Origin: a virus
DNA length: 64,000 bases
Reading direction: 5' to 3' (one strand)
Virus record (IMG/VR): IMGVR_UViG_3300027792_000010
Numbering within the stretch: the first letter of the stretch is position 1; each line of letters starts with the position of its first letter. Below, in pieces: positions 1 through 64,000 of this stretch. The notes under the pieces were generated by a model. That model was not told where the DNA came from. It was given only the letters and a program-made list of their open reading frames with translations, and made no database searches. Made by a program: the position numbers and the translations under genes.

Positions 1-6
1 ATTTAA

Positions 7-79
7 TGGAGCTAGGCGGATTCGAACCGCCGATCTTTTGAATGCCATTCAAACGCGATCCCAGCTTCGCTATAGCCCC
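7..79 (-). tRNA. tRNA-Ala(GGC)
   Basis: Cloverleaf GGGGCTA...TAGCTCC-A, G3.U70, anticodon loop ATGGCAT; CCA not encoded. Confidence 0.95.
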
Positions 80-256
80 TTAATCCTTTAGATACGTACT
101 TATGAATACATTATTATTTTATTTCCATAGCAAAAGATGTGGCAAGTAACTCATAGGGCTCAGTTTCTATAAGTTCATAATATGTGTTCCGTGGTATATA
201 CTGTATCGTTTTTCTATTAAATACTCCTACCTTTTTTGACTTCTTATATTTATCTT

Positions 257-448
257 TTATCTTTTTAGATATACTTCATCTCTTATATCATAAAACGAAT
301 GATATGAAAAAAATCGAGTCCCTTTTATTCTTATAGCCCCTTCTTCTTTTTCTACTGAAACATCCCTCAAGGTTACTTCAACTCTATACTCACTAACAAT
401 AACAGCAGTTGATTCTTTAGTATTATACTTGATATGTAACATAGCCAT
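257..448 (-). CDS. hypothetical protein (~63 aa)
   Basis: ORF track 257..544 runs through tRNA-Ala; the more plausible start is ATG at 448 after AAGGAG. Confidence 0.55.
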   Translation of the reverse strand: MAMLHIKYNTKESTAVIVSEYRVEVTLRDVSVEKEEGAIRIKGTRFFSYHSFYDIRDEVYLKR

Positions 449-462
449 CTCCTTATTTATAG

Positions 463-535
463 TGGAGCCTGAGGGGATCGAACCCTCGACCTTTGGCTTG
501 CAAAGCCAACGCTCTCCCAATTGAGCTAAGGCCCC
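463..535 (-). tRNA. tRNA-Ala(UGC)
   Basis: Cloverleaf, anticodon arm TTGGC-TTTGCAA-GCCAA; CCA not encoded. Confidence 0.95.
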
Positions 536-543
536 ATAATCCA

Positions 544-1083
544 CTATCCTCTTTTAATATTTTTGTACGCCTTTTTTAGCTTATCTTTAAGTACCATATA
601 CTCCCCGCATGATAACTTTTCAATAAAAAGTAAACCTTCAAGATGCTCGTACTCATGCTGTATGACCCTTGCCAAGAGTCCTGCGGCTTTCTCTATTACT
701 ACTTCCTCACCGCTTTCATTAAGAGCTTTGATAGATACTGTGTCGGGTCTCTTGATCCTCAGTTGTAATCCTGGAAAACTTAGGCATCCCTCAAGGTCTT
801 CAACCAGAGTATCTGACTGATAAGTTATCTCTGGGTTAACAAATACCTGAGGACTATCGTGAGCCTCTGAAATATCTATAATGAAGAATCTGGCAGGTAT
901 GCCTATTTGAGGGGCTGCGATACCTATTCCTTTTTTGTCATACATTACTTTCAAAATCTCTGGGAGTACCTCTTTTAGGTCTTCTATATCAGTACTATTG
1001 AGAAGTCCTGCAGTTTTTCGTAAAACAGAAGAACCGTATATCTTAATAGAATAGGGCGGATCTGAAGGAAGCTCTGTTTCCAT
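544..1083 (-). CDS. def: peptide deformylase
   Basis: Motifs GIGIAAPQIG, EGCLS, QHEYEHLEG. Confidence 0.95.
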   Translation of the reverse strand: METELPSDPPYSIKIYGSSVLRKTAGLLNSTDIEDLKEVLPEILKVMYDKKGIGIAAPQIGIPARFFIIDISEAHDSPQVFVNPEITYQSDTLVEDLEGCLSFPGLQLRIKRPDTVSIKALNESGEEVVIEKAAGLLARVIQHEYEHLEGLLFIEKLSCGEYMVLKDKLKKAYKNIKRG

Positions 1084-1122
1084 ATTATCTCCTATGTATG
1101 TGTATATGTTTGTGTATATATA

Positions 1123-1203
1123 AGCCGGATGAGGGACTCGAACCCCCGATGCCTTGCGGCGCTTGATTACAAGTCAAGTGCAGTACCACTCTGCAAATCC
1201 GGC
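1123..1203 (-). tRNA. tRNA-Thr(UGU) with long variable arm
   Basis: Acceptor GCCGGAT/ATCCGGC, U73, arm CTTGA-CTTGTAA-TCAAG, 14-nt variable region containing GCC-GCAA-GGC. Confidence 0.9.
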
Positions 1204-1217
1204 GTATTATTTAATAT

Positions 1218-1457
1218 TTAATATTCTCTGCGTTTGGACTTTCTACGGATACCACTCTGCTCTTCTCTTTCCCGAGTCTCATTCATCTGTACTTTACGAA
1301 TTGCAGCTTTTGTTTTAGCTCTCTTAATAACGCTAGGTTTATCATAGCGCTGTTTGTTTCTTACTTCTGATAGGACACCGGAATCATCCATTGTCCTTGA
1401 GAACCTTTTGAGAGCTTTCTCAATGTTTTCATTGTCTCTAATCTTTACGCCATTCAT
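1218..1457 (-). CDS. rpsU: ribosomal protein bS21
   Basis: VKIRDNENIEKALKRF...EVRNKQRYDKPS pattern; AGGAG upstream of ATG at 1457. Confidence 0.92.
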   Translation of the reverse strand: MNGVKIRDNENIEKALKRFSRTMDDSGVLSEVRNKQRYDKPSVIKRAKTKAAIRKVQMNETREREEQSGIRRKSKRREY

Positions 1458-1585
1458 CTTAAACTTACTCCTGAGGGTTTTCAACCCTCTGTTGTTTTTA
1501 TAAACATATAATTGGACTCGAACAGACGGCTTGATCCTTATTACCAGAATTTTAGCCCTTAACCATAATGGAGGTCTGATCTAAC

Positions 1586-1750
1586 CTATTTTACTACTAA
1601 CCACTTAAATAATCCATAAAAAATAGTAATTACAACTGCTCCCGCCAAGGGAGACTCACTCTTCAATCTCCAGGCTATTAGGGTCGAAAGAATCCAAATG
1701 CATATTAATAGAATATGCGCCCCGGTAATTTGTGAGACGATGTGATCCAT
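1586..1750 (-). CDS. small two-TM membrane protein (54 aa, below ORF-track cutoff)
   Basis: AGGAG RBS; MDHIVSQITGAHILLICIWILSTLIAWRLKSESPLAGAVVITIFYGLFKWLVVK. Confidence 0.6.
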   Translation of the reverse strand: MDHIVSQITGAHILLICIWILSTLIAWRLKSESPLAGAVVITIFYGLFKWLVVK

Positions 1751-1849
1751 AAAGCTCCTGTTTTTAATGTACTACTTGTTCATTTATATTCATAATAAAA
1801 CCTGCATGGTTGGTTCCCATAAGCATCATCAATAGCACCTATGATAAGT

Positions 1850-2047
1850 TTATGCATTTAATACCATATTTACCTTTATATGCTTTAGAGGAGTCGATAG
1901 AGCGACATACGTATGTAACTCTACTTCTCCTGTAAAAGAATTGGCATCTATATCATAGGAAAATCCTTGATTTTTAGTCGTAAAGAACCTTCCTAGTATA
2001 TGTGCTTGTTCTATTTCTTTTTCGAATTTTTTGAGAGCTTCACCCAT
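1850..2047 (-). CDS. hypothetical protein
   Basis: ORF track, co-oriented with neighbours. Confidence 0.5.
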   Translation of the reverse strand: MGEALKKFEKEIEQAHILGRFFTTKNQGFSYDIDANSFTGEVELHTYVALSTPLKHIKVNMVLNA

Positions 2048-2288
2048 ATATCATTTCCTATTCTGATATTCAAAAGTGCATAGTGAAGACATATATAATT
2101 ATGCGTTCAAGCTTATTATGTTTCTAAGTCTATATCTCTAAAGTGTATAGATAGCTGATAAGTGCGCAGTATAAACACTCGTACAGCACTGACGTTTTTT
2201 ATGCTTGGCTTGTTGGTCGCAAGTCTCTTAGGACCCACTTGGTACTCCTATTACGGCGGCACCTACAAGTTGCCAGGGAATCGATTCT

Positions 2289-2671
2289 CCGATCTATAAA
2301 ACTTACTCAAAACCAACAGGAGTTAGTTTTGATGTTTATTTCTTGCTTCATAGAAACAGCTTTTAAGTTTTAGGTCCTTAAAAGTCTTACACTTTCTCCA
2401 CAAGCTTAAGTTCCGGTCGATCTGACCGTACCGATAACTCATATCCCCGAAGGGAAAGGAGGTATCGTTATTCGAAAGGATAAACTCTTACGGTTAAACC
2501 TATTTGATTCTAACCAGCCCTTAAAGTCTATGTCAAAGAACTAATACCTACTTGTTTTTCGTAGGCATACTTAATATACTTCTTGAATAATTAAAAATTA
2601 AATATTTTTATTAATAGCCTTGAGTAAATTTAATTATATTTTGTATAAATTTATGTGACTGTTAGATTCCC
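2289..2671 (-). mobile_element. non-autonomous IS607-like mini-element (left end plus omegaRNA/right end, no tnpB)
   Basis: Shares CTGTTAGATTCCCT (2659-2672) with the tnpB element left end (33280-33293); 2289-2430 aligns with the tnpB 3' end/right end (31931-32068). Confidence 0.75.
2531..2541 (-). promoter_or_regulatory. boxA-like antitermination motif GTTCTTTGACA (exact copies also at 2848-2858 and 10680-10690)
   Basis: Three identical intergenic 11-mers resembling the rrn boxA consensus. Confidence 0.55.
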
Positions 2672-2931
2672 TACATATCTACCTTATAACCGTTGAGGCT
2701 ATAGACTGATACTCCTCTTATGCTCTATTAGCACCACTTCTCATCCGTTTGCATTGAAGCATAGATACATTTTCATAGATGAGATTTATTGCTTCATTTC
2801 CGGGTAGTGTATACCCATGCATCACTATGCACTTTTCAATACCAGAATGTCAAAGAACAGATACTGACTACAGATTCGAACTACCCTAATTTATTAGCCA
2901 ACTTAAGGGTATTCGTATCTTTAAAACTTAA

Positions 2932-3040
2932 CGGAGGGTGAGGGATTTGAACCCCCAAACCCGTAAGGGTGACGGTTTTCGCCGGAACATCTCATGGGTG
3001 TGCCGACAAGACCGTTGACTTACCATTAGCCTAACCCTCC
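2932..3040 (-). tRNA. tRNA-Ser(UGA) with 27-nt insertion in the anticodon (2980-3006)
   Basis: GGAGGGT acceptor, G73, long V arm; removing 27 nt restores ACGGT-CTTGAAA-ACCGT. Confidence 0.85.
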
Positions 3041-3138
3041 GATTATTGAGTCGGAACCGACCACCGAGGTAAACCTCGCCACCAGGGAGTTGGTCCATTT
3101 CTGGAATGATAGCTTTTTTAACGCCCTGCCGACTCCTT

Positions 3139-3576
3139 TTAAACTTTCTCCCAACTCTCTACTACACCTTCAATAGATTTAAAGATAGGGTTTACATCAG
3201 GTACCCCTATATTTTGTATTTTTTGCAATCTATCTGGATCTCTTATCTTCAATTTACTTTTAAGATGGTCAAACTCATACAGAATTTGCCCAGTAGATAC
3301 GGTTATCACACTGCTTTCTTTCACTATCCTCTTTATAACTATTTTATCTACACTATATCTGTATCCCCTTTTTTTAGCTTCATCGTATATGGTATATAGG
3401 TAGTTACAGATAGTATACACAGGATCTGAAGTCTTTTTGAACCTCTCAAGCTGCGGGTGATTTTTATATCCCACGGTTCTACTCAGTAATACATCCTGAG
3501 CTAGAAGTCCCTCTCTCCAGCAAGCTGTTAATCCCTTAACATCCAGATACTTTGGGTGTATACTCCATAGCCTCAT
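3139..3576 (-). CDS. pyrimidine-dimer DNA glycosylase / endonuclease V family
   Basis: MRLWSIHPKYLD...WREGLLAQ...GYKNHPQLERF signature. Confidence 0.88.
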   Translation of the reverse strand: MRLWSIHPKYLDVKGLTACWREGLLAQDVLLSRTVGYKNHPQLERFKKTSDPVYTICNYLYTIYDEAKKRGYRYSVDKIVIKRIVKESSVITVSTGQILYEFDHLKSKLKIRDPDRLQKIQNIGVPDVNPIFKSIEGVVESWEKV

Positions 3577-3957
3577 TTATTTTTCAATCTCCATGCGCCA
3601 GTAAACTATTGGAAGTAATTCTTTTTCTATAGTCCCTAATTCTTTTGGCAGCTGCTCCAAGGATATATCATACATAAGATACTTTAATTTTCTATGAAAG
3701 TCCACACTTGTTTTTGTACTTACTTGTATAGTCTGACCCCTGACTATAACTTTCGAAGTTTTACCAAAGTCAGAAAAGGTTACGTTATCATCAATGACTA
3801 TTTCTGAGATATCTATTAGATATCTCTGGAAGTCCTCATTATCGAACTGCACATGCGTGAGTACTTTTACAAGATTATTCAATTTACTTTCTTCAAGTAT
3901 AGGAATAAGTTTTTTAAAATTTTCTTTAGTGTAGTAAGTAGATATAACTATTTCCAT
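3577..3957 (-). CDS. hypothetical protein
   Basis: ORF track; AGGAG RBS. Confidence 0.65.
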   Translation of the reverse strand: MEIVISTYYTKENFKKLIPILEESKLNNLVKVLTHVQFDNEDFQRYLIDISEIVIDDNVTFSDFGKTSKVIVRGQTIQVSTKTSVDFHRKLKYLMYDISLEQLPKELGTIEKELLPIVYWRMEIEK

Positions 3958-4037
3958 AACAACTCCTTCAGTGGTAACATATTATTAAGTACATAAATCT
4001 GTTGTATATAACAACTATACTGCATGCGCATTAATCT

Positions 4038-4247
4038 CTACCTTGTTACTGCCGAAGTAGCAGTCTCAGTTTTGATGTATTCTATTTCTTCAGGAACGTT
4101 AGTAGTTCCTGTTATAACTACGTTTTTGAGGCAGTTAGTACATTCAAAAACATAGGCTCGAACTCCTATTGCAGTAGGGTAACTTGCTGTTTTCTTCATA
4201 GTACCCTTTTTGCAGGTCATACATGAGTCATTGATCCTAATCGCCAT
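4038..4247 (-). CDS. small zinc-ribbon protein
   Basis: CxxC...CxxC pairs (CMTC, CTNC). Confidence 0.6.
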   Translation of the reverse strand: MAIRINDSCMTCKKGTMKKTASYPTAIGVRAYVFECTNCLKNVVITGTTNVPEEIEYIKTETATSAVTR

Positions 4248-4250
4248 TAT

Positions 4251-4706
4251 TTACCCCTTGGAAAGCTTATCTCTGACTATTTGGTTTATTGTTTTTCCGT
4301 CTGCTCTACCTTTAACAATAGATAAAATCTTACTCATCACCATACCCATTTGTTTAATAGATACGGGCTCAGATATTGATATAACCGTATCAATAATTTG
4401 AGATAGTTCTTCTTCGGTAAGAGGAGTTGGTAGGTAGGACTTATATACCTTTACCTCGTATTCATTAATATCAACCAAATCTTGTCTTGATGCTTTCTTA
4501 AACATCTCTGAAGCATCTTCTCGTTGTTTAATACACCTGGAGATAACAGTAATAGCCATATCGTCTGAAACTTCTTTTCGATTTTTGATAACTTCATTCT
4601 GGATCTCTGAATCGAGAAGACGAAGACAAGAAACTTTAGATGATTCACGGGCTTTCATTGCAGCCTTAATGTCATCCCTAATTTTGATGTAAATATCTGA
4701 AGCCAT
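4251..4706 (-). CDS. yqeY: GatB/YqeY domain protein
   Basis: IKAAMKA...KQREDASEMF...E...YLP..LTEEEL..II...MGMVM...GRADG pattern. Confidence 0.9.
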   Translation of the reverse strand: MASDIYIKIRDDIKAAMKARESSKVSCLRLLDSEIQNEVIKNRKEVSDDMAITVISRCIKQREDASEMFKKASRQDLVDINEYEVKVYKSYLPTPLTEEELSQIIDTVISISEPVSIKQMGMVMSKILSIVKGRADGKTINQIVRDKLSKG

Positions 4707-4728
4707 AAAAGTCCCTTTCTGTAATTAA

Positions 4729-4760
4729 TTATAATATACTTTTTACCAATTTAATTTTAA
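4729..4760 (-). promoter_or_regulatory. recurrent sigma70-like promoter TT(G)NNN-N17-TATATT with AAAAAG just before the -10; copies near 4735, 6405, 11618, 15219, 27785, 34341, 38047, 47093, 50475, 53590
   Basis: Motif AAAAAGTATATT repeated in intergenic gaps; TTGATA, TTGATC or TTGCTA found 17 nt upstream in the copies at 11618, 15219, 47093 and 53590. Confidence 0.8.
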
Positions 4761-4867
4761 AGAAAATTATTATGAATTACTTTTAATAATAAATATTTGA
4801 TAATCTACTAATTAAAGCGGTAAAATATGGGTAAATCTATAACTGCAACTATAGGAGTACAGGCATC

Positions 4868-5677
4868 ATGTGGGTCTTCTTAGCAAATCTCAATCCGTGG
4901 CTTTCTTACAGTCTTCTTGTCTTATGTTTAATAGCACTAGTAGTTATCTCTTTAAGAGGTAAACTTTTTGTGCAGTGGGATAAAGACAAGGTTATAGGAG
5001 TAGGTAGAGGCAGTAAAAAGGATGAAAAAGAATTAGAATCCTCGAATAAAAAGGGGGACCCTGTTAGTAGACACCCAGATACGTATATAGTCCCTAGCTG
5101 CTCTGATTGTATACTCCTTGTATTAGGGATGAGGGAGAAGGCTCAGATGGCTATGGATAAAGTAGAAAATCATATATTGAAAAATCAGATGAACTTTTGT
5201 GAACAAAAGCTTGCCGAATTAACATCTCTAATACTTAATGAATTTTCTAAAGTCATTGGTAATAAGGAGGCTATAATAAGTGAAGCTCTCCGATATGAGA
5301 TTGTTAGGGCATTACTGTCAGAGATCATAGAAAGACTTAAATCTGAGATAAGAAGGTCATTTAAAGAGAATGGCTTCTATGAGTTCGGGGATGGAGAATT
5401 CTCTAATTACGTAAATAATAGATATGACTATCTGGCTACAATCTCTGACCAGCACTATAGCAACAGGTATCTTGCCTATAGTTCTATCCTACCCTTTGAT
5501 TTGATAAGTGGAATTTTTGATAATAATAAGGACAAAATATACTCTATAGTAAGGGAAATATATACAATATCTAAGAGTATAAAAGCAAAAGCTAACGAAG
5601 ATATGGAAGAAGAAAAGAAAGCTTTTGCTGAAGAAGTTAGATCATTCGTAAAATCAAGAGGAGCACCAATATACTAA
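4868..5677 (+). CDS. membrane-anchored hypothetical protein; the only convincing plus-strand gene
   Basis: 269 aa, N-terminal hydrophobic helix, AGGAG RBS, occupies a gap free of minus-strand ORFs. Confidence 0.8.
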   Translation: MWVFLANLNPWLSYSLLVLCLIALVVISLRGKLFVQWDKDKVIGVGRGSKKDEKELESSNKKGDPVSRHPDTYIVPSCSDCILLVLGMREKAQMAMDKVENHILKNQMNFCEQKLAELTSLILNEFSKVIGNKEAIISEALRYEIVRALLSEIIERLKSEIRRSFKENGFYEFGDGEFSNYVNNRYDYLATISDQHYSNRYLAYSSILPFDLISGIFDNNKDKIYSIVREIYTISKSIKAKANEDMEEEKKAFAEEVRSFVKSRGAPIY

Positions 5678-5730
5678 GCCTATGAAAGGGTTATTTTTCC
5701 ATCTTAGATACATAATAAAAATAACCCAAT

Positions 5731-6360
5731 TTAATCTTTTCCAGCAATAAGATTTTCCCAGTTTGGAAGGCGCTCAGTAAACTTGAAGAATGTAGCCCAC
5801 TCTTCTGACTTCTGAGTCTTTCTGGCAAGGTACATACCTCGGATAGCTTGATAAGACACCATAACAGTAGCTCCTAGTAATCTACCAGAAGGCATTCTTT
5901 TTTTTATTCGACGAAGTATCTTAGTCTTTGTACTGGTATCAGCTTTTTGGTACTGACCGATAAGACTATTTAGGTCTGAGATAATATTTTGAAAACTTTC
6001 TCGGTCATCATCGTCTTCATCTACAAAATCTTTTATAGTCAAAGGTCTATCAAAAGACTCCTCATCTACAGGATCTGTTATAACCTCTACACCAGTTCTA
6101 TAGGATTTGAACTCTAACCACCAATGCCTTGGACCTATGATATCTGCATAGACCAGAATAAAACGATTGAATTTACTCTTATCAGGGCCTGCTTTCACAA
6201 AGGTCTTCATGATAGCAAGTTCATTTTTGGTGGGTTGGTATCCTTCAGCAAATGATAAAGCTTGGTTGTCATCCCCTAAATTAGAGTTATGAAATCTACG
6301 AAGACCTCTAAGCGCATGCTGAGTACCGTACACAGCTACATTTGTAATTAATAGTGACAT
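5731..6360 (-). CDS. ThyX/Thy1-like phage protein (divergent)
   Basis: NVAVYGTQHALRGLR and YADIIGPRHWWLEF resemble phage Thy1-like proteins; catalytic motif not evident. Confidence 0.5.
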   Translation of the reverse strand: MSLLITNVAVYGTQHALRGLRRFHNSNLGDDNQALSFAEGYQPTKNELAIMKTFVKAGPDKSKFNRFILVYADIIGPRHWWLEFKSYRTGVEVITDPVDEESFDRPLTIKDFVDEDDDDRESFQNIISDLNSLIGQYQKADTSTKTKILRRIKKRMPSGRLLGATVMVSYQAIRGMYLARKTQKSEEWATFFKFTERLPNWENLIAGKD

Positions 6361-6434
6361 TTCATCCTCTGGTGTATTAGTTCTTTCATGTCCCTTAATA
6401 ACTTAATATACTTTTTGGAAGATAGAATTGAAAG

Positions 6435-8456
6435 CTAATCCTTCTTTTTAGAGTAAGATTTCTTTTTGAACTCCATAGGAGTCCCGTCTATGTTGAACAT
6501 CTGGCGACAGGCCGGGAATTTTGAGCAACCTCCAAACTCTTTACCCGTCTTTGTACTTACTCGTATAGCTATCTTAGCTCCGCATTTATTACACTTTACT
6601 CCATCCAGATATCTTACTTCTTTTTTAGCTATAGGTTGTTTATCCTCACCTATCTGGAACATTGCTTTACATTGGTCTTTTCCTTTAAGGATAAAACCCG
6701 AGCATCCGTAAAATTCTCCAAATTTACTTCTTTTTATAGATAGCTTGTTTCTACCGCAGGTAGGACATACTATGTCTGTTTCAACATTATGTTTGGAACT
6801 TTTACTACTACTTGCCGTATCTAACCTCTTTTTTAGTTCCGTATAAAAGTCACCTACAGTATCGTACCATACCAATTTTCCTTCTGCTATCTCATCTAAC
6901 TTATCTTCTATACGAGCTGTGTATCCTATATCCATAAGCTCTGGAAAAGCACCAACAAGATACTCACATACTATATTACCTAGGTCTGTAGGTTTAAAAG
7001 CCTTACCTTCCCTTGTAACATATGTCCGTAGCGTAAGAGTGTCTATGATACTAGCGTAAGTAGAAGGACGACCTACTCCAGACTCTTCAAGAGTTTTCAC
7101 TAATGAAGCGTCATTAAAAGCCGCTGGAGGTTTGGTAAAGTGCTGTTCCGGGACTACCTCAGTTAGATTAGTATTCTCTTTTTCATGCATCTCCGGCAAT
7201 TCCTCATCTTTCGTATTAGCATAAGGCCATGCTTTAAGGAATCCATCAAATACTATCTTCTGACCGTTAGCCACAAAAAGATGCTTTCCGCTGTTAGATT
7301 GTACTGTTACTTTCCCTGCATCAAATATGGCATCTGCCATCTGACACGAAACAAACTTATAGTATATCGCCTCATAGAGCTTATACTGGTCAGTATCCAA
7401 AGAATTTCTATAGTTAGATAGAGGTTCATCTATATGAGATGGCCTTATACCTTCATGAGCTTCTTGGGCTGACTTATTTTTAGTTTTGTAGAATCGAGGT
7501 TGTGCAGGAAGGTACTTCTGTCCAAAAGCTGATGGGATAAAAGCCCTCACGGAGTCCATGGCTTCCTTACTGATATTTGTGGAGTCCGTTCTGTGGTATG
7601 TAATACACCCTGCCTCATAGAGACTCTGAGCCACGCTCATTGTCTTCTTCCCAGGCCATCCAAAGTTAGTAGCGCAGAATTGCTGCATTGTTGAGGTAGT
7701 AAATAAAGGAGTTGGTTTGCGTATCTTCTCATTCTTTTCGAGAGAGGCGATCTTCCATCCTGATTCTTTATTTATACTCTGTACAAGATTCTCTGATTGA
7801 GTACTATTAGTTATCTTATCTTTAGAACTATACATAGCAGTAAATGGTTTATTTCTTACTGTTTTAAATAGTCCTGTTATATCCCAGTATTCCTCTGGTA
7901 CAAAAGAATCTATTTCCTTCTGCCTATCTACTATAAGTTTCAAGCCTATAGACTGAACTCTACCAGCACTAGTACCTTTCATTACTTTACGCCATAGTAT
8001 CGGTGATACACTATACCCGACTAGTCTATCAAGTACGGCTCTAGCTTGCTGAGAGTGGTACATAGGTTCATTTAGAGTTGTGGCGTTATTGAATGCCCCT
8101 AAGACAGCCGATTTGGTAATTTCATGGAAGGTTACTCTTTTTATCGGAGCACCATTCTTAACAATAAACTTTGCAATATGCCATCCTATGGCCTCTCCCT
8201 CTCTGTCTGGGTCGGAAGCTATATATACTGTTGAACAGGATTTCACAGCATCCTTGAGTTCTTGGATTACTTTTGACTTTTTTAAAGCCGGAACATACTT
8301 AGGTTCAAAGTTATTATCGATATCGATAGAGGTACCTTTTGGGTCTATTTGGAAACAGTGCCCGAAAGAAGCTTTCACTATATAGCCAGAACCTAAAAAA
8401 CCTTGTATCTTATTTACTTTTGCTGGACTTTCGACTATTACTAGACTTTTTCCCAT
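6435..8456 (-). CDS. topA: DNA topoisomerase I (type IA) with C-terminal zinc ribbons
   Basis: LVIVESPAK, ASDPDREGE, SAGRVQS, ITYHRTDS, GVGRPSTYA. Confidence 0.97.
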   Translation of the reverse strand: MGKSLVIVESPAKVNKIQGFLGSGYIVKASFGHCFQIDPKGTSIDIDNNFEPKYVPALKKSKVIQELKDAVKSCSTVYIASDPDREGEAIGWHIAKFIVKNGAPIKRVTFHEITKSAVLGAFNNATTLNEPMYHSQQARAVLDRLVGYSVSPILWRKVMKGTSAGRVQSIGLKLIVDRQKEIDSFVPEEYWDITGLFKTVRNKPFTAMYSSKDKITNSTQSENLVQSINKESGWKIASLEKNEKIRKPTPLFTTSTMQQFCATNFGWPGKKTMSVAQSLYEAGCITYHRTDSTNISKEAMDSVRAFIPSAFGQKYLPAQPRFYKTKNKSAQEAHEGIRPSHIDEPLSNYRNSLDTDQYKLYEAIYYKFVSCQMADAIFDAGKVTVQSNSGKHLFVANGQKIVFDGFLKAWPYANTKDEELPEMHEKENTNLTEVVPEQHFTKPPAAFNDASLVKTLEESGVGRPSTYASIIDTLTLRTYVTREGKAFKPTDLGNIVCEYLVGAFPELMDIGYTARIEDKLDEIAEGKLVWYDTVGDFYTELKKRLDTASSSKSSKHNVETDIVCPTCGRNKLSIKRSKFGEFYGCSGFILKGKDQCKAMFQIGEDKQPIAKKEVRYLDGVKCNKCGAKIAIRVSTKTGKEFGGCSKFPACRQMFNIDGTPMEFKKKSYSKKKD

Positions 8457-8520
8457 ATTTCTCTTTTCTCAAAGGTGTCCTTAAATATACCTTCTGGGCA
8501 AATAAAATTAAAGAAAGAAT

Positions 8521-8595
8521 TGGGGTGAGTAGTCGGTATCGACCCGGCTCTAATGGTTTCACAGACCATCGTGCTACCTTTACACTATACTCACC
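8521..8595 (-). tRNA. tRNA-His(GUG)
   Basis: Encoded G-1:C73 pair, loop CTGTGAA, CCA encoded. Confidence 0.95.
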
Positions 8596-8806
8596 GTAAT
8601 CTGTTTTTATTACCCCATGTATCTGTTTGAGTATGGCAGTTAGGGCATAACATTATTATGTTTTCCAATTTATTATTTTTTTATTTCCATCTTTATGATG
8701 CAGCTGAATAGCTATTTCTATACCATTCCACGAAACTATATTACAATTTTCACACTTATTTGATTTGTAACCATATTCTATAAGTTTATTCTTAAATTTA
8801 TAATTA

Positions 8807-9037
8807 TTACTTATTTGAATACCTATCCGAATACCAATCTAATCTCTTAATAACTTCATCTCTATACTCTGGTCCATAAATATCTCCGACCGAGGTGCTG
8901 ACTCGTTCTCTGGTAGTTTTATATTTCCACTTATGTTTTACTGAAGCATCGTAGAAATGGGTCCAACTTACCATCATGTTATTTTTCTTCAATATCTCCA
9001 GGATATACTCAAGAGGTATACCTAAAATTGAAGACAT
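8807..9037 (-). CDS. hypothetical protein
   Basis: ORF track; GGAG RBS. Confidence 0.6.
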   Translation of the reverse strand: MSSILGIPLEYILEILKKNNMMVSWTHFYDASVKHKWKYKTTRERVSTSVGDIYGPEYRDEVIKRLDWYSDRYSNK

Positions 9038-9187
9038 AGGCTCAAAGACTCCTGATACGATCAGCTTACCATCATCAGTTTCACCTACAACTGTTAAGGT
9101 AACAGTACTCCGTTTGCTTTTAGCATGGGGGTGTCTCCTTTTCTATTTATATTACAAGTTTTTCATATGGATTACAATTATTTTAAA

Positions 9188-9271
9188 CAAGTGCGGAGGG
9201 ACTCGAACCCCCACAGACTCAAAGAGTCACGGTTTTGGAGACCGCTGAACTACCTATTATTCTACGCACTT
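9188..9271 (-). tRNA. tRNA-Trp(CCA) with long variable arm
   Basis: A1-U72, G73, loop CTCCAAA, 16-nt variable region GACTC-TTT-GAGTC. Confidence 0.9.
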
Positions 9272-9552
9272 ATGTTTATTTTCATGTATGTCATGTACAC
9301 TATAGACAATTGTGGTAATTTTTTCTGCTTGATTCAATATTGATATTAATCTTTGTTTTATCTTTTCGTCAGTGGCAGATAGAAGTAATAGTTCAGCATT
9401 TCCGATGATACAGCATAGAGCGTTACAGATATCATGATGTTCTTTCATGATTAACCCCCTCATTAGATGTTAGTAGAGTCACATAGGGGTATTATATGGG
9501 TCTGCGTATAATAGTATTAAATAAATTAATGTATTATTATAAAGTAAAGAAA

Positions 9553-9636
9553 TGGTGTCCGAGGAGGGACTCCAACCCCCATGCCATAAGCGGCAGGGCT
9601 TAAACCTGCTGTGTCTAGCAATTCCACCACTCGGAC
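9553..9636 (-). tRNA. tRNA-Leu(UAA)
   Basis: Class II cloverleaf, loop TTTAAGC, CCA encoded. Confidence 0.92.
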
Positions 9637-9643
9637 AAATATA

Positions 9644-9755
9644 TGGTGGTAGAGAGAGGATTTGAACCTCTGTACCCCGAAGGGAGCGGATTTGCTAAGT
9701 TCACCGCTCGGATGAACTTAACAGTCCGCCGCTTTTTCCACTCAGCCACTCTACC
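9644..9755 (-). tRNA. tRNA-Tyr(GUA) with 27-nt insertion in the anticodon (9694-9720)
   Basis: Tyr-type body (G1-C72, A73, V arm CCC-TTCG-GGG); removing 27 nt restores GCGGA-CTGTAAA-TCCGC. Confidence 0.85.
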
Positions 9756-9770
9756 GTTAATTTAAAAAAT

Positions 9771-9856
9771 TGGTGCGTTCGAGAGGACTTGAACCTCCAC
9801 GGGTATATGCCCAGTAGCTTTTGAGGCTACTGTGTCTACCGTTCCACCACGAACGC
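9771..9856 (-). tRNA. tRNA-Leu(CAA)
   Basis: Class II, loop CTCAAAA, CCA encoded. Confidence 0.95.
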
Positions 9857-9868
9857 AAAAAAGGTTAG

Positions 9869-9951
9869 TGCGGATGATAGGATTCGAACCTACACAGGAT
9901 GACTCCCAATAGAACCTCATTCTATCGTGGCTACCATTACACCACATCCGC
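9869..9951 (-). tRNA. tRNA-Leu(GAG)
   Basis: Class II, loop ATGAGGT. Confidence 0.92.
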
Positions 9952-9970
9952 ATATAAAATATTTTCTAAT

Positions 9971-10195
9971 TTAGAATCCTCTATTAGTTCCTTCTCCAGG
10001 AGGTACAAACATCATCCCCGGCATCCATCCAACATTCTTAGGGGTTTTATTTGTGCCTTTAGGAGCTAAGTCACTATAGGAGGAATGAATAGCTTTAGTG
10101 TTTTGAGTAGGAACTATATCGCTACTCTCAATATTATCTCTTGTTGTTATATTCTGTTTTTGAACCAAATTCATTAATTCCTGTACTTTAGACAT
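9971..10195 (-). CDS. hypothetical protein (~74 aa)
   Basis: Start moved to MSKVQ after AAGGAG; the longer track ORF overlaps tRNA-Leu. Confidence 0.6.
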   Translation of the reverse strand: MSKVQELMNLVQKQNITTRDNIESSDIVPTQNTKAIHSSYSDLAPKGTNKTPKNVGWMPGMMFVPPGEGTNRGF

Positions 10196-10210
10196 CTTAT
10201 ACTCCTTAAT

Positions 10211-10295
10211 TGCTAGTAGAGGGGCTCGAACCCACACGGGGAAAATCCCCACAAACTTCTAAGGCTTGCGCGGCTACCAGTTACGCCATACTAGC
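10211..10295 (-). tRNA. tRNA-Leu(UAG)
   Basis: Class II, loop CTTAGAA. Confidence 0.93.
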
Positions 10296-10322
10296 ATAAA
10301 AGATATTAATCGAAAATTAAGA

Positions 10323-10467
10323 GGGTCTTATACGAGTTATCAGAGCGTTAATGAAAGCTTATAGGCTTTTGCGGTTACCATTTCGCCATCCCTGCGTAAA
10401 GATGCAGGGACCAGGATTCGAACCTGGAAATTTTAATGTATGCTCGTAAAGTTAGAGTATAAAACCC
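10323..10467 (-). ncRNA. circularly permuted tRNA-like RNA (YrlA/Y-RNA-like architecture)
   Basis: Order T-arm (CCAGG-TTCGAAT-CCTGG), TCCCTGC-A, 7-nt linker, GCAGGGA, D-arm, hairpin; all closed by the 11-bp stem GGGTTTTATAC/GTATAAGACCC. Confidence 0.7.
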
Positions 10468-10487
10468 ACTTAATACTCGATTATTTT

Positions 10488-10563
10488 TGGAGGCGGTGAT
10501 GGGCCTCGAACCCACATACTCGGTTTTGCAGACCGATGCATGAACCTATTCTGCTACACCGCC
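10488..10563 (-). tRNA. tRNA-Cys(GCA)
   Basis: U73, loop CTGCAAA, CCA encoded. Confidence 0.95.
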
Positions 10564-10779
10564 CTATTTATAGATGGGCTATATTCCTGCGGAGCAATAC
10601 TGCTCGTACAGGAATGTAGCCATTTATTTAGAAACAGTTATTTCCGTTTCACAAAGTGCTTATTACATCGAACCATGACTGTCAAAGAACTTAAAAACAA
10701 CCTACCAGATCATATAGCACCTTGGCGTAACCTCGCCTACCACAACTCCGATCTGGCCCAGGGGCACTGCCGGGCTATG

Positions 10780-10965
10780 TTATTTCATAGTTTCTGGTTG
10801 TATTTTAATTACTCGTACCCTATCAAGTCTTTTACGTATCTTATCTTCAGGGAGCATAGAAACTAATCTTCGTGCCTCCGCTTTACTCAGACAAATACGT
10901 TTCTCTATAATTCCATCTATCAATTCTTTAGCTTTCTTATCTTCTATATCCATATTATCCTCCAA
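10780..10965 (-). CDS. hypothetical protein
   Basis: ORF track; GGAGG RBS; first gene after attenuator 1. Confidence 0.6.
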   Translation of the reverse strand: MEDNMDIEDKKAKELIDGIIEKRICLSKAEARRLVSMLPEDKIRKRLDRVRVIKIQPETMK

Positions 10966-10973
10966 GTACTAAA

Positions 10974-11010
10974 ACAAAAAACCCCGCTTCAGTTTCCTGG
11001 GCGGGGTTTC
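10974..11010 (-). terminator. attenuator 1 intrinsic terminator
   Basis: AAACCCCGC...GCGGGGTTT hairpin followed by TTTTTGTTTT. Confidence 0.9.
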
Positions 11011-11037
11011 GTATTTTTTCTGGTTTACCAGTTTACG

Positions 11038-11151
11038 TCAAGTTTTCCCACCCACCACTATATTATTACAGAGTAAATATGACAATAACCATGCGGCTGC
11101 TGTATGCAGCTTGGTCATTGTCGAACATAGTGTAGAATGGACTTTTTTCAT
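11038..11151 (-). CDS. attenuator leader peptide 1 (37 aa) MKKVHSTLCSTMTKLHTAAAWLLSYLLCNNIVVGGKT
   Basis: Lies between promoter 11180-11208 and terminator; contains antiterminator TGGGTGGG (11047-11054). Confidence 0.85.
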   Translation of the reverse strand: MKKVHSTLCSTMTKLHTAAAWLLSYLLCNNIVVGGKT

Positions 11152-11179
11152 TTTAAATACCTATTACCTTTCAATTTAT

Positions 11180-11208
11180 AATATACCATTTTGTAGAACC
11201 AAGATCAA
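11180..11208 (-). promoter_or_regulatory. sigma70 promoter of attenuator 1 (TTGATC-N17-TATATT, TGG before -10)
   Basis: Same architecture as the other three attenuator promoters. Confidence 0.85.
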
Positions 11209-11641
11209 GAAAATATTTCAGAATCTTTTTTGAGCCACATTTCCTTTAGGCTTTTTATGGCTTCCGTGCATATAGTGTTGTTTACTGAATTTTTCTCCAT
11301 AAGGGATATGAAATTCCAGGTTGTTTTTAATTCTTCCCTGGTTTTGCTACCAAGGACCATCCGTGCGGCTTTATCGTATAGGTCCTGTTCCATAATGGCT
11401 GTAATTACTCCTCAACTTTTAGATACTTCCTCAGCTTATTTGCTGCCAGGATGTATTGCTCTCTTAACTCATGAAATATTTTATCATTGATTTCTTCGAA
11501 TCTTGAGTAGTGTATAAAGGTATAGTCAAAACCTTCCTGGCCTACTCTCTGTGCTACTTTTTTTCTATCCTCTTCTTTCATAACAGCTCCTTTTAATTTT
11601 AAAATAGGGCTTTAATAATATACTTTTTTAAATGATAGAGA

Positions 11642-13063
11642 TCAAATTTTGTTTTTTATAGTTTCTACTAAATACTTTATCCTTTTCTCCTGAATGTCTC
11701 TAACTTTTGGGTCTGACTCCACTACCGTATTATGTATATAGCAAAACCAAAATAACTCTTCGTGGAACTTCTCCAAGTCTTTATACCACTTTTCTACTTT
11801 TGGATCAACATACTCATGATGTCTTTCCCATTTCAAATCAACATATGAAACCCAGTCATTTAACGATGAAGGCTTTGGCATCCCTCTTTTTACGCATTCA
11901 GTGTATACATCGGTATTGGGAGTAGGTATCAATTTTTTTATATTTACCTGGGCCATCCCATTCTCTAATAACAAATTAATCATTGTAATATACGTGCATT
12001 TTATGTCTTGTAAGGTTTCTTCTGGAAATCCCGCTATGAAATTGTAATTTACTATGATATCAAAATCTCTTAGTCTACGATTGATTGTAAGAACCATATC
12101 TGTTTTGTGCTTCTTACCAATTATTTTTAGCATCCTATCAGAACCAGTTTCAGCACTTATCCCTATAGTTTTTATTCCGCATTTTTGTAAAAGTTCTATA
12201 TGGATAGGTAACATATTATATAGTATCGTAACGGGAATAGATACATATACTTCAAACTTAAGATTAGATGCTATTATTGCTCTAATGTAATTCATAGCAT
12301 TTGTATTAACAAAAAAGTTATCATCAGCTATAACTAATGCTCTAAATCCTATATCCCATATATTCCTTAGATGCCTAATCATATTGTCTATACTCATGCA
12401 TCTGAATTTTGTTCTAAAGTTGTTCTGTACGCAATAGTAGCAGGAGAGGGGACATCCTCTCGTTATTTCTATGGTGGCTACTTTGTCTGAGCTAAATTTG
12501 TAAAAAGGATTTGTAGTAGGATTCTGAAATTTATCTAATGATAAGTCTTCGTAAGACAAAAGTGGTAATTCATCTAAATCAAAGTTCTCTGGATCTGCCT
12601 CTGTCTTTTGTACTTTTCCTTTTACTTTGTAGTAGATACCTGGAATTTTACTCAAATCTTCTTTATGCTGTATACTTAGTACTAACTTTGTTATCGTTCT
12701 TTCAAACTCACCAACACAAACTATATCTATATATTCATTCTCAATAGTTTGTTCTGGGGTGAGTGTCGGATGTATTCCTCCCCAGATTATAGTAATTCCT
12801 GGGTGCTTTTCTCTTATTTGTTTTGAAAGAGTGAGGGCCTCAGATATTTGAGGCCCTGTCATAACGCTAAACCCGCAACATACCGTATCATCTTTTATAT
12901 GGTCCTCAATATCATCTACAAGATCGATATTTGCGAAACCACTTGAAGTACAGTAAATCTCTGAAGATATGTTGCTCTTCTTAAGTATCGAGCTTAGGTG
13001 TAGTAATCCTAATGGAGGAGAACTTAGAGGATTATCTTTACAGGGGTAAATAAATAGTACCAT
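11642..13063 (-). CDS. cobalamin-binding radical SAM protein (class B methyltransferase-like)
   Basis: PLGLLHL and GGIHPTL B12-binding region; TRGCPLSCYYC; DDNF. Confidence 0.9.
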   Translation of the reverse strand: MVLFIYPCKDNPLSSPPLGLLHLSSILKKSNISSEIYCTSSGFANIDLVDDIEDHIKDDTVCCGFSVMTGPQISEALTLSKQIREKHPGITIIWGGIHPTLTPEQTIENEYIDIVCVGEFERTITKLVLSIQHKEDLSKIPGIYYKVKGKVQKTEADPENFDLDELPLLSYEDLSLDKFQNPTTNPFYKFSSDKVATIEITRGCPLSCYYCVQNNFRTKFRCMSIDNMIRHLRNIWDIGFRALVIADDNFFVNTNAMNYIRAIIASNLKFEVYVSIPVTILYNMLPIHIELLQKCGIKTIGISAETGSDRMLKIIGKKHKTDMVLTINRRLRDFDIIVNYNFIAGFPEETLQDIKCTYITMINLLLENGMAQVNIKKLIPTPNTDVYTECVKRGMPKPSSLNDWVSYVDLKWERHHEYVDPKVEKWYKDLEKFHEELFWFCYIHNTVVESDPKVRDIQEKRIKYLVETIKNKI

Positions 13064-13066
13064 TAA

Positions 13067-13510
13067 CTATCTCCACCAAGTTAATAAAATAGGCCCTATA
13101 TGGATGCCCTCACACCATTTGTACACTGTGCCTATATTTTTTCCATCTATAGGGCGTGTTACTATATGACAGCCGAATCCCCAATCAAACGGGGTGAAAT
13201 GGATTCCAACATCATTTATCTTATCATATACCTTATACCACCACTTTTTTTCTTTCTCTTTCCTCTTATTCTCAAACTCTGTATACTTTTTGTCTTCTAC
13301 ATATACATCGGGCTCTGCAGCTTTCATCTTGTCTAGTAACTTAATGATGTCCTCAAGATGGCTGTCAGAGAAGTCAAAACAAATCCCAGTACCCTCATCA
13401 TCCGCATTTCCCTCATCTACTTTAAAAGGCTCCCAGATTGTATATCCAATTCCATCAGGATACTTAACTTTCTCTCCACGCATTTTTCCAGATTTATGTA
13501 TATTTCTCAT
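13067..13510 (-). CDS. hypothetical protein
   Basis: ORF track; coupled to neighbours. Confidence 0.65.
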   Translation of the reverse strand: MRNIHKSGKMRGEKVKYPDGIGYTIWEPFKVDEGNADDEGTGICFDFSDSHLEDIIKLLDKMKAAEPDVYVEDKKYTEFENKRKEKEKKWWYKVYDKINDVGIHFTPFDWGFGCHIVTRPIDGKNIGTVYKWCEGIHIGPILLTWWR

Positions 13511-13734
13511 TTCATCCTAGCTTTATAATAAGGCCAAAAACTCTCATCAGAGGGATTCCACAATCCTTTGTAGTCGCTGATATTCCAGGATTCAAAATAC
13601 TTCCTGTAGGTTTTTCCGTTTGGAATATCGTGAGTATGACGAATAATACGGTTGGCATAGTTTTTAATAAAACGCTTGTAGGAACTCCCTTCATTGCAGG
13701 ATTCCCAGAGATGCTTTTTGTATGAACGAGACAT
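13507..13734 (-). CDS. hypothetical phage protein
   Basis: ORF track; AAGGAG RBS. Confidence 0.65.
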   Translation of the reverse strand: MSRSYKKHLWESCNEGSSYKRFIKNYANRIIRHTHDIPNGKTYRKYFESWNISDYKGLWNPSDESFWPYYKARMK

Positions 13735-13772
13735 ATGAAACTCCTTGTTAAGGTGCTACATATAGTCCTCCT

Positions 13773-14054
13773 TTAGTCAGTTAATGATGTATCTACTTCA
13801 ACACTATGAATAAACCAATTCATATATATATTTAATTCATAAATCATTCTTTCTGTTACCGACGGTACCTTCTCCCGTATTTTGTTAAAGCACTGTTCTT
13901 TATTAATCTTTAACTCCAAATAAGAAAAATGGACCTCGGTATTCGGGTCCTTACATTTAATACAAAATAATTGATTTCTTCTTCTTAGAGAATTATCGAC
14001 GCTTCTATCGTAGTAGGTAAACCAAAAACTTCTATCCCACCGACTGTAGGCCAT
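13773..14054 (-). CDS. hypothetical phage protein
   Basis: ORF track; AAGGA RBS. Confidence 0.65.
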   Translation of the reverse strand: MAYSRWDRSFWFTYYDRSVDNSLRRRNQLFCIKCKDPNTEVHFSYLELKINKEQCFNKIREKVPSVTERMIYELNIYMNWFIHSVEVDTSLTD

Positions 14055-14324
14055 GTCAATCCTTTTTGTATTTTATCTTGATAATATTCATTATGTAGTC
14101 ATATCCGTCTTCTGTATGAGGCAAATTACATTCCGAACAATATTTTATTCCATTATCCAAGGTCTTGTAATTTCCTCCACAATCTGAAAACGGATAACAT
14201 GGACAAAAACAAAATAAACAATTGATTTCTTTAAACTTATGACATGGGTAGTATCCGCATCCCAGATTAGTGAAAAACTAGTAACTACTCATAGTCCTGA
14301 TTCATAGTCCATATGAATAGATCA

Positions 14325-15191
14325 TTAAAATAGAATACTCCCCTCATTATCCCATCTTGTGTATAGTTTACAGTTCGGTCTAAGGACCAGATATTTGACG
14401 GGTCCTACTGCCAACCCTGTACTCATACTATTTGAGTCTATTACCGTTGAGATACCTTTATAGCTATATCTAACAGCCCCAAAAGGCAACTTCTCCAGGG
14501 GTTCACCATTTCTTAGAATAAAGTCATCCAATTCTTTTTTATTTTTATACTGGTGCTCATTGATCCATATATTCTGAGGAAGAGTCTCATCTCCCGAAGT
14601 ATATAGACATCGGAAAGTTATTTGATCTGCTCCTAATCTTTTTGCCCTGTTAAAGAATTCTTCGAAACCCACATAATCATAGACACTACTCATGTTCAGA
14701 GATAGTCTGAGCATAAATCCGTTAGTCTTAATTATGCGACATAAATCTTCCATATCGAATCTAAACGATTGCAGTGTGCCCTCAATCTCGGCATTGCTGT
14801 AACTATCAAATAGGTCAGCTACACTCAAACTGATCGTAGAAACTCCTATATCTTTAAGAAACATGAGCTTTTTTTCATCAAGACCCACACCACTGGTTTG
14901 CAGTTCTATCAAGCGGAAGGGAGATGTAAGCTTATTATTCAGTTGAGAAAACTTATTAAGAAAAGCGGCATTCAAAGCGGCTTCACCCTCTCCTGTGAGT
15001 ATTGCACAGTTACAATGATTGTCACGGGCAAAAGCTAACCTGTACATATACGCTTGTTCATATCTTGCTTGTTCAAGGTGGTGTCCGGTAAGAAGATTAG
15101 TATAAGGACTATCGTGCATCTGACTCACACAGAATTTGCATTTGTTGGGACATTTACCAGGGACACAGATCGACAGACTTTGAATTTCCAT
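14325..15191 (-). CDS. radical SAM protein
   Basis: CPNKCKFC motif; LTGEGEA. Confidence 0.88.
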   Translation of the reverse strand: MEIQSLSICVPGKCPNKCKFCVSQMHDSPYTNLLTGHHLEQARYEQAYMYRLAFARDNHCNCAILTGEGEAALNAAFLNKFSQLNNKLTSPFRLIELQTSGVGLDEKKLMFLKDIGVSTISLSVADLFDSYSNAEIEGTLQSFRFDMEDLCRIIKTNGFMLRLSLNMSSVYDYVGFEEFFNRAKRLGADQITFRCLYTSGDETLPQNIWINEHQYKNKKELDDFILRNGEPLEKLPFGAVRYSYKGISTVIDSNSMSTGLAVGPVKYLVLRPNCKLYTRWDNEGSILF

Positions 15192-15254
15192 TAAGTACTC
15201 CTTAGTTTAATTCCCAGTAATATACTTTTTTGGAATAGGGATATCAAATTTTTG

Positions 15255-17303
15255 TTAAATTTTGTAAGAAGTATAACTGTTCTTCTCTGTTACCACTATG
15301 TGGTCTGTTTTTCCAGCTATCTTCAAGAACTTCTTCCTGCACCTCTCACAAGTGTTGAATCTCACAAAAATTGCGGGTTGATCATCACATCGGATGTTGT
15401 ACCCACTCCAGGCATCCTCTGAATTCAGAAGCTCAGGATCATGTTTTTTTGCAGTCCACCAAGGGTTTACTACCATCTTTAAAGGATCTACATCATTAAG
15501 TATAGAATTTCCATGATATAATGTCCTGTTCTGATTAAGATAGAGTAGCATCTGTTTAGGTATCTCTTTATCTGATACCCCAAAGAAAGCCATAAACTGC
15601 ATAGCATCTATAAATTGCAAATAGTATTTATTCTTAGACTTGAATGGGCACCATCCGCATGTGTCATAGTTTACAGCATAGTTAATTATACGTATATCAT
15701 TATATCTATTACTTAGACCATTAACTTTTCCTATTCTTGTACACTTAGTCCCGCTGGGAAATTTATCAGTAGCCCAAAATAAAATGTTTTCTTCACTGGA
15801 TGGACTTTCATCCTCGCAAAATCCTCCACCTTTTACACCATAGTTTCCCAGAGGGTAGGCAAGGTCTTCAAAAGCTTTTACTATGAATTTGTCTTTATCT
15901 GGTGCCCTATCTCTTACAATCTCTTCTATCCTTTTTATCACACTCGGAAAGTTCTTACCAAAATCCTCCCACAACTCTTTCTCTAAATTTTTCGATTCTT
16001 GTTTCCTCTTCTGATATACCAGATGACCTTGGGCCTGCTTTAGAGAGGAAAGACTTTCTACAGGGAAAACAGTAAGGTCAAGCTTCTCAATGGGTAGCTT
16101 TTGAACGAGAGTCGCTAAGTAGGCTCCAGACCCTTCTGTATAGCTATCATAAGAATCGATAAAGTTTGGACTCCAGGATAGGTCCAAACTGTGAACTGAA
16201 GGTATATGAGGTTTATACTCTGCAGGAAGATTATCATTCACATGTTCAGATAGCTGCGGCAGCAGAAAACCCAAAGATACTGCGGGGGATACTTCATCAA
16301 GTACCCCATCATCTCTGAACTGTCGTATACACTCATCAGCAAAATACTGACTCCATAGTTTTACTATATCTTTTTCATCATCGAACTTCGCTATTACTCT
16401 GAAAGGAAATTCTTTATCCTTAACAGCCACGTCTTTATCTTCTGACTCTTTATTGAAAAACTCTAATACAGTTTCCGCAGGAAGAAAAATGTTCTCAATG
16501 GACATCCACAACCACCTGGCTCTTCCTTCTTCTCCTTTTGAGGAATTACGATATATCTGTTCACGATAGCTGTGTTTACCAAAATCTATCAGGTATCCAT
16601 CTTCTTCTGTTCTAAAAAGAAGATACATGGATAGCTCTTCCATTTTTCCATAGGGGACATTCGCTACGAAATAAACTCCAGGCTTTGCTACATGTGCCAT
16701 CTGTATGATCTTGTCAGGGGAGTTTGTATAGATGATGCGGTTATCAAAGCTCAAAGTCTGCATACGGAAGGGTTTATTCTGTATCGGTATCTTTGAGACT
16801 ATGAAAGCATTTTCCCCAAAATGCTGTAGCTCATAACTCTTAGTATGAGACAGTATCTTAAGGACTTCTAATAAATCTTTATCATCTTCTATAAACTTTG
16901 TATCCTTAACACCTATACTTTCAAGCAATGACTTTGCATGTCCTTTGAGTACATCTCCTGCTTGATACAGTTTATAGAGTTGATCTACTGTTTCTTTCAA
17001 AGCATGGTCATCACTGCCTTTGTAGGTTCTGATGTCTATTTCATATTTAACAGTTTGTGAGAAATGAAGGAGAAAGAGGGATAGGAACAAATCCTCGAAG
17101 ACTTCAGTACAGAATCCCTTATTTAGAAACTCTGATAACTTTTTATAATCATACTCATAGGAACCAATATGAGTAGAAAAAGAGCCAGTAATTTTACTAT
17201 TTTCAATCTTCTTAAGTAGATCTTTGTAGGAGTTTTGAAAATCCTCTTGCACTATTCTTTTTGCTTCCTCAAGGTTCATAACTAATTTATTTATAACTTT
17301 CAT
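15255..17303 (-). CDS. large hypothetical protein (682 aa)
   Basis: Long ORF; no family recognised. Confidence 0.85.
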   Translation of the reverse strand: MKVINKLVMNLEEAKRIVQEDFQNSYKDLLKKIENSKITGSFSTHIGSYEYDYKKLSEFLNKGFCTEVFEDLFLSLFLLHFSQTVKYEIDIRTYKGSDDHALKETVDQLYKLYQAGDVLKGHAKSLLESIGVKDTKFIEDDKDLLEVLKILSHTKSYELQHFGENAFIVSKIPIQNKPFRMQTLSFDNRIIYTNSPDKIIQMAHVAKPGVYFVANVPYGKMEELSMYLLFRTEEDGYLIDFGKHSYREQIYRNSSKGEEGRARWLWMSIENIFLPAETVLEFFNKESEDKDVAVKDKEFPFRVIAKFDDEKDIVKLWSQYFADECIRQFRDDGVLDEVSPAVSLGFLLPQLSEHVNDNLPAEYKPHIPSVHSLDLSWSPNFIDSYDSYTEGSGAYLATLVQKLPIEKLDLTVFPVESLSSLKQAQGHLVYQKRKQESKNLEKELWEDFGKNFPSVIKRIEEIVRDRAPDKDKFIVKAFEDLAYPLGNYGVKGGGFCEDESPSSEENILFWATDKFPSGTKCTRIGKVNGLSNRYNDIRIINYAVNYDTCGWCPFKSKNKYYLQFIDAMQFMAFFGVSDKEIPKQMLLYLNQNRTLYHGNSILNDVDPLKMVVNPWWTAKKHDPELLNSEDAWSGYNIRCDDQPAIFVRFNTCERCRKKFLKIAGKTDHIVVTEKNSYTSYKI

Positions 17304-17472
17304 TGTATCTCTTTAATCTCCTAAAATATAAGTATAATTATCCAAGACCTCATTTACTTCTTCTATGCTCATGCATACATAGTGAGATATCTCAGCTACT
17401 GAAGCACTCTGTAAGTACATAGTAAGTATTTCCTCTATACGCTCTCTGGTATAGAAAGTGCCATAATATATC

Positions 17473-17661
17473 TCACTCATTGTTGCTCACAACTATTCTG
17501 TTTGGTCCATCGAAACACGACCGTTGTAGTAGCACGTTAATATGCGAGTGCTTAAATCCGCGCTCTTGTTCGATAGCTCGTTTTAGCTCATCCAAGTCTA
17601 ATACAACGCGATCTTGGTTGGCATCAACAGAAAGCTTAATAGAAATTGTTTTGTCACTCAT
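17473..17661 (-). CDS. hypothetical protein
   Basis: ORF track; overlaps the upstream stop. Confidence 0.5.
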   Translation of the reverse strand: MSDKTISIKLSVDANQDRVVLDLDELKRAIEQERGFKHSHINVLLQRSCFDGPNRIVVSNNE

Positions 17662-18631
17662 CTTTTTCCATCATGCTGTAAAAGTTATAAATGCCCTCCG
17701 CTGTCGGATATTCGTCTTCTTCCAGTTCGCGATCTTCACTCACTTCTTTTATAACCTCTTCAGTTTTCTTTAATATACCTTTTGCTAGTATAGCGTGTAA
17801 ATCATATTCTCCAAACTGGGAACCTTTACCGCATTGAGGAGCGTACATTACCCGCATAAGGCGAAGTGCCGTGTTAAAAGCGAAAAGGTCTATTACATCT
17901 TTGATAAGCACCACATTACTCATATCTTTCAGTACTGCTTCAAGATACAATATCCCGTCTAAGAACTGATTATTTCTCACTCCTGCTTCTCCGTTAAAGA
18001 AGCTGAATACCTCGTTGTCTTTGGATTCTATCTCTATACTTCTCATTGTCCTTTTTCTGATTATTTCTTCTTCTGTTGAATCAGACCTATCTATTTTATA
18101 GATCACTTCTAATATATCCTTATTTTTCTTAGCCTTTTTAAGGCACTCCTCAATTTCATTTTTAAAAGTGTTATTGTTAGGGATCAGCTTTCTTTTCAGT
18201 ATCCTGTCAGTAATCGCATCATAAAATTCCTCGTGCATAGCCATAAATCCTATGGCTCTTTTACCACCATAAAAAAGCCTTTCGCGCTCTATTAGTTCCT
18301 GCAGACTATATATATCTTTTATCTCAGTGGGACCATCGCTGTCCTTCCAATCTTCTATAGTAAGCTTTTTATCTTCTAATAGCTTTTGAAAGCACTTAAC
18401 AGTCAGGGCCATACTTGAAGTATCATCAACTTTTTCCAGGGTGCCATAGTCATTATAGGTTCCTCGAATGGGAAGCCCTGAGACCTGGAACATATCACTA
18501 GGGTAGTAATAACATATTGGAATTTTGTAATTGCCATAGTGAGCTACTTCTGCAATAGGTAAGTATACGGCTCTATCACCATAAGTAATTGGTAGATGAG
18601 TAAGAGCACAAGTTTCATTCCAGCACCCCAT
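17654..18631 (-). CDS. hypothetical phage protein
   Basis: 325 aa, MGCWNETC start, GGAGG RBS. Confidence 0.8.
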   Translation of the reverse strand: MGCWNETCALTHLPITYGDRAVYLPIAEVAHYGNYKIPICYYYPSDMFQVSGLPIRGTYNDYGTLEKVDDTSSMALTVKCFQKLLEDKKLTIEDWKDSDGPTEIKDIYSLQELIERERLFYGGKRAIGFMAMHEEFYDAITDRILKRKLIPNNNTFKNEIEECLKKAKKNKDILEVIYKIDRSDSTEEEIIRKRTMRSIEIESKDNEVFSFFNGEAGVRNNQFLDGILYLEAVLKDMSNVVLIKDVIDLFAFNTALRLMRVMYAPQCGKGSQFGEYDLHAILAKGILKKTEEVIKEVSEDRELEEDEYPTAEGIYNFYSMMEKDE

Positions 18632-18641
18632 ACGATCCTCC

Positions 18642-19400
18642 TTAAATAGATTTCATTCTTTTGAAACTAAAAGTATCCAATAATTCTTGCCACTTATTTT
18701 TGTACTTTAAACTATATCCTTCATAGAATTTGAAAGGTACACTTTTGTCAGGATCAATTGGTATACCAGAAGCTGCATCTATCCTATATGAATCTTTTGG
18801 TATGTGAGTGTTAAAACCAATGGGACTTCCATGAATGGTATATTTCTGATTGTATTTATACAAAGGGACTATCTCTGCATTAATATCAGGAGTCTGACTT
18901 TGTAAGTGTTGCTCTAATGGGGTATCTCTTAAATCCCCAAAAGGAGCAGGATATAAAATATCTTTTCTATAATAGGCTGTATCTGCAAATCCTTGATCTA
19001 TCTCCGATATGAAGTATTCAAATGGAGATATTAATGTTATATTGCTATGGACACAATTAGCTTTAATAGCATAGTATTGTAAAAAGGGTTTAGTATATAA
19101 CCAGTAACTATATCCTTCAGCCCAAAGAAGATGTTTTCTACTATTTGTGTACCAACATAACTTCTTTATCAAAGAAAGAATTTTATCAGTATATTTATAG
19201 TAATTATTACTATAATCGATAAGAACATAGTGTCGAATAACTAGATTACCTGGGACTAACCTACTGGCTAACTTAACCCAAAGATTATCTTTTAATCTTC
19301 TAATCTCAGATTTTTCGAAAGGTTTCCCTTTCAAAACTTTATTTTCAAATAATTCCTGCTGAAAGCCCGCAAGAGAGTCTCCAGTTTCGAAGTTAATCAT
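18642..19400 (-). CDS. hypothetical protein
   Basis: 252-aa ORF. Confidence 0.75.
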   Translation of the reverse strand: MINFETGDSLAGFQQELFENKVLKGKPFEKSEIRRLKDNLWVKLASRLVPGNLVIRHYVLIDYSNNYYKYTDKILSLIKKLCWYTNSRKHLLWAEGYSYWLYTKPFLQYYAIKANCVHSNITLISPFEYFISEIDQGFADTAYYRKDILYPAPFGDLRDTPLEQHLQSQTPDINAEIVPLYKYNQKYTIHGSPIGFNTHIPKDSYRIDAASGIPIDPDKSVPFKFYEGYSLKYKNKWQELLDTFSFKRMKSI

Positions 19401-19410
19401 CTTTTTTCCC

Positions 19411-19767
19411 CTACACTTTCCAGCTAAATATTTTTTCGGGCTCTCCTAAGAACTCTGTCTCATATTCCCATTCAGAACCTTCATAACTATGACTCAACCA
19501 ACTTCTGCAGTATATTTTACACTTATAGATCCCATGCTCAAATTTGAAGTCGTCATATTCAAAAAAGTATATCAACTCATCCTTCCAAAAAGACATATCT
19601 ACTTGGTCTTTATTTAAGATATCAAGTAGAAAGCACTCACATTCTCCGTTGCACCCGAACACAACAAAAGGGTCTTCATAACTGGGATGATTTTCTTCTT
19701 TAGCATTATCCATAGCTAATATCCCATCTAAATTTAATATGTCACTCATTTTTGATAATCCTCCCAT
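19411..19767 (-). CDS. hypothetical protein
   Basis: Acidic 118-aa ORF. Confidence 0.65.
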   Translation of the reverse strand: MGGLSKMSDILNLDGILAMDNAKEENHPSYEDPFVVFGCNGECECFLLDILNKDQVDMSFWKDELIYFFEYDDFKFEHGIYKCKIYCRSWLSHSYEGSEWEYETEFLGEPEKIFSWKV

Positions 19768-20573
19768 TCTTTAATGGCTAACCTATTAGCTGTTTCTACT
19801 ATAGGTACCAAATCAAGTGCATAGAGCCCACCACAGCTAAAACTATTAATCTCCATGAGGTAGTAGCTACCCCTGCTGAGGCATATATCAACTATGTACA
19901 TAGGATCAGGTTTGTACTCTTCCGCAGCTATTACATCAGCAAGCTCTTTAGCTTTAGGATCATAGCCTTCTTGAAAAGATAGTTTTCCATCCCTTTCATA
20001 CTGACACCCAGTTATTACTTTACCTTCAGCGCAGACGAATCTCCATTCCCCATCGATAATCTTAGGAGTAGAGATAATAACCATACTGTCGGGATCAGAG
20101 AACTCTTCTACCCAACGCCACAAGGAAGGCACATTATATTTGCTATATACTCCAGCTGTCCATGGTTTTAGTCCTGAACTCGGTCTAAAGAAAAGCTCTT
20201 CACGAACGAAACATTTGTCATAAAGCCAATCAAGTCTTCTTAGAACATCGGCTCTTGGGAGCATGACATACTCCCAGTTGAAGAGATATTTCCCGAAGTG
20301 AGCATAGTATCTGGTACATTCATAGTTTTTTGCTGTGAGCCAGGGTCCAGGAATCCATTGTTTTTCACGCTGAAGCTGCTGTGCAAGATTGATTGATCCT
20401 TGGAAGAGAACGCAATCGTTTCCCCCGAATATATCATAGGAGCCAGCCTGGAATGGAGTGTAGGTGATAACTTCAACATCACATCCTTGCCGTCTACATT
20501 CATCGGCAAGAGGACCGAATTTGTTGTCCGGTTCGAAATCTTCGATGACCCATTTTGGTCGTATACTAGACAT
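19746..20573 (-). CDS. ATP-grasp domain protein (DUF4343/R2K-like)
   Basis: FFRPSSGLKPW, EWRFV, YIVDI, MEINSFSCGGLY. Confidence 0.8.
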   Translation of the reverse strand: MSSIRPKWVIEDFEPDNKFGPLADECRRQGCDVEVITYTPFQAGSYDIFGGNDCVLFQGSINLAQQLQREKQWIPGPWLTAKNYECTRYYAHFGKYLFNWEYVMLPRADVLRRLDWLYDKCFVREELFFRPSSGLKPWTAGVYSKYNVPSLWRWVEEFSDPDSMVIISTPKIIDGEWRFVCAEGKVITGCQYERDGKLSFQEGYDPKAKELADVIAAEEYKPDPMYIVDICLSRGSYYLMEINSFSCGGLYALDLVPIVETANRLAIKEWEDYQK

Positions 20574-20705
20574 CCTATGCTCCTACAGTTAAATGATTTT
20601 CTTAGATAATGAGTTTGATATACAGGTTGTACACCACTTGATAAAAAACGGATAATAGGTTTTTCCCAGGGGTCATCTGCTAACCACAGATTACTTCTCG
20701 GAGTT

Positions 20706-20918
20706 TCAAAAAAGTCTTTTATCATTACTTTGTTCATGTAATTTTTTATCCTCTAAAGATTTTAAATACTCCAGATATAGAAAGGATTTCCCAATGATCG
20801 GTGATCCATAAATAGCGTTAAAAGGTGGTACATACCAAGGATCATCTGAACGCCAGGAACGAGCACTCTCTCGATCCATTATAACTAATTGCCTACCTTC
20901 AGTATCTACATAGACCAT
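20706..20918 (-). CDS. small protein with WxSDDPW motif
   Basis: SWRSDDPWY; AGGAG RBS. Confidence 0.65.
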   Translation of the reverse strand: MVYVDTEGRQLVIMDRESARSWRSDDPWYVPPFNAIYGSPIIGKSFLYLEYLKSLEDKKLHEQSNDKRLF

Positions 20919-21001
20919 TCGTAATCTCCTATATGATGGATATTTTCGTAGTGTTCCATTAATTCTTCTATTGTTTTTTTATATCATAGGAATCTATTAT
21001 C

Positions 21002-21061
21002 CTATTCAAAATCTTTCCTATCCCCCCAAGGATCATCGCTGTCCCAGGTTTCTTGAAGCAT
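21002..21061 (-). CDS. 19-aa micro-ORF MLQETWDSDDPWGDRKDFE
   Basis: GGAGG upstream; carries the repeated motif; overlaps the end of 21033..21329. Confidence 0.5.
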   Translation of the reverse strand: MLQETWDSDDPWGDRKDFE

Positions 21062-21329
21062 CTCTCCAGCCTCCTAAAGCCTCTACTAACTTTTTGGCTT
21101 CTTGATTTGATACTGACATCTCAAAAGTACTTGTATGCCCCCCATGAAAGTATCTAAAATCTACCAAGAACCAAGGATCGTCAGAGTACCACGGGGTCGA
21201 TAAATTGACAGTCATCGGAAAGGTGCTGAACCCATGATACTTCGAAAAATGAGGGACCTGTGCCACACCTGTGCCACAATCTACTCTTATAATCAACCAG
21301 GGGTCATCTGCTAACCACACTTGATCCAT
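21033..21329 (-). CDS. small protein with two Wx[AS]DDPW motifs
   Basis: VWLADDPWL and PWYSDDPWF. Confidence 0.7.
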   Translation of the reverse strand: MDQVWLADDPWLIIRVDCGTGVAQVPHFSKYHGFSTFPMTVNLSTPWYSDDPWFLVDFRYFHGGHTSTFEMSVSNQEAKKLVEALGGWRDASRNLGQR

Positions 21330-21507
21330 ACTTACTCTCTAATATTAAGGGATCTTTCCTTAACTCCTCCATAGTAACATTTATTTCTTCCATCGAAGGC
21401 ATAGGAGGAACAATAATTGGCTTAAACCATCCCCAAGGATCATCAGAAAACCAAATATCGTGATTATAAACACATAAGGTTGGTTTAGATAACTTAATAG
21501 AACTCAT
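21304..21507 (-). CDS. small protein with WxSDDPW motif
   Basis: IWFSDDPWG. Confidence 0.65.
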   Translation of the reverse strand: MSSIKLSKPTLCVYNHDIWFSDDPWGWFKPIIVPPMPSMEEINVTMEELRKDPLILESKYGSSVVSR

Positions 21508-21558
21508 AAAACTAATATACTATTTGGAAAACTCAAATTAAATAAGTTTCCAAAAGTC

Positions 21559-21852
21559 TTAGTTAGGGATACGAAATTTAGGAGGGCAATCTTGCTGGGA
21601 GGCACATAACTTTTTTTCAAACTCTTCTGCTTCTTTATCCCAATCTCTACCATCATATTGATGAAGTTTATCATAGGCACATGAAGCACAATAATATTCG
21701 AACTCATCCTCTCCTGTTGGAGAAGCCCATATCGGCTCCCCAATTACTGCTTCCTTGCACATACAATCGTAAGGATCTTCTACCTTGAAATTACACCTTA
21801 GAAAGTGCTCATCTAATTCTTCTTCCCTCGTGGTCATAATCCTTTCCTCCAC
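21559..21852 (-). CDS. hypothetical protein, Cys-containing
   Basis: CMCKE and YYCASC. Confidence 0.6.
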   Translation of the reverse strand: MEERIMTTREEELDEHFLRCNFKVEDPYDCMCKEAVIGEPIWASPTGEDEFEYYCASCAYDKLHQYDGRDWDKEAEEFEKKLCASQQDCPPKFRIPN

Positions 21853-21860
21853 ATCTTTGC

Positions 21861-22073
21861 TCAGCCTCCTGAAGTCTCAAAGTACATAGCTAACATAGCT
21901 TCTTCAGTTATCCAAGGATCGTCAGAAATCCAGATAACTTTAGTACTACCTAATAGATCTATAACTTTTGCTACCGCAGGATCTACTGAGCTATACATTT
22001 TTCTATAGTACCTTCTCTTCTTTAGCTCCTCTGATATCAAAGAATCGTCAGAATCCTGTAGTTTCATTAGCAA
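21861..22073 (-). CDS. small protein with WxSDDPW motif
   Basis: IWISDDPWI. Confidence 0.65.
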   Translation of the reverse strand: MLMKLQDSDDSLISEELKKRRYYRKMYSSVDPAVAKVIDLLGSTKVIWISDDPWITEEAMLAMYFETSGG

Positions 22074-22389
22074 AAGCCTTTATATCATTATATGTTTCTT
22101 CATCTAAATATATAGTATTAGGTACTAAAGGAAAATTAGTAATACGATCAAAAGCTTCCATAATGTCGTTTATAACCCAAGGGTCATCTGAGTACCATAT
22201 CTTACCACATAGCGTATCTACTTTTATCAAATCACGATCTTTTAATAGGTCGTGATAAGAACCGTCATTAGACTTTGCTGTATCTAAGTTCCAATCAGCA
22301 TTTACGCCATATACAGAATAATCGCTAGGGCAGTTTCGCTTTGCTTCCTCATAGTTGTCCCACACTGTCCCTCCAGCATAATCTTTCAT
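22048..22389 (-). CDS. small protein with WxSDDPW motif
   Basis: IWYSDDPWV. Confidence 0.7.
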   Translation of the reverse strand: MKDYAGGTVWDNYEEAKRNCPSDYSVYGVNADWNLDTAKSNDGSYHDLLKDRDLIKVDTLCGKIWYSDDPWVINDIMEAFDRITNFPLVPNTIYLDEETYNDIKAFANETTGF

Positions 22390-22516
22390 GCGTCATGCGC
22401 CCCTTTTTCTTTGGTGTGCCTTGCTCTTTAAAGTAGGTTTCATAGTTTGTAGTGTGACCGATAGTGTAAATCATAGCAATAATATACTAATTAGGAAGGA
22501 AGTTTTAAATATAAAA

Positions 22517-22605
22517 CGGAAGGTACAGGATTTGAACCTGTGAAGGTATTTAAACTCCCTGACGGTTTAGCAAACCGTTGCAATAGGCCGCTCTGCCAAC
22601 CTTCC
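22517..22605 (-). tRNA. tRNA-Ser(GCU)
   Basis: Class II, G73, loop TTGCTAA. Confidence 0.95.
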
Positions 22606-22645
22606 ATTATTTTTTCTTTATGTTTCTTTTGTCCATAATCGAAAA

Positions 22646-22722
22646 TGGTGGGAGTATCACGAATTGAACGTGAGACCTTTCGGTTATCAGCCGAACGCTC
22701 TAACCATCTGAGCTATACTCCC
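22646..22722 (-). tRNA. tRNA-Ile(GAU)
   Basis: Loop CTGATAA, CCA encoded. Confidence 0.95.
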
Positions 22723-22737
22723 TATAAGCTATTAGGT

Positions 22738-22813
22738 TGGTAGCGGAATGTTGGAGTTGAACCAACTTAACCAAGTTTATGAGACTCGGTGAGATGCCGA
22801 CCTCCCACCCGCG
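22738..22813 (-). tRNA. tRNA-Met(CAU), initiator-like
   Basis: C1 mismatch, CGCGGG start, loop CTCATAA; acceptor stem imperfect. Confidence 0.8.
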
Positions 22814-22825
22814 ATGTATTTAAAA

Positions 22826-22896
22826 TAGTGAGAATCAGAATCGAACTGATCTAAACAGGATATGAGCCTGTTGAGGGGCCACTCCTCAATCTCACT
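22826..22896 (-). tRNA. tRNA-Met/Ile2(CAU), identity uncertain
   Basis: AGTGAGA/TCTCACT acceptor, loop CTCATAT. Confidence 0.8.
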
Positions 22897-22905
22897 GTAT
22901 GTTTA

Positions 22906-22981
22906 TGGCGGGGACGACGGGTTACGATCCCGCTCTCTTTGGCTTGACAAGCCAATGCTTTCCCGATTAAGCTACGTCCCC
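22906..22981 (-). tRNA. tRNA-Asp(GUC)
   Basis: G73, loop TTGTCAA, CCA encoded. Confidence 0.93.
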
Positions 22982-22991
22982 TAATATTTAA

Positions 22992-23474
22992 TTAATCCTC
23001 ACCTTCATAATCTATGATAGGTACTATTCTTACGTTCCTATCCTTATTGCCCCTAAGTATACGCTCAGCCTCTTTGTAACTATCGAATACTGTACTATCT
23101 ACAGTTCCTATTAAGGGGTCCAAAAATACATACCCTACTTTAAGACCTTGTTTCTTTAGATTCTCCAAAGCTGTATCTAAGTATTCTATCTTCTGCTTCT
23201 GTAATACAAATCCTATATTCAAATCAAAGACACGAACTAATTCATCATACTCTTTGTCTGGTAGGAATCCCTTCAAAAGGCATAAAGAACCTACGCAGCT
23301 TTCTAAGTATTTTCCGATTTTCAGAGAATGAAGTACATAGTAATAGCCATCCTCGTCTTCATCGAATCCTACTAATCTCACAACTTCGTGGAAGTCTATA
23401 AGTAGTTCTCCTTTATGTTTCTCTATAAACTCTAAAATCTCTGGCTTAGGATCTTTAAACTCTGATATGTCCAC
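22992..23474 (-). CDS. hypothetical protein
   Basis: 160-aa ORF between tRNAs, AGGAG RBS. Confidence 0.7.
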   Translation of the reverse strand: MDISEFKDPKPEILEFIEKHKGELLIDFHEVVRLVGFDEDEDGYYYVLHSLKIGKYLESCVGSLCLLKGFLPDKEYDELVRVFDLNIGFVLQKQKIEYLDTALENLKKQGLKVGYVFLDPLIGTVDSTVFDSYKEAERILRGNKDRNVRIVPIIDYEGED

Positions 23475-23495
23475 TATATACTCCTAAGAAAAATA

Positions 23496-23571
23496 TGGTG
23501 CCGCCTTTCGGAGTTGAACCGAATTCTTTAGCTCTTCAGGCTAACGCAATCACCGGACTTGCTCAAGCGGC
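23496..23571 (-). tRNA. tRNA-Phe(GAA)
   Basis: Loop CTGAAGA, CCA encoded. Confidence 0.95.
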
Positions 23572-23621
23572 ATATAATTTGCCTTTGTAATTCTCTTACA
23601 TCAGATAGGCTATATTAAAAT

Positions 23622-23657
23622 AAAAAAGCCCCCGAACTTCTCAGTCCGGGGGCTTTT
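23622..23657 (-). terminator. attenuator 2 intrinsic terminator
   Basis: AAAAGCCCCCGGAC...GTTCGGGGGCTTTTTT. Confidence 0.92.
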
Positions 23658-23680
23658 ATAAGCTACTTGTTTACCCGGAC

Positions 23681-23758
23681 CTATACAATACTATCAAACA
23701 TACTATCAAAACTGATAGTATCGCTGTTGATGATAATGCTGAAAGTAGAGGTACACAT
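23681..23758 (-). CDS. attenuator leader peptide 2 (25 aa) MCTSTFSIIINSDTISFDSMFDSIV
   Basis: AAGGA RBS; antiterminator GTCCGGG (23674-23680) directly after the TAG. Confidence 0.88.
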   Translation of the reverse strand: MCTSTFSIIINSDTISFDSMFDSIV

Positions 23759-23798
23759 TGAAAATAGTTTTCCTTGAAAAAGTTTTTGTTCTGTCTTT

Positions 23799-23827
23799 AA
23801 TATACCACTTTGTAATACAAAGATCAA
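23799..23827 (-). promoter_or_regulatory. sigma70 promoter of attenuator 2
   Basis: TTGATC-N17-TATATT with AAGTGG before -10. Confidence 0.85.
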
Positions 23828-23834
23828 ATAAATT

Positions 23835-24110
23835 TTAAGAATACATCAAAGTATCTGAAAGAGACTTAGGCATAGACATACTCCTCAGGTACCCACCACC
23901 ACCTGTCCCCTGGTGCTGAGTAGGCTTAATCGGGGCGTGAGTGCTATCACCCTGCACAACTGGATTGTAGTTCTGAGAGTTGTCTACAACGTTACCGCTA
24001 GTATTACCCATCTTTTGATCTCTTGGACTAGTTGTCCCCCGTCCTGTATTATTCTGCGTAAAACTTGCCATACCAGCAAAGACTACATCTACTGATTTAT
24101 CTGCTGCCAT
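23835..24110 (-). CDS. hypothetical low-complexity protein
   Basis: AAGGAG RBS; G/T/N/S-rich. Confidence 0.65.
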   Translation of the reverse strand: MAADKSVDVVFAGMASFTQNNTGRGTTSPRDQKMGNTSGNVVDNSQNYNPVVQGDSTHAPIKPTQHQGTGGGGYLRSMSMPKSLSDTLMYS

Positions 24111-24279
24111 AATTATACTCCTTTACTAAACAAAAATTCAATACAATCACTTATATAATATATATTAAAAGATTATATGATTCAATTTATTTTGCTATAT
24201 CTAAAACTTTATTAACATCCTCATATGGAGTATCTTGACCTTATATTTCATCAGAGAACAAATTATTAGATAGGTCTTA

Positions 24280-24474
24280 TTAAACTAAAGGTTGAGGCTT
24301 GTTAATAGGCTCAATTAAAACGTAGGTACTATCCTCTTCAGTATTGTACCAAAAAATGAGTTTGCCATGATGCTCCGTAAAACAATCTAAAAGAGATGCC
24401 TTATTTCCACAAGGTTTTATCTTCTGATGCTTTTTTAAAGCCCTTTCAATTAACTCTTGTTTCAATTTATCCAT
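24280..24474 (-). CDS. hypothetical protein
   Basis: ORF track. Confidence 0.55.
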   Translation of the reverse strand: MDKLKQELIERALKKHQKIKPCGNKASLLDCFTEHHGKLIFWYNTEEDSTYVLIEPINKPQPLV

Positions 24475-24566
24475 CTTGGTATCCTTACATAGTATACTTA
24501 AAAATTATCTGTATAAGTAGATAATTATAGTATTAGTCTAATTCTACCATTATCATCTCTAATATC

Positions 24567-25088
24567 TTATTGCCAACATTTTTCATAGTCTTTATTTATA
24601 CCAGAGATATATGCAAGTATATCATAAATATAGCTGTTAGGATTAATATATCTATTTACTTTTCTAAACTCTTTTTCGTCTAATCCTAAAAGTCTATTTA
24701 TGAATAAACCAACGGCACCACTTCTTGAAGTACCTGCGTCACAATGTACTACTAGTACACCTACATGTTCATCATTAAGTAACTTTACGAAATCTAGTAT
24801 CTTATGAGCATCTGTTTCATCAAACAAACGTAACCCAGAATCTAATTTTTTTGGGGTAATAGATTTTATTCTTTCAAACTGTTCTTTAGATATATCACCA
24901 AAACAAAGATTTAAAATGCTTTTGCAATTCATCCTATGCATGAGTTCTACTTTATCATCTGTAATTAGTTTCTCTGCAGGGGTGCTATATATAGAGATGA
25001 GCGCCCAACTTAGAGATGATATAGTCTCCTGATTCGTTATCACATCCGTAATAACTTTCCTCGGAAAAACACGTATATGCCTTATCAT
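24567..25088 (-). CDS. protein-tyrosine/dual-specificity phosphatase-like protein
   Basis: VVHCDAGTSRS (CX5R). Confidence 0.85.
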   Translation of the reverse strand: MIRHIRVFPRKVITDVITNQETISSLSWALISIYSTPAEKLITDDKVELMHRMNCKSILNLCFGDISKEQFERIKSITPKKLDSGLRLFDETDAHKILDFVKLLNDEHVGVLVVHCDAGTSRSGAVGLFINRLLGLDEKEFRKVNRYINPNSYIYDILAYISGINKDYEKCWQ

Positions 25089-25870
25089 ACTGTTTTTACT
25101 TTCACTTTATAGGTTTTGTAGAAATCTCTGGTGATATTATGAAACTCTTCCGGTAGTAATTCTACAGTTTTTTGAGCAATATCTTTAGGGATTTCTTTAT
25201 AGAAAGCCTGAGCTATACCTCCGGCAATACATGCCATAGTATCCGCATCGCCATTAAGTCTTATAGCTTTTTTGATCGCGTCTATAAAGGAATCGGACTC
25301 AAGAAAACAAATGATAGATTCAGGTACTGACCCCTGACACGTCGCATCGAATTTGTAGGTCGGTGCGATATCTACCAGAGTACGATTAAGGTCATATCCA
25401 AAACTTTTTGATATGACTCTCTTAATCTCTTCTTTGGATTTCCCAATGCGTGCCATATAAACTGCTAAAGCTGTAGCTTGAGCACCTTTGATACCTTCTG
25501 GATGACTATGAGTACACTCTGCGCTTTTTTTAGCCTCTTCTAAGACCTTCCTAGGGTTATCAAAAGCATACCCTATAGGACTTACCCTCATGGCAGAACC
25601 ATTGCCAAAACTATTAAAAGGGGCATTAGAAGAAGAATCTAACCAATCTTGAAACATCCCGCCATATCCCCGACCTGGGTATCTATTACCGAAGTCTTTG
25701 TAACACTCACCATAGCTCTTCCCCGTTAGGATGGCTGAGCAGGTAGCGAAAGACATTACAGAGTCATCCGTGTAATCAGTCCCATCTGCAAACAATTCAA
25801 AATCATATACTTCTGTTTTCTTCCATTCATATGCACTCCCGATCACGTCACCTATGCAGGCACCCAGCAT
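25085..25870 (-). CDS. ADP-ribosylglycohydrolase (DraG/ARH family)
   Basis: GACIGDVIG, YTDDS, GNGSAMRVSP, NGDADT; start moved to MLGAC. Confidence 0.92.
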   Translation of the reverse strand: MLGACIGDVIGSAYEWKKTEVYDFELFADGTDYTDDSVMSFATCSAILTGKSYGECYKDFGNRYPGRGYGGMFQDWLDSSSNAPFNSFGNGSAMRVSPIGYAFDNPRKVLEEAKKSAECTHSHPEGIKGAQATALAVYMARIGKSKEEIKRVISKSFGYDLNRTLVDIAPTYKFDATCQGSVPESIICFLESDSFIDAIKKAIRLNGDADTMACIAGGIAQAFYKEIPKDIAQKTVELLPEEFHNITRDFYKTYKVKVKTV

Positions 25871-26802
25871 GATATACCGCCTTTCACTCTTTCTTTTTCG
25901 TATCCCAACCATTCTTTCCACGATATCCAACCTTTATTTAGATATGTACGGCTAGGAAAAGAAGGTATAGTGATTGGTCTACTACCACTTTTACAAAAAC
26001 ATTCCCATTCGGTTTTACTTTGTATATTAAATTTTTTAATATATTCTTTAGCTTCTGAATAGGGCATAAAACCTGTTTTTAAGACTATTATACCTTTTAT
26101 TTTATAAAATTTATTATATTTTCTTAACAATTTTAAGCTACTATCTCTATACATGAAATCTCTTAATAGTATTGAATTATTGTTAGAAAACCTTGTGCTA
26201 TAATAAATGCTGTCTTTAGGTCTTGTATAGTCAAATAACTTTTCACCCTTTTTTCTAACTTTTATGTAAATAATACCGTGTATACCTTTTATGCTACTTT
26301 CTATTGCTTCTAATAATTTATATGCTAACTCTTTGCTCCCTGAAGTGAAATCTGTTTCAAGATTATTATTATCTTTTAGAATGCTCACGCTCCCATCTCC
26401 GTCAAAGTACCCTCTAATAAAGTCTGGTAAATATTCCTGAGGGACTGTTGGAAATCCAATATCTAAACTTTTTCTTTCTTTTCCTCCAAGATTTTTTATA
26501 TCTTCAATTATTTCTTTTGAGTAAATACATATAAAATAATTATTTTTACAAGTTTTCTTTATAGGATGATTAGATTCCATAACTTTTAAAATATTTTCTA
26601 ATATATATTTGTCATTTTTATGCTGGCTTATTCCAAAGCATTCTTTATCTATAAATCCATCGGCCCACCAAAATCCTAAAACATAGGCCATATCTTTAGT
26701 CCAAATTTTAAAAAAATCTTGATTAACGTTATATCTTCTTGCCCCCTGATTCCACTTATTTTTCCAACGTTCCAATTTTTCTGATTGTGCTTCTTTGCTC
26801 AT
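25852..26802 (-). CDS. LAGLIDADG homing-endonuclease-like protein with extra C-terminal domain
   Basis: YVLGFWWADG and FIRGYFDGDG motifs. Confidence 0.85.
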   Translation of the reverse strand: MSKEAQSEKLERWKNKWNQGARRYNVNQDFFKIWTKDMAYVLGFWWADGFIDKECFGISQHKNDKYILENILKVMESNHPIKKTCKNNYFICIYSKEIIEDIKNLGGKERKSLDIGFPTVPQEYLPDFIRGYFDGDGSVSILKDNNNLETDFTSGSKELAYKLLEAIESSIKGIHGIIYIKVRKKGEKLFDYTRPKDSIYYSTRFSNNNSILLRDFMYRDSSLKLLRKYNKFYKIKGIIVLKTGFMPYSEAKEYIKKFNIQSKTEWECFCKSGSRPITIPSFPSRTYLNKGWISWKEWLGYEKERVKGGISCWVPA

Positions 26803-26947
26803 CTTTCCCTCTATTTTCTTCCTCTATATAGCTATCAATTATCCTTCTTAAAAATTCTGCTTTAGAGATTCCCATCTCTTCAGATTTGTTTTTAAGAAAC
26901 TCTTGCTCTTTATCTGATAGACATATTTGAGTCCTGTTAAGTTTCAT
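26756..26947 (-). CDS. ribbon-helix-helix (CopG-like) DNA-binding protein
   Basis: RTQICLSDKEQEFL...GISKAEFLRRII. Confidence 0.75.
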   Translation of the reverse strand: MKLNRTQICLSDKEQEFLKNKSEEMGISKAEFLRRIIDSYIEEENRGKDEQRSTIRKIGTLEK

Positions 26948-26989
26948 CTTACATCTCCATTACATCAAGTAGATGTTATTAATAGGTTA

Positions 26990-27691
26990 TTAAAGTTTAA
27001 CTATATTTTCATATAACATGTGGTATTTTCCAAAATCTATATTATCGTGCCAATGCCCACACCACAGGCTATTGAATGTAGTGTTTTGACAGACATGTTC
27101 TAAATATTTCTCGGTAGGATCAACCCTACCAATTTCACGACATAATCCTATAGACTTCAGGTATGTTTCGGCTATACTTGATGGAGCGGTATGAGCCAAA
27201 ATATAATCTACAGAATATTGGTGCTGCTCCAGATTCTGTAGCCCTAAATCCATCTCAGACCAACTTGGTATTTCTTCAGGCCACCATGACTTTCCTTCTG
27301 TCCTTGTAGCTTTATCTATACTTTGCGCGCCACCCATAACAAAGAATTTTTTACCCTCTATGGTATAGATGTGCCCTCTTTTAAGGTGAAAGATACTATC
27401 TGAGACCTTACCTACTTTACTCCCAAACATATCTATTTGTTCGAGGGCATATAGTCTGGGATGGTTCTCATGGTTACCACAAACAAATAATGTTGTAAAA
27501 GGTTTATTAGATAGCCACCAAGTCCAATAACTCTCTGTAGGGCTAGGGGTATTATCCCACACCAGCCCAAAGTCACCGAGAATGATTAGATAATCATTCT
27601 TGGTGAGCTTTACTCCTTCAGGCCACCTCTTTGCTGATAGCTTATGTATGTCGGTGTCACCGTGAGTGTCACCAGTTAAAAACGTCGCCAT
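26990..27691 (-). CDS. calcineurin-like metallophosphoesterase
   Basis: GDTHG, LGDFG, GNHEN, GHWH. Confidence 0.92.
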   Translation of the reverse strand: MATFLTGDTHGDTDIHKLSAKRWPEGVKLTKNDYLIILGDFGLVWDNTPSPTESYWTWWLSNKPFTTLFVCGNHENHPRLYALEQIDMFGSKVGKVSDSIFHLKRGHIYTIEGKKFFVMGGAQSIDKATRTEGKSWWPEEIPSWSEMDLGLQNLEQHQYSVDYILAHTAPSSIAETYLKSIGLCREIGRVDPTEKYLEHVCQNTTFNSLWCGHWHDNIDFGKYHMLYENIVKL

Positions 27692-27794
27692 TTTTATATA
27701 CCGCCTTAAGTATCATAGGATAAGGAGAACTTATTTTAATCACGTCACGCCAGGGGTCGTCTGCTTCCCTCACATCATCAGATAATATACTTTT

Positions 27795-27992
27795 TTACAA
27801 ATTAGTTCTACAAAGATTATAAGAGCGCTGGATAAAGTCAAAACGTCTTTCCTTAACCTGAGTCAAAGGGATCATTGGATTTTTACAGATTTCAAACAAA
27901 GGAGGTTTAAATCTATACAGCCTATTACCAAATAAATCATATATCCCATCAAACCAAGGGTCATCTACTTCCCAGACTTTATTATCTTTCAT
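27795..27992 (-). CDS. small protein with WxVDDPW motif
   Basis: VWEVDDPWF. Confidence 0.65.
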   Translation of the reverse strand: MKDNKVWEVDDPWFDGIYDLFGNRLYRFKPPLFEICKNPMIPLTQVKERRFDFIQRSYNLCRTNL

Positions 27993-28150
27993 TTATACTT
28001 TAACTCTAATGAGAATATACTACTATGTTCTATACGCATAGGTACACACTACATCACCTATAATAAATAAAGGAACTTTATCTCGTATAAAACCATGATC
28101 ACTACACCAGGGGTCATCTGCTAACCATACTTTATTCGCTAATAGTTCAT

Positions 28151-28357
28151 CTATTGTTTTGATATATGACTCCTAGTAGTATTATCTTTATTATACATAG
28201 GTATCATTCCTTCAGGCAACTGTTGCACTAAAAAACATTTTCTGGCTATGGAACTATAGTCCATACGATTCATGAGAGGGGCTACCATTGCTTGTGCCAA
28301 CTTTGAAAAGTCTGGCATAGCCCAGGGATCATCAGCAAACCACAAATTTGTTTTCAT
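28151..28357 (-). CDS. small protein with WxADDPW motif
   Basis: LWFADDPWA; GAGG RBS. Confidence 0.65.
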   Translation of the reverse strand: MKTNLWFADDPWAMPDFSKLAQAMVAPLMNRMDYSSIARKCFLVQQLPEGMIPMYNKDNTTRSHISKQ

Positions 28358-28630
28358 ACATCCTCTTTATTATCTTTACAATTATCCGGCTTAGCAACAC
28401 TAGCTAACGCGATTAGATATCGATACAATTCATCGGGTGTTCGATTTGGTAAAGATTCTTGCAATCGAGTTAATTCTTTTGTAAAGTAGGCGACATCGAC
28501 ACCGAATCGATTTTTCATTGCTCAAGCTCCCGCAGCCGTTGCTGCATTTCCCGATATTTTCGTAGTTTTCGTTTTAGTATTATCAATCGAATAACTGAGA
28601 TAATGGATCTGATCATATGATACCTTCGAA

Positions 28631-29119
28631 TTATTTTGTTAGAAAAATAGCAGTTTTACAATCTTTTGTTATCGATTTTATGGTATCCAGCACATCACTA
28701 GGACAGTGTAAGAAGATTGCTGTATTTATTGAACCTGATGTTAACCATTCTTCTGCTTTATCTAAGGTAGCTGTTTGCAACGCAATAGTTTCGGATTCTT
28801 TGATAGGAACAATACATTGTTCAAAATCCCTTATAGAAAACCAATGAATATCTGAAGGGGAGATATCCAAACAAATACCGATGAGTCTATCTGCAAAATG
28901 CTCTACAATTCTTCCCCGTTCCCATAAAGGTGCGTTTGCAGGTACACCATTAACGATGCATGCTATAGGCTGGATAATTTTAACAGCGGTTCCTATTGGA
29001 TACTGTAAGGGAGCTACTCGAATATTAGGTTTGGATATTTTGATTTTGATATAGACTATACAGACAAGAATACTAATAATACCTAAGCTTACTACCAATG
29101 GATACGAAAAACTCAGCAT
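28631..29119 (-). CDS. membrane-anchored hypothetical protein
   Basis: N-terminal TM helix; AAGGAG RBS. Confidence 0.7.
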   Translation of the reverse strand: MLSFSYPLVVSLGIISILVCIVYIKIKISKPNIRVAPLQYPIGTAVKIIQPIACIVNGVPANAPLWERGRIVEHFADRLIGICLDISPSDIHWFSIRDFEQCIVPIKESETIALQTATLDKAEEWLTSGSINTAIFLHCPSDVLDTIKSITKDCKTAIFLTK

Positions 29120-29128
29120 ACGATCTCC

Positions 29129-29641
29129 TTATTTATAACTATTTACATTTTCAGACACGTAAGTAACAGGAATACCTGCTTGTTTGAGCATTTCTTCGCT
29201 TTCTTGTGCGCATTGGTATTTCGATTCACAATGTACTGCAACTATACCAACAGAGATAATAAACATTGTGCATACCCGACAAGGTGTCATGCTGCAATAT
29301 AATGTACTGCCTGCTAAGCTAATACCAAGTTTGGCTGCTTGTAATATTGCGTTCTGTTCTGCATGAATTGTTCGGATACAATGCACAGTATATTCATCCG
29401 GCTCTAGCCGCAAAGAAACTTTTTGCTTAGTTAAAGGTGTAAGGTCGCCGTGAAATCTACCTTCATATCGATGACCTACCTCATCGCAATGACTTAATCC
29501 AGGAGGAGCACCAGCATATCCCGTTACTAAAATACGATTATCCCGAATGATTACACATCCTACTTTCCCTCGATCACATGATGACCTATCAGATATTGCT
29601 CGCATTACGGAAAAGAAATATTCATGCCATGTCGGTCGCAT
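29129..29641 (-). CDS. dCMP deaminase family protein
   Basis: SSCDRGKVG, HAEQNA, PCRVC. Confidence 0.92.
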   Translation of the reverse strand: MRPTWHEYFFSVMRAISDRSSCDRGKVGCVIIRDNRILVTGYAGAPPGLSHCDEVGHRYEGRFHGDLTPLTKQKVSLRLEPDEYTVHCIRTIHAEQNAILQAAKLGISLAGSTLYCSMTPCRVCTMFIISVGIVAVHCESKYQCAQESEEMLKQAGIPVTYVSENVNSYK

Positions 29642-29695
29642 ACATACTCCTGGAGGTTAACCAAGGTAGCTAGCAGATGCCAGCTACCCATTTTG

Positions 29696-31546
29696 TTACG
29701 GTAAATAGACAATTGATTCTTTAACAGTAAATCGATTATTTAGATTTTCCGTCCAAACTACTTTAGCATAATCAGAGTACCTACCAACTTTAGGGTACTG
29801 ATAAGCAAAACCTGGGGACGTACCTAATGTTTGGGTAACCCAGCCACTTGTTTTATAGTATCCGAATTTAATACTGATGCTAGAATCTGGGTTCATCTTT
29901 TCCCAAGTAGCATTAAGGGATACACCAAAATTATTAATCGCATTAATAGAGCATGATTCTGTATCGATAGTATCCCGAAAGGATTTCCAGGAATTATTTA
30001 CATATTTTCTATGCACTAAGTACCCACGCTCGTCACCCACACCCATATTTTCCTTACCAGTCCAATATAAAAGATGAAGGGTATCAGATACCCGATTAAC
30101 GCTTACACCCATTACCCGAGTATTAGCATCTAGGGTTGTCACTGCTCCCCACGAAGTACCATTAAATATTCGATATCTAATAGGTTGCTTCCACTCACTG
30201 CAATCTTGGTTTATATACACCAACATCAGACTCTTTGTTGCAGGAGTTTGGCATACACTGAAAATGTATTGATTAGTTTTTCGAATATTATCGTATGCAG
30301 GATCTAATGTAATGTTGTCACCCGCTTGCTGTAATTCTAAGACTGGGCTAAATACACCATTCTTGTAAAACGTAGTCTGTATTTTAACTCCTACTTGTGA
30401 CTGAGATGCCCAAAAAACATGTGGAATACCCGAGGTCAAAATAACTTGACCTTGTTTTATGGAAGTATTTGGGGTGTTATATTCATAGACAAGAAGTCGG
30501 TTAGTCACAGTTAAAGAAAGAGAATCAATAGTAGTTAAATATAACTGTATGTTAGGAGGTGCATCAGTTTTCCAGAGCACATAAACAGTCGATGCCACTT
30601 TTATTGAATGTAAAAAAGTACTAGCCTTACCTGAATCGTAGCATAACGGACCATACCATAAAGAATTGTACCCATCTACTGACTTCCCTCGGTAGGAGTA
30701 GAATGTTAAGTCTGTTCGATTAGTTACAGAAGGATCATAGGTATTGGTAAAATTACAAACAGGGGTAGTTGGGGTGGGAGGTTTAATTAAGTCCAGCCTT
30801 TCAATTGATTGAATGGATGGAACACAATTATTTACTGCAAATGTTACAAGGGGGCCTGCTTGGTTTGTGGCATACCCACCAAATATAATTCTGCCTATGT
30901 TTGATAGCATTAGAGTGGAATTACAAGGTATAGACCAATGCATACCTATGATGATAATACTATTCGATTGGGGCTCAATAAAAATCCAATTATTTACGAG
31001 CGTAGGGTCGTCCCCAACAAGAATGGCATTTATACTATGATAAAATCCTTGTGAAGCCAAAGACACGGGATAAACAGGTAAATTAAATCGATTTGTTCCG
31101 TAATATGGCTCTGATAGGTCATTATAGTATCCGGTAAAATTGACATAAAACTGAATAGCAAAATTCCCACAAACATAATAAGGAAGATAAGGGTGATACT
31201 GTGTAAGGGATAGACATTTACTGACCCAAGATATCTTTTGCGCCTTGGTTAAATTATCCCAATCTCCTGGTAAATTACCTGATTGTAGTATTTGAATATC
31301 GGTTGAGGTAAGATAGTTATCAGCATCTACATCACCAAACCGATTAAACATCCCAAGATTAATTAATGATACGGCGGAATCAATGTCTAACTGATTAACT
31401 GACCCATCTTGATTAACATCACCCGATCCCCAATATGCTGTAGTTGGGTAAGGTCGATGAAAGGGATCATTTCCTTGCCATAAATCGTAGGCAATCGAAT
31501 AGCTCATTACTGGTAACAGGCATAAAAAGATAAGCACATTTTTCAT
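29696..31546 (-). CDS. secreted protein with dockerin/EF-hand-like repeats
   Basis: Signal peptide; GDVNQDGSVNQLD and GDVDADNYLTSTD. Confidence 0.75.
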   Translation of the reverse strand: MKNVLIFLCLLPVMSYSIAYDLWQGNDPFHRPYPTTAYWGSGDVNQDGSVNQLDIDSAVSLINLGMFNRFGDVDADNYLTSTDIQILQSGNLPGDWDNLTKAQKISWVSKCLSLTQYHPYLPYYVCGNFAIQFYVNFTGYYNDLSEPYYGTNRFNLPVYPVSLASQGFYHSINAILVGDDPTLVNNWIFIEPQSNSIIIIGMHWSIPCNSTLMLSNIGRIIFGGYATNQAGPLVTFAVNNCVPSIQSIERLDLIKPPTPTTPVCNFTNTYDPSVTNRTDLTFYSYRGKSVDGYNSLWYGPLCYDSGKASTFLHSIKVASTVYVLWKTDAPPNIQLYLTTIDSLSLTVTNRLLVYEYNTPNTSIKQGQVILTSGIPHVFWASQSQVGVKIQTTFYKNGVFSPVLELQQAGDNITLDPAYDNIRKTNQYIFSVCQTPATKSLMLVYINQDCSEWKQPIRYRIFNGTSWGAVTTLDANTRVMGVSVNRVSDTLHLLYWTGKENMGVGDERGYLVHRKYVNNSWKSFRDTIDTESCSINAINNFGVSLNATWEKMNPDSSISIKFGYYKTSGWVTQTLGTSPGFAYQYPKVGRYSDYAKVVWTENLNNRFTVKESIVYLP

Positions 31547-31686
31547 TGTTGGCTCCTTGATTGTGGTTTAGAGGTGTTATCTTGCGCTCATAATTGAAAA
31601 TTTTTAGTCATTTGTCGGTCTCCTTTTTAATAGTATTTCGTATGCCCTTTATTACTATCAGCATAAAAATTATATGGTTTCTAATA

Positions 31687-31800
31687 TTATAACCTTATTG
31701 TTTTTATAATAGCTAAGGGATTAACTATACCAATACCTATGTTATCTCTAATAACAAATCCAATCGGTCTACCCCAAGGATCATCAGCTTGCCATATCAT
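31687..31800 (-). CDS. 37-aa protein MIWQADDPWGRPIGF...
   Basis: Motif-bearing; ATGA-coupled to the upstream 43-aa ORF (31797..31928). Confidence 0.55.
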   Translation of the reverse strand: MIWQADDPWGRPIGFVIRDNIGIGIVNPLAIIKTIRL

Positions 31801-31930
31801 GAACGTAGTTGCCTTTTTTTGAAGAAGCCCTCAAAAGAAGTATCTTTTTCTTCTAATAAACGAACATATCGGCTAGTATAGTTGTTATTTATTTTGAAAG
31901 GTTCGTTGTTTATATTAGTCACTATCATCT

Positions 31931-33292
31931 CCGTTCTGAAAAACTTATAAAATCTTTGCAAGACTCATGTTTTCTTCCTGCTTCATAGAAACAGCTTCTT
32001 GACCTATACAAGCATCTTGAAGTCTTATACTTTCTCCACAGGCTTTAATTCCCGACGAACTATCGGTATTTTTAAGTTTAATTAATACATACTTTTCAAG
32101 ATTAATAGATGCATTTAAGTCTCTATCTATGACATTTCCACAATCACATATATAAATCCTATCTTCTAAAGTAAGGTCTTCTTTCAAACAACCACAAACA
32201 GAACACGTCTTACTTGAAGGAAAGAACCTATCTACTTTAATTATGGAACCTCCATACCAAGAGGTCTTATAGGTTAGTTGCCTTTTAATTTCATTAAAAG
32301 AAGCATCTCCTATAGCACCTGCAAGTTTATGATTTTTCATCATACCAGAGACGTTTAAATCTTCTAAAACGATGTATCTTGGTTTGGTTTTCGCCAAAAT
32401 ACTTGTCATCTTATGAAGAGTATCTTTTCTTTGACTACTAATTCTTTTATATATCTTTTGTACTTTTAATTTACTCTTTAATCTATTATTACTTGATCTT
32501 TTAGTTTCTTTATCAAACTTTTTACGAGCTAAATCCTTTTGAGCATGAGCTAACTTTTTCTTTGATTTTTTAAGATACTTAGGATTTTCAAATATTTGAC
32601 AATTAGAACATGTAGCTAATGTTTTAATGCCTACATCAACACCTAAAACAGATTCTATTTGGTTTACTGGTTCTGGTATATCTTGTTCTACTTGAACAGA
32701 TATATACCATCTATCAGCTTCTTTGGAGACTGTCATAGAGTTTATTTTAACATCTTTAGTTGTTATATAACCTTTTTCTTTAAGTTTTACATAACCGACT
32801 TTAGGAATATTGATTGTTGAATTAGTTATATAGAACCCAAAGGAAATCCTAAAAGAATCTTTGTCTTTATGTTTTGACTTGAACTTAGGGAAACCTACTT
32901 TTTTACCTTGTTTCAAACCTCTAAAAAAGTTTTTGAAAGCTGTATCTAAATCCCTTAATGCTTCTTGAGGAGCCATTTTGGATATATCATACATCCAATG
33001 ATAATCAGTTTTCTTCTTACTACATAAAATTTTATGTTGATCTATAGCAGTTAAGGTTTTCTTTTCTGACTTATAAAGTTCTATACGTTCATTTAATCCC
33101 CAATTATAAGCAAAACGAGCACATCCAACACTCTTTTCTAAAAGAGTACGTTGTTTATTATTAGGATTAAGTTCTACTTTATATGCTCTATTTATCTTCA
33201 TTTTCTTTATTCTTCTTAGTCATATGACTTCTTCTACCATAAATTTTAGCTGAATAACAAGACATAATAGTTAAGATATCTGTTAGATTCCC
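31931..33292 (-). mobile_element. IS607-family element carrying only tnpB (no tnpA)
   Basis: Left end GGGAATCTAACAG, right end TAAGTTTTTCAGAACGG, GG at both junctions. Confidence 0.75.
31945..33201 (-). CDS. tnpB: RNA-guided endonuclease TnpB
   Basis: RAYKVELNP HTH; RuvC D (GVDVG), E (VLEDL), D (DRDLNA) intact; zinc finger CSVC...CDC. Confidence 0.95.
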   Translation of the reverse strand: MKINRAYKVELNPNNKQRTLLEKSVGCARFAYNWGLNERIELYKSEKKTLTAIDQHKILCSKKKTDYHWMYDISKMAPQEALRDLDTAFKNFFRGLKQGKKVGFPKFKSKHKDKDSFRISFGFYITNSTINIPKVGYVKLKEKGYITTKDVKINSMTVSKEADRWYISVQVEQDIPEPVNQIESVLGVDVGIKTLATCSNCQIFENPKYLKKSKKKLAHAQKDLARKKFDKETKRSSNNRLKSKLKVQKIYKRISSQRKDTLHKMTSILAKTKPRYIVLEDLNVSGMMKNHKLAGAIGDASFNEIKRQLTYKTSWYGGSIIKVDRFFPSSKTCSVCGCLKEDLTLEDRIYICDCGNVIDRDLNASINLEKYVLIKLKNTDSSSGIKACGESIRLQDACIGQEAVSMKQEENMSLAKIL

Positions 33293-33296
33293 TTAA

Positions 33297-34118
33297 TCAA
33301 ATACCTATTTTTAACCCATAGTATTTGAGCTTTAAAGAAGGTTCGTATATATTAATCTTATTATACAATTTTATATGCTCAAGAAATCTTTTATGTTCAA
33401 GTTTCCAGGCTTCCAAAGATTTATGGTTGAAGGTTAATTCTTTTTCTAGCTTTTTGATAGTTAACTCATTCCATTTAAAATGATGAATTTCTATACCAAA
33501 AGAATGAGGGGATAGCTCCTCAAAGTAGGGTTCTGTGTTGCAACCTTTAAAATAGACTCCACCTCTATTTATAAATACGTGACGACCTCCCCCAATATCT
33601 CTACTCATCTTAGCGCATACTATCTTTTTATCCCAACCTTTTAATATTTCTTTTGTTATATATCCACCTATTGGGTACTGGACTTCCAAAGGTATATCTT
33701 TGATTATAGGCGTTAATTCACCAGTAATACATATTCTATCTATCAGCCTGCCCTCAAGGTAATCAAATCCAAGGCGTTTTGCGTTTTTAATGGATGACCT
33801 AATATCTTTAGGATAAAATTGAAATTCATCTATATCCGCATATATAGCCCAGTCGCTATCTTTACGGTAATGGCTACTTATAAGTTTTTCCTGAGCTACC
33901 TTTTCGTCCTCAGAAAATTCTCCTGGCCATTCTTGGAGGACACACAGATTTCTATACTTTTTAACTTTTTCTTTTACAGTATTGTAGGTCTCAGAGTCCT
34001 TTGATGCATTCACTACAATAAGTATCTTTTTAGGTCTAAACTTTTCATAGTGCTGTAAAAACATATCTAATAAGGGAGTATCGAAACAACTTATTGTAGT
34101 TATTACATAGATTCTCAT
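33297..34118 (-). CDS. GT-A fold glycosyltransferase (GT2/GT92-like)
   Basis: YADIDEF DxD motif; IHHFKW. Confidence 0.75.
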   Translation of the reverse strand: MRIYVITTISCFDTPLLDMFLQHYEKFRPKKILIVVNASKDSETYNTVKEKVKKYRNLCVLQEWPGEFSEDEKVAQEKLISSHYRKDSDWAIYADIDEFQFYPKDIRSSIKNAKRLGFDYLEGRLIDRICITGELTPIIKDIPLEVQYPIGGYITKEILKGWDKKIVCAKMSRDIGGGRHVFINRGGVYFKGCNTEPYFEELSPHSFGIEIHHFKWNELTIKKLEKELTFNHKSLEAWKLEHKRFLEHIKLYNKINIYEPSLKLKYYGLKIGI

Positions 34119-34153
34119 ATTGTTCCTATCTATGTGTAGCCTATAAAGACTTA

Positions 34154-34330
34154 TTATAGTCGAACATTAAAAACCTCTAATTTAGAGATATCTATTCTTA
34201 AACCTAAATATTGCATACGCTGTACTAGCTTCCCCAAGCACATATCTATATCTATATCTACCCATGGGTCGTCAGCTTTCCATAGATAGGTTGAAGCAGT
34301 CTGGGTTAAAGTTAAAGTTAAATCTTCCAT
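34154..34330 (-). CDS. 58-aa WxADDPW protein, paralog of 37776..38036
   Basis: MEDLTLTLTQTASTYLWKADDPWVD. Confidence 0.65.
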   Translation of the reverse strand: MEDLTLTLTQTASTYLWKADDPWVDIDIDMCLGKLVQRMQYLGLRIDISKLEVFNVRL

Positions 34331-34376
34331 CATAAAAATAATATACTTTTTGGAAGTATGAGTTTAAAGTGTAAAA

Positions 34377-34452
34377 TGGCTGGGACACAGGGACTTGAAC
34401 CCCGAACACCCAGAGTCAGAGTCTGGTGCTCTACCAATTGAGCTATGTCCCA
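34377..34452 (-). tRNA. tRNA-Gln(CUG)
   Basis: U1-A72, G73, loop CTCTGAC, CCA encoded. Confidence 0.95.
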
Positions 34453-34537
34453 CTATATGTCTGTTTATTACTCTTAGCTAATCCTTAAAACTATATAATA
34501 ATAAACTTCTTATTGAGAGTTCTATATTAATAAGTTA

Positions 34538-34608
34538 TGCCCCTAATTGGTCTCGAACCAATGACTCCTGTTTTAGAGACAGTTGTTTTACCACTAAACT
34601 ATAAGGGC
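34538..34608 (-). tRNA. amber-suppressor tRNA (anticodon CUA)
   Basis: GCCCTTA/TAGGGGC acceptor, A73, arm (A)CTGT-CTCTAAA-ACAG(G). Confidence 0.85.
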
Positions 34609-34614
34609 ACATAA

Positions 34615-34884
34615 TCACTCTATCACATAGATACCAGTTACGTTGGTTATCCAGTTCTTAGGGTCCTGAATAACTTCAATAGTCCACTGGTCTTCCTTCT
34701 GAATATGATCTCTCTGCCACTCGTAAAACATCTTCTGAGCCATTTTCAGGTCATACGAAGTTTTTACAAGATATGTATGCTCTGAACTTTCTGGTGATAC
34801 GAATTGATATAGCTTGCTAACCATACCATCTCCTTTTGTTATACTAAATGTAGATCTTTGAATATAACTCCTAAATCGAAACAT
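34615..34884 (-). CDS. hypothetical protein
   Basis: ORF track; true start may be MVSKL. Confidence 0.55.
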   Translation of the reverse strand: MFRFRSYIQRSTFSITKGDGMVSKLYQFVSPESSEHTYLVKTSYDLKMAQKMFYEWQRDHIQKEDQWTIEVIQDPKNWITNVTGIYVIE

Positions 34885-35150
34885 GCTATCGCTGTCTCTT
34901 GACCATCTAAGTCTGGTTCACGGAATACAGAAAAATACTTGCCTACTGTGGTAAGCTTTTCGTTCCAGGCTCTGAGAGCCAGTAGATTACTGACTCCCAG
35001 AAATACAATCGTCTGATTGCCCCAAATACTGAAAAGACCAGAGTGTTCTAAGGCAAACTGAGAAACCGCATGACACCCTTGGACACAGCGATAAGTTTCT
35101 GCCAGGTCCTTACGGACAAGGACATACATTCGCGGTGTTCGCGTACTCAT
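34839..35150 (-). CDS. PTH2-like (peptidyl-tRNA hydrolase fold) protein
   Basis: MYVLVRKDL...QGCHA...FREPDL...TAIA pattern; start moved to MSTRTP. Confidence 0.65.
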   Translation of the reverse strand: MSTRTPRMYVLVRKDLAETYRCVQGCHAVSQFALEHSGLFSIWGNQTIVFLGVSNLLALRAWNEKLTTVGKYFSVFREPDLDGQETAIACFDLGVIFKDLHLV

Positions 35151-35409
35151 TTTGGATCTCCTGAACAAGTTTGAAATTAGGATAGTTACCTTCCCTTGTA
35201 TATCTTTCAATTTTATCATAACTTCTACCTCTCATTAGACAGTAAGCTATATGCTTATGTCTGGTTATCCAACTTGTACGCCCAATTTCATTATCCAGGT
35301 CTTCTATTTTCCAGGTACCTCTATTACCCTGAGGTCTGTGAGACTTAAGTTCTCTAATCGTTACAGATAACGCTTTCAATTCATTCTTTAATTCACTTAA
35401 TGGTTTCAT
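35110..35409 (-). CDS. hypothetical phage protein
   Basis: AGGAG RBS; RHKHIAYCLMRGR. Confidence 0.7.
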   Translation of the reverse strand: MKPLSELKNELKALSVTIRELKSHRPQGNRGTWKIEDLDNEIGRTSWITRHKHIAYCLMRGRSYDKIERYTREGNYPNFKLVQEIQNEYANTANVCPCP

Positions 35410-35670
35410 TTCAATCTCCTTAAATTTAGTTGTTATTGTCTTCTTATAGAATAATAGAAAGGCAATAACTTTTAAGGGGGCTTGAAAACCTATGGGAAAT
35501 TAAGAACCTACAGCATACCTACTCCTTAGTCTGTTTTTGAAGGAACTAAAATATATTTACACAATTTCCTCTATACATTTTTAAGTATCCAATTATTTTA
35601 ACACCACGATCTAACTAAAGCTATATTTGCACTAATAATAATTATTTCTAAGTCAGAAAATTAAGTTCCT

Positions 35671-36087
35671 TTACTTAGTTATCCATATTACAGTAAAATC
35701 GGTATCTAATTTAAAGGGCTCTTGACTTACAATGTTTAACTTTGTAGCTCTGACAAGCTTGCTTGTAAAATTGAATAAAAATGCGTATAAATTACCAGCA
35801 TCGGATTTAGCTAAAACTTCCATAAATCCTGAATCGGGAACCATTTTTAAAGTACTTTGCACTAAATAATATTTACTCGCTATTTCAGGCGTTTGATGTA
35901 AAAAGTACCAAGAATCAGACGTATCATTGGTTATATAAAAAGTGTATGTCGAACTCTCCATTACAGTACCCACATACTTCGAATCCTTATCAATAACTAC
36001 CCGGTGGGTAGTAGTAATAGGAGAAATATTTCCTCCAGCAAATAAGAAAGAAAAACCTAACGCAATCAACATCAGAAACTTACTCAT
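35671..36087 (-). CDS. secreted hypothetical protein
   Basis: Signal-peptide-like N-terminus. Confidence 0.65.
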   Translation of the reverse strand: MSKFLMLIALGFSFLFAGGNISPITTTHRVVIDKDSKYVGTVMESSTYTFYITNDTSDSWYFLHQTPEIASKYYLVQSTLKMVPDSGFMEVLAKSDAGNLYAFLFNFTSKLVRATKLNIVSQEPFKLDTDFTVIWITK

Positions 36088-36162
36088 ACCATTCTCCTTG
36101 ATTAGATTAATATTATACCTATACCCAACAAATCATAAAAAATTACTACTCAATAGCTACCT

Positions 36163-36396
36163 CTAAATATCTATAATATTCTTTTTCCATACATAACCCA
36201 CCCTCGGATTCCAAGGATCATCACTGAATATCCTTCTATCTTTATATAAGGGATCGATACATAGTGTGAAAATCCAGGCGCTGATATATAGTTTATGATT
36301 TCCAAAGATCATTCTTAATCTCAGTTTGAAAAACAAGTCCAGAGAGATATAAAAATATGATTCTCTACTTTTGTTAAAAGTTATTCCAAATACCAT
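36163..36396 (-). CDS. small protein with FSDDPW motif
   Basis: RIFSDDPWN; start moved downstream of tRNA-Pro. Confidence 0.6.
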   Translation of the reverse strand: MVFGITFNKSRESYFYISLDLFFKLRLRMIFGNHKLYISAWIFTLCIDPLYKDRRIFSDDPWNPRVGYVWKKNIIDI

Positions 36397-36422
36397 AGTC
36401 AATTTATCCCCAACAAAAAAAT

Positions 36423-36499
36423 TGGTCGGCAATACTGGATTTGAACCAGTGATCCCTTGCTCCCAAAGCAAGTGCGTTACCAGACTACGCTAATTGCCG
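36423..36499 (-). tRNA. tRNA-Pro(UGG)
   Basis: C1-G72, A73, loop TTTGGGA, CCA encoded. Confidence 0.95.
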
Positions 36500-36509
36500 A
36501 TAGATAAAC

Positions 36510-36643
36510 AGTAAACCGAACCCAGCCCACATTCAACACCATCTTTTCATTTAAAGGTTACAATTTCCTGCCACCCCGCGAGTAACCACAGGTGGTTGAG
36601 CGATTGCTGGCTGGGTCTTGTTTCTTCGTCAGGTCCGGTTTAC
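36510..36643 (-). ncRNA. unidentified structured RNA (long irregular hairpin)
   Basis: GTAAACCG/CGGTTTAC, GACCCAGCC/GGCTGGGTT, TCAAC-CACC/GGTG-TTGA; G.U pairs favour the minus strand. Confidence 0.5.
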
Positions 36644-36651
36644 TTTTTATT

Positions 36652-37638
36652 TTATAAGTTATTATCCAAATAGCTCATCCAAAATATTCTAGCTTTATTG
36701 GATATAAACGATCCCATCTTTTTAGGATCTATACCATTTTTAATAATGGTATCCTGTTCTTCCTTCATTACATCACTATATACCCACCTTATGTATTCTC
36801 CGGTGGTAGATTTATCCAGAGGATTCCCAAGTTCTTTCATTTTGTCGATGCCTTGCTGCATCCTATTTTCAGTTACAGCATATTCAACAAACTCTTTTAC
36901 ATTTTCTACCTCTTCGGTGTCGATAGAGGCAAGTTTCTTAACTTTACTATTCTGATGCTTCTCACCTTTCACCTTAAAGATATATCTTTTGGTATCATCT
37001 ATATATTCCCAAACTATTCCTTCCCCCAAACCACCTATCCCAAAGTATTTACCCACAGGGCATTCTTCTTCTACTTTTATAGTAAGCTCTACTAGTTTAT
37101 TCTGAGCTATTTCTGGCTTATTGAAGTCTATATCCAGTTCATAGTTCTCAAACTGAAGAATATTGAATATCTTTTTATCCTCATTCTTAAGATGCTTGAA
37201 TTGCTCTATAGGCTTATAGACATCATCTATTCTAATTGCAAAAATTACCCACATGACAGGTAGTTTACTTATAGCTACACATTTTTGTATGCCAGAACCA
37301 CACCACTCTCCATAGATAGCACAACTGTCATTAAATTCTATACCTTCAAAAATCTTGTCTATGTCTCTATTCGTCATGGTAAGCATAAAACGGTAATTAT
37401 CAGATTCTATGCTCAACAACCTATCTTTACTTTGATATTCATAATGTCCATCTTTATATTTAACAATGGCTGAGTTTGTGCCGTGAAGTTTTATGGTCCC
37501 ACGGAACTTTAGAATAGGATAATCAGTCTCATGCCTATAGACAGGAGCACCTGTTTTATCCTCACCTTTATAATCATGGTGAGATTTAACTGCTCTGATA
37601 ACTTCTCTGAATTGTCCTATATCGGTAAATTTTTTCAT
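36652..37638 (-). CDS. ATP-dependent RNA ligase (Rnl2-like)
   Basis: TIKLHGTN (motif I), YGEW, GEGIVW, FKVKGEKH. Confidence 0.85.
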   Translation of the reverse strand: MKKFTDIGQFREVIRAVKSHHDYKGEDKTGAPVYRHETDYPILKFRGTIKLHGTNSAIVKYKDGHYEYQSKDRLLSIESDNYRFMLTMTNRDIDKIFEGIEFNDSCAIYGEWCGSGIQKCVAISKLPVMWVIFAIRIDDVYKPIEQFKHLKNEDKKIFNILQFENYELDIDFNKPEIAQNKLVELTIKVEEECPVGKYFGIGGLGEGIVWEYIDDTKRYIFKVKGEKHQNSKVKKLASIDTEEVENVKEFVEYAVTENRMQQGIDKMKELGNPLDKSTTGEYIRWVYSDVMKEEQDTIIKNGIDPKKMGSFISNKARIFWMSYLDNNL

Positions 37639-37775
37639 ATCATATACTCACATTCTGTTTCGTCTTTGAATCTGGTTTTTTAACATTATCTTTTACGAGC
37701 CCGTAGTTAGCATTATTAAACTCACCCATCATTTCAGATAAGATTTCATCAGATACCACAAAAAATCTTTACCTG

Positions 37776-38036
37776 TCATAGGTATCCTCCAAAATGTATA
37801 GGTTTTTGTACATTCATTACACTAACTCCAGATGGATATACTAGCAGGTTTCGGAATATTTTATCTTCTTCTTCTTCCTGTATTTGTTGTACGTGCATGG
37901 ATATTATTTGATCGCTAGCTTCCATCATTTTTTGCCCATATAAAAACCAATCACGCCACGGGTCATCAGCTTCCCACAGGTATTCAGCTTCCCACAGGTA
38001 TGTTGATGTGGTCTGAGTTAAAGTTAAATTTTCCAT
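37776..38036 (-). CDS. WxADDPW protein, paralog of 34154..34330
   Basis: MENLTLTQTTSTYLWEAEYLWEADDPWRD. Confidence 0.7.
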   Translation of the reverse strand: MENLTLTQTTSTYLWEAEYLWEADDPWRDWFLYGQKMMEASDQIISMHVQQIQEEEEDKIFRNLLVYPSGVSVMNVQKPIHFGGYL

Positions 38037-38084
38037 CGTAATGATAATATACTTTTTGGAAGTATGAGTTTAAAGTAAAAAGAG

Positions 38085-38156
38085 CTGGAGTGCAGGGATT
38101 TGAACCCCGATACTTAGATCCAAAATCTAAGATCCTAACCGTTGGATGACACCCCA
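38085..38156 (-). tRNA. tRNA-Gln(UUG)
   Basis: U1-A72, G73, loop TTTTGGA. Confidence 0.95.
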
Positions 38157-38207
38157 GTAAAGTTGATGGCGACTGCGCTCATGATTGGTATCGCCACCGC
38201 TGAAGAT

Positions 38208-38285
38208 TGGTCTAGATGGAGGGATTCGAACCCACGACCCTCGCGCCCCAAACGCGATGCTCTAGCCGGACTGAGCTACATCTAG
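38208..38285 (-). tRNA. tRNA-Pro(UGG), second copy
   Basis: C1-G72, A73, loop TTTGGGG, CCA encoded. Confidence 0.93.
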
Positions 38286-38296
38286 AGTTATTAAGG

Positions 38297-38380
38297 CTGA
38301 CACGGAGGGACTTGAACCCCCAAGCTCCTTACGGAGCGAACGGTTAACAGCCGTTTTCCTTGCCATTAGGATACGTGTCA
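38297..38380 (-). tRNA. tRNA-Asn(GUU) with long variable arm
   Basis: U1-A72, G73, loop CTGTTAA, 17-nt variable region GCTCC-GTAA-GGAGC. Confidence 0.9.
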
Positions 38381-38430
38381 GTAAAAACAAATGTTCTGCA
38401 TTCATCTGTTATATTTAAAAGAACAAAAAT

Positions 38431-38475
38431 AAAAAAGCCTCAGCGATCCTTGGTTCGGTTCGCTGAGGCTCTTTT
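38431..38475 (-). terminator. attenuator 3 intrinsic terminator
   Basis: AGAGCCTCAGCGA...TCGCTGAGGCTTTTTT. Confidence 0.92.
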
Positions 38476-38494
38476 CAGAGATTTTGGCTGTTAC

Positions 38495-38581
38495 CTAATG
38501 CAAAACAACCACCTTCAGCGAAACCTTATTAGGTTGCTGTGGATTAGGGTTCGGGTTATTTTGATTAGTAACAATAAACAT
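38495..38581 (-). CDS. attenuator leader peptide 3 (28 aa) MFIVTNQNNPNPNPQQPNKVSLKVVVLH
   Basis: AAGGA RBS; antiterminator TTCGCTGAAGG (38512-38522). Confidence 0.88.
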   Translation of the reverse strand: MFIVTNQNNPNPNPQQPNKVSLKVVVLH

Positions 38582-38610
38582 AATTTTTAATCCTTTTAAT
38601 GCTTAACTTT

Positions 38611-38639
38611 AATATACCACTTTGGTATAAGAAGATCAA
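38611..38639 (-). promoter_or_regulatory. sigma70 promoter of attenuator 3
   Basis: TTGATC-N17-TATATT with AAGTGG before -10. Confidence 0.85.
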
Positions 38640-38653
38640 GAAAAATTATAGTT

Positions 38654-39046
38654 TTATTTTAATTCTTGATATTTAACAATTTTCATTTCCTCTTTTGAGA
38701 CCACTAAAGATTTTTCCAGTAGAAGATTTGACTTCTGTATAACTGTTCCTGCTCCAAGCCAAGGAGCTATTAATTTATATTTCGTTCCTTTTGAGTTCTC
38801 AAAAACAGCCATACAAAAAATTGAATCTATACTAAATCTTATTTCGTCTCTATATATAAACTTCATTACACTACATGTATCATTTACTGGTATGCTGCTT
38901 TTTAATCTCCATCCGTTATTATCTAACTGAGTATTATTCTTATATACCATCATTTGAGGGGTACTATATTGTTTTTCAAAACCCTTATTATTACCACAAG
39001 ACGCTATTACAATAATAGTTGATAATATTAATGCTTTGTATTTCAT
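38654..39046 (-). CDS. putative lipoprotein
   Basis: Signal peptide ending IASC. Confidence 0.7.
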   Translation of the reverse strand: MKYKALILSTIIVIASCGNNKGFEKQYSTPQMMVYKNNTQLDNNGWRLKSSIPVNDTCSVMKFIYRDEIRFSIDSIFCMAVFENSKGTKYKLIAPWLGAGTVIQKSNLLLEKSLVVSKEEMKIVKYQELK

Positions 39047-39975
39047 ATGCCCATTTCCTTTACTTCTTTTTTACCATCTTCAGTAAATTTCTCTACATCT
39101 TTATCATATTTTTTTAGTAATTCTTCTAATTCTGAAACATGTATTTTTTCTTCATTAGCTATGTCCTGTAATACTTTTTTAACCTTACTGTCATCAGTTG
39201 AGTCTACAATTATCTCATACAGATGTATTGCATCCAACTCAGCAGCTATAGATTGTCTAATAACTCTTGTTATCTCTCTTGGATCTAGTTTATTTTCTGG
39301 AGTAAGCGTTGGGGCTATAGTCGAGAAATCCATAGCTTTCTTTTCAATACCCTTTTCCATCTTATCTAATCTATCATAGTAATCAGGTAACTCTTTTAGA
39401 TGCGCTTTTGCTATAACTTTATAAAAATTTTCTTTCGTGATTGGCATCTTTATCTCCAACTTTTTAAAGAACTTACAAAAGAGTTCATATAAATCCTTAT
39501 GCTCTTTTTCTACATTTATCCCTTCTTGAATTTGAGAAGATGCTGAAAGATACATATGTGCTACCTTAAGAGCCATACCAGACTTTTTAATTGAGTTTTT
39601 GTCGGCTGTGTCCATTTGTTGTACCACCTTTCTTGCCCAGGTAAACCCAGGGTCACCTCCCCAAATTAACCAAGCTACGTAACCCCTATCTTTCCAGGGC
39701 TCGTCTTTATGTTTAGGGTCTATGCTTTTGTTCTTTTCGTGTCTTGAAAAGAAACTGAACATTCTTTTGATAGTATCTGGGGAAATCTTATCACGGTTCT
39801 TTAAATTTACAGCTCGTTGAACACCGGAACCTATGCCTTCTTTAGCAGCTTGTTGGGTATTTAGCCCCCCTTTACCTCCAGCTTTTTGACGGTATTCTAA
39901 TCCCTTGTTTGCTGCAGAAGCAACTTCTTTAGGAGGGACAAAATCAATATGTTTGTACTTCTCAAGAATAGACAT
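39043..39975 (-). CDS. multidomain protein: phage head-associated-type N-terminal domain plus C-terminal ferritin-like domain
   Basis: FVPPKEV...WLIWGGDPG N-terminus; GINVEKEH...HLKELPDYY middle; AELDAIHLY...IANEEKIH di-iron motifs. Confidence 0.6.
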   Translation of the reverse strand: MSILEKYKHIDFVPPKEVASAANKGLEYRQKAGGKGGLNTQQAAKEGIGSGVQRAVNLKNRDKISPDTIKRMFSFFSRHEKNKSIDPKHKDEPWKDRGYVAWLIWGGDPGFTWARKVVQQMDTADKNSIKKSGMALKVAHMYLSASSQIQEGINVEKEHKDLYELFCKFFKKLEIKMPITKENFYKVIAKAHLKELPDYYDRLDKMEKGIEKKAMDFSTIAPTLTPENKLDPREITRVIRQSIAAELDAIHLYEIIVDSTDDSKVKKVLQDIANEEKIHVSELEELLKKYDKDVEKFTEDGKKEVKEMGI

Positions 39976-40030
39976 AGAAACTCCCTTAATACTTTTAGTA
40001 AGTATTAAGGGATTCTATATTGAAAGATTA

Positions 40031-40318
40031 TTAAGAGGAAGGTTCTATCGCTGTTTTTAGTTTGAGAGGAGGGCCGGAGAGAATGGAGTCTACAACCTCA
40101 CAACGTTCCCTATGCCCAGTAAAAGCTATGGTTTTTCCTTTTGTATGAGCCTTCAAAGTAATATCCATAGCTTTTTCGGGGGTACATCTTGTGGCCTTCA
40201 TTACTTGAGCTACAACAGCATCGAATGGGTTTACATCGTCATTGAACAAAATGACATTATAAGGCTTACCAAGGATATTAGCAACTTTACTTAAATCTTT
40301 GTTTACTGTTAATTCCAT
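40031..40318 (-). CDS. clpS: ClpS-like N-degron adaptor
   Basis: YNVILFNDDVNPFDAV...AHTKGK. Confidence 0.85.
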   Translation of the reverse strand: MELTVNKDLSKVANILGKPYNVILFNDDVNPFDAVVAQVMKATRCTPEKAMDITLKAHTKGKTIAFTGHRERCEVVDSILSGPPLKLKTAIEPSS

Positions 40319-40482
40319 AACTACTAAACCTTGTCCATCGTTACTTCTGGTTTATCCTCTGGAATTTTTTCAGACTTCTTTTTCTCTGCCTCTTCCATCT
40401 TTCTCACAAGGAAATTATAGATCACTTTTATAGTGATAACTACAGCAACAACAATTGTAATCTTTTTCCACATACTTACTCC

Positions 40483-41424
40483 TTATTCAAAGTGAATACG
40501 TTTGATTGCATCTACAAACATACTTGATACATCGATTGTTTGAATGAACTCCTCTGAGTAATCTATTCCTGGTCTCCAAACTGTATTTGTAACATGTACT
40601 TTATTTATTGGGGATCTCTTCATATCCCATATAGCATCCTTAGTTAGTATTCCGTGTATAGCACAAGCATGAATTTCTATCGCTCCATTTGACTTAAGAA
40701 CTTCTGCAGCCTTTATCATGGACTTACCCGAGGCTATCTCGTCATCAATAATAATGCATATTCTACCTTTAACATTTCCAACTAGACTTGTAATTTGAGG
40801 ATTCTCCGTATCATCAACACGAATTTTACTCATGTATGCTACGGGAAGCTGACATAGCTCAGCGTACTCTGTAACCATTTTAGAGCTACCAGAGTCCAGG
40901 GCAACTAAAGTGGTCTTGTTGAAGGATACCTCTTTCTTAAGGTATTGATAGATTATCTCTTTCGGTACAAGATGATCTGTAGGAATCCTAAAAAATCCCT
41001 GAGTTTGCGGAGAATGTAAATTCATGAACATTGCACGGCTGGCACCTGCGGTTTGAAGAAGATCCGCCAGAAGACGAGCAGTGATAGATGTTCTGGACTC
41101 CCCCCGTTTGTCTGACCTGCAGTACGGATAATAAGGAAGAACGACTGTGATACGTCCGGCGCTTGCGTGCTTGAGAGTATCGATCATTATGAGCAGTTCC
41201 ATTATTCGTTCATTCTGATTAGGATAATTAGGCTGTATGATAAAGATATCATCACCGCGAACAGACTCTTCCACCTTAAATTTGATGTTGTCATTAGAAA
41301 ATATCAAAGAAGTTGTTTTCAATCTGGGAAGATAACTTTCTGTCACCAAATATTCTAACAATTTCGATTCAATCATATTATATAAGGGAAGTTGCTCACA
41401 TCCTGTCATGATGCGAAGTCTCAT
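40483..41424 (-). CDS. prs: ribose-phosphate pyrophosphokinase
   Basis: MELLIMIDTLKHASA, PYYPYCRSD, IIIDDEIASGKSM. Confidence 0.93.
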   Translation of the reverse strand: MRLRIMTGCEQLPLYNMIESKLLEYLVTESYLPRLKTTSLIFSNDNIKFKVEESVRGDDIFIIQPNYPNQNERIMELLIMIDTLKHASAGRITVVLPYYPYCRSDKRGESRTSITARLLADLLQTAGASRAMFMNLHSPQTQGFFRIPTDHLVPKEIIYQYLKKEVSFNKTTLVALDSGSSKMVTEYAELCQLPVAYMSKIRVDDTENPQITSLVGNVKGRICIIIDDEIASGKSMIKAAEVLKSNGAIEIHACAIHGILTKDAIWDMKRSPINKVHVTNTVWRPGIDYSEEFIQTIDVSSMFVDAIKRIHFE

Positions 41425-41438
41425 GCCTACCTCCTATT

Positions 41439-42410
41439 TCAATTAACTCTAAAAAGGTTGTCTCCTGATCCAGGCGAAACTTCACATCCTGAATTTTTTT
41501 CACTTGCACTATTAGACCGATTATTTGTTACATCAGTAAGCTTTTCTTCTGGTTTATTAGATTCAGTTTTCTTTTCATCATCTACATGGTTCTGTATACT
41601 GATCAGAATATCTTCTACTTCATAGACTATATTTTGAAACTTTGGAGTTCTTTTCAATTCCGCACTTCTATCACAGGGCAAATCAACGGTCATCTTTTGT
41701 ACAATCTTTCCTGGATTTGCCCTCATAAAGAATATTTCATCCCCGAGGTATACAGCCTCTGAAATGTCGTGCGTAACAAATATAATCGTTGTGCGTATCT
41801 TTGACCAAATTTCACATAACAAATCTTGCATTTTTAAGCGAGTATTCACATCTAGAGCGCCGAAAGGTTCATCCATCAGAAGTATCTCAGGTGCTGAAAC
41901 TAAGCTACGGGCAATAGCTACACGCTGAAGCTGACCACCAGACAATGTGGGGTATTTAGCATATTTACTTTCATGTCCCTCCAGACCTACTAACTTAATC
42001 ATCTCCATAGCTTTTTCATGACGTTCTTTTTTTGGTACCCCTTTGAACTTAAGCCCAAGGGCTACGTTGTCGAGCACACTAAGCCAGGGAAATGAACTAT
42101 ACTGCTGGAACACCATTCCTACTTTGATGCTCTTTTCGATAGTTTTTCCACTAATGAGCACTTCTCCCGACGTAGGTTTTTGCAATCCTGATATATATCT
42201 GAGTAGAGTAGATTTACCAGATCCTGATACGCCTAATATAACTACGAACTTGCCTTTTTCGGAGTTATCCTCTATAAGCAGGTTGAGATCTTGTATAATG
42301 CTGGCACTGCTACCATTATACCTCTGAGATATATCCTTAAGTTCTATAATATCGTGGGCATTTGTATTCGTAAAAATAACATTATCATTGTACATACTAT
42401 ACCTCTTCAT
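41439..42410 (-). CDS. ABC transporter ATP-binding protein (NitT/TauT type)
   Basis: GVSGSGKS, LSGGQLQR, LMDEPF, VTHD. Confidence 0.93.
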   Translation of the reverse strand: MKRYSMYNDNVIFTNTNAHDIIELKDISQRYNGSSASIIQDLNLLIEDNSEKGKFVVILGVSGSGKSTLLRYISGLQKPTSGEVLISGKTIEKSIKVGMVFQQYSSFPWLSVLDNVALGLKFKGVPKKERHEKAMEMIKLVGLEGHESKYAKYPTLSGGQLQRVAIARSLVSAPEILLMDEPFGALDVNTRLKMQDLLCEIWSKIRTTIIFVTHDISEAVYLGDEIFFMRANPGKIVQKMTVDLPCDRSAELKRTPKFQNIVYEVEDILISIQNHVDDEKKTESNKPEEKLTDVTNNRSNSASEKNSGCEVSPGSGDNLFRVN

Positions 42411-42648
42411 CGGTAGGGTATAAAAGTGTAAAAGTTTTAGCAGTTTTTTTAGCAGTTTTTAAAGCTATAAGAATTTTATCTACAGACTCTATTACTTGAA
42501 TTGTATCTCTATTTGTTAATATTGTCGTATACCCATGCCCCTCTGATATGTAGTCTATTTTATCTATAGGTATAATAACCCTTAATCCTTTATCTATTTT
42601 ACCTGTAATAAGTCTTGAGCAAATAAGAAAACCAGAATTTTTACCCAC
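42397..42648 (-). CDS. hypothetical protein (FlbD/LytTR-like fold possible)
   Basis: IPIDKIDYI...TTI...IQVIES pattern. Confidence 0.5.
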   Translation of the reverse strand: MGKNSGFLICSRLITGKIDKGLRVIIPIDKIDYISEGHGYTTILTNRDTIQVIESVDKILIALKTAKKTAKTFTLLYPTDEEV

Positions 42649-42659
42649 TTAGTCACCTC

Positions 42660-43469
42660 TCAAATATATTTGTAAGGGAATAGTTTTTTGTCCAACCACA
42701 TAAAGATCCTATCCTGCACAAACCCAATCAAAACTATCATGATCAGGACAGCAAACACTTTGTCGATACGACTCTGACGGGCAGCTGTATAGGCTAATGC
42801 CCCGATACCACCTGACCTATTTACTAGTTCAGCTACAATGATGTATGTCCAGGAAATCGCTACAAGCACTCTAATGTCATCTGATATTTTGGCGAATACT
42901 GAGGGAAAGAAAACACTGAAAATCATCTGCCACCTATTAGCTCCGAGAGTTTTAGCAGTTTGTTGATGAACAACTTCTACTTCATCTATCCTTTGAACAA
43001 CTACTGGAAGCATATAGACTATGATACCGAAAGCCAAGAACTGAACCTTCATATTAGTATCGATACCGAACCATGCAATAAAAACACCAACCACAGCGGT
43101 AAGCGGTATGAATCTGGAAGCACTGATATATCTACTGAAGAGACTACGGAAGAAAGGAAACAATCCGATAGGAAAACCTATCAGGACGGCTATTATTACT
43201 GCTTCTACATATCCTAAGATATTAAGTTTGATAGAAAACAGAGTATTTGTGAATATACTATCTTTAATATACAATTCTTTGAAAGAAGTTATTACCATCC
43301 ACGGCGAAGGAAGCAAGGACTCAGGTATGAGCTTGAGGGATGTTATGATACCCCATATACCCAACAGAACTACAAATCCTGCTATTTCGATAATAAGCAT
43401 TGTTTTCTTGGGGAGTGCTCCACGAATTTCAAACAGATTATCAAGATCTTTCATATAAGTATTCTCCAA
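42660..43469 (-). CDS. ABC transporter permease (NitT/TauT type)
   Basis: Multiple TM helices; AKTLGA EAA-like loop; IVAEL...GIG. Confidence 0.9.
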   Translation of the reverse strand: MENTYMKDLDNLFEIRGALPKKTMLIIEIAGFVVLLGIWGIITSLKLIPESLLPSPWMVITSFKELYIKDSIFTNTLFSIKLNILGYVEAVIIAVLIGFPIGLFPFFRSLFSRYISASRFIPLTAVVGVFIAWFGIDTNMKVQFLAFGIIVYMLPVVVQRIDEVEVVHQQTAKTLGANRWQMIFSVFFPSVFAKISDDIRVLVAISWTYIIVAELVNRSGGIGALAYTAARQSRIDKVFAVLIMIVLIGFVQDRIFMWLDKKLFPYKYI

Positions 43470-43758
43470 GGGCTCAAATTTTGTCTGATAAAGTAATTAC
43501 AGTTACCTCTGAACCTTTTTCTACCTCAGAAGAAACAGCCTGTCCATAATTATAATATTGAGTACCATACTTAGTAATTAAATTTCTCTTATGTTCTATT
43601 GTAGCAGAAGCATAAGATTCTTTTATAACTTCTTCCCCATCTATTGTGATTGAAACTTGTACTACTGACATTATTTACCTCAATTTTTTATAAGATATAC
43701 GGTGAGCTAAAGAAAAGCTCCCCAAGCAAAAGTGCATGGGGAGTTTCCAAGGTGGGAC

Positions 43759-45324
43759 TTACTCCCCGAGCAACTCAAACGCTGTATTACGATTCTGCGC
43801 TCGTCCATCCTCAGTATCATTGGTGGCAACAGGCTTATCAGGGCCATTACCTACAACAATGAACCTATTTTTGTCGAAACCCCATCGACTAGTGAGATAC
43901 CCTACAACTGATTTGGCACGGTTCAGGGAAAGAGTTTTATTCATGGTATAGTCACCTGTGTTATCTGTATTGCCTTCCACACGGATACGACACTTTGCAA
44001 AGCTCTTGGCTATATCTGCAAATTCCTTATCAATTTTGTAACGGCACTCATCACATAGTACGTAGGCACCAGTTTCGAAGTTTACGGTAACACGCTTAGT
44101 TGCAAATGCTTCCTTACTTGCTATTGCCGCAGTGGGCTTGGTGAAAGTAGCCGACGCTTCTGCAACTTGTTCTGGCCCGGTTAAGTTAAGGATACTTTTT
44201 AGAATTATTGTGCTAGACACGGTGCGCCATGATGGAACAGTAGACTGGTCGGGCAGTGATTCCTTGAATACTAAGGAAATCTGCGGGATGGCAGTCGCTG
44301 TTTTTTCGTATAAGTCTTCGCCCTTGATGCCATTATAATCACCATTGAGGTTGAAGAACTGAACATTGTCTCCGTAGGTGCAGAGACGGGCATTCAAGAT
44401 ATTCATGACTTCCTCTGGCTGATTAAATGCTGTAGACATTAGTTTCTGAGCAGAAGCGCGTACTGCATCAGAGCTATTGATTTCGGCAGCTGCTTTGAAC
44501 CAACCTTCGGCAAATTTTCTCAAATCATCCTGTCTAGTCAGAAGGACGGAATTTTTGACATAGAAAATATCAGCAATGGTATTGGACGCATCTTTTGTGC
44601 TTCGAAGGATTTTTGAACCTGCGACACTTTTGATACAATCCTGGTCATCAGGTGACCATACAACAGCGGCATCCACTTTACCTGCCTTGAAATAGGAGGC
44701 GGCATCCAAAGCTGTAGGCGCTTTGATTACTTCGATGTCACTATACTTCAGACCGCCTGCAGAGAGTACCCACAAGAGGAGTGTCTGAGAGGGAGTACCA
44801 AAAGCAACAGCAATGCGCTTACCCTTAAGGTCTTGAACATTATTGATACCAGAGGCTACGACGATGACATCACCACCACGGGACCAGTCGATCTGCATGA
44901 AGACTTTTGGTTCTAAATTAACTATGTTCGGGAAGAATGTTGATAGCACATCAGCGGTATTGCATACCACATCGTACTGATCGGCTTTCCAACCGTCGAG
45001 AATGTTCTGGAAGTCGTCATTAATACTGAACTCTACTTCCACACCATCCTGAGTGAATCGGGATGTCGAAGAGGGTTTCAGACCTCCATTGTAGTATACG
45101 CCAGGGGCGAATCCTACCCAGGTATTCAAGCATACCCGGAGTGCTTTGGACTTGCTGCCGCCAAACAGACCTTTGGACGGGGTTTCCGAAGCTGCTTTTG
45201 GTGCAGGTTTTGGAATCCAACCTTGTTTGTTAGCGAACTGGTAGCCGAAGAAACCACCGCCTATTACAAGGGCAATAATGAGAATCTTCGCAAACGGGGT
45301 AAGTTGAGGGGCTTTGTTAGCCAT
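43759..45324 (-). CDS. ABC substrate-binding protein (NMT1/THI5-like) fused to an OmpA/Pal-like C-terminal domain
   Basis: N-terminal TM; DWSRGGD; IRVEGNTD...LSLNRAKSV...GNGPDKP...NRNT. Confidence 0.85.
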   Translation of the reverse strand: MANKAPQLTPFAKILIIALVIGGGFFGYQFANKQGWIPKPAPKAASETPSKGLFGGSKSKALRVCLNTWVGFAPGVYYNGGLKPSSTSRFTQDGVEVEFSINDDFQNILDGWKADQYDVVCNTADVLSTFFPNIVNLEPKVFMQIDWSRGGDVIVVASGINNVQDLKGKRIAVAFGTPSQTLLLWVLSAGGLKYSDIEVIKAPTALDAASYFKAGKVDAAVVWSPDDQDCIKSVAGSKILRSTKDASNTIADIFYVKNSVLLTRQDDLRKFAEGWFKAAAEINSSDAVRASAQKLMSTAFNQPEEVMNILNARLCTYGDNVQFFNLNGDYNGIKGEDLYEKTATAIPQISLVFKESLPDQSTVPSWRTVSSTIILKSILNLTGPEQVAEASATFTKPTAAIASKEAFATKRVTVNFETGAYVLCDECRYKIDKEFADIAKSFAKCRIRVEGNTDNTGDYTMNKTLSLNRAKSVVGYLTSRWGFDKNRFIVVGNGPDKPVATNDTEDGRAQNRNTAFELLGE

Positions 45325-45354
45325 AAGTAAAACTCCTTAATAGATTGTGATTAG

Positions 45355-46380
45355 TTATTTGAATAATGTATTATACTGATTTATATGATCTGTATAGCTT
45401 CCAGCTTGTGCCTCTGTATCAAGATTAATAACTTCTTTATCGTCATTGGCCTTATTGATGAGATTGCTCTTATCATCCCCTAGGATAAAGGAATCAGCAT
45501 TCTTTTCCCATTCCTCAAGCATTTTAAGACCCTTCTCCTCAAATACACCATTCTGTAGGTCAATACCTTCCATGAAGTTCTTTGAGACATCCATAAATCT
45601 TTCCATCTCACCAATCTTATTGCTGAGATCAGTTGCCATGAATTCTAAAGCTTGCTCAAATATAGCTCTCTGGTCAGCATTACCATTGACTACGCTCATT
45701 GCAGACTTGATAGCCTTGTGGCTCTGTCGTATGACATTCCACTCGACCTCTTTTTGTTTGATCTGGTCTTCGGTGTCCTCATAGAGGATACCACAGTTTT
45801 CGTACATTTTACTCAACACTCGATAGATGACTTCCATCTTCGTATATAGCTTTTTGTACGTTACGTTGGAGTCACTCATACGACCAGCTTTTCGAGTCTT
45901 AAGAACCATGACGTTCTTCTGACCTCCCTTTTGCGCACGAGCTGCCAGATCAAGATTGTCTTTGATTTCCTTCTCGTTTGCTTCTATAATACTTTGAAGC
46001 TTTCGCATCTGCCCTTTTAGTAGTCCGATCTGCTCATTCATATTCTGAAGATTATCGTATAGCTGTCGAAGATAAGTCTTCAGGATAGAGATAGGATCTA
46101 GTTCAATGATCATCCCAGTCATCTTTCGAATGATTGTCTTGTAGAGATACGAGACAGCGGTACGGAACTTTGGGTCCATAACCAGAACTGCGATACCACC
46201 AATAACTCCAAGAAGTAGCAATAGGTGGAGAGTATTCTGCGCCAAGATGAGAAGAAACGGGAGTGCTTTTGCAAAAGCGTACACACCGCCGACGGCTAGT
46301 AGGGCAGCGATTACTGCACCTACCTTACCTTCTGGCTTTTGCCAAAATGATTTTAGATTCTGAGCATTAACCGGGTCCAT
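45355..46380 (-). CDS. membrane-anchored coiled-coil protein (PspA/IM30-like)
   Basis: Two N-terminal TM helices then a long heptad region. Confidence 0.65.
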   Translation of the reverse strand: MDPVNAQNLKSFWQKPEGKVGAVIAALLAVGGVYAFAKALPFLLILAQNTLHLLLLLGVIGGIAVLVMDPKFRTAVSYLYKTIIRKMTGMIIELDPISILKTYLRQLYDNLQNMNEQIGLLKGQMRKLQSIIEANEKEIKDNLDLAARAQKGGQKNVMVLKTRKAGRMSDSNVTYKKLYTKMEVIYRVLSKMYENCGILYEDTEDQIKQKEVEWNVIRQSHKAIKSAMSVVNGNADQRAIFEQALEFMATDLSNKIGEMERFMDVSKNFMEGIDLQNGVFEEKGLKMLEEWEKNADSFILGDDKSNLINKANDDKEVINLDTEAQAGSYTDHINQYNTLFK

Positions 46381-46389
46381 CCCTACCTC

Positions 46390-47064
46390 CTATTTTGTCC
46401 CTTGTGGGGTTAGATATGTTTTAATTTTGTCAATATCTGTGGTGATTTTATCTCTGAATGCTTTAAGCATGTTACTGAAGTTCACAGCTGTTCTTTCTAT
46501 TTTGGCTTTGTTATCATTAATTTCAGAAGAGAGCTTAGTCTTATTTTGCTGTAACGTATTAATCTGATTAGAGAGAGCCTGGATCTGACTGGCTACTTTT
46601 GCGATCTCACCATCAATACCATTAAGCTCAGTTTCTTTATCAGTTACATTATATTTCAACTGTTGGGCGGCAGCATCAGAAAACTTCTTATCCTCCTCAT
46701 CTAATACCTTAAGATATGCCTTGGCACTATTTATCAAGGTACCTACTGTAACACCCATTACAGCTGCCGTACTGCCTACGACTTGAAATCGAACACCCTC
46801 TGCTGGAACAGCTACCTTCTGTGCCTCTACTGCATTGATGAACTTCAGATAATCAAACCCAGGGGCGCTCGCACTTTCCATTGCGGTAGCCAGATGGATT
46901 CGAATACTCTCACTATCTTTATCACTCACCATAACAGGGGCTGAAGGTACCGCTGAGACTTGTGATAGTTGTGACGGTTGTACCGCTTTGACAGGCTCTG
47001 CTACTTGGGGACCTTTTTCCTCATCCCCACCTGTCACAAATAGCCCTTTCAGATTGAAAGCCAT
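46390..47064 (-). CDS. coiled-coil hypothetical protein, first gene of the transporter operon
   Basis: AAGGAG RBS at MAFNL; promoter at ~47093. Confidence 0.75.
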   Translation of the reverse strand: MAFNLKGLFVTGGDEEKGPQVAEPVKAVQPSQLSQVSAVPSAPVMVSDKDSESIRIHLATAMESASAPGFDYLKFINAVEAQKVAVPAEGVRFQVVGSTAAVMGVTVGTLINSAKAYLKVLDEEDKKFSDAAAQQLKYNVTDKETELNGIDGEIAKVASQIQALSNQINTLQQNKTKLSSEINDNKAKIERTAVNFSNMLKAFRDKITTDIDKIKTYLTPQGTK

Positions 47065-47116
47065 AAGTATCTCCTTTTTAATATTCAAAATAATATACTT
47101 TTTTGAAAATCTATTA

Positions 47117-47479
47117 TCAAATATTTTTGTTATCATCAGCAGGCATAGTCAGGTCAAGCATATCCAATATACGAAAAAGGGATTCTTTTTCCTGTTCTTT
47201 CTCTTTTGAGGTCTTTATATCAAAAGCTGGAGGAACATAGGACGTAGTAGTATTTGCTTCTGATACCCCAAACATTTCTGTAAGGGCTTCTCTACCCCGA
47301 ATAATGGTTGGATGCTGGTTGGCCTCTTTAATTTCAGAAAGAAGCTCTTCTTTGGTGACCATACCTTTTTGTAGAAGTATCTTCTGAATTGCATAATTAG
47401 TAGCCATTACAGAAGTAACTCTTTTGATCGTGGCTTCCATAAATTTCAAAAGAACATTACTTTCAGAACTGGAGAGCAT
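47117..47479 (-). CDS. hypothetical protein
   Basis: ORF track; GAGG RBS. Confidence 0.65.
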   Translation of the reverse strand: MLSSSESNVLLKFMEATIKRVTSVMATNYAIQKILLQKGMVTKEELLSEIKEANQHPTIIRGREALTEMFGVSEANTTTSYVPPAFDIKTSKEKEQEKESLFRILDMLDLTMPADDNKNI

Positions 47480-47702
47480 AATTACCTCAACATTTTTTTA
47501 TAATTGTTATTCAATAGTGGCTCTTTAGCATAGAAGATTTTGTACTCTAAGATGCCACCGCCAACTACTAACCGAGTCGTGTGAAACTGCTTCGACTCAA
47601 CTTCATTTATAGCGTAGTACTGCATTGCAAAATATCCTTATAATAAGGTTCTCGAAGACTCTCGCAAAAACTGGTATATAACTTTTGACAAATGTGAGCC
47701 GT

Positions 47703-48014
47703 CTACACCAGCACTTCACCGCATTTTGGGCAGTGATTATAACTCGAAGGCCACTCAACCCCACAGCACTCTGGTATAAATGAGGCAATAGGCTTATTAG
47801 ATGCTATAACCGAATCTTTGCCATTTAAGGTAGATAAAGAGTATCCATCTTTTTTACCTTGCTCGCCCCTTGTTAAATGCCATAAAACTCGCTGAGCAGT
47901 AATATCTAATAAAACAGTCATGTGATAGTCAAAATCGTCAGAAACATTATCTTTTGCGAGCAAAACAAATTCGTTAATTGTTTTTATCGCTTTAAAAAGC
48001 TTATTAAAATTCAT
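47703..48014 (-). CDS. cassette-like hypothetical protein with C-terminal CxxC
   Basis: ORF track; ends in a degenerate attC-like fold. Confidence 0.6.
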   Translation of the reverse strand: MNFNKLFKAIKTINEFVLLAKDNVSDDFDYHMTVLLDITAQRVLWHLTRGEQGKKDGYSLSTLNGKDSVIASNKPIASFIPECCGVEWPSSYNHCPKCGEVLV

Positions 48015-48498
48015 AAATCCCCAATTTAAAAGTGGTTATTTCGTGGCTGTTATGGATGGTGCTCACTATTTCCCTTGCTTTTTATTAATGCAATCTTCTC
48101 TTTAAATGCGTCATAGGTATGTCCTGATACACCACCGTGTAATGATAGATAACCTGCTAAAAGTTCAAAGTTAGATATCTCTGATAAAGTCCAGCCCCTA
48201 ACTTTTATATATTTAAACAACATAGAAAAGAAATATCTATAATCTTTTTTAATTTCACGTACCCACCACGGTATCTTATTTTTTCTTAATGCAGACTTCT
48301 ATAGCACGAGGCTGTTGTGCATTGTTTGGATGAATTTCCGTAATTTTAGAGATGCAAGATGATTTATAGCACCATACGTTGTCTGGACATTTTATACCAT
48401 GCTGCTCCCCACAATAACTATAACGAAATGGACACTCTTTCATAAGCACCTCCTATTAAATAAAAACTCAAAAAATTATGTCATGTACTGATAATTAC

Positions 48499-48678
48499 TT
48501 AAGAATAAGTACAAAATACATAATCCTTAATGTAAAGCCGTTCCGAGCTGCGGCTGTTGTGCTCGGCCTGTTGTTCGGTGTGGAGCACAGGTTCTGCCAG
48601 TTTAACGCATCCCGGCTCCTTTAGGCACCGATGCCCTGGACTATAAAGTTTGCCACAATAAATACATGGATGCTGCAT
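48499..48678 (-). CDS. cassette-like small protein MQHPCIYC...
   Basis: AGGAGG RBS; follows an attC-like site. Confidence 0.6.
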   Translation of the reverse strand: MQHPCIYCGKLYSPGHRCLKEPGCVKLAEPVLHTEQQAEHNSRSSERLYIKDYVFCTYS

Positions 48679-48724
48679 TTTACCTCCTGCCGCGCCTATC
48701 TGTAAAGACTCAGCGCAGCATTTC

Positions 48725-48816
48725 TTACAACGTCTCTGCAACTGGTGCTGGAAACGCCTATAATAGAAATCAATCCTTAGTGTCTTGCGTTTCTGGCATC
48801 CCTTGCTGTGTTGGCT
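48725..48816 (-). repeat. attC-like site
   Basis: GCCAAC...AAACGC/GCGTTT...GTTGTAA. Confidence 0.6.
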
Positions 48817-48841
48817 GCTGTCTGCCGGTTCTCCGCAATTT

Positions 48842-49222
48842 TCAGGCGCGGCATCTTCCGTAATCCACATGATGTATTGATTTCTCTTTAGTTGGGCCTA
48901 CGTCATACGTACATGATACGCACCCAAATAAAAAATTACCAGATTTTCCGTGAAGAGCGTCTTCAAGAGTTAACATTTTAGATGGTGGAAACTTTTTATC
49001 TATGGAACTATCACTCCACGAGAGTCCCACTTCTATAAGTTCCCTTATAGGGCAATCCTGTAAAGCCTGACGTGCTTTTCCAAATCCATTAGTTTTTGAT
49101 TTATTAATATTTAGTGTTACGCATAAAAGATTGGGCCATCTCCTCATAATATGAGAATCCTCTATAGAATACCCAGCATCCTTGATAATCTTTAATACTG
49201 TATGTCTGGATTTTAATTTCAT
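48842..49222 (-). CDS. cassette-like hypothetical protein
   Basis: Start moved to MKLKSRH after AAGGA. Confidence 0.6.
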   Translation of the reverse strand: MKLKSRHTVLKIIKDAGYSIEDSHIMRRWPNLLCVTLNINKSKTNGFGKARQALQDCPIRELIEVGLSWSDSSIDKKFPPSKMLTLEDALHGKSGNFLFGCVSCTYDVGPTKEKSIHHVDYGRCRA

Positions 49223-49271
49223 GGTTTCCTTTCTTGCCGCGCCCCACCAGTTCCAAAAACAGGCAGATTTC

Positions 49272-49332
49272 AGCCAACGTGTTTCCGCATTGTGCAGTGA
49301 GCTTTGGCATTGCATAATGCGGCTGTTGTAAG
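49272..49332 (-). repeat. attC-like site
   Basis: TTACAAC-AG-CCGCATT...AATGCGG-AAACAC-GTTGGCT. Confidence 0.7.
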
Positions 49333-49342
49333 ATGTAAATTT

Positions 49343-49597
49343 TTATTCATTAGTGCCTTGCGGCGCGTCTTCGTCTGTAATAATCATATGCACCTTTGGT
49401 TCTCCAATAACGGTTATTTTCCTCTGGTGGTGCTTAATTCCACCAATAACGCTTTCTGCATTGATAAATCGCATCTCTGTTTTGAAATCATCCAACGCTT
49501 GCTTGTGTACCTGAGATACCGACGTGCTACCATCCCACACAGAATCGCCGGGAATTTCTAATTCAACAGTTACTGTTGCACGGACTCTTGTTTTCAT
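49343..49597 (-). CDS. cassette-like hypothetical protein
   Basis: ORF track; bounded by attC-like sites. Confidence 0.65.
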   Translation of the reverse strand: MKTRVRATVTVELEIPGDSVWDGSTSVSQVHKQALDDFKTEMRFINAESVIGGIKHHQRKITVIGEPKVHMIITDEDAPQGTNE

Positions 49598-49637
49598 CTT
49601 AGCGCCGCCTATAATTTAAGGTTTAAAAATTTATTTC

Positions 49638-49776
49638 TTACAACGTTTACTAAACGGCTGATAGTTTTGCGTCGATCTGCTCCAAAAGCCCCTTGACACT
49701 ACCCATATCATCAGCACACGCACACTGTTTGGTACGCTGAATAAGCAGCAAAATTTCAGCCTTTAGCTGTTGTAGG
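49638..49776 (-). repeat. attC-like site overlapping an ORF C-terminus
   Basis: CTACAAC-AG-CTAAA-GGCTGA...TCAGCC-G-TTTAG-TAAAC-GTTGTAA with an extrahelical G. Confidence 0.7.
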
Positions 49777-49895
49777 CTGTTACCGTTTTCTTCCACTGAT
49801 TTTATGGCGGCATCCCATATATTTTGAGACCCCGGTTGAAAACTGTGTTTTGCGTACCATTCGCTACGGAACTCATCCAATGTTTTGGCCGCCAT
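49650..49895 (-). CDS. cassette-like hypothetical protein
   Basis: GGAGG RBS at MAAKT. Confidence 0.65.
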   Translation of the reverse strand: MAAKTLDEFRSEWYAKHSFQPGSQNIWDAAIKSVEENGNSLQQLKAEILLLIQRTKQCACADDMGSVKGLLEQIDAKLSAV

Positions 49896-49924
49896 GTTAT
49901 ACCTCCAGAAAAAACGGTAATTGA

Positions 49925-50061
49925 CTACAACGGTTGACAAATGGCAGTAGTTTGCCCTACCACCAAAAATCGCAATACTCACAATGTTTAGACCCATTAC
50001 GCATATCCTTACCTTCACCAGAGCAATTAGGGCAAATTATTGCCTTTGTTTGTTGTTGGCT
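49925..50061 (-). repeat. attC-like site overlapping an ORF C-terminus
   Basis: GCCAAC...GGCA..TTTGCCCTA/TAGGGCAAA..TGCC...GTTGTAG. Confidence 0.65.
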
Positions 50062-50187
50062 GTTAAAATTTTCTTCCAATGGTTTTAAAGGCGAAGGCTT
50101 ACAATTCCTTTCCTCTTCAAAATCTGGCATTGGCGAATTTCTAAATGTTTCTTTAAGACGCTTTTTTATCTCTTCTGAGCCTGACAT
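49957..50187 (-). CDS. cassette-like small protein with CxxC pairs
   Basis: CPNC...CEYC; AAGGA RBS. Confidence 0.6.
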   Translation of the reverse strand: MSGSEEIKKRLKETFRNSPMPDFEEERNCKPSPLKPLEENFNSQQQTKAIICPNCSGEGKDMRNGSKHCEYCDFWW

Positions 50188-50227
50188 ATAATATCCTTTC
50201 AAAATTTTAATGGCCTACAACTATCTA

Positions 50228-50467
50228 TTATACGACAGTACCTTGTGTAACTCTTTGATTTTCTTTTAGATAAAATTTTTGAAATTTTCCTGTTATTCTA
50301 CTTAAAGGATAGCCGTCTTGTATTAAAGCTCTAATTACAGCATATCTAATATATTTAGAACGTGAAATTTTTAATTTTCTGCCTTGATGCTCACACCCAT
50401 AAGCTAAAATAGGCTCCAGATAAATCTTATAATCACACCGTATTTTATCAGATAATTTTGCTATCAT
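50228..50467 (-). CDS. ribbon-helix-helix-like protein
   Basis: ISRSKYIRYAV pattern; promoter upstream. Confidence 0.55.
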   Translation of the reverse strand: MIAKLSDKIRCDYKIYLEPILAYGCEHQGRKLKISRSKYIRYAVIRALIQDGYPLSRITGKFQKFYLKENQRVTQGTVV

Positions 50468-50508
50468 ACATATAATATACTTTTTTGAAAGACTTTTATA
50501 AAAAATTA

Positions 50509-50877
50509 TTATTCAAAAATCTTAAAGAGTTGTGGGGATGCTGTAGCTATATGCTTAGGAAGGTCTGTAAATTCTATAGGAGTAATTGTATATAGATTCA
50601 TGTTAACATAATCCAATCTGAAATACTCTATTTCCTCACCAAACCATTTATTCAGAGGAACATATTGTCTTCGCATTCTTTTTTTATGAAAAGTCTTTAG
50701 TATAGATTTTCTGTTTGGATTAGATAGCACTTTAAATCTGATATGATCCTTATAGAAATGAGTAAGCTGTACGGGTATACCAGAAATCTCACTATCATTC
50801 TTTCTAAACATATAAAAGGATTCTCTTTTAAGACCATGAATCTCTGGGTGTAAAATAAGGGCAATATTGTACTTCAT
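50509..50877 (-). CDS. hypothetical protein
   Basis: AAGGAG RBS. Confidence 0.65.
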   Translation of the reverse strand: MKYNIALILHPEIHGLKRESFYMFRKNDSEISGIPVQLTHFYKDHIRFKVLSNPNRKSILKTFHKKRMRRQYVPLNKWFGEEIEYFRLDYVNMNLYTITPIEFTDLPKHIATASPQLFKIFE

Positions 50878-51049
50878 AAGCTCTCCTTAAAATAAGAGCC
50901 GGACTAATCCGGCTTCATATACCTTTGTTGCACTATTAATTTATAACTCAGTTTGAGTATTTTGCCACCCTACCCCTCGATTAGTCTATAAAGGCCGAAG
51001 GACATATCTACAGTAGAGCAATTGGCTACACGCTACATACCCTCCTCCT

Positions 51050-52336
51050 TTATTTAGTGAATGGAAATATAGAAGATAGTGCCGATCTCCTGTTCAAGGA
51101 GGACGGACTATGGTTATTATCGTCAAGATCGTAGTGATCATCACTTGGAATTGTTATCTTTTTGCCCCACGGAACAGAACAGTATTTATTATCAATCAGT
51201 ATCCAAATAACTTCTTTTACACCTATAGGATACTCTACAGTATCCCCCTGACCATCTGTAAGCATAATCAAAGCATTGTATCTACCTTTCACAGCCACAT
51301 CCATAGTAGGTTTGAAAGAAGTCCCACCTCTTCCATGCATCTCAAATTTGATAGCTTTATGCTCAAAAGGTTCAGGCCCGTATGATAAGGCAGCATCATG
51401 CATAACAAGATCTACGGCATAGTGCTCTCTGATAGCATTTACCTCTGCAAGTATTTGAGAAAGCTGTACGTCACTTACCGAGGCTGAGGTATCTACACTT
51501 ACTAGTACCCTATCCATATATTGAGGGCGCATGCCTGGAAAAGGCCATCCATACCGTCTATCAAAAGTCTTTAGATATGGGGTGTTTTTTGCAGATACCA
51601 TCATACCAAGGTACTGTCTTAGTTGATTCTGCCATTGTACTTTAGACCTCTGAGCAGCTCTTATGATAGACTGGCAGTTAGAGGGGACTTTTCCCCATAC
51701 TGCTTCATCCTTCATTAGCTTCTGTACAAGAGACCTTATCTCTGCTTGCGCAGCAGGGCATTCATCCCAATTATCGTGGGTATCAAAACTACCACCCTTT
51801 CCATCTCCGTACCCTATACCAATCTGTGGAAACTGATCATCTTTCAATAGCTTGAAATAGTACTCTAATGGCATATTTTCAGGGAATGGCTTCTTTTTTC
51901 CTAAAGAATCAACTTCATCTAAGTGATAATCGGAAGGTCGTATCCCTTTAAACTTACCCTCAGGCATTTTTCTATAGGTACCATCTGTGAGAATGGAGTT
52001 GATAGCGAGATCCCCCGCTATGTTATGCTTACGTCTACGTGTGACCTCTTCTGACTTTCTATGGGTGCAATGCCCCAGTACAACATGGTAGGTTTCATGT
52101 GTTAGGATATAGCGTACATAAGCGTCATTAAGATTGGAAAGTTCCTTTATAAATTCTGGGTTATAGGTAAGGACGATCTTATTACTGCCCTTTTCTACAT
52201 ATACCCCCATAGTATCTATTTTCGTTGACGGTACTTTCTCTAACCGAAGAAGTATCCGATGTACGAAAGGATCTGATGTAACGAGGAACTGGAGGTTGTA
52301 ATCCAGTATGTCTTCTCCTGTTATACCCTTCTTCAT
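51050..52336 (-). CDS. metallopeptidase-like (HExxH) plus VWA-like domain protein (DUF2201 type)
   Basis: HETYH, AGDLAINS, VDTSASV MIDAS, GRGGTSF, LTDG. Confidence 0.88.
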   Translation of the reverse strand: MKKGITGEDILDYNLQFLVTSDPFVHRILLRLEKVPSTKIDTMGVYVEKGSNKIVLTYNPEFIKELSNLNDAYVRYILTHETYHVVLGHCTHRKSEEVTRRRKHNIAGDLAINSILTDGTYRKMPEGKFKGIRPSDYHLDEVDSLGKKKPFPENMPLEYYFKLLKDDQFPQIGIGYGDGKGGSFDTHDNWDECPAAQAEIRSLVQKLMKDEAVWGKVPSNCQSIIRAAQRSKVQWQNQLRQYLGMMVSAKNTPYLKTFDRRYGWPFPGMRPQYMDRVLVSVDTSASVSDVQLSQILAEVNAIREHYAVDLVMHDAALSYGPEPFEHKAIKFEMHGRGGTSFKPTMDVAVKGRYNALIMLTDGQGDTVEYPIGVKEVIWILIDNKYCSVPWGKKITIPSDDHYDLDDNNHSPSSLNRRSALSSIFPFTK

Positions 52337-53547
52337 TTCACTTCCTTCGGCTTCATCATTGTATTTATGATCATAGCCACTACTTTGTCGTCACCATCAT
52401 ACCAAGCATCAGCAACATCTCTATTTTTGCTGTTAAAGTTGGTCCAAAAATTCATTAGTATCTCTCTAGGAAGAAGAGTACAAAACTTAAAAAGATTGTC
52501 CGATTGTTTCTTATCAAGTTTTTTCTTTGTTTTTAGAGTCAATTCTATAATTTTATCGTTATAATAGGATAACTCTACTGCCCTTCCACCATCATTAACA
52601 AGAGATTTGATTTGTTCTTCTACCTTATTATCCCATCCATTAATAATCATCTCTGCTGTGAGAGCCTTATATTCTGTGACCACATAGTTCCTCCAAACTT
52701 CCCCGGCATCATCCCCGACGTGGGCGCAAGCAACTTTCAATATAGCAGTTTCTGAAACCTTATCAGACTTATCAATGGGATGTCTTGGCCTTCTTCCCTG
52801 AAGAAAGTCCTGTTCCAACTTTTTGATCGTCATTGAGAGTTTTTCCCAGGCACGTCTGTCATGGACCTTTTTACCTAAGTGCGCCTTAAGAAAGTCATCG
52901 GTAGGGTCCAACCATTCATAATCATTAGCTTTGTGAAATTCTATGATTGAATCATGCACTCCTGCTTCTTTGTAGTACGCCATAGCCTCCTCATGAGAAG
53001 GAGCAAAGTCTAAGTATGCAAAACGGGACATAATAGCAGATTCCATGACCTGTGCTCTATATATCTCCATGTTTGAGTTAATGGCTGAAATCACTCTCCA
53101 ACCATCTGGCATCCTAAAACCGTTCAGAGTCTTCTCTTCGATAAGCTGCATACCCATCTGTTGGATTTCCATGATGGCCCTGTTCCACTCATCAAGAAAC
53201 AGATACCCGTTTTCTCCGAACTCCCCGATAGAAATTTTCTTTGTTACATTGCCGAATAGGATGCGGAGTCTTTCATTATCATCTGACCTGAGAGGAAACC
53301 AATCGGGCGGAGCAAATACAGTTCTACCATCGACTTGATAGGGCATCCCTATGATATCACCAGCCATCTTTTGACTGAGCCGGAGAACTATAACGGGACA
53401 AGGTTCTCCGATAATTTGGCTGCGGACTTTACCTGCCTTGTAACAGCATGAGGTTTTACCCAAACCTTGGTTGCCTCCAAGCATGATACTGATATCAAGG
53501 GGCCAATTGACTATGGCATCGAGACTTTCTTCAAATGTCATTTCCAT
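52333..53547 (-). CDS. MoxR-like AAA+ ATPase
   Basis: GNQGLGKT, FLDEWNRA; adjacent to the VWA partner. Confidence 0.88.
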   Translation of the reverse strand: MEMTFEESLDAIVNWPLDISIMLGGNQGLGKTSCCYKAGKVRSQIIGEPCPVIVLRLSQKMAGDIIGMPYQVDGRTVFAPPDWFPLRSDDNERLRILFGNVTKKISIGEFGENGYLFLDEWNRAIMEIQQMGMQLIEEKTLNGFRMPDGWRVISAINSNMEIYRAQVMESAIMSRFAYLDFAPSHEEAMAYYKEAGVHDSIIEFHKANDYEWLDPTDDFLKAHLGKKVHDRRAWEKLSMTIKKLEQDFLQGRRPRHPIDKSDKVSETAILKVACAHVGDDAGEVWRNYVVTEYKALTAEMIINGWDNKVEEQIKSLVNDGGRAVELSYYNDKIIELTLKTKKKLDKKQSDNLFKFCTLLPREILMNFWTNFNSKNRDVADAWYDGDDKVVAMIINTMMKPKEVK

Positions 53548-53625
53548 GCTAACGTTTCTCCTTCTACGGTGATATTCCCTTCTGCAGTAATATACTTTTT
53601 TAGAAAAAGATTAGCAAGTAAAAAG

Positions 53626-54813
53626 TTAATTAAAAAATGAGCCCACCCAATCAGAGGATTCTTTTTTATACGCCTGAGTAGATAGTGCTTGAAAAATCAT
53701 ACCTAAGTTAGACCAATCAACAAGATTATCCGATAATATTTCTTTTAGTGTTTTTACTTCTACATATGTTCTTTCTGTATCCTCTTCTACACCGTGAATA
53801 TTTTTATCATTTTTCATCTCATTAATTTCTTTATCAGTAAGTTCTACTTTATATAGAAAAGACTTGTGACTGCTTAGAGTTGCTACTAATTGTCTACTTT
53901 CTAGTTTTTCTAACCTATTTTTATTTATTTTTAATCCTGTCTCTTCTTCTAATTCATGTACTATAACTTCTGACATAGATTCTGTACTATCTTTTGATGA
54001 TCCGCCAGGTATCTCATATACATAACCTTCTTTATTAGACACAGTGGTTCTAAATTCTTTAATAAGTAATATTTCTGTACTAAAAATATCATAACTAGGT
54101 TTGTAGGCTACTAAAGAAGATATATTTGTTCTTGAAAAAACAAACTCATTTGTTTTTTGTCTTTTTTCTTTAGTAATATAGATGTCTGCGTGTAATATGT
54201 AGCTAAGTAGTAATTCCTTATTTTTGCCTACTTTAAAAACCCACTCTAAGTAAGCACTTTCAAGTCTGTTTCCTCCTGCTTTAAGGTCACTATACCAGCT
54301 TTTAAATTGATTAGATTTCCATACTTGTATAGGTATAAACCTTTCTCCATCTTTCCTATAACTACCATCACCTATATAGTTTAAAACAGAATTTATAGTT
54401 TCTTCTAAAGTATTTTCTATTGGTACCTTGTATTTTTTAGCCTTATAGTCTAGGTACCTCATTTTATAAGCATCTTTAGGATAACCTAAAATAACCTTAC
54501 CAGATTTCATCCACTCTCCAAATTCTACATTAGTAGTAAAACCTGGAAGTTTTTCATTACGAGGTACCCAAAATAGTATACAATCAGCCATGTTAAGACA
54601 AGTCTGCTCCCATTCTATTTGGTCTTTATAATCTCCTTTAAAAGGTTCTGGTATAAAAACTACTCCATCATAGCCTTTTCTATTTAATATATTACAGGTT
54701 TCTTTTCTCCAATCCGTAATATCTTCTATACTGTCTCTGCTTGAGGGGCCTGCTAAAAAAATTGACTTGCTCCAGCTTTCTGGTATTTTGTCTTTTGTTG
54801 TTATTATTTTCAT
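53626..54813 (-). CDS. nucleoside 2-deoxyribosyltransferase-like / NUDIX hydrolase fusion
   Basis: SIFLAGPS...QIEWE...TNVEFG; EIPGG...HELEEETG. Confidence 0.8.
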   Translation of the reverse strand: MKIITTKDKIPESWSKSIFLAGPSSRDSIEDITDWRKETCNILNRKGYDGVVFIPEPFKGDYKDQIEWEQTCLNMADCILFWVPRNEKLPGFTTNVEFGEWMKSGKVILGYPKDAYKMRYLDYKAKKYKVPIENTLEETINSVLNYIGDGSYRKDGERFIPIQVWKSNQFKSWYSDLKAGGNRLESAYLEWVFKVGKNKELLLSYILHADIYITKEKRQKTNEFVFSRTNISSLVAYKPSYDIFSTEILLIKEFRTTVSNKEGYVYEIPGGSSKDSTESMSEVIVHELEEETGLKINKNRLEKLESRQLVATLSSHKSFLYKVELTDKEINEMKNDKNIHGVEEDTERTYVEVKTLKEILSDNLVDWSNLGMIFQALSTQAYKKESSDWVGSFFN

Positions 54814-54823
54814 ACTATCTCCT

Positions 54824-55438
54824 TTATAATAGTTTCTGATAAAGAACTTCATTATCTTTACAATAATTTTTTAGTTTATCTAACCATGCCTGAGTTTTGC
54901 ATTTAAACATTCTCGGCATCTCAAACTTCTTTTCTTTCTTTATTTTACATACCAACCCTTCAAAGGTGATCCCAGGCAACTCACTCTTACGGACCTGCTG
55001 CTCTATCTCACGATTAAAGTTACCCCGGAATAGCAGCTTAGCTATATCCAAATGCCCGAACAGCCTAAGGAAATCATCAGGGCCTAGTATCCCTTGTTTA
55101 TAGGGGCTTACATCTATTAAATTCATTATGTGGGGCTCGTTAACATGCTGACCTGCAAAAGAGTTCGGTCCCCAAAATTCAAAGAAAGCCACAGCACTTT
55201 CATATCTCTGCTTAGTGAAGATATCGCTGAGATCTTTTTCCCAGTTACCTTTTATCAAAGGTATAGCTTCGCCCAGATGAGGATGATCCTCACCGAGGAG
55301 TTGGTGACGAGTCCCGAACTTGTAGAATGCTTTTTTCTTGGACCACTCTACACGGATATTGGACCCATCCAACTTATCAAAACCATAAACCAAGGTACCG
55401 TGCTGTTGGTCACGACTTAGCGATGGATATTCCTTCAT
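54824..55438 (-). CDS. RNA ligase-like nucleotidyltransferase
   Basis: FDKLDGSNIR (KxDG), FFEF, FEGLV, FKCK. Confidence 0.72.
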   Translation of the reverse strand: MKEYPSLSRDQQHGTLVYGFDKLDGSNIRVEWSKKKAFYKFGTRHQLLGEDHPHLGEAIPLIKGNWEKDLSDIFTKQRYESAVAFFEFWGPNSFAGQHVNEPHIMNLIDVSPYKQGILGPDDFLRLFGHLDIAKLLFRGNFNREIEQQVRKSELPGITFEGLVCKIKKEKKFEMPRMFKCKTQAWLDKLKNYCKDNEVLYQKLL

Positions 55439-55444
55439 GTACTC

Positions 55445-55597
55445 TTAAATCCTATCTTGGGGTGAATATACTTCATAATACCTGTCCCAATCAAAGGTAC
55501 ATGGTTTTGTACTTCCTAAGGGATCATCTGCAAACCATTCATATCTTAACAGATCACATAGTCCCCTAGTATTATCATCTTCTATGCTTTCATACAT
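55445..55597 (-). CDS. 50-aa protein with WFADDPL variant motif
   Basis: MYESIEDDNTRGLCDLLRYEWFADDPLG... Confidence 0.5.
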   Translation of the reverse strand: MYESIEDDNTRGLCDLLRYEWFADDPLGSTKPCTFDWDRYYEVYSPQDRI

Positions 55598-55608
55598 ACA
55601 TAATCCGG

Positions 55609-56238
55609 TCATGCACATACTATAATCTTTTTGTCTATCTTTTGAAATACCCAGAAGTAGCTATGAAATTTTCGTGCATGTTTCTGACTACGTAACTGCC
55701 AGTCCGCTACTATTCGATTTTTTGCCAATAGTATGAAAAGGTCTTTAGCATACCAACCCTTCTCTATGGCTTTATCATGTATGAAGCAGTGACAGAAATA
55801 TTGCTTCCCACTACTTACTTTATCCTGACATTTGAATATTAATATTCCATCTTTTTTACAAACCCTATACAACTCAGATAGAGCTTTGTTGTAGAACTCG
55901 TGGAGTGCCTTCTCATTAGGGTACACCCCGAATCTTTTGTTTATCTTATTGCTATCATTATCTTTTTTCAAAGACCCCCCTGTAGTAGCCAAGAATGGAG
56001 GATCAAACATAATTACTTCTACAGATTCATCCGGTAGAGGAAGACTCTCGGCATTAGCTTGTCTGACTCCCTCAATCTGTGGGTCTATATCAAACTTGAA
56101 CTTTGGAGGATTGAGACCTTGCTTATAGAAGTTTCCTTTGCTATAAGTAGGGTCTAGCTCTATGTCCTTCCCACCGCAGTGAAGGCTAAGTAGTGCGCGT
56201 AATAATAGTTGTTCATTATTGTATGTACTTTTAACCAT
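55609..56238 (-). CDS. putative N6-adenine/N4-cytosine DNA methyltransferase
   Basis: LDPTYSKG SAM-binding-like motif and FDPPF catalytic motif. Confidence 0.75.
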   Translation of the reverse strand: MVKSTYNNEQLLLRALLSLHCGGKDIELDPTYSKGNFYKQGLNPPKFKFDIDPQIEGVRQANAESLPLPDESVEVIMFDPPFLATTGGSLKKDNDSNKINKRFGVYPNEKALHEFYNKALSELYRVCKKDGILIFKCQDKVSSGKQYFCHCFIHDKAIEKGWYAKDLFILLAKNRIVADWQLRSQKHARKFHSYFWVFQKIDKKIIVCA

Positions 56239-56239
56239 A

Positions 56240-56473
56240 TTAGTATTTTCCTGTCTTTTCCGTTATCGTATCTAAATTAATAGGGAAAGATACCTCTTCT
56301 TCTTCTGGGCCATCAGGAACCTCGCATCCTATGTAAAAGGTACCGAAGGGATCATCAGCTTCCCATATCCCTTTTGCTGCCAAGTATGCCCATTTGCGAG
56401 AATGAGGATGTAAGCATTCTCCTACACTATCTCCAGAGCTAACTTCCCACCTGCATCTACCTGTATAGCACAT
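56240..56473 (-). CDS. small Cys protein with WEADDPF variant motif
   Basis: MCYTGRC...IWEADDPFG. Confidence 0.6.
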   Translation of the reverse strand: MCYTGRCRWEVSSGDSVGECLHPHSRKWAYLAAKGIWEADDPFGTFYIGCEVPDGPEEEEVSFPINLDTITEKTGKY

Positions 56474-56477
56474 CTTG

Positions 56478-56729
56478 TTATCTATTTTTAAAATCAGGGC
56501 ATAAATCTGCTACTGTATAACCTAATTCCATAAATTCATTTTCTCCATCTCCTGACCATATATGAATATCAGAATATATCTTACATCTTCTGTTTGGCAT
56601 TGAACCAAATTGCATATAATAACAATTAAACATGCAGCTTTTGTGCTCTAAAGTTGGATTTTTAAAATCTACCGGGGCATTATGCCAGTAAGTATTATAA
56701 GGATCTTCTGATCGTATTATTTTAAACAT
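56478..56729 (-). CDS. hypothetical protein
   Basis: ORF track. Confidence 0.55.
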   Translation of the reverse strand: MFKIIRSEDPYNTYWHNAPVDFKNPTLEHKSCMFNCYYMQFGSMPNRRCKIYSDIHIWSGDGENEFMELGYTVADLCPDFKNR

Positions 56730-57258
56730 AATCTGGATATTTTTTCTTCATCTCAATATCTTCCCAGTTCACAGGAGTACCTTTTTCGTATATAGGTAAA
56801 ACGCTCAAATCTATATAGCACCCCTCACCTAACTGAATAGCCCAAGCCCATCTCCCATGAGGTTTTGGACCTGGATAATCTTTTTCTATCGTACCATTAC
56901 AAGCACCTATAAAAGATTTAACAAATGTTAAAGTATCTGAAGCCTTTTCTGTCCAGGGTACTGCTATCAGGTCAAAATCTCTCTTCATACTACCGTGGAT
57001 CGCCAGGGCATACCCGTGTTCTTTCGATACCTGAGATAGCCATGGATACATCTGAGCATAAAACCAGGGTAGTACCTTTGTATTGTTGACTATTTTAGGC
57101 TGTCCTCTAAGTTGATCTGCCCAAGCTATAGCATCAGACGCATCTTCATGACATTTTTTACAATCCTGTTTTACTGCTTCATATCCTCTATCTCGGCATC
57201 TTTTAAAACCACCACAGACATTGCCTTCGGACGGAGAAACATCTTTTTCACCTACCAT
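56722..57258 (-). CDS. hypothetical phage protein
   Basis: GYALAIHGSMKRDFDLIAVPW; nucleotidyltransferase-like DxD. Confidence 0.7.
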   Translation of the reverse strand: MVGEKDVSPSEGNVCGGFKRCRDRGYEAVKQDCKKCHEDASDAIAWADQLRGQPKIVNNTKVLPWFYAQMYPWLSQVSKEHGYALAIHGSMKRDFDLIAVPWTEKASDTLTFVKSFIGACNGTIEKDYPGPKPHGRWAWAIQLGEGCYIDLSVLPIYEKGTPVNWEDIEMKKKYPDYV

Positions 57259-57267
57259 CTTTACTCC

Positions 57268-58608
57268 TCAGTTGATACTGTAGTTTGCCCTAATATACAA
57301 CAATGCTTGTTCTTTTGTTGTAACAGTACCTTCCAATTGTTCAGTGTCTACTGCTTCAAGAATCTCTTTGAATTTAGGTCCGGGTTTGAAACCCATAGCA
57401 ATAAGGTCATTACCATCTACCAATCTATCTGGAAGGATGACCTTACCTCCTGGTTCCTCTGCAAAAGAATCCATAGCTTCTTTAACAAACTGCAAATTAT
57501 CTAATCCTCCATGAGAAGACAAACAATCAGCCTTGTGAAGTTGCAAGTGCTCTTCAAATCTATCCATAGCTATAAATCTCTTAAGCGTGGACTTCCTCAT
57601 GTCCCGTATTACACAGAACTTCATATGGTTCTCAATTAGGGAACAAACCCTATCTATAAAATAATTTGAAAACTTCAACCTGGTTAATAGCTCTCTGGCT
57701 ATATGAGAGCCTTTAATATCATGTCCATTGAACACTAACCGACCTTTCCTATCATCCCAAGCTTTAGTAGTGGGCTTTCCCACATCATGCAACAAAGTAG
57801 CCCACAAAAGCTCTGGGGAGGCTTCTTTTGGGAGGTAATTCAAGGTGAGACAGGTGTGTTTACCGACGCACCCTTCTGGATGAAAGTCCACAGGCTGCTC
57901 ACACCCAAACATATCTTGAATTTCTGGCAGGATATGCTTTAGTATACCAAAATGTTCCAAATCCTTAAGAGCTTCTCCTCTGACTTTACTTTGTTCCAAT
58001 ATTTTTGTCAACTCATCTGCTATTCTCTCTACAGATATTTTCTTGATAAGGATACTATTATCCATTATAGCTTTCTCTGTATCGGAGTCCATAGAGAACC
58101 CCAAACGGTGTTTGAACCTTATGGCCCTCATTAATCTTAAGTGGTCTTCCAATATTCTCTCTTCAGGATCACCTATGAACCTAATTAATTTATCTTCTAT
58201 ATCTTTTCTACCGCCTACGTAATCATAGTACTCCTCAAGGGTAGGGTCATAAAAGATACCATTGATAGTGAGGTCTCTCCTGTTAGCATCCTCTTCCATA
58301 GTAGAAAACTCAACACTTGAAGGATGTCTACCATCCAAGTAAATACCTGCGTCTCTTCTAAAAGTAGCGACCTCAAATTGAATCCCATCAAGTATAACAA
58401 TTATTACGCCAAAAGCTTTCCCTACTTCTATATTATTAGGGAACAGTTCCTGAACTTGGTGAGGAAAAGCAGAGGTAGCTATATCATAATCATGCGGCAT
58501 AACACCCATAATTTGGTCACGATTGCAACCGCCAGCAAATACCGCTTGATATCCTGCGCTCTGTAGAATTTTAATAATACCTACAGCAAGTTCTTTTTGC
58601 TTATCCAT
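57268..58608 (-). CDS. cca: CCA tRNA nucleotidyltransferase with HD domain
   Basis: AGGCNRD, HDYDIAT, RRDLTING, DHLRLMRAIRF, LLHDVGK. Confidence 0.93.
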   Translation of the reverse strand: MDKQKELAVGIIKILQSAGYQAVFAGGCNRDQIMGVMPHDYDIATSAFPHQVQELFPNNIEVGKAFGVIIVILDGIQFEVATFRRDAGIYLDGRHPSSVEFSTMEEDANRRDLTINGIFYDPTLEEYYDYVGGRKDIEDKLIRFIGDPEERILEDHLRLMRAIRFKHRLGFSMDSDTEKAIMDNSILIKKISVERIADELTKILEQSKVRGEALKDLEHFGILKHILPEIQDMFGCEQPVDFHPEGCVGKHTCLTLNYLPKEASPELLWATLLHDVGKPTTKAWDDRKGRLVFNGHDIKGSHIARELLTRLKFSNYFIDRVCSLIENHMKFCVIRDMRKSTLKRFIAMDRFEEHLQLHKADCLSSHGGLDNLQFVKEAMDSFAEEPGGKVILPDRLVDGNDLIAMGFKPGPKFKEILEAVDTEQLEGTVTTKEQALLYIRANYSIN

Positions 58609-59165
58609 TAGTTAAGTCCTATTGTACTTTTCAAATATTGTTTAGAGGGTATCCACTCTTTAATATCCATAGAGAATACCTCATCTACATTCCGTATGAT
58701 CTGATATGAATGCGTCGTTAATACTATCTGACAGTTTCGCTCTATAACCTCCTCAAATATTTTAAGCACTTTGACCTGATTAGTCAAAGACAACCCAGCT
58801 TCCGGTTCATCTATAATAAGAATAAGGTCTTTAAACTCTATTGCGGCCTTTAATAATGGCAATATAGCTTCACCATGAGACATAAAATGAGAAGTCACGG
58901 TAAAACGTGCGTTTTTAGAGGACGCCACACTCTGAAACCGAGGATTCATTTTCTCGGTATCCAGGAATCTGGTTTGGACTTTATCTGCCTCTATTCTCTT
59001 TAGCTTCTTATCTGGTTCAGAATTCAACAAGTGTAAAAGGGATGATTTACCTGAGCCATTCTCTCCTACAATTACATTCATCCCAGGATGGAATTTTACC
59101 TCGAATGGAGAAATACCCCGGTAAGGAACCTCTAGGGTAAATGACTTTAAAAAATGGGCGTACAT
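58608..59165 (-). CDS. ABC/AAA-type ATPase (cytoplasmic, single domain)
   Basis: GENGSGKS, MSHGE, IDEPE, TTHS. Confidence 0.85.
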   Translation of the reverse strand: MYAHFLKSFTLEVPYRGISPFEVKFHPGMNVIVGENGSGKSSLLHLLNSEPDKKLKRIEADKVQTRFLDTEKMNPRFQSVASSKNARFTVTSHFMSHGEAILPLLKAAIEFKDLILIIDEPEAGLSLTNQVKVLKIFEEVIERNCQIVLTTHSYQIIRNVDEVFSMDIKEWIPSKQYLKSTIGLN

Positions 59166-59306
59166 AAAAAATCCTCCCTTATTAGGAAGTAATATACTAT
59201 TTGGGAATTAAAATTGAAAGTAGGATAAAGATACAGGTCTCTGTAGTTTATATAATCTGCTATGTTTGCTGCAGCTCCGCCTACATAAAGGTATTACAGA
59301 AATAAA

Positions 59307-59380
59307 TACGCTAGGCAAGATTCGAACTTGCGTTGTAGCTTTCGTAGAGCTATGCCTTTAATCCAATAGGCTACTAGCGC
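59307..59380 (-). tRNA. tRNA-Arg(ACG)
   Basis: Loop CTACGAA. Confidence 0.92.
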
Positions 59381-59386
59381 ATATTT

Positions 59387-59875
59387 TCAATACCCTAATA
59401 ATAGTAAAGCTTTATCTATGTCTAAATCAGAAAGCCCTATTAAGCTATCTGTTAGTACTAAATGATCTTTTAAATCTCCCAAATCATGATCCTCATCATC
59501 TATTATTATGTACTTACCCTTAAACTTGTTAGACCTTAACCAACTTTTTATTTCATCACTTCTATTATGGCTTATACGATTAGTATTTTTTAGTCTTACA
59601 CCGCAAGGGATCATTCCTATTATTTTATCTATGGGTACTGTTATAGCATCTACTGCAAAAGGATTGACACCATGTATAGCTCCATTTATCCTAAATATAT
59701 CTTTTAGCTTTTCCAATCCTGTTACATCTGACATCCAGCTACTTGTTATTACTAAGTTAGCATCTGTTATATCAATAAGTCTATTTAGTCTTTTTATAGT
59801 ATCTAAATCAAAATATAAATAGTCAGTATTTGCGGTACACAGCACCCCATCAATGTCTAAAAAGATAATATTCAT
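59387..59875 (-). CDS. HAD-family phosphatase (RNA-repair 'Swiss army knife' type)
   Basis: IFLDIDGVL, VITSSW, IIIDDE; start moved off tRNA-Val. Confidence 0.85.
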   Translation of the reverse strand: MNIIFLDIDGVLCTANTDYLYFDLDTIKRLNRLIDITDANLVITSSWMSDVTGLEKLKDIFRINGAIHGVNPFAVDAITVPIDKIIGMIPCGVRLKNTNRISHNRSDEIKSWLRSNKFKGKYIIIDDEDHDLGDLKDHLVLTDSLIGLSDLDIDKALLLLGY

Positions 59876-59895
59876 GTTATCACTTTCTATTTTAA

Positions 59896-59968
59896 TAGGC
59901 TTATTCGGATTCGAACTGAAGACCTCCTGCACGTCGAGCAGGCGCTCTTCCAATTGAGCTATAAGCCC
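59896..59968 (-). tRNA. tRNA-Val(GAC)
   Basis: Loop TCGACGT; one T-stem mismatch. Confidence 0.88.
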
Positions 59969-60244
59969 AACTAATCTATTTTTTCATGTCTAGATTGTTT
60001 TACTATTTTATAATGACTCCTCGAAGGGTCATAGCTACTTCTAGCCTCTCCGGGCTTACCGACCTCAGCAGCGTAAGACCGTTCAAGTCTATCATACCCA
60101 CGTTTAACAATCTCATCAATTTTCTGGCTACTCATAAATACCTCTACTAAGATTAAAGGTTACTGTTTACTCTTCATATTGTCCTATAAGGTCTTTTGGA
60201 AGGTTTAGTTATCTATAACATCAAAATTCAGTATACTTAAAGAA

Positions 60245-60820
60245 CTAAAGCCCACTATTATTACCCCATAAATAATAACTAAGCATATCGGCGCTATTTA
60301 AAATAACAGATAGTGTAGTCATACTAGTACCTTTGCTATACACTGAGGATAAATCAAAACTATACCCTCCATGATGGTGATCTATAGCCTCAATATGTTT
60401 ATCTGTAAGCTGTATCCCATTCCTAAAGCACTCTGCTACTGCCTTACTATTCTCCGCGTAGGGAGGAATATCTTTTCTATACTCGAATAGTTGATTACTC
60501 TTAGGCTCTTTAAGAAGTTCGTATCGCCATAGTTTATCCAGGTCATGCACAAAGGACACTAAAACTACATCGTCTATGTTAAAATCCTTTATTTCTTCAT
60601 AAGAGGAAGCTGTCTTGTATAAAGAGATGCCTAATTCCATTACTTGTGCTGTATGGTCACCCCACCCAGCTCTCCACCAGTGGTGATACTTTCTGGCTGA
60701 AGGATAGAAATCTATCTTATCCTTCAGGGTATAGTACGCACCTATCAAACTATCAAGGAGCGTACTACTCGTAATGTTATCTTCAAAGATCTTAGGTATG
60801 TCTGTTCCGCGTGGAATCAT
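60245..60820 (-). CDS. HD-domain phosphohydrolase
   Basis: HT...FVHDLDK...HHGG...AD. Confidence 0.82.
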   Translation of the reverse strand: MIPRGTDIPKIFEDNITSSTLLDSLIGAYYTLKDKIDFYPSARKYHHWWRAGWGDHTAQVMELGISLYKTASSYEEIKDFNIDDVVLVSFVHDLDKLWRYELLKEPKSNQLFEYRKDIPPYAENSKAVAECFRNGIQLTDKHIEAIDHHHGGYSFDLSSVYSKGTSMTTLSVILNSADMLSYYLWGNNSGL

Positions 60821-60847
60821 TGTTATCCCTACCTTTCAAAAATGTAA

Positions 60848-60920
60848 TAGACGTTGAGGGATTCGAACCCCCGACATCCGCGATGTAAACACGGCACTCT
60901 ACCAACTGAGTTAAACGTCC
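60848..60920 (-). tRNA. tRNA-Val(UAC)
   Basis: Loop TTTACAT. Confidence 0.93.
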
Positions 60921-61120
60921 ATCAGTTTCTTATTTATTTCTGCGATTTCTTCCTCTTTTTTTCTTTTCTCCCTAACACACTCTCTTCTGGTATGAGTAAG
61001 CCATTCCGGGGCATCTGTAAAAGAATCATCCCAGGTATACCCCTCAATAGAATGATTCAGACTTAGTATTTCATCATATAGCTCACTCTTACGCTCTAAT
61101 AGCTGCTTTCTTTTTTTCAT
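60911..61120 (-). CDS. hypothetical coiled-coil protein
   Basis: AAGGA RBS; 3' end overlaps the tRNA-Val 5' end by 10 nt. Confidence 0.55.
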   Translation of the reverse strand: MKKRKQLLERKSELYDEILSLNHSIEGYTWDDSFTDAPEWLTHTRRECVREKRKKEEEIAEINKKLMDV

Positions 61121-61144
61121 TACAATTTTTCCTTAATTATATTG

Positions 61145-61216
61145 TGGGACCGGAGAGATTCGAACTCTCGGTACCCGTATTAAAAGTACGGGGCCTTACC
61201 ACTTGGCTACGATCCC
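61145..61216 (-). tRNA. tRNA-Lys(UUU)
   Basis: Loop CTTTTAA. Confidence 0.95.
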
Positions 61217-61331
61217 AGAATTTAATCCTGAGTTCGTATAATGGTAACTACAAACTCAGGCTATCGTTTATACCTTTTTAGACGTTTCATAAACAAAACT
61301 ACTTTCATATATAGTTAAATTTTTAAATTAA

Positions 61332-61404
61332 TACCCCTGGAAGGACTCGAACCTTCAACTCCTTGCTTAAGAGGCAAGTACTCTAACCATTGAGTTACAG
61401 AGGC
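61332..61404 (-). tRNA. tRNA-Lys(CUU)
   Basis: Loop CTCTTAA. Confidence 0.93.
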
Positions 61405-61455
61405 GATTTTAGACGTTTCTTATTTTTACTACTTTTCCACACGACCCCATAAAAC

Positions 61456-61490
61456 AAAAAAGCCCCAGAGAAAAATCTCCTGGGGCCTTT
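61456..61490 (-). terminator. attenuator 4 intrinsic terminator
   Basis: GGCCCCAGGAGA...TCTCTGGGGCTTTTTTG. Confidence 0.92.
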
Positions 61491-61514
61491 ATCTAAAGCT
61501 ATTTAGCTTCATGT

Positions 61515-61595
61515 TCAGATAAAAGAACCCCAGGGGCTACCTTTATGGCGCTTTGCTACGACTTTTACCTTTACCACAAACAAACTCATAAACAT
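61515..61595 (-). CDS. attenuator leader peptide 4 (26 aa) MFMSLFVVKVKVVAKRHKGSPWGSFI
   Basis: AAGGAG RBS; antiterminator CCTGGGGT (61527-61534). Confidence 0.9.
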   Translation of the reverse strand: MFMSLFVVKVKVVAKRHKGSPWGSFI

Positions 61596-61614
61596 AATAT
61601 ACTCCTTGTATCAT

Positions 61615-61643
61615 AATATACCACTTTGCCGGGTAAAGATCAA
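61615..61643 (-). promoter_or_regulatory. sigma70 promoter of attenuator 4
   Basis: TTGATC-N17-TATATT with AAGTGG before -10. Confidence 0.85.
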
Positions 61644-61652
61644 AATATTTTT

Positions 61653-62126
61653 TCACTTTTTATATCGCTCAGGTATATTCAAACTTTTAGTACTCTTGGT
61701 AAGCTTTACTTTTGCATCATCATAAGCACGAGCGGCATCGATCTCATCAGGAAATACTCCCAATTCATAATTTTTACCTTTGAAGTGTAAACGGGCTCTC
61801 CACTTAGTCCCATCCTGTTTGGTGACACCACGAAATTTAGATACTGAGGATGTGTGCTTTTTATGGCCTATACCCTGTTTTTTAAGGATAGGTTGTTTTG
61901 TTACAAGATTAAAAGGTTGGGGAGTATCCCCGCTGACGCTATTTAGTATTCCATCAGGAACTACCTCTTCTTTTATATCTGTTTCTAAAGCGTTTCTTAC
62001 TATACAGTCCCCATCATACCCCAACCCATCCAGATAGTCCTGTATACTTTTAATCTCAGTCACACATGCAACTAATCTGCTTTCCAAGGCCGTTTTTACT
62101 ACATCTTTCACGTTTTGCGGTATCAT
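61653..62126 (-). CDS. AP2 DNA-binding domain protein
   Basis: SKFRGV...KWRARL...LGVFPDEIDAARAYD. Confidence 0.85.
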   Translation of the reverse strand: MIPQNVKDVVKTALESRLVACVTEIKSIQDYLDGLGYDGDCIVRNALETDIKEEVVPDGILNSVSGDTPQPFNLVTKQPILKKQGIGHKKHTSSVSKFRGVTKQDGTKWRARLHFKGKNYELGVFPDEIDAARAYDDAKVKLTKSTKSLNIPERYKK

Positions 62127-62146
62127 ACGCCATCCTTATTGTTAAT

Positions 62147-62758
62147 TTATCCTATAAATACGTAGAACTCATCTTCTGATCGTACCAAAGCCTCTTTCTG
62201 GGACATAGAATAATAACTTCCACGATCTACAAGGATTATCCCAGGTTTTACGCTCCCGCTATCTTCGGAATTGAAGATGTTACTTAGAAGTCTATCCTTA
62301 AGGGGGGAAGAAGCTACCTCACTATCGATTATCGTCTTTATATCGGAAAATAATGCACTACTATTGCACAGAATCCTTGCATTCTGATAATACTTCGCAA
62401 GGTGCAAAAGAAGGCTTGTATTACATGTCCTTCTCGGGAGAGATAAAGAAATACAGCAGAATTCTTTAATATAAGATAGTTTTCCCTTATAACTCTCAAA
62501 CTCTGCCCTACGAGGGCTTGTCAATACTGCCCCGATAGTGGTAGTTATGAGGTCAAAAGCAGATTCATGCATCCCATCTAAGATACTGGATGAGATCCAT
62601 GAGTCAGAGTCATCCTCATTTATTTTATCCATAGTCTTCTCTAAGATACCTATAGTACCCTTGATTAAATTTCTTGCAGCGGTCAAACCTGACTTTGTTA
62701 AATCTGGTATTATTTCGTCTGTAATTTTATTAAGTATCTTATCAGAATTAACTCCCAT
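62147..62758 (-). CDS. hypothetical protein
   Basis: AAGGAG RBS; 203 aa. Confidence 0.7.
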   Translation of the reverse strand: MGVNSDKILNKITDEIIPDLTKSGLTAARNLIKGTIGILEKTMDKINEDDSDSWISSSILDGMHESAFDLITTTIGAVLTSPRRAEFESYKGKLSYIKEFCCISLSLPRRTCNTSLLLHLAKYYQNARILCNSSALFSDIKTIIDSEVASSPLKDRLLSNIFNSEDSGSVKPGIILVDRGSYYSMSQKEALVRSEDEFYVFIG

Positions 62759-62763
62759 ACCGA

Positions 62764-63297
62764 TTACTCCTTGTTATAAAATTTTTCCCATAGTTCTTTT
62801 ATGGCTATGATATGTAGACTTATAGCTTGAGGGGTCATACCTAACGCCTCTGCTATCTCTACACCACTCATACCTTTTGCCGTAAGATCTAATATCTTCT
62901 TTCTTTTACCTGAGACACCACCTGACCTTTGAATTTTATTATAAAAGACTTTCCAATCTATCTCTATATCGGATAGCTCAGAGATAAGATCTTCCTCCCC
63001 GTGAAGAATTTCATCATACTCTATTTTAGTTATGTTATAACCACTCTTATCGCTAGTTTCTCTCTTATGCTCATTCTGCATGAATCTAAACATACAAGTA
63101 GATATGTAGGTTTTAAAGGTTCCCTGTTTCTTGTCAAACCTCGTAAGGACATCATTCTCCAGCATATGAATAATAAGTTTACTAATAAAGTCTTCAATGA
63201 AATCTTGGTTTTTGATGCCAGTCTTCCATATTAACATCTTTCTAAGATCGCCTACGTTCTCTCGGAAGAAAATTTCGTAGTTAGTTGTTTCTTTCAT
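62764..63297 (-). CDS. sigma70-family (ECF-like) sigma factor
   Basis: Region-2-like FDKKQGTFKTYI; C-terminal HTH GMSGVEIAEALGMTPQAI. Confidence 0.7.
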   Translation of the reverse strand: MKETTNYEIFFRENVGDLRKMLIWKTGIKNQDFIEDFISKLIIHMLENDVLTRFDKKQGTFKTYISTCMFRFMQNEHKRETSDKSGYNITKIEYDEILHGEEDLISELSDIEIDWKVFYNKIQRSGGVSGKRKKILDLTAKGMSGVEIAEALGMTPQAISLHIIAIKELWEKFYNKE

Positions 63298-63344
63298 TAA
63301 GGTACTCCGAGAGAATATATAATTAGTATCTTCACTATATTAGT

Positions 63345-63995
63345 TTAGAACTTATTTTTTTTCATAGGTGCTGATAACTTATACTCATCTATAAATCTAT
63401 CATATACCATATTGTATATCTGACCATTCTTCGGGTTACGAAGAAGTTCAAACTCTTCTACAGTCCAATGAAACCACCTCATCAAAAATACTCTAATAGC
63501 AATCCCATGAGATACTATAATTACATTATTTGGAAAGTCTCTTTTCTCAAAGTCTCTATGTAAGGTTCCAAAGAATGAAGAGATACGATCAAATACGTCT
63601 GCTCCTGATTCTCCATTTTTTATTCTATAGAAAAAGGTACCATATGAGTCTCTCTCCTTATCTATTTCTCTTAATTCGCTAATATTTCCATAATTACCCC
63701 ATCCCTGTTCTCTTAATCTAGGGTCTTCGTGATATTTTGAAATAATAACTTTTTTATCTTCAAGAGTATCTCTTATAATTTTTGAAGTCTGCTGCGCTCT
63801 GAGCCAGGGAGATATATAAAAAGCAACAGAGATACCGTGAAGGTCAGAATAAAGTTTTTCTGCGGCAGCCTGAGCTTGCGTTATCCCTTTTTCAGTGAGG
63901 GGGACTTTCCAATCAGGTGTGGTCTCATAGATATTTTTATCTACATTGCCTACTGATTCACCATGACGTACTAAAAAAATGTTATAAGGCTTCAT
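63345..63995 (-). CDS. histidine phosphatase (phosphoglycerate mutase family)
   Basis: LVRHGES, SPWLRAQQT, LREQ, VSHG. Confidence 0.92.
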   Translation of the reverse strand: MKPYNIFLVRHGESVGNVDKNIYETTPDWKVPLTEKGITQAQAAAEKLYSDLHGISVAFYISPWLRAQQTSKIIRDTLEDKKVIISKYHEDPRLREQGWGNYGNISELREIDKERDSYGTFFYRIKNGESGADVFDRISSFFGTLHRDFEKRDFPNNVIIVSHGIAIRVFLMRWFHWTVEEFELLRNPKNGQIYNMVYDRFIDEYKLSAPMKKNKF

Positions 63996-64000
63996 TTATA

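Follow-up and report, generated by a model that had tools for sequence, protein, structure and literature searches.

In enterobacteria, multivalent attenuators let one leader peptide sense several amino acids: the ilvGMEDA leader senses Leu, Val, and Ile, and the thr leader senses Thr and Ile. The chromosomal pheST leader attenuator of E. coli senses a single amino acid and has a synthetase, phenylalanyl-tRNA synthetase, as its target. The T-box riboswitch binds uncharged tRNA directly and requires no open reading frame (ORF). The general mechanism of leader-peptide attenuation has been described (PMC1183508), as has the pheL leader (PMC3082878). Why phages carry tRNA genes is debated; they have been proposed to serve codon compensation, to replace host tRNAs that have been degraded, or to evade tRNA-cleaving defenses (PMC10264068, PMC11464382). 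Our literature search found no description of how phage tRNA genes are regulated, and a full-text search, with most subscription journals outside it, found no report of tRNA genes under attenuator control, either in phages or in bacteria.

Here we analyzed a 64,000-nucleotide stretch of DNA (the window) from an uncultured element of roughly 200 kb (190 to 202 kb), whose contig comes from a JGI metagenome. The element is probably a phage, as judged from its size, its tRNA genes (at least 36, of which 29 are in the window and seven more lie upstream on contig L033), its PHROG matches, and its single coding strand; no capsid, terminase, or other hallmark structural gene was found within the window. 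Searches of a phage collection with the 59- to 64-kb region (Megablast) and with a 682-amino-acid (aa) ORF (tblastn) gave no match. We propose that a cassette ahead of five of the tRNA genes is, with good probability, a transcription attenuator of the ribosome-mediated (leader-peptide) type, controlling a tRNA operon. Such a cassette would probably make its tRNAs only when ribosomes decode Lys, Val, and Arg codons slowly.

Layout and codon content of the Lys/Val/Arg cassette

A sequence-only reading had placed an attenuator at positions 61456 to 61643, and its coordinates, codon string, and list of downstream tRNAs were all correct (Table 1). Every part of the cassette is on the minus strand, as is nearly every long ORF in the window, and an AP2/HNH-like gene upstream of it ends at 61653. 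In a promoter scan of the 58.5- to 64-kb region, the cassette promoter was the sole TG-extended match, and no promoter-like site was found between the terminator and Val-UAC. At the level of sequence, a short ORF preceded by a ribosome-binding site comes after the promoter, and an intrinsic terminator stands between this leader and the tRNA genes, its U-run ending 46 nucleotides (nt) before the start of tRNA-Lys(CUU). All parts of an attenuator are present, with the order and spacing expected, and the leader is predicted to be translated. Between the five tRNA genes lie small ORFs and the genes of an HD-type and a HAD_SAK_2 protein.

Table 1. Positions of the cassette, its downstream genes, the sister cassettes, and the insert-bearing tRNAs (window positions unless another contig is named)
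Feature	Position	Strand	Remarks
Promoter TTGATC-N17-TATATT	61615-61643	-	TTGATC 61643-61638, TATATT 61620-61615; spacer ends TGG (extended -10)
Shine-Dalgarno AAGGAG	61602-61607	-	6 nt 5′ of leader ATG
Leader ORF MFMSLFVVKVKVVAKRHKGSPWGSFI	61515-61595	-	26 codons plus TGA stop (61517-61515)
Control-codon run GTG GTA AAG GTA AAA GTC GTA GCA AAG CGC CAT AAA	61542-61577	-	
Antiterminator 5′ strand CCUGGGGUUCUUUUAUCUGA	61515-61534	-	contains leader stop UGA (61517-61515)
Antiterminator 3′ strand UUAGAUAAAGGCCCCAGG	61479-61496	-	last 9 nt are the terminator 5′ arm
Intrinsic terminator hairpin GGCCCCAGGAGAUUUUUCUCUGGGGCU	61461-61487	-	GC-rich, -17.8 kcal/mol
U-run TTTTTTGTTTT	61451-61461	-	directly after terminator hairpin
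tRNA-Lys(CUU)	61332-61404	-	ARAGORN
tRNA-Lys(UUU)	61144-61216	-	ARAGORN
69-aa ORF, no assigned function	60911-61120	-	conserved in relative L031
tRNA-Val(UAC)	60847-60921	-	ARAGORN
HD-type protein, 191 aa	60245-60820	-	PF01966 in two homologues
tRNA-Val(GAC)	59895-59969	-	ARAGORN
HAD_SAK_2 protein ("Swiss Army Knife" RNA repair HAD domain)	59387-59875	-	
tRNA-Arg(ACG)	59306-59381	-	ARAGORN
AAA_15/AAA_21-type ABC ATPase	58608-59165	-	185 aa, very short; directly upstream of CCA-adding enzyme
CCA-adding tRNA nucleotidyltransferase	57268-58608	-	
RNA-ligase-like gene	54824-55438	-	phrog_548, E 2.5e-12
Sister cassette, leader MFIVTNQNNPNPNPQQPNKVSLKVVVLH	38431-38639	-	precedes Asn, Pro, Gln, Pro, tRNA(CUA), Gln
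RNA-ligase-type gene	36652-37638	-	phrog_548, E 4e-55
Sister cassette, leader MCTSTFSIIINSDTISFDSMFDSIV	23622-23827	-	precedes Phe, Asp, Met, Met, Ile, Ser(GCU)
Sister cassette, 37-aa leader	10974-11208	-	precedes Cys, Leu x4, Tyr, Trp, His, Ser(UGA), Thr, Ala x2
Insert-bearing tRNAs, window	9755-9647, 3040-2932	-	
Insert-bearing tRNAs, other contigs	L033 3099-3203; L025 4283-4392; L031 2417-2520; L009 5337-5442		

Two genes upstream of the cassette lies a gene for a 177-aa sigma-factor region-4/LuxR-type HTH protein (62764 to 63297, minus strand), which matches phrog_1740 (RNA polymerase sigma factor) at 4e-7 and is syntenic in relatives. The TTGATC/TATATT promoter class could be read by host sigma-70 or by the phrog_1740-type protein.

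To compare the leader with chance, cognate codons were scored by standard wobble rules against the codon usage of the window, taken from 39 of its long ORFs (11,776 codons). The five downstream tRNAs decode 10 of the 12 codons of the core run (5 Val, 4 Lys [2 AAG and 2 AAA], and 1 Arg). At least 10 matches in a 12-codon run have a P value of ~5e-6 in a random 25-codon ORF with the element's own codon usage. Over the whole ORF, the 25 sense codons that follow the ATG include 10 cognate ones, compared with 16.3% in the window ORFs (binomial P value of 0.0039), and among 110 short ATG ORFs on the same strand the leader alone reached this match fraction. The leader thus carries the control-codon run, cognate to the products of its operon, that is a feature of attenuators. 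The claim that its codons cover every downstream isoacceptor also held, in that all five tRNAs are represented (P value of 0.036 for a random 25-codon ORF), though the run has two non-cognate codons, GCA (Ala) and CAT (His).

Ribosome position and the predicted antiterminator/terminator switch

The antiterminator is predicted to form by pairing of UCUUUUAUCUGA with UUAGAUAAAGG, a helix of -26.7 kcal/mol that includes the stop codon and is the minimum-energy fold of the transcript lacking the terminator 3′ arm. A pairing of CCUGGGG (61534 to 61528) with CCCCAGG of the terminator had been proposed from the sequence. It does form, within this longer helix, but its outer CCU:AGG pairs are specific to the window; only the GGGG:CCCC core and an inner helix are conserved in relatives.

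To model translation, a ribosome footprint reaching from -15 to +12 of the A site was masked at each codon in turn. With the A site on any codon up to CAU, the terminator 5′ arm was sequestered with a probability of 0.7 to 0.87, which fell to 0.5 at the last AAA and to 0.24 to 0.37 from there to the stop; in this model, the last Lys codon is too near the antiterminator to act. Equilibrium folding with the full terminator raised the probability of the terminator from 0.3 to 0.9 across the same ribosome transition. The masked-folding switch recurred in all five homologues and in three sister cassettes of the same genome, and in eight cassettes the switch point fell where the codon run ends. In the sister cassettes, full-terminator equilibrium folding always favored the terminator (probability of 0.96 to 0.97, n = 3), and their transcripts were therefore folded after cutting before the terminator 3′ arm. 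In silico, then, the cassette has an antiterminator that is exclusive with the terminator and dependent on ribosome position.

Folding revealed no stable 1:2 protector hairpin and no stable upstream partner for the antiterminator 5′ strand, and without a ribosome the antiterminator formed with a probability of 0.75. Because no protector hairpin is present, an untranslated leader would read through (ON by default), unlike the leaders of trp-type attenuators.

In the mechanism that we propose, host RNA polymerase would initiate at the extended -10 promoter and a ribosome would load on the 26-codon leader. When Lys, Val, and Arg codons are decoded fast, the ribosome would reach the UGA; since this codon lies within the antiterminator 5′ strand, a ribosome there would hold the strand single-stranded, the terminator would fold, and transcription would end at the U-run, 46 nt before tRNA-Lys(CUU). 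Scarce or uncharged tRNA for AAG, AAA, GUA/GUG, GUC, or CGC would instead stall the ribosome within 61577 to 61545, leaving the antiterminator to take the terminator 5′ arm. Read-through into the two Lys, two Val, and Arg tRNA genes would follow and would probably extend into the HD, HAD, CCA-adding, and ligase-like genes. The loop would be self-limiting, since it yields the very tRNAs that it senses, and would supply decoding capacity on demand. We infer both termination and read-through, as well as a natural cause of tRNA shortage. A device of this kind senses the total charged pool (host plus phage) and is blind to whether tRNA loss, starvation, or a codon-usage mismatch lies behind slow decoding.

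A terminator/antiterminator pair ahead of translation-apparatus genes also resembles T-box logic. The cassette could accordingly be a direct, T-box-like RNA sensor of tRNA or a protein-dependent antiterminator, with the ORF incidental, but we regard this as exceedingly improbable. No T-box match to Rfam was found at the gathering threshold in the window or at E values up to 1 in the leader, and the Stem I/specifier architecture is absent. The Shine-Dalgarno sequence and ATG of the leader are, in contrast, conserved, and the position of the switch point at the end of the codon run speaks for a read-out by translation. None of the Rfam leader families (His_leader, Thr_leader, Leu_leader, Trp_leader, and others) matched at the gathering score either: the window matches were to tRNA only, and the best leader-type match of the cassette was His_leader, at 20 bits versus a gathering score of 49.

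Relatives, sister cassettes, and other lineages

Relatives of the cassette were found by a metagenome scan with the promoter motif and by look-ups of homologues of the HD protein; the promoter pattern had no match in IMG/VR. The Lys/Val/Arg leader is kept, with differing peptide sequences, in four diverged relatives. In the close relatives (L001/L009/L011/L025 and L031/L032), the leader ML MNL(V/F)VVKVKVVVKRRK... stands ahead of blocks of Lys(CUU), Lys(UUU), an insert-bearing Val(UAC), and Arg(ACG). The positions of the window's GCA and CAT are GTG and CGT in these close relatives, and L025 and L031 have an uninterrupted 13-codon Val/Lys/Arg run (VVVKVKVVVKRRK). In the distant relatives L023 and L024, whose HD proteins are 45 to 46% identical to that of the window, the leader peptides are unrelated in sequence but have the same composition and again stand ahead of Lys/Val/Arg tRNAs. 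The L023 leader (MMLCIPMKRRVVVSVKRRKTGY, run KRRVVVSVKRRK) precedes Lys(UUU), Val(UAC), Lys(CUU), Arg(CCG), Arg(ACG), Val(GAC), and Lys(UUU); it contains a CGG codon and its block contains tRNA-Arg(CCG), and the window has neither. The L024 leader is MYTLTKRMVVVSVKRRFSGY, with the run KRMVVVSVKRR.

The structural elements are shared as well. In five homologues, the conserved inner helix is flanked by pairing between the C-run of the terminator 5′ arm and a G-run at or beside the stop codon, and the antiterminator overlaps the stop codon in all homologues. The terminated and antiterminated full-length states are 0 to 3 kcal/mol apart in all five. Over these homologues, 82% of cells were paired for the antiterminator and 87% for the terminator, compared with 24 to 66% for slid controls; shuffle controls for the percentage paired gave 21/500 and 19/500. 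With five sequences and few compensatory changes, this covariation is supportive rather than decisive.

The same cassette design precedes all four tRNA blocks of the window and a fifth block (Glu/Ile2/Gly/Arg) just past the window end on the same contig (L033). A search for the promoter class TTGATC-N13-GTGGTATATT gave 6 matches versus 1.06 expected. Within the window, the class is confined to tRNA-block cassettes, with exact copies at 61643, 38639, and 23827 and a copy with one mismatch at 11208, and every copy directly precedes a tRNA block, with a short ORF and a strong terminator between. Across both strands of the 64 kb, no hairpin-plus-U-run terminator is stronger than the four of the cassettes. 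A promoter firing straight into the strongest terminators of the region is sensible only if termination is conditional.

The leaders match their own blocks. In a 5 x 5 table of leaders versus blocks, cognate codons were enriched on the diagonal only (20/36, 17/24, 11/27, 10/25, and 11/21; Fisher combined P value of 6e-16), all off-diagonal cells being nonsignificant, and the true pairing was the best of 120 permutations (69 versus 55). The leader at 10974 to 11208, for example, is rich in His, Ser, Thr, Leu, Cys, Ala, Trp, and Tyr codons. The matching extends to synonymous codons: Ser is encoded by TCN in leader 1 (block with Ser-UGA) and by AGY in leader 2 (Ser-GCU), and Arg is encoded by CGC in the Lys/Val/Arg leader (Arg-ACG) and by AGA/AGG in leader 5, whose block has an insert-bearing tRNA-Arg(UCU).

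The possibility that the terminators are the ends of upstream operons was ruled out, as each has its own promoter 150 to 200 nt upstream. The leader is also the only gene between each promoter and terminator.

A promoter and terminator of this kind would yield a discrete short transcript, and the cassette might be an unregulated small peptide gene whose ~150-nt transcript or 26-aa peptide acts in trans, the tRNAs being expressed otherwise and the codon match reflecting only a basic/hydrophobic peptide. Terminated leader RNAs can act in trans elsewhere, as described for rnTrpL (PMC6614838), and sRNA-like Rfam matches of the cassette were weak, sub-threshold, and terminator driven. We nevertheless consider such a gene very unlikely. 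L023 and L024 retain the codon composition and the structure but not the peptide sequence, and five dissimilar leaders match their blocks down to synonymous codons. The overlap of antiterminator and stop codon in all homologues and the lack of a promoter-like site from the terminator to the tRNAs in the scanned region likewise argue against it and are in keeping with attenuation.

Several further observations concern these blocks. The fifth cassette (L009 4135 to 4260; L033 1962 to 2047) has an unusually long 5′ leader (~85 to 95 nt) with its own hairpin between promoter and leader ORF, which the other four cassettes lack. The Asn/Pro/Gln leader ends in TAG (38497 to 38495), as it does in relative L005, and in-frame decoding past this codon would bring the ribosome into the terminator. 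A tRNA with the anticodon CUA (amber suppressor; "Pyl" in ARAGORN) lies at 34537 to 34609 (minus strand) beside tRNA-Gln(CUG) in the same block. The leader stop and this tRNA may together form a sensor of suppressor supply or may point to recoding of TAG in other parts of the genome. In att2, the leader stop is TAG here (23683 to 23681) and TGA in L018. An ORF resembling, by eye, ribosomal protein bS21 (~1470 to 1260, minus strand) lies among the block 1 tRNA genes, and TnpB/IS605 OrfB-type genes (Cas12f1-like TNB domain) lie within or between tRNA blocks (31945 to 33201, minus strand; L033 4238 to 5353).

Cassettes were also sought beyond this lineage. IMG/VR was searched with a conserved piece of tRNA-Lys(CUU), which gave 34 viral contigs, and cassettes were located on these by a simple terminator, leader, and tRNA finder. 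One unrelated group has a D/K/R/G/H-rich leader (MTKFVVDTHDCKTRRDGRGFGKHDKDRHKHRVI), 20 of whose 32 codons are cognate to its block of Asp x2, Arg(ACG), Lys(CUU) x2, Gly x3, and His. All five Lys codons of this leader are AAG, and the block lists no Lys(UUU). Lys is here grouped with Asp, Arg, Gly, and His and the leader is altered to suit, indicating that leader composition tracks the tRNAs of the block. The same lineage has an Ala/Glu/Phe leader ahead of Ala/Glu/Phe tRNAs and a Leu/Ser/Trp/Cys leader ahead of Trp/Leu/Cys/Ser tRNAs. In several other IMG/VR phages whose tRNA-Lys genes are similar (e.g., L039, L054, and L063), the simple leader finder located nothing convincing, so the design is common but not universal. 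Taken together, anatomy, codon statistics, the four sister cassettes, the relatives, and the folding with ribosome position back the original attenuator reading.

Downstream genes, causes of slow decoding, and known systems

No strong terminator was found on the minus strand after the cassette before ~50914, and from this absence only we deduce a transcription unit reaching that far. The ATPase and CCA-adding genes are thus probably in the same unit as the cassette. AAA_15/AAA_21 is the class of the sensor ATPases of OLD and PARIS-type defense systems; the ATPase at 58608 to 59165 has no nuclease partner here. Both RNA-ligase-type genes lie inside or downstream of tRNA blocks and, together with the HD, HAD_SAK_2, and CCA-adding genes (57268 to 60820), have the makeup of an RNA end-healing/sealing kit placed among the tRNAs.

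In several tRNA genes the anticodon loop is interrupted, at the anticodon or immediately 3′ of it, by a hairpin insert of 27 to 30 nt. The genes concerned are Tyr(GUA), Ser(UGA), and Arg(UCU) in this genome and Val(UAC) in relatives; the Val(UAC) gene of the window has none. The Tyr and Val inserts have TAAGTTCA...ACTTAG in common, and ARAGORN mislabels the insert-bearing tRNAs (as Asn, Asp, Leu, and Thr). The nearest published remark concerns "enigmatic introns" in the tRNAs of Lak megaphages (PMC6784885). The inserts are far too short to self-splice. Because they would need cutting and re-joining, the repair-type genes have an alternative rationale: the role of the HD, HAD_SAK_2, CCA-adding, and RNA-ligase-like genes may be to process the insert-bearing tRNAs and not to mend nuclease damage.

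The unit had also been called a natural sensor of anticodon-nuclease attack of the PrrC type. On that account, the same hardware would have been selected chiefly as an alarm for tRNA-Lys cleavage by PrrC or PARIS-type nucleases: cleavage would stall ribosomes at AAA/AAG, and read-through would yield replacement tRNAs and RNA-repair enzymes. As the sequence-only reading had stated, tRNA-Lys(UUU) is the PrrC target (PMC10264068), and the PARIS nuclease AriB cleaves host tRNA-Lys, a tRNA-Lys variant of phage T5 providing rescue (PMC11464382). The probable transcription unit, with its first strong terminator not before ~50914, includes the HD, HAD_SAK_2, CCA-adding, and RNA-ligase-like (phrog_548, 2.5e-12) genes. 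However, the leader gives Lys no priority, its Val codons outnumber those for Lys (5 Val, 4 Lys, and 1 Arg), and the close relatives add Val and Arg. The device is of the same kind on all five blocks, including Phe/Asp/Ile/Ser and Asn/Pro/Gln; the repair-type genes may process insert-bearing tRNAs instead; and the anticodon loop of tRNA-Lys(UUU) is the ordinary CUUUUAA, with no visible escape change. We therefore found no specific support for a PrrC sensor, and an alarm function as the chief reason for selection seems quite unlikely.

It is simpler to read the device as a general gauge of decoding speed, since all five blocks, which cover most amino acids, share it. Nuclease attack is plausibly one cause of the slow decoding that this gauge would sense. 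It is a related, unlikely proposal that the Lys/Val/Arg cassette triggers a damage-response regulon, in which tRNA-Lys cleavage by PrrC or AriB would co-induce the tRNAs and the end-healing/sealing kit. If this were true, host defense would be sensed via the translation speed of a 26-codon test gene.

An attenuator on each tRNA block implies that decoding speed is gauged codon set by codon set, and transcription by the element would then be confined to whichever tRNA sets are limiting. Reporter fusions responsive to the depletion of specific tRNAs make the function of viral tRNAs testable. Such cassettes would widen classical attenuation from amino-acid supply to tRNA supply and would be compact natural sensors of the availability of individual isoacceptors.

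As judged from its sequence and modeled folding, the cassette appears to be a known attenuation mechanism in a new setting, having the defining features of attenuators except the protector hairpin. Like the T-box, it would make a tRNA-status-dependent terminator/antiterminator decision before translation-related genes; unlike the T-box, it would be read out by the translating ribosome, and it has no T-box motif or Rfam match. With the multivalent amino-acid-operon attenuators it shares a promoter, a short ORF whose control codons stand for several amino acids, an exclusive antiterminator and terminator, and, as predicted here, translation of the ORF and a read-out by ribosome position. It differs from them in gating tRNA genes rather than biosynthetic enzymes, in control codons that match the downstream isoacceptors codon by codon, in lacking a 1:2 protector hairpin and thus being ON without translation, and in its place on a phage-like element, with one copy per tRNA block and no Rfam family. 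Like pheST, it would subject a component of the translation apparatus to leader-peptide attenuation in response to the supply of charged tRNA; unlike pheST, its products are the tRNAs themselves, which would close a direct feedback loop.
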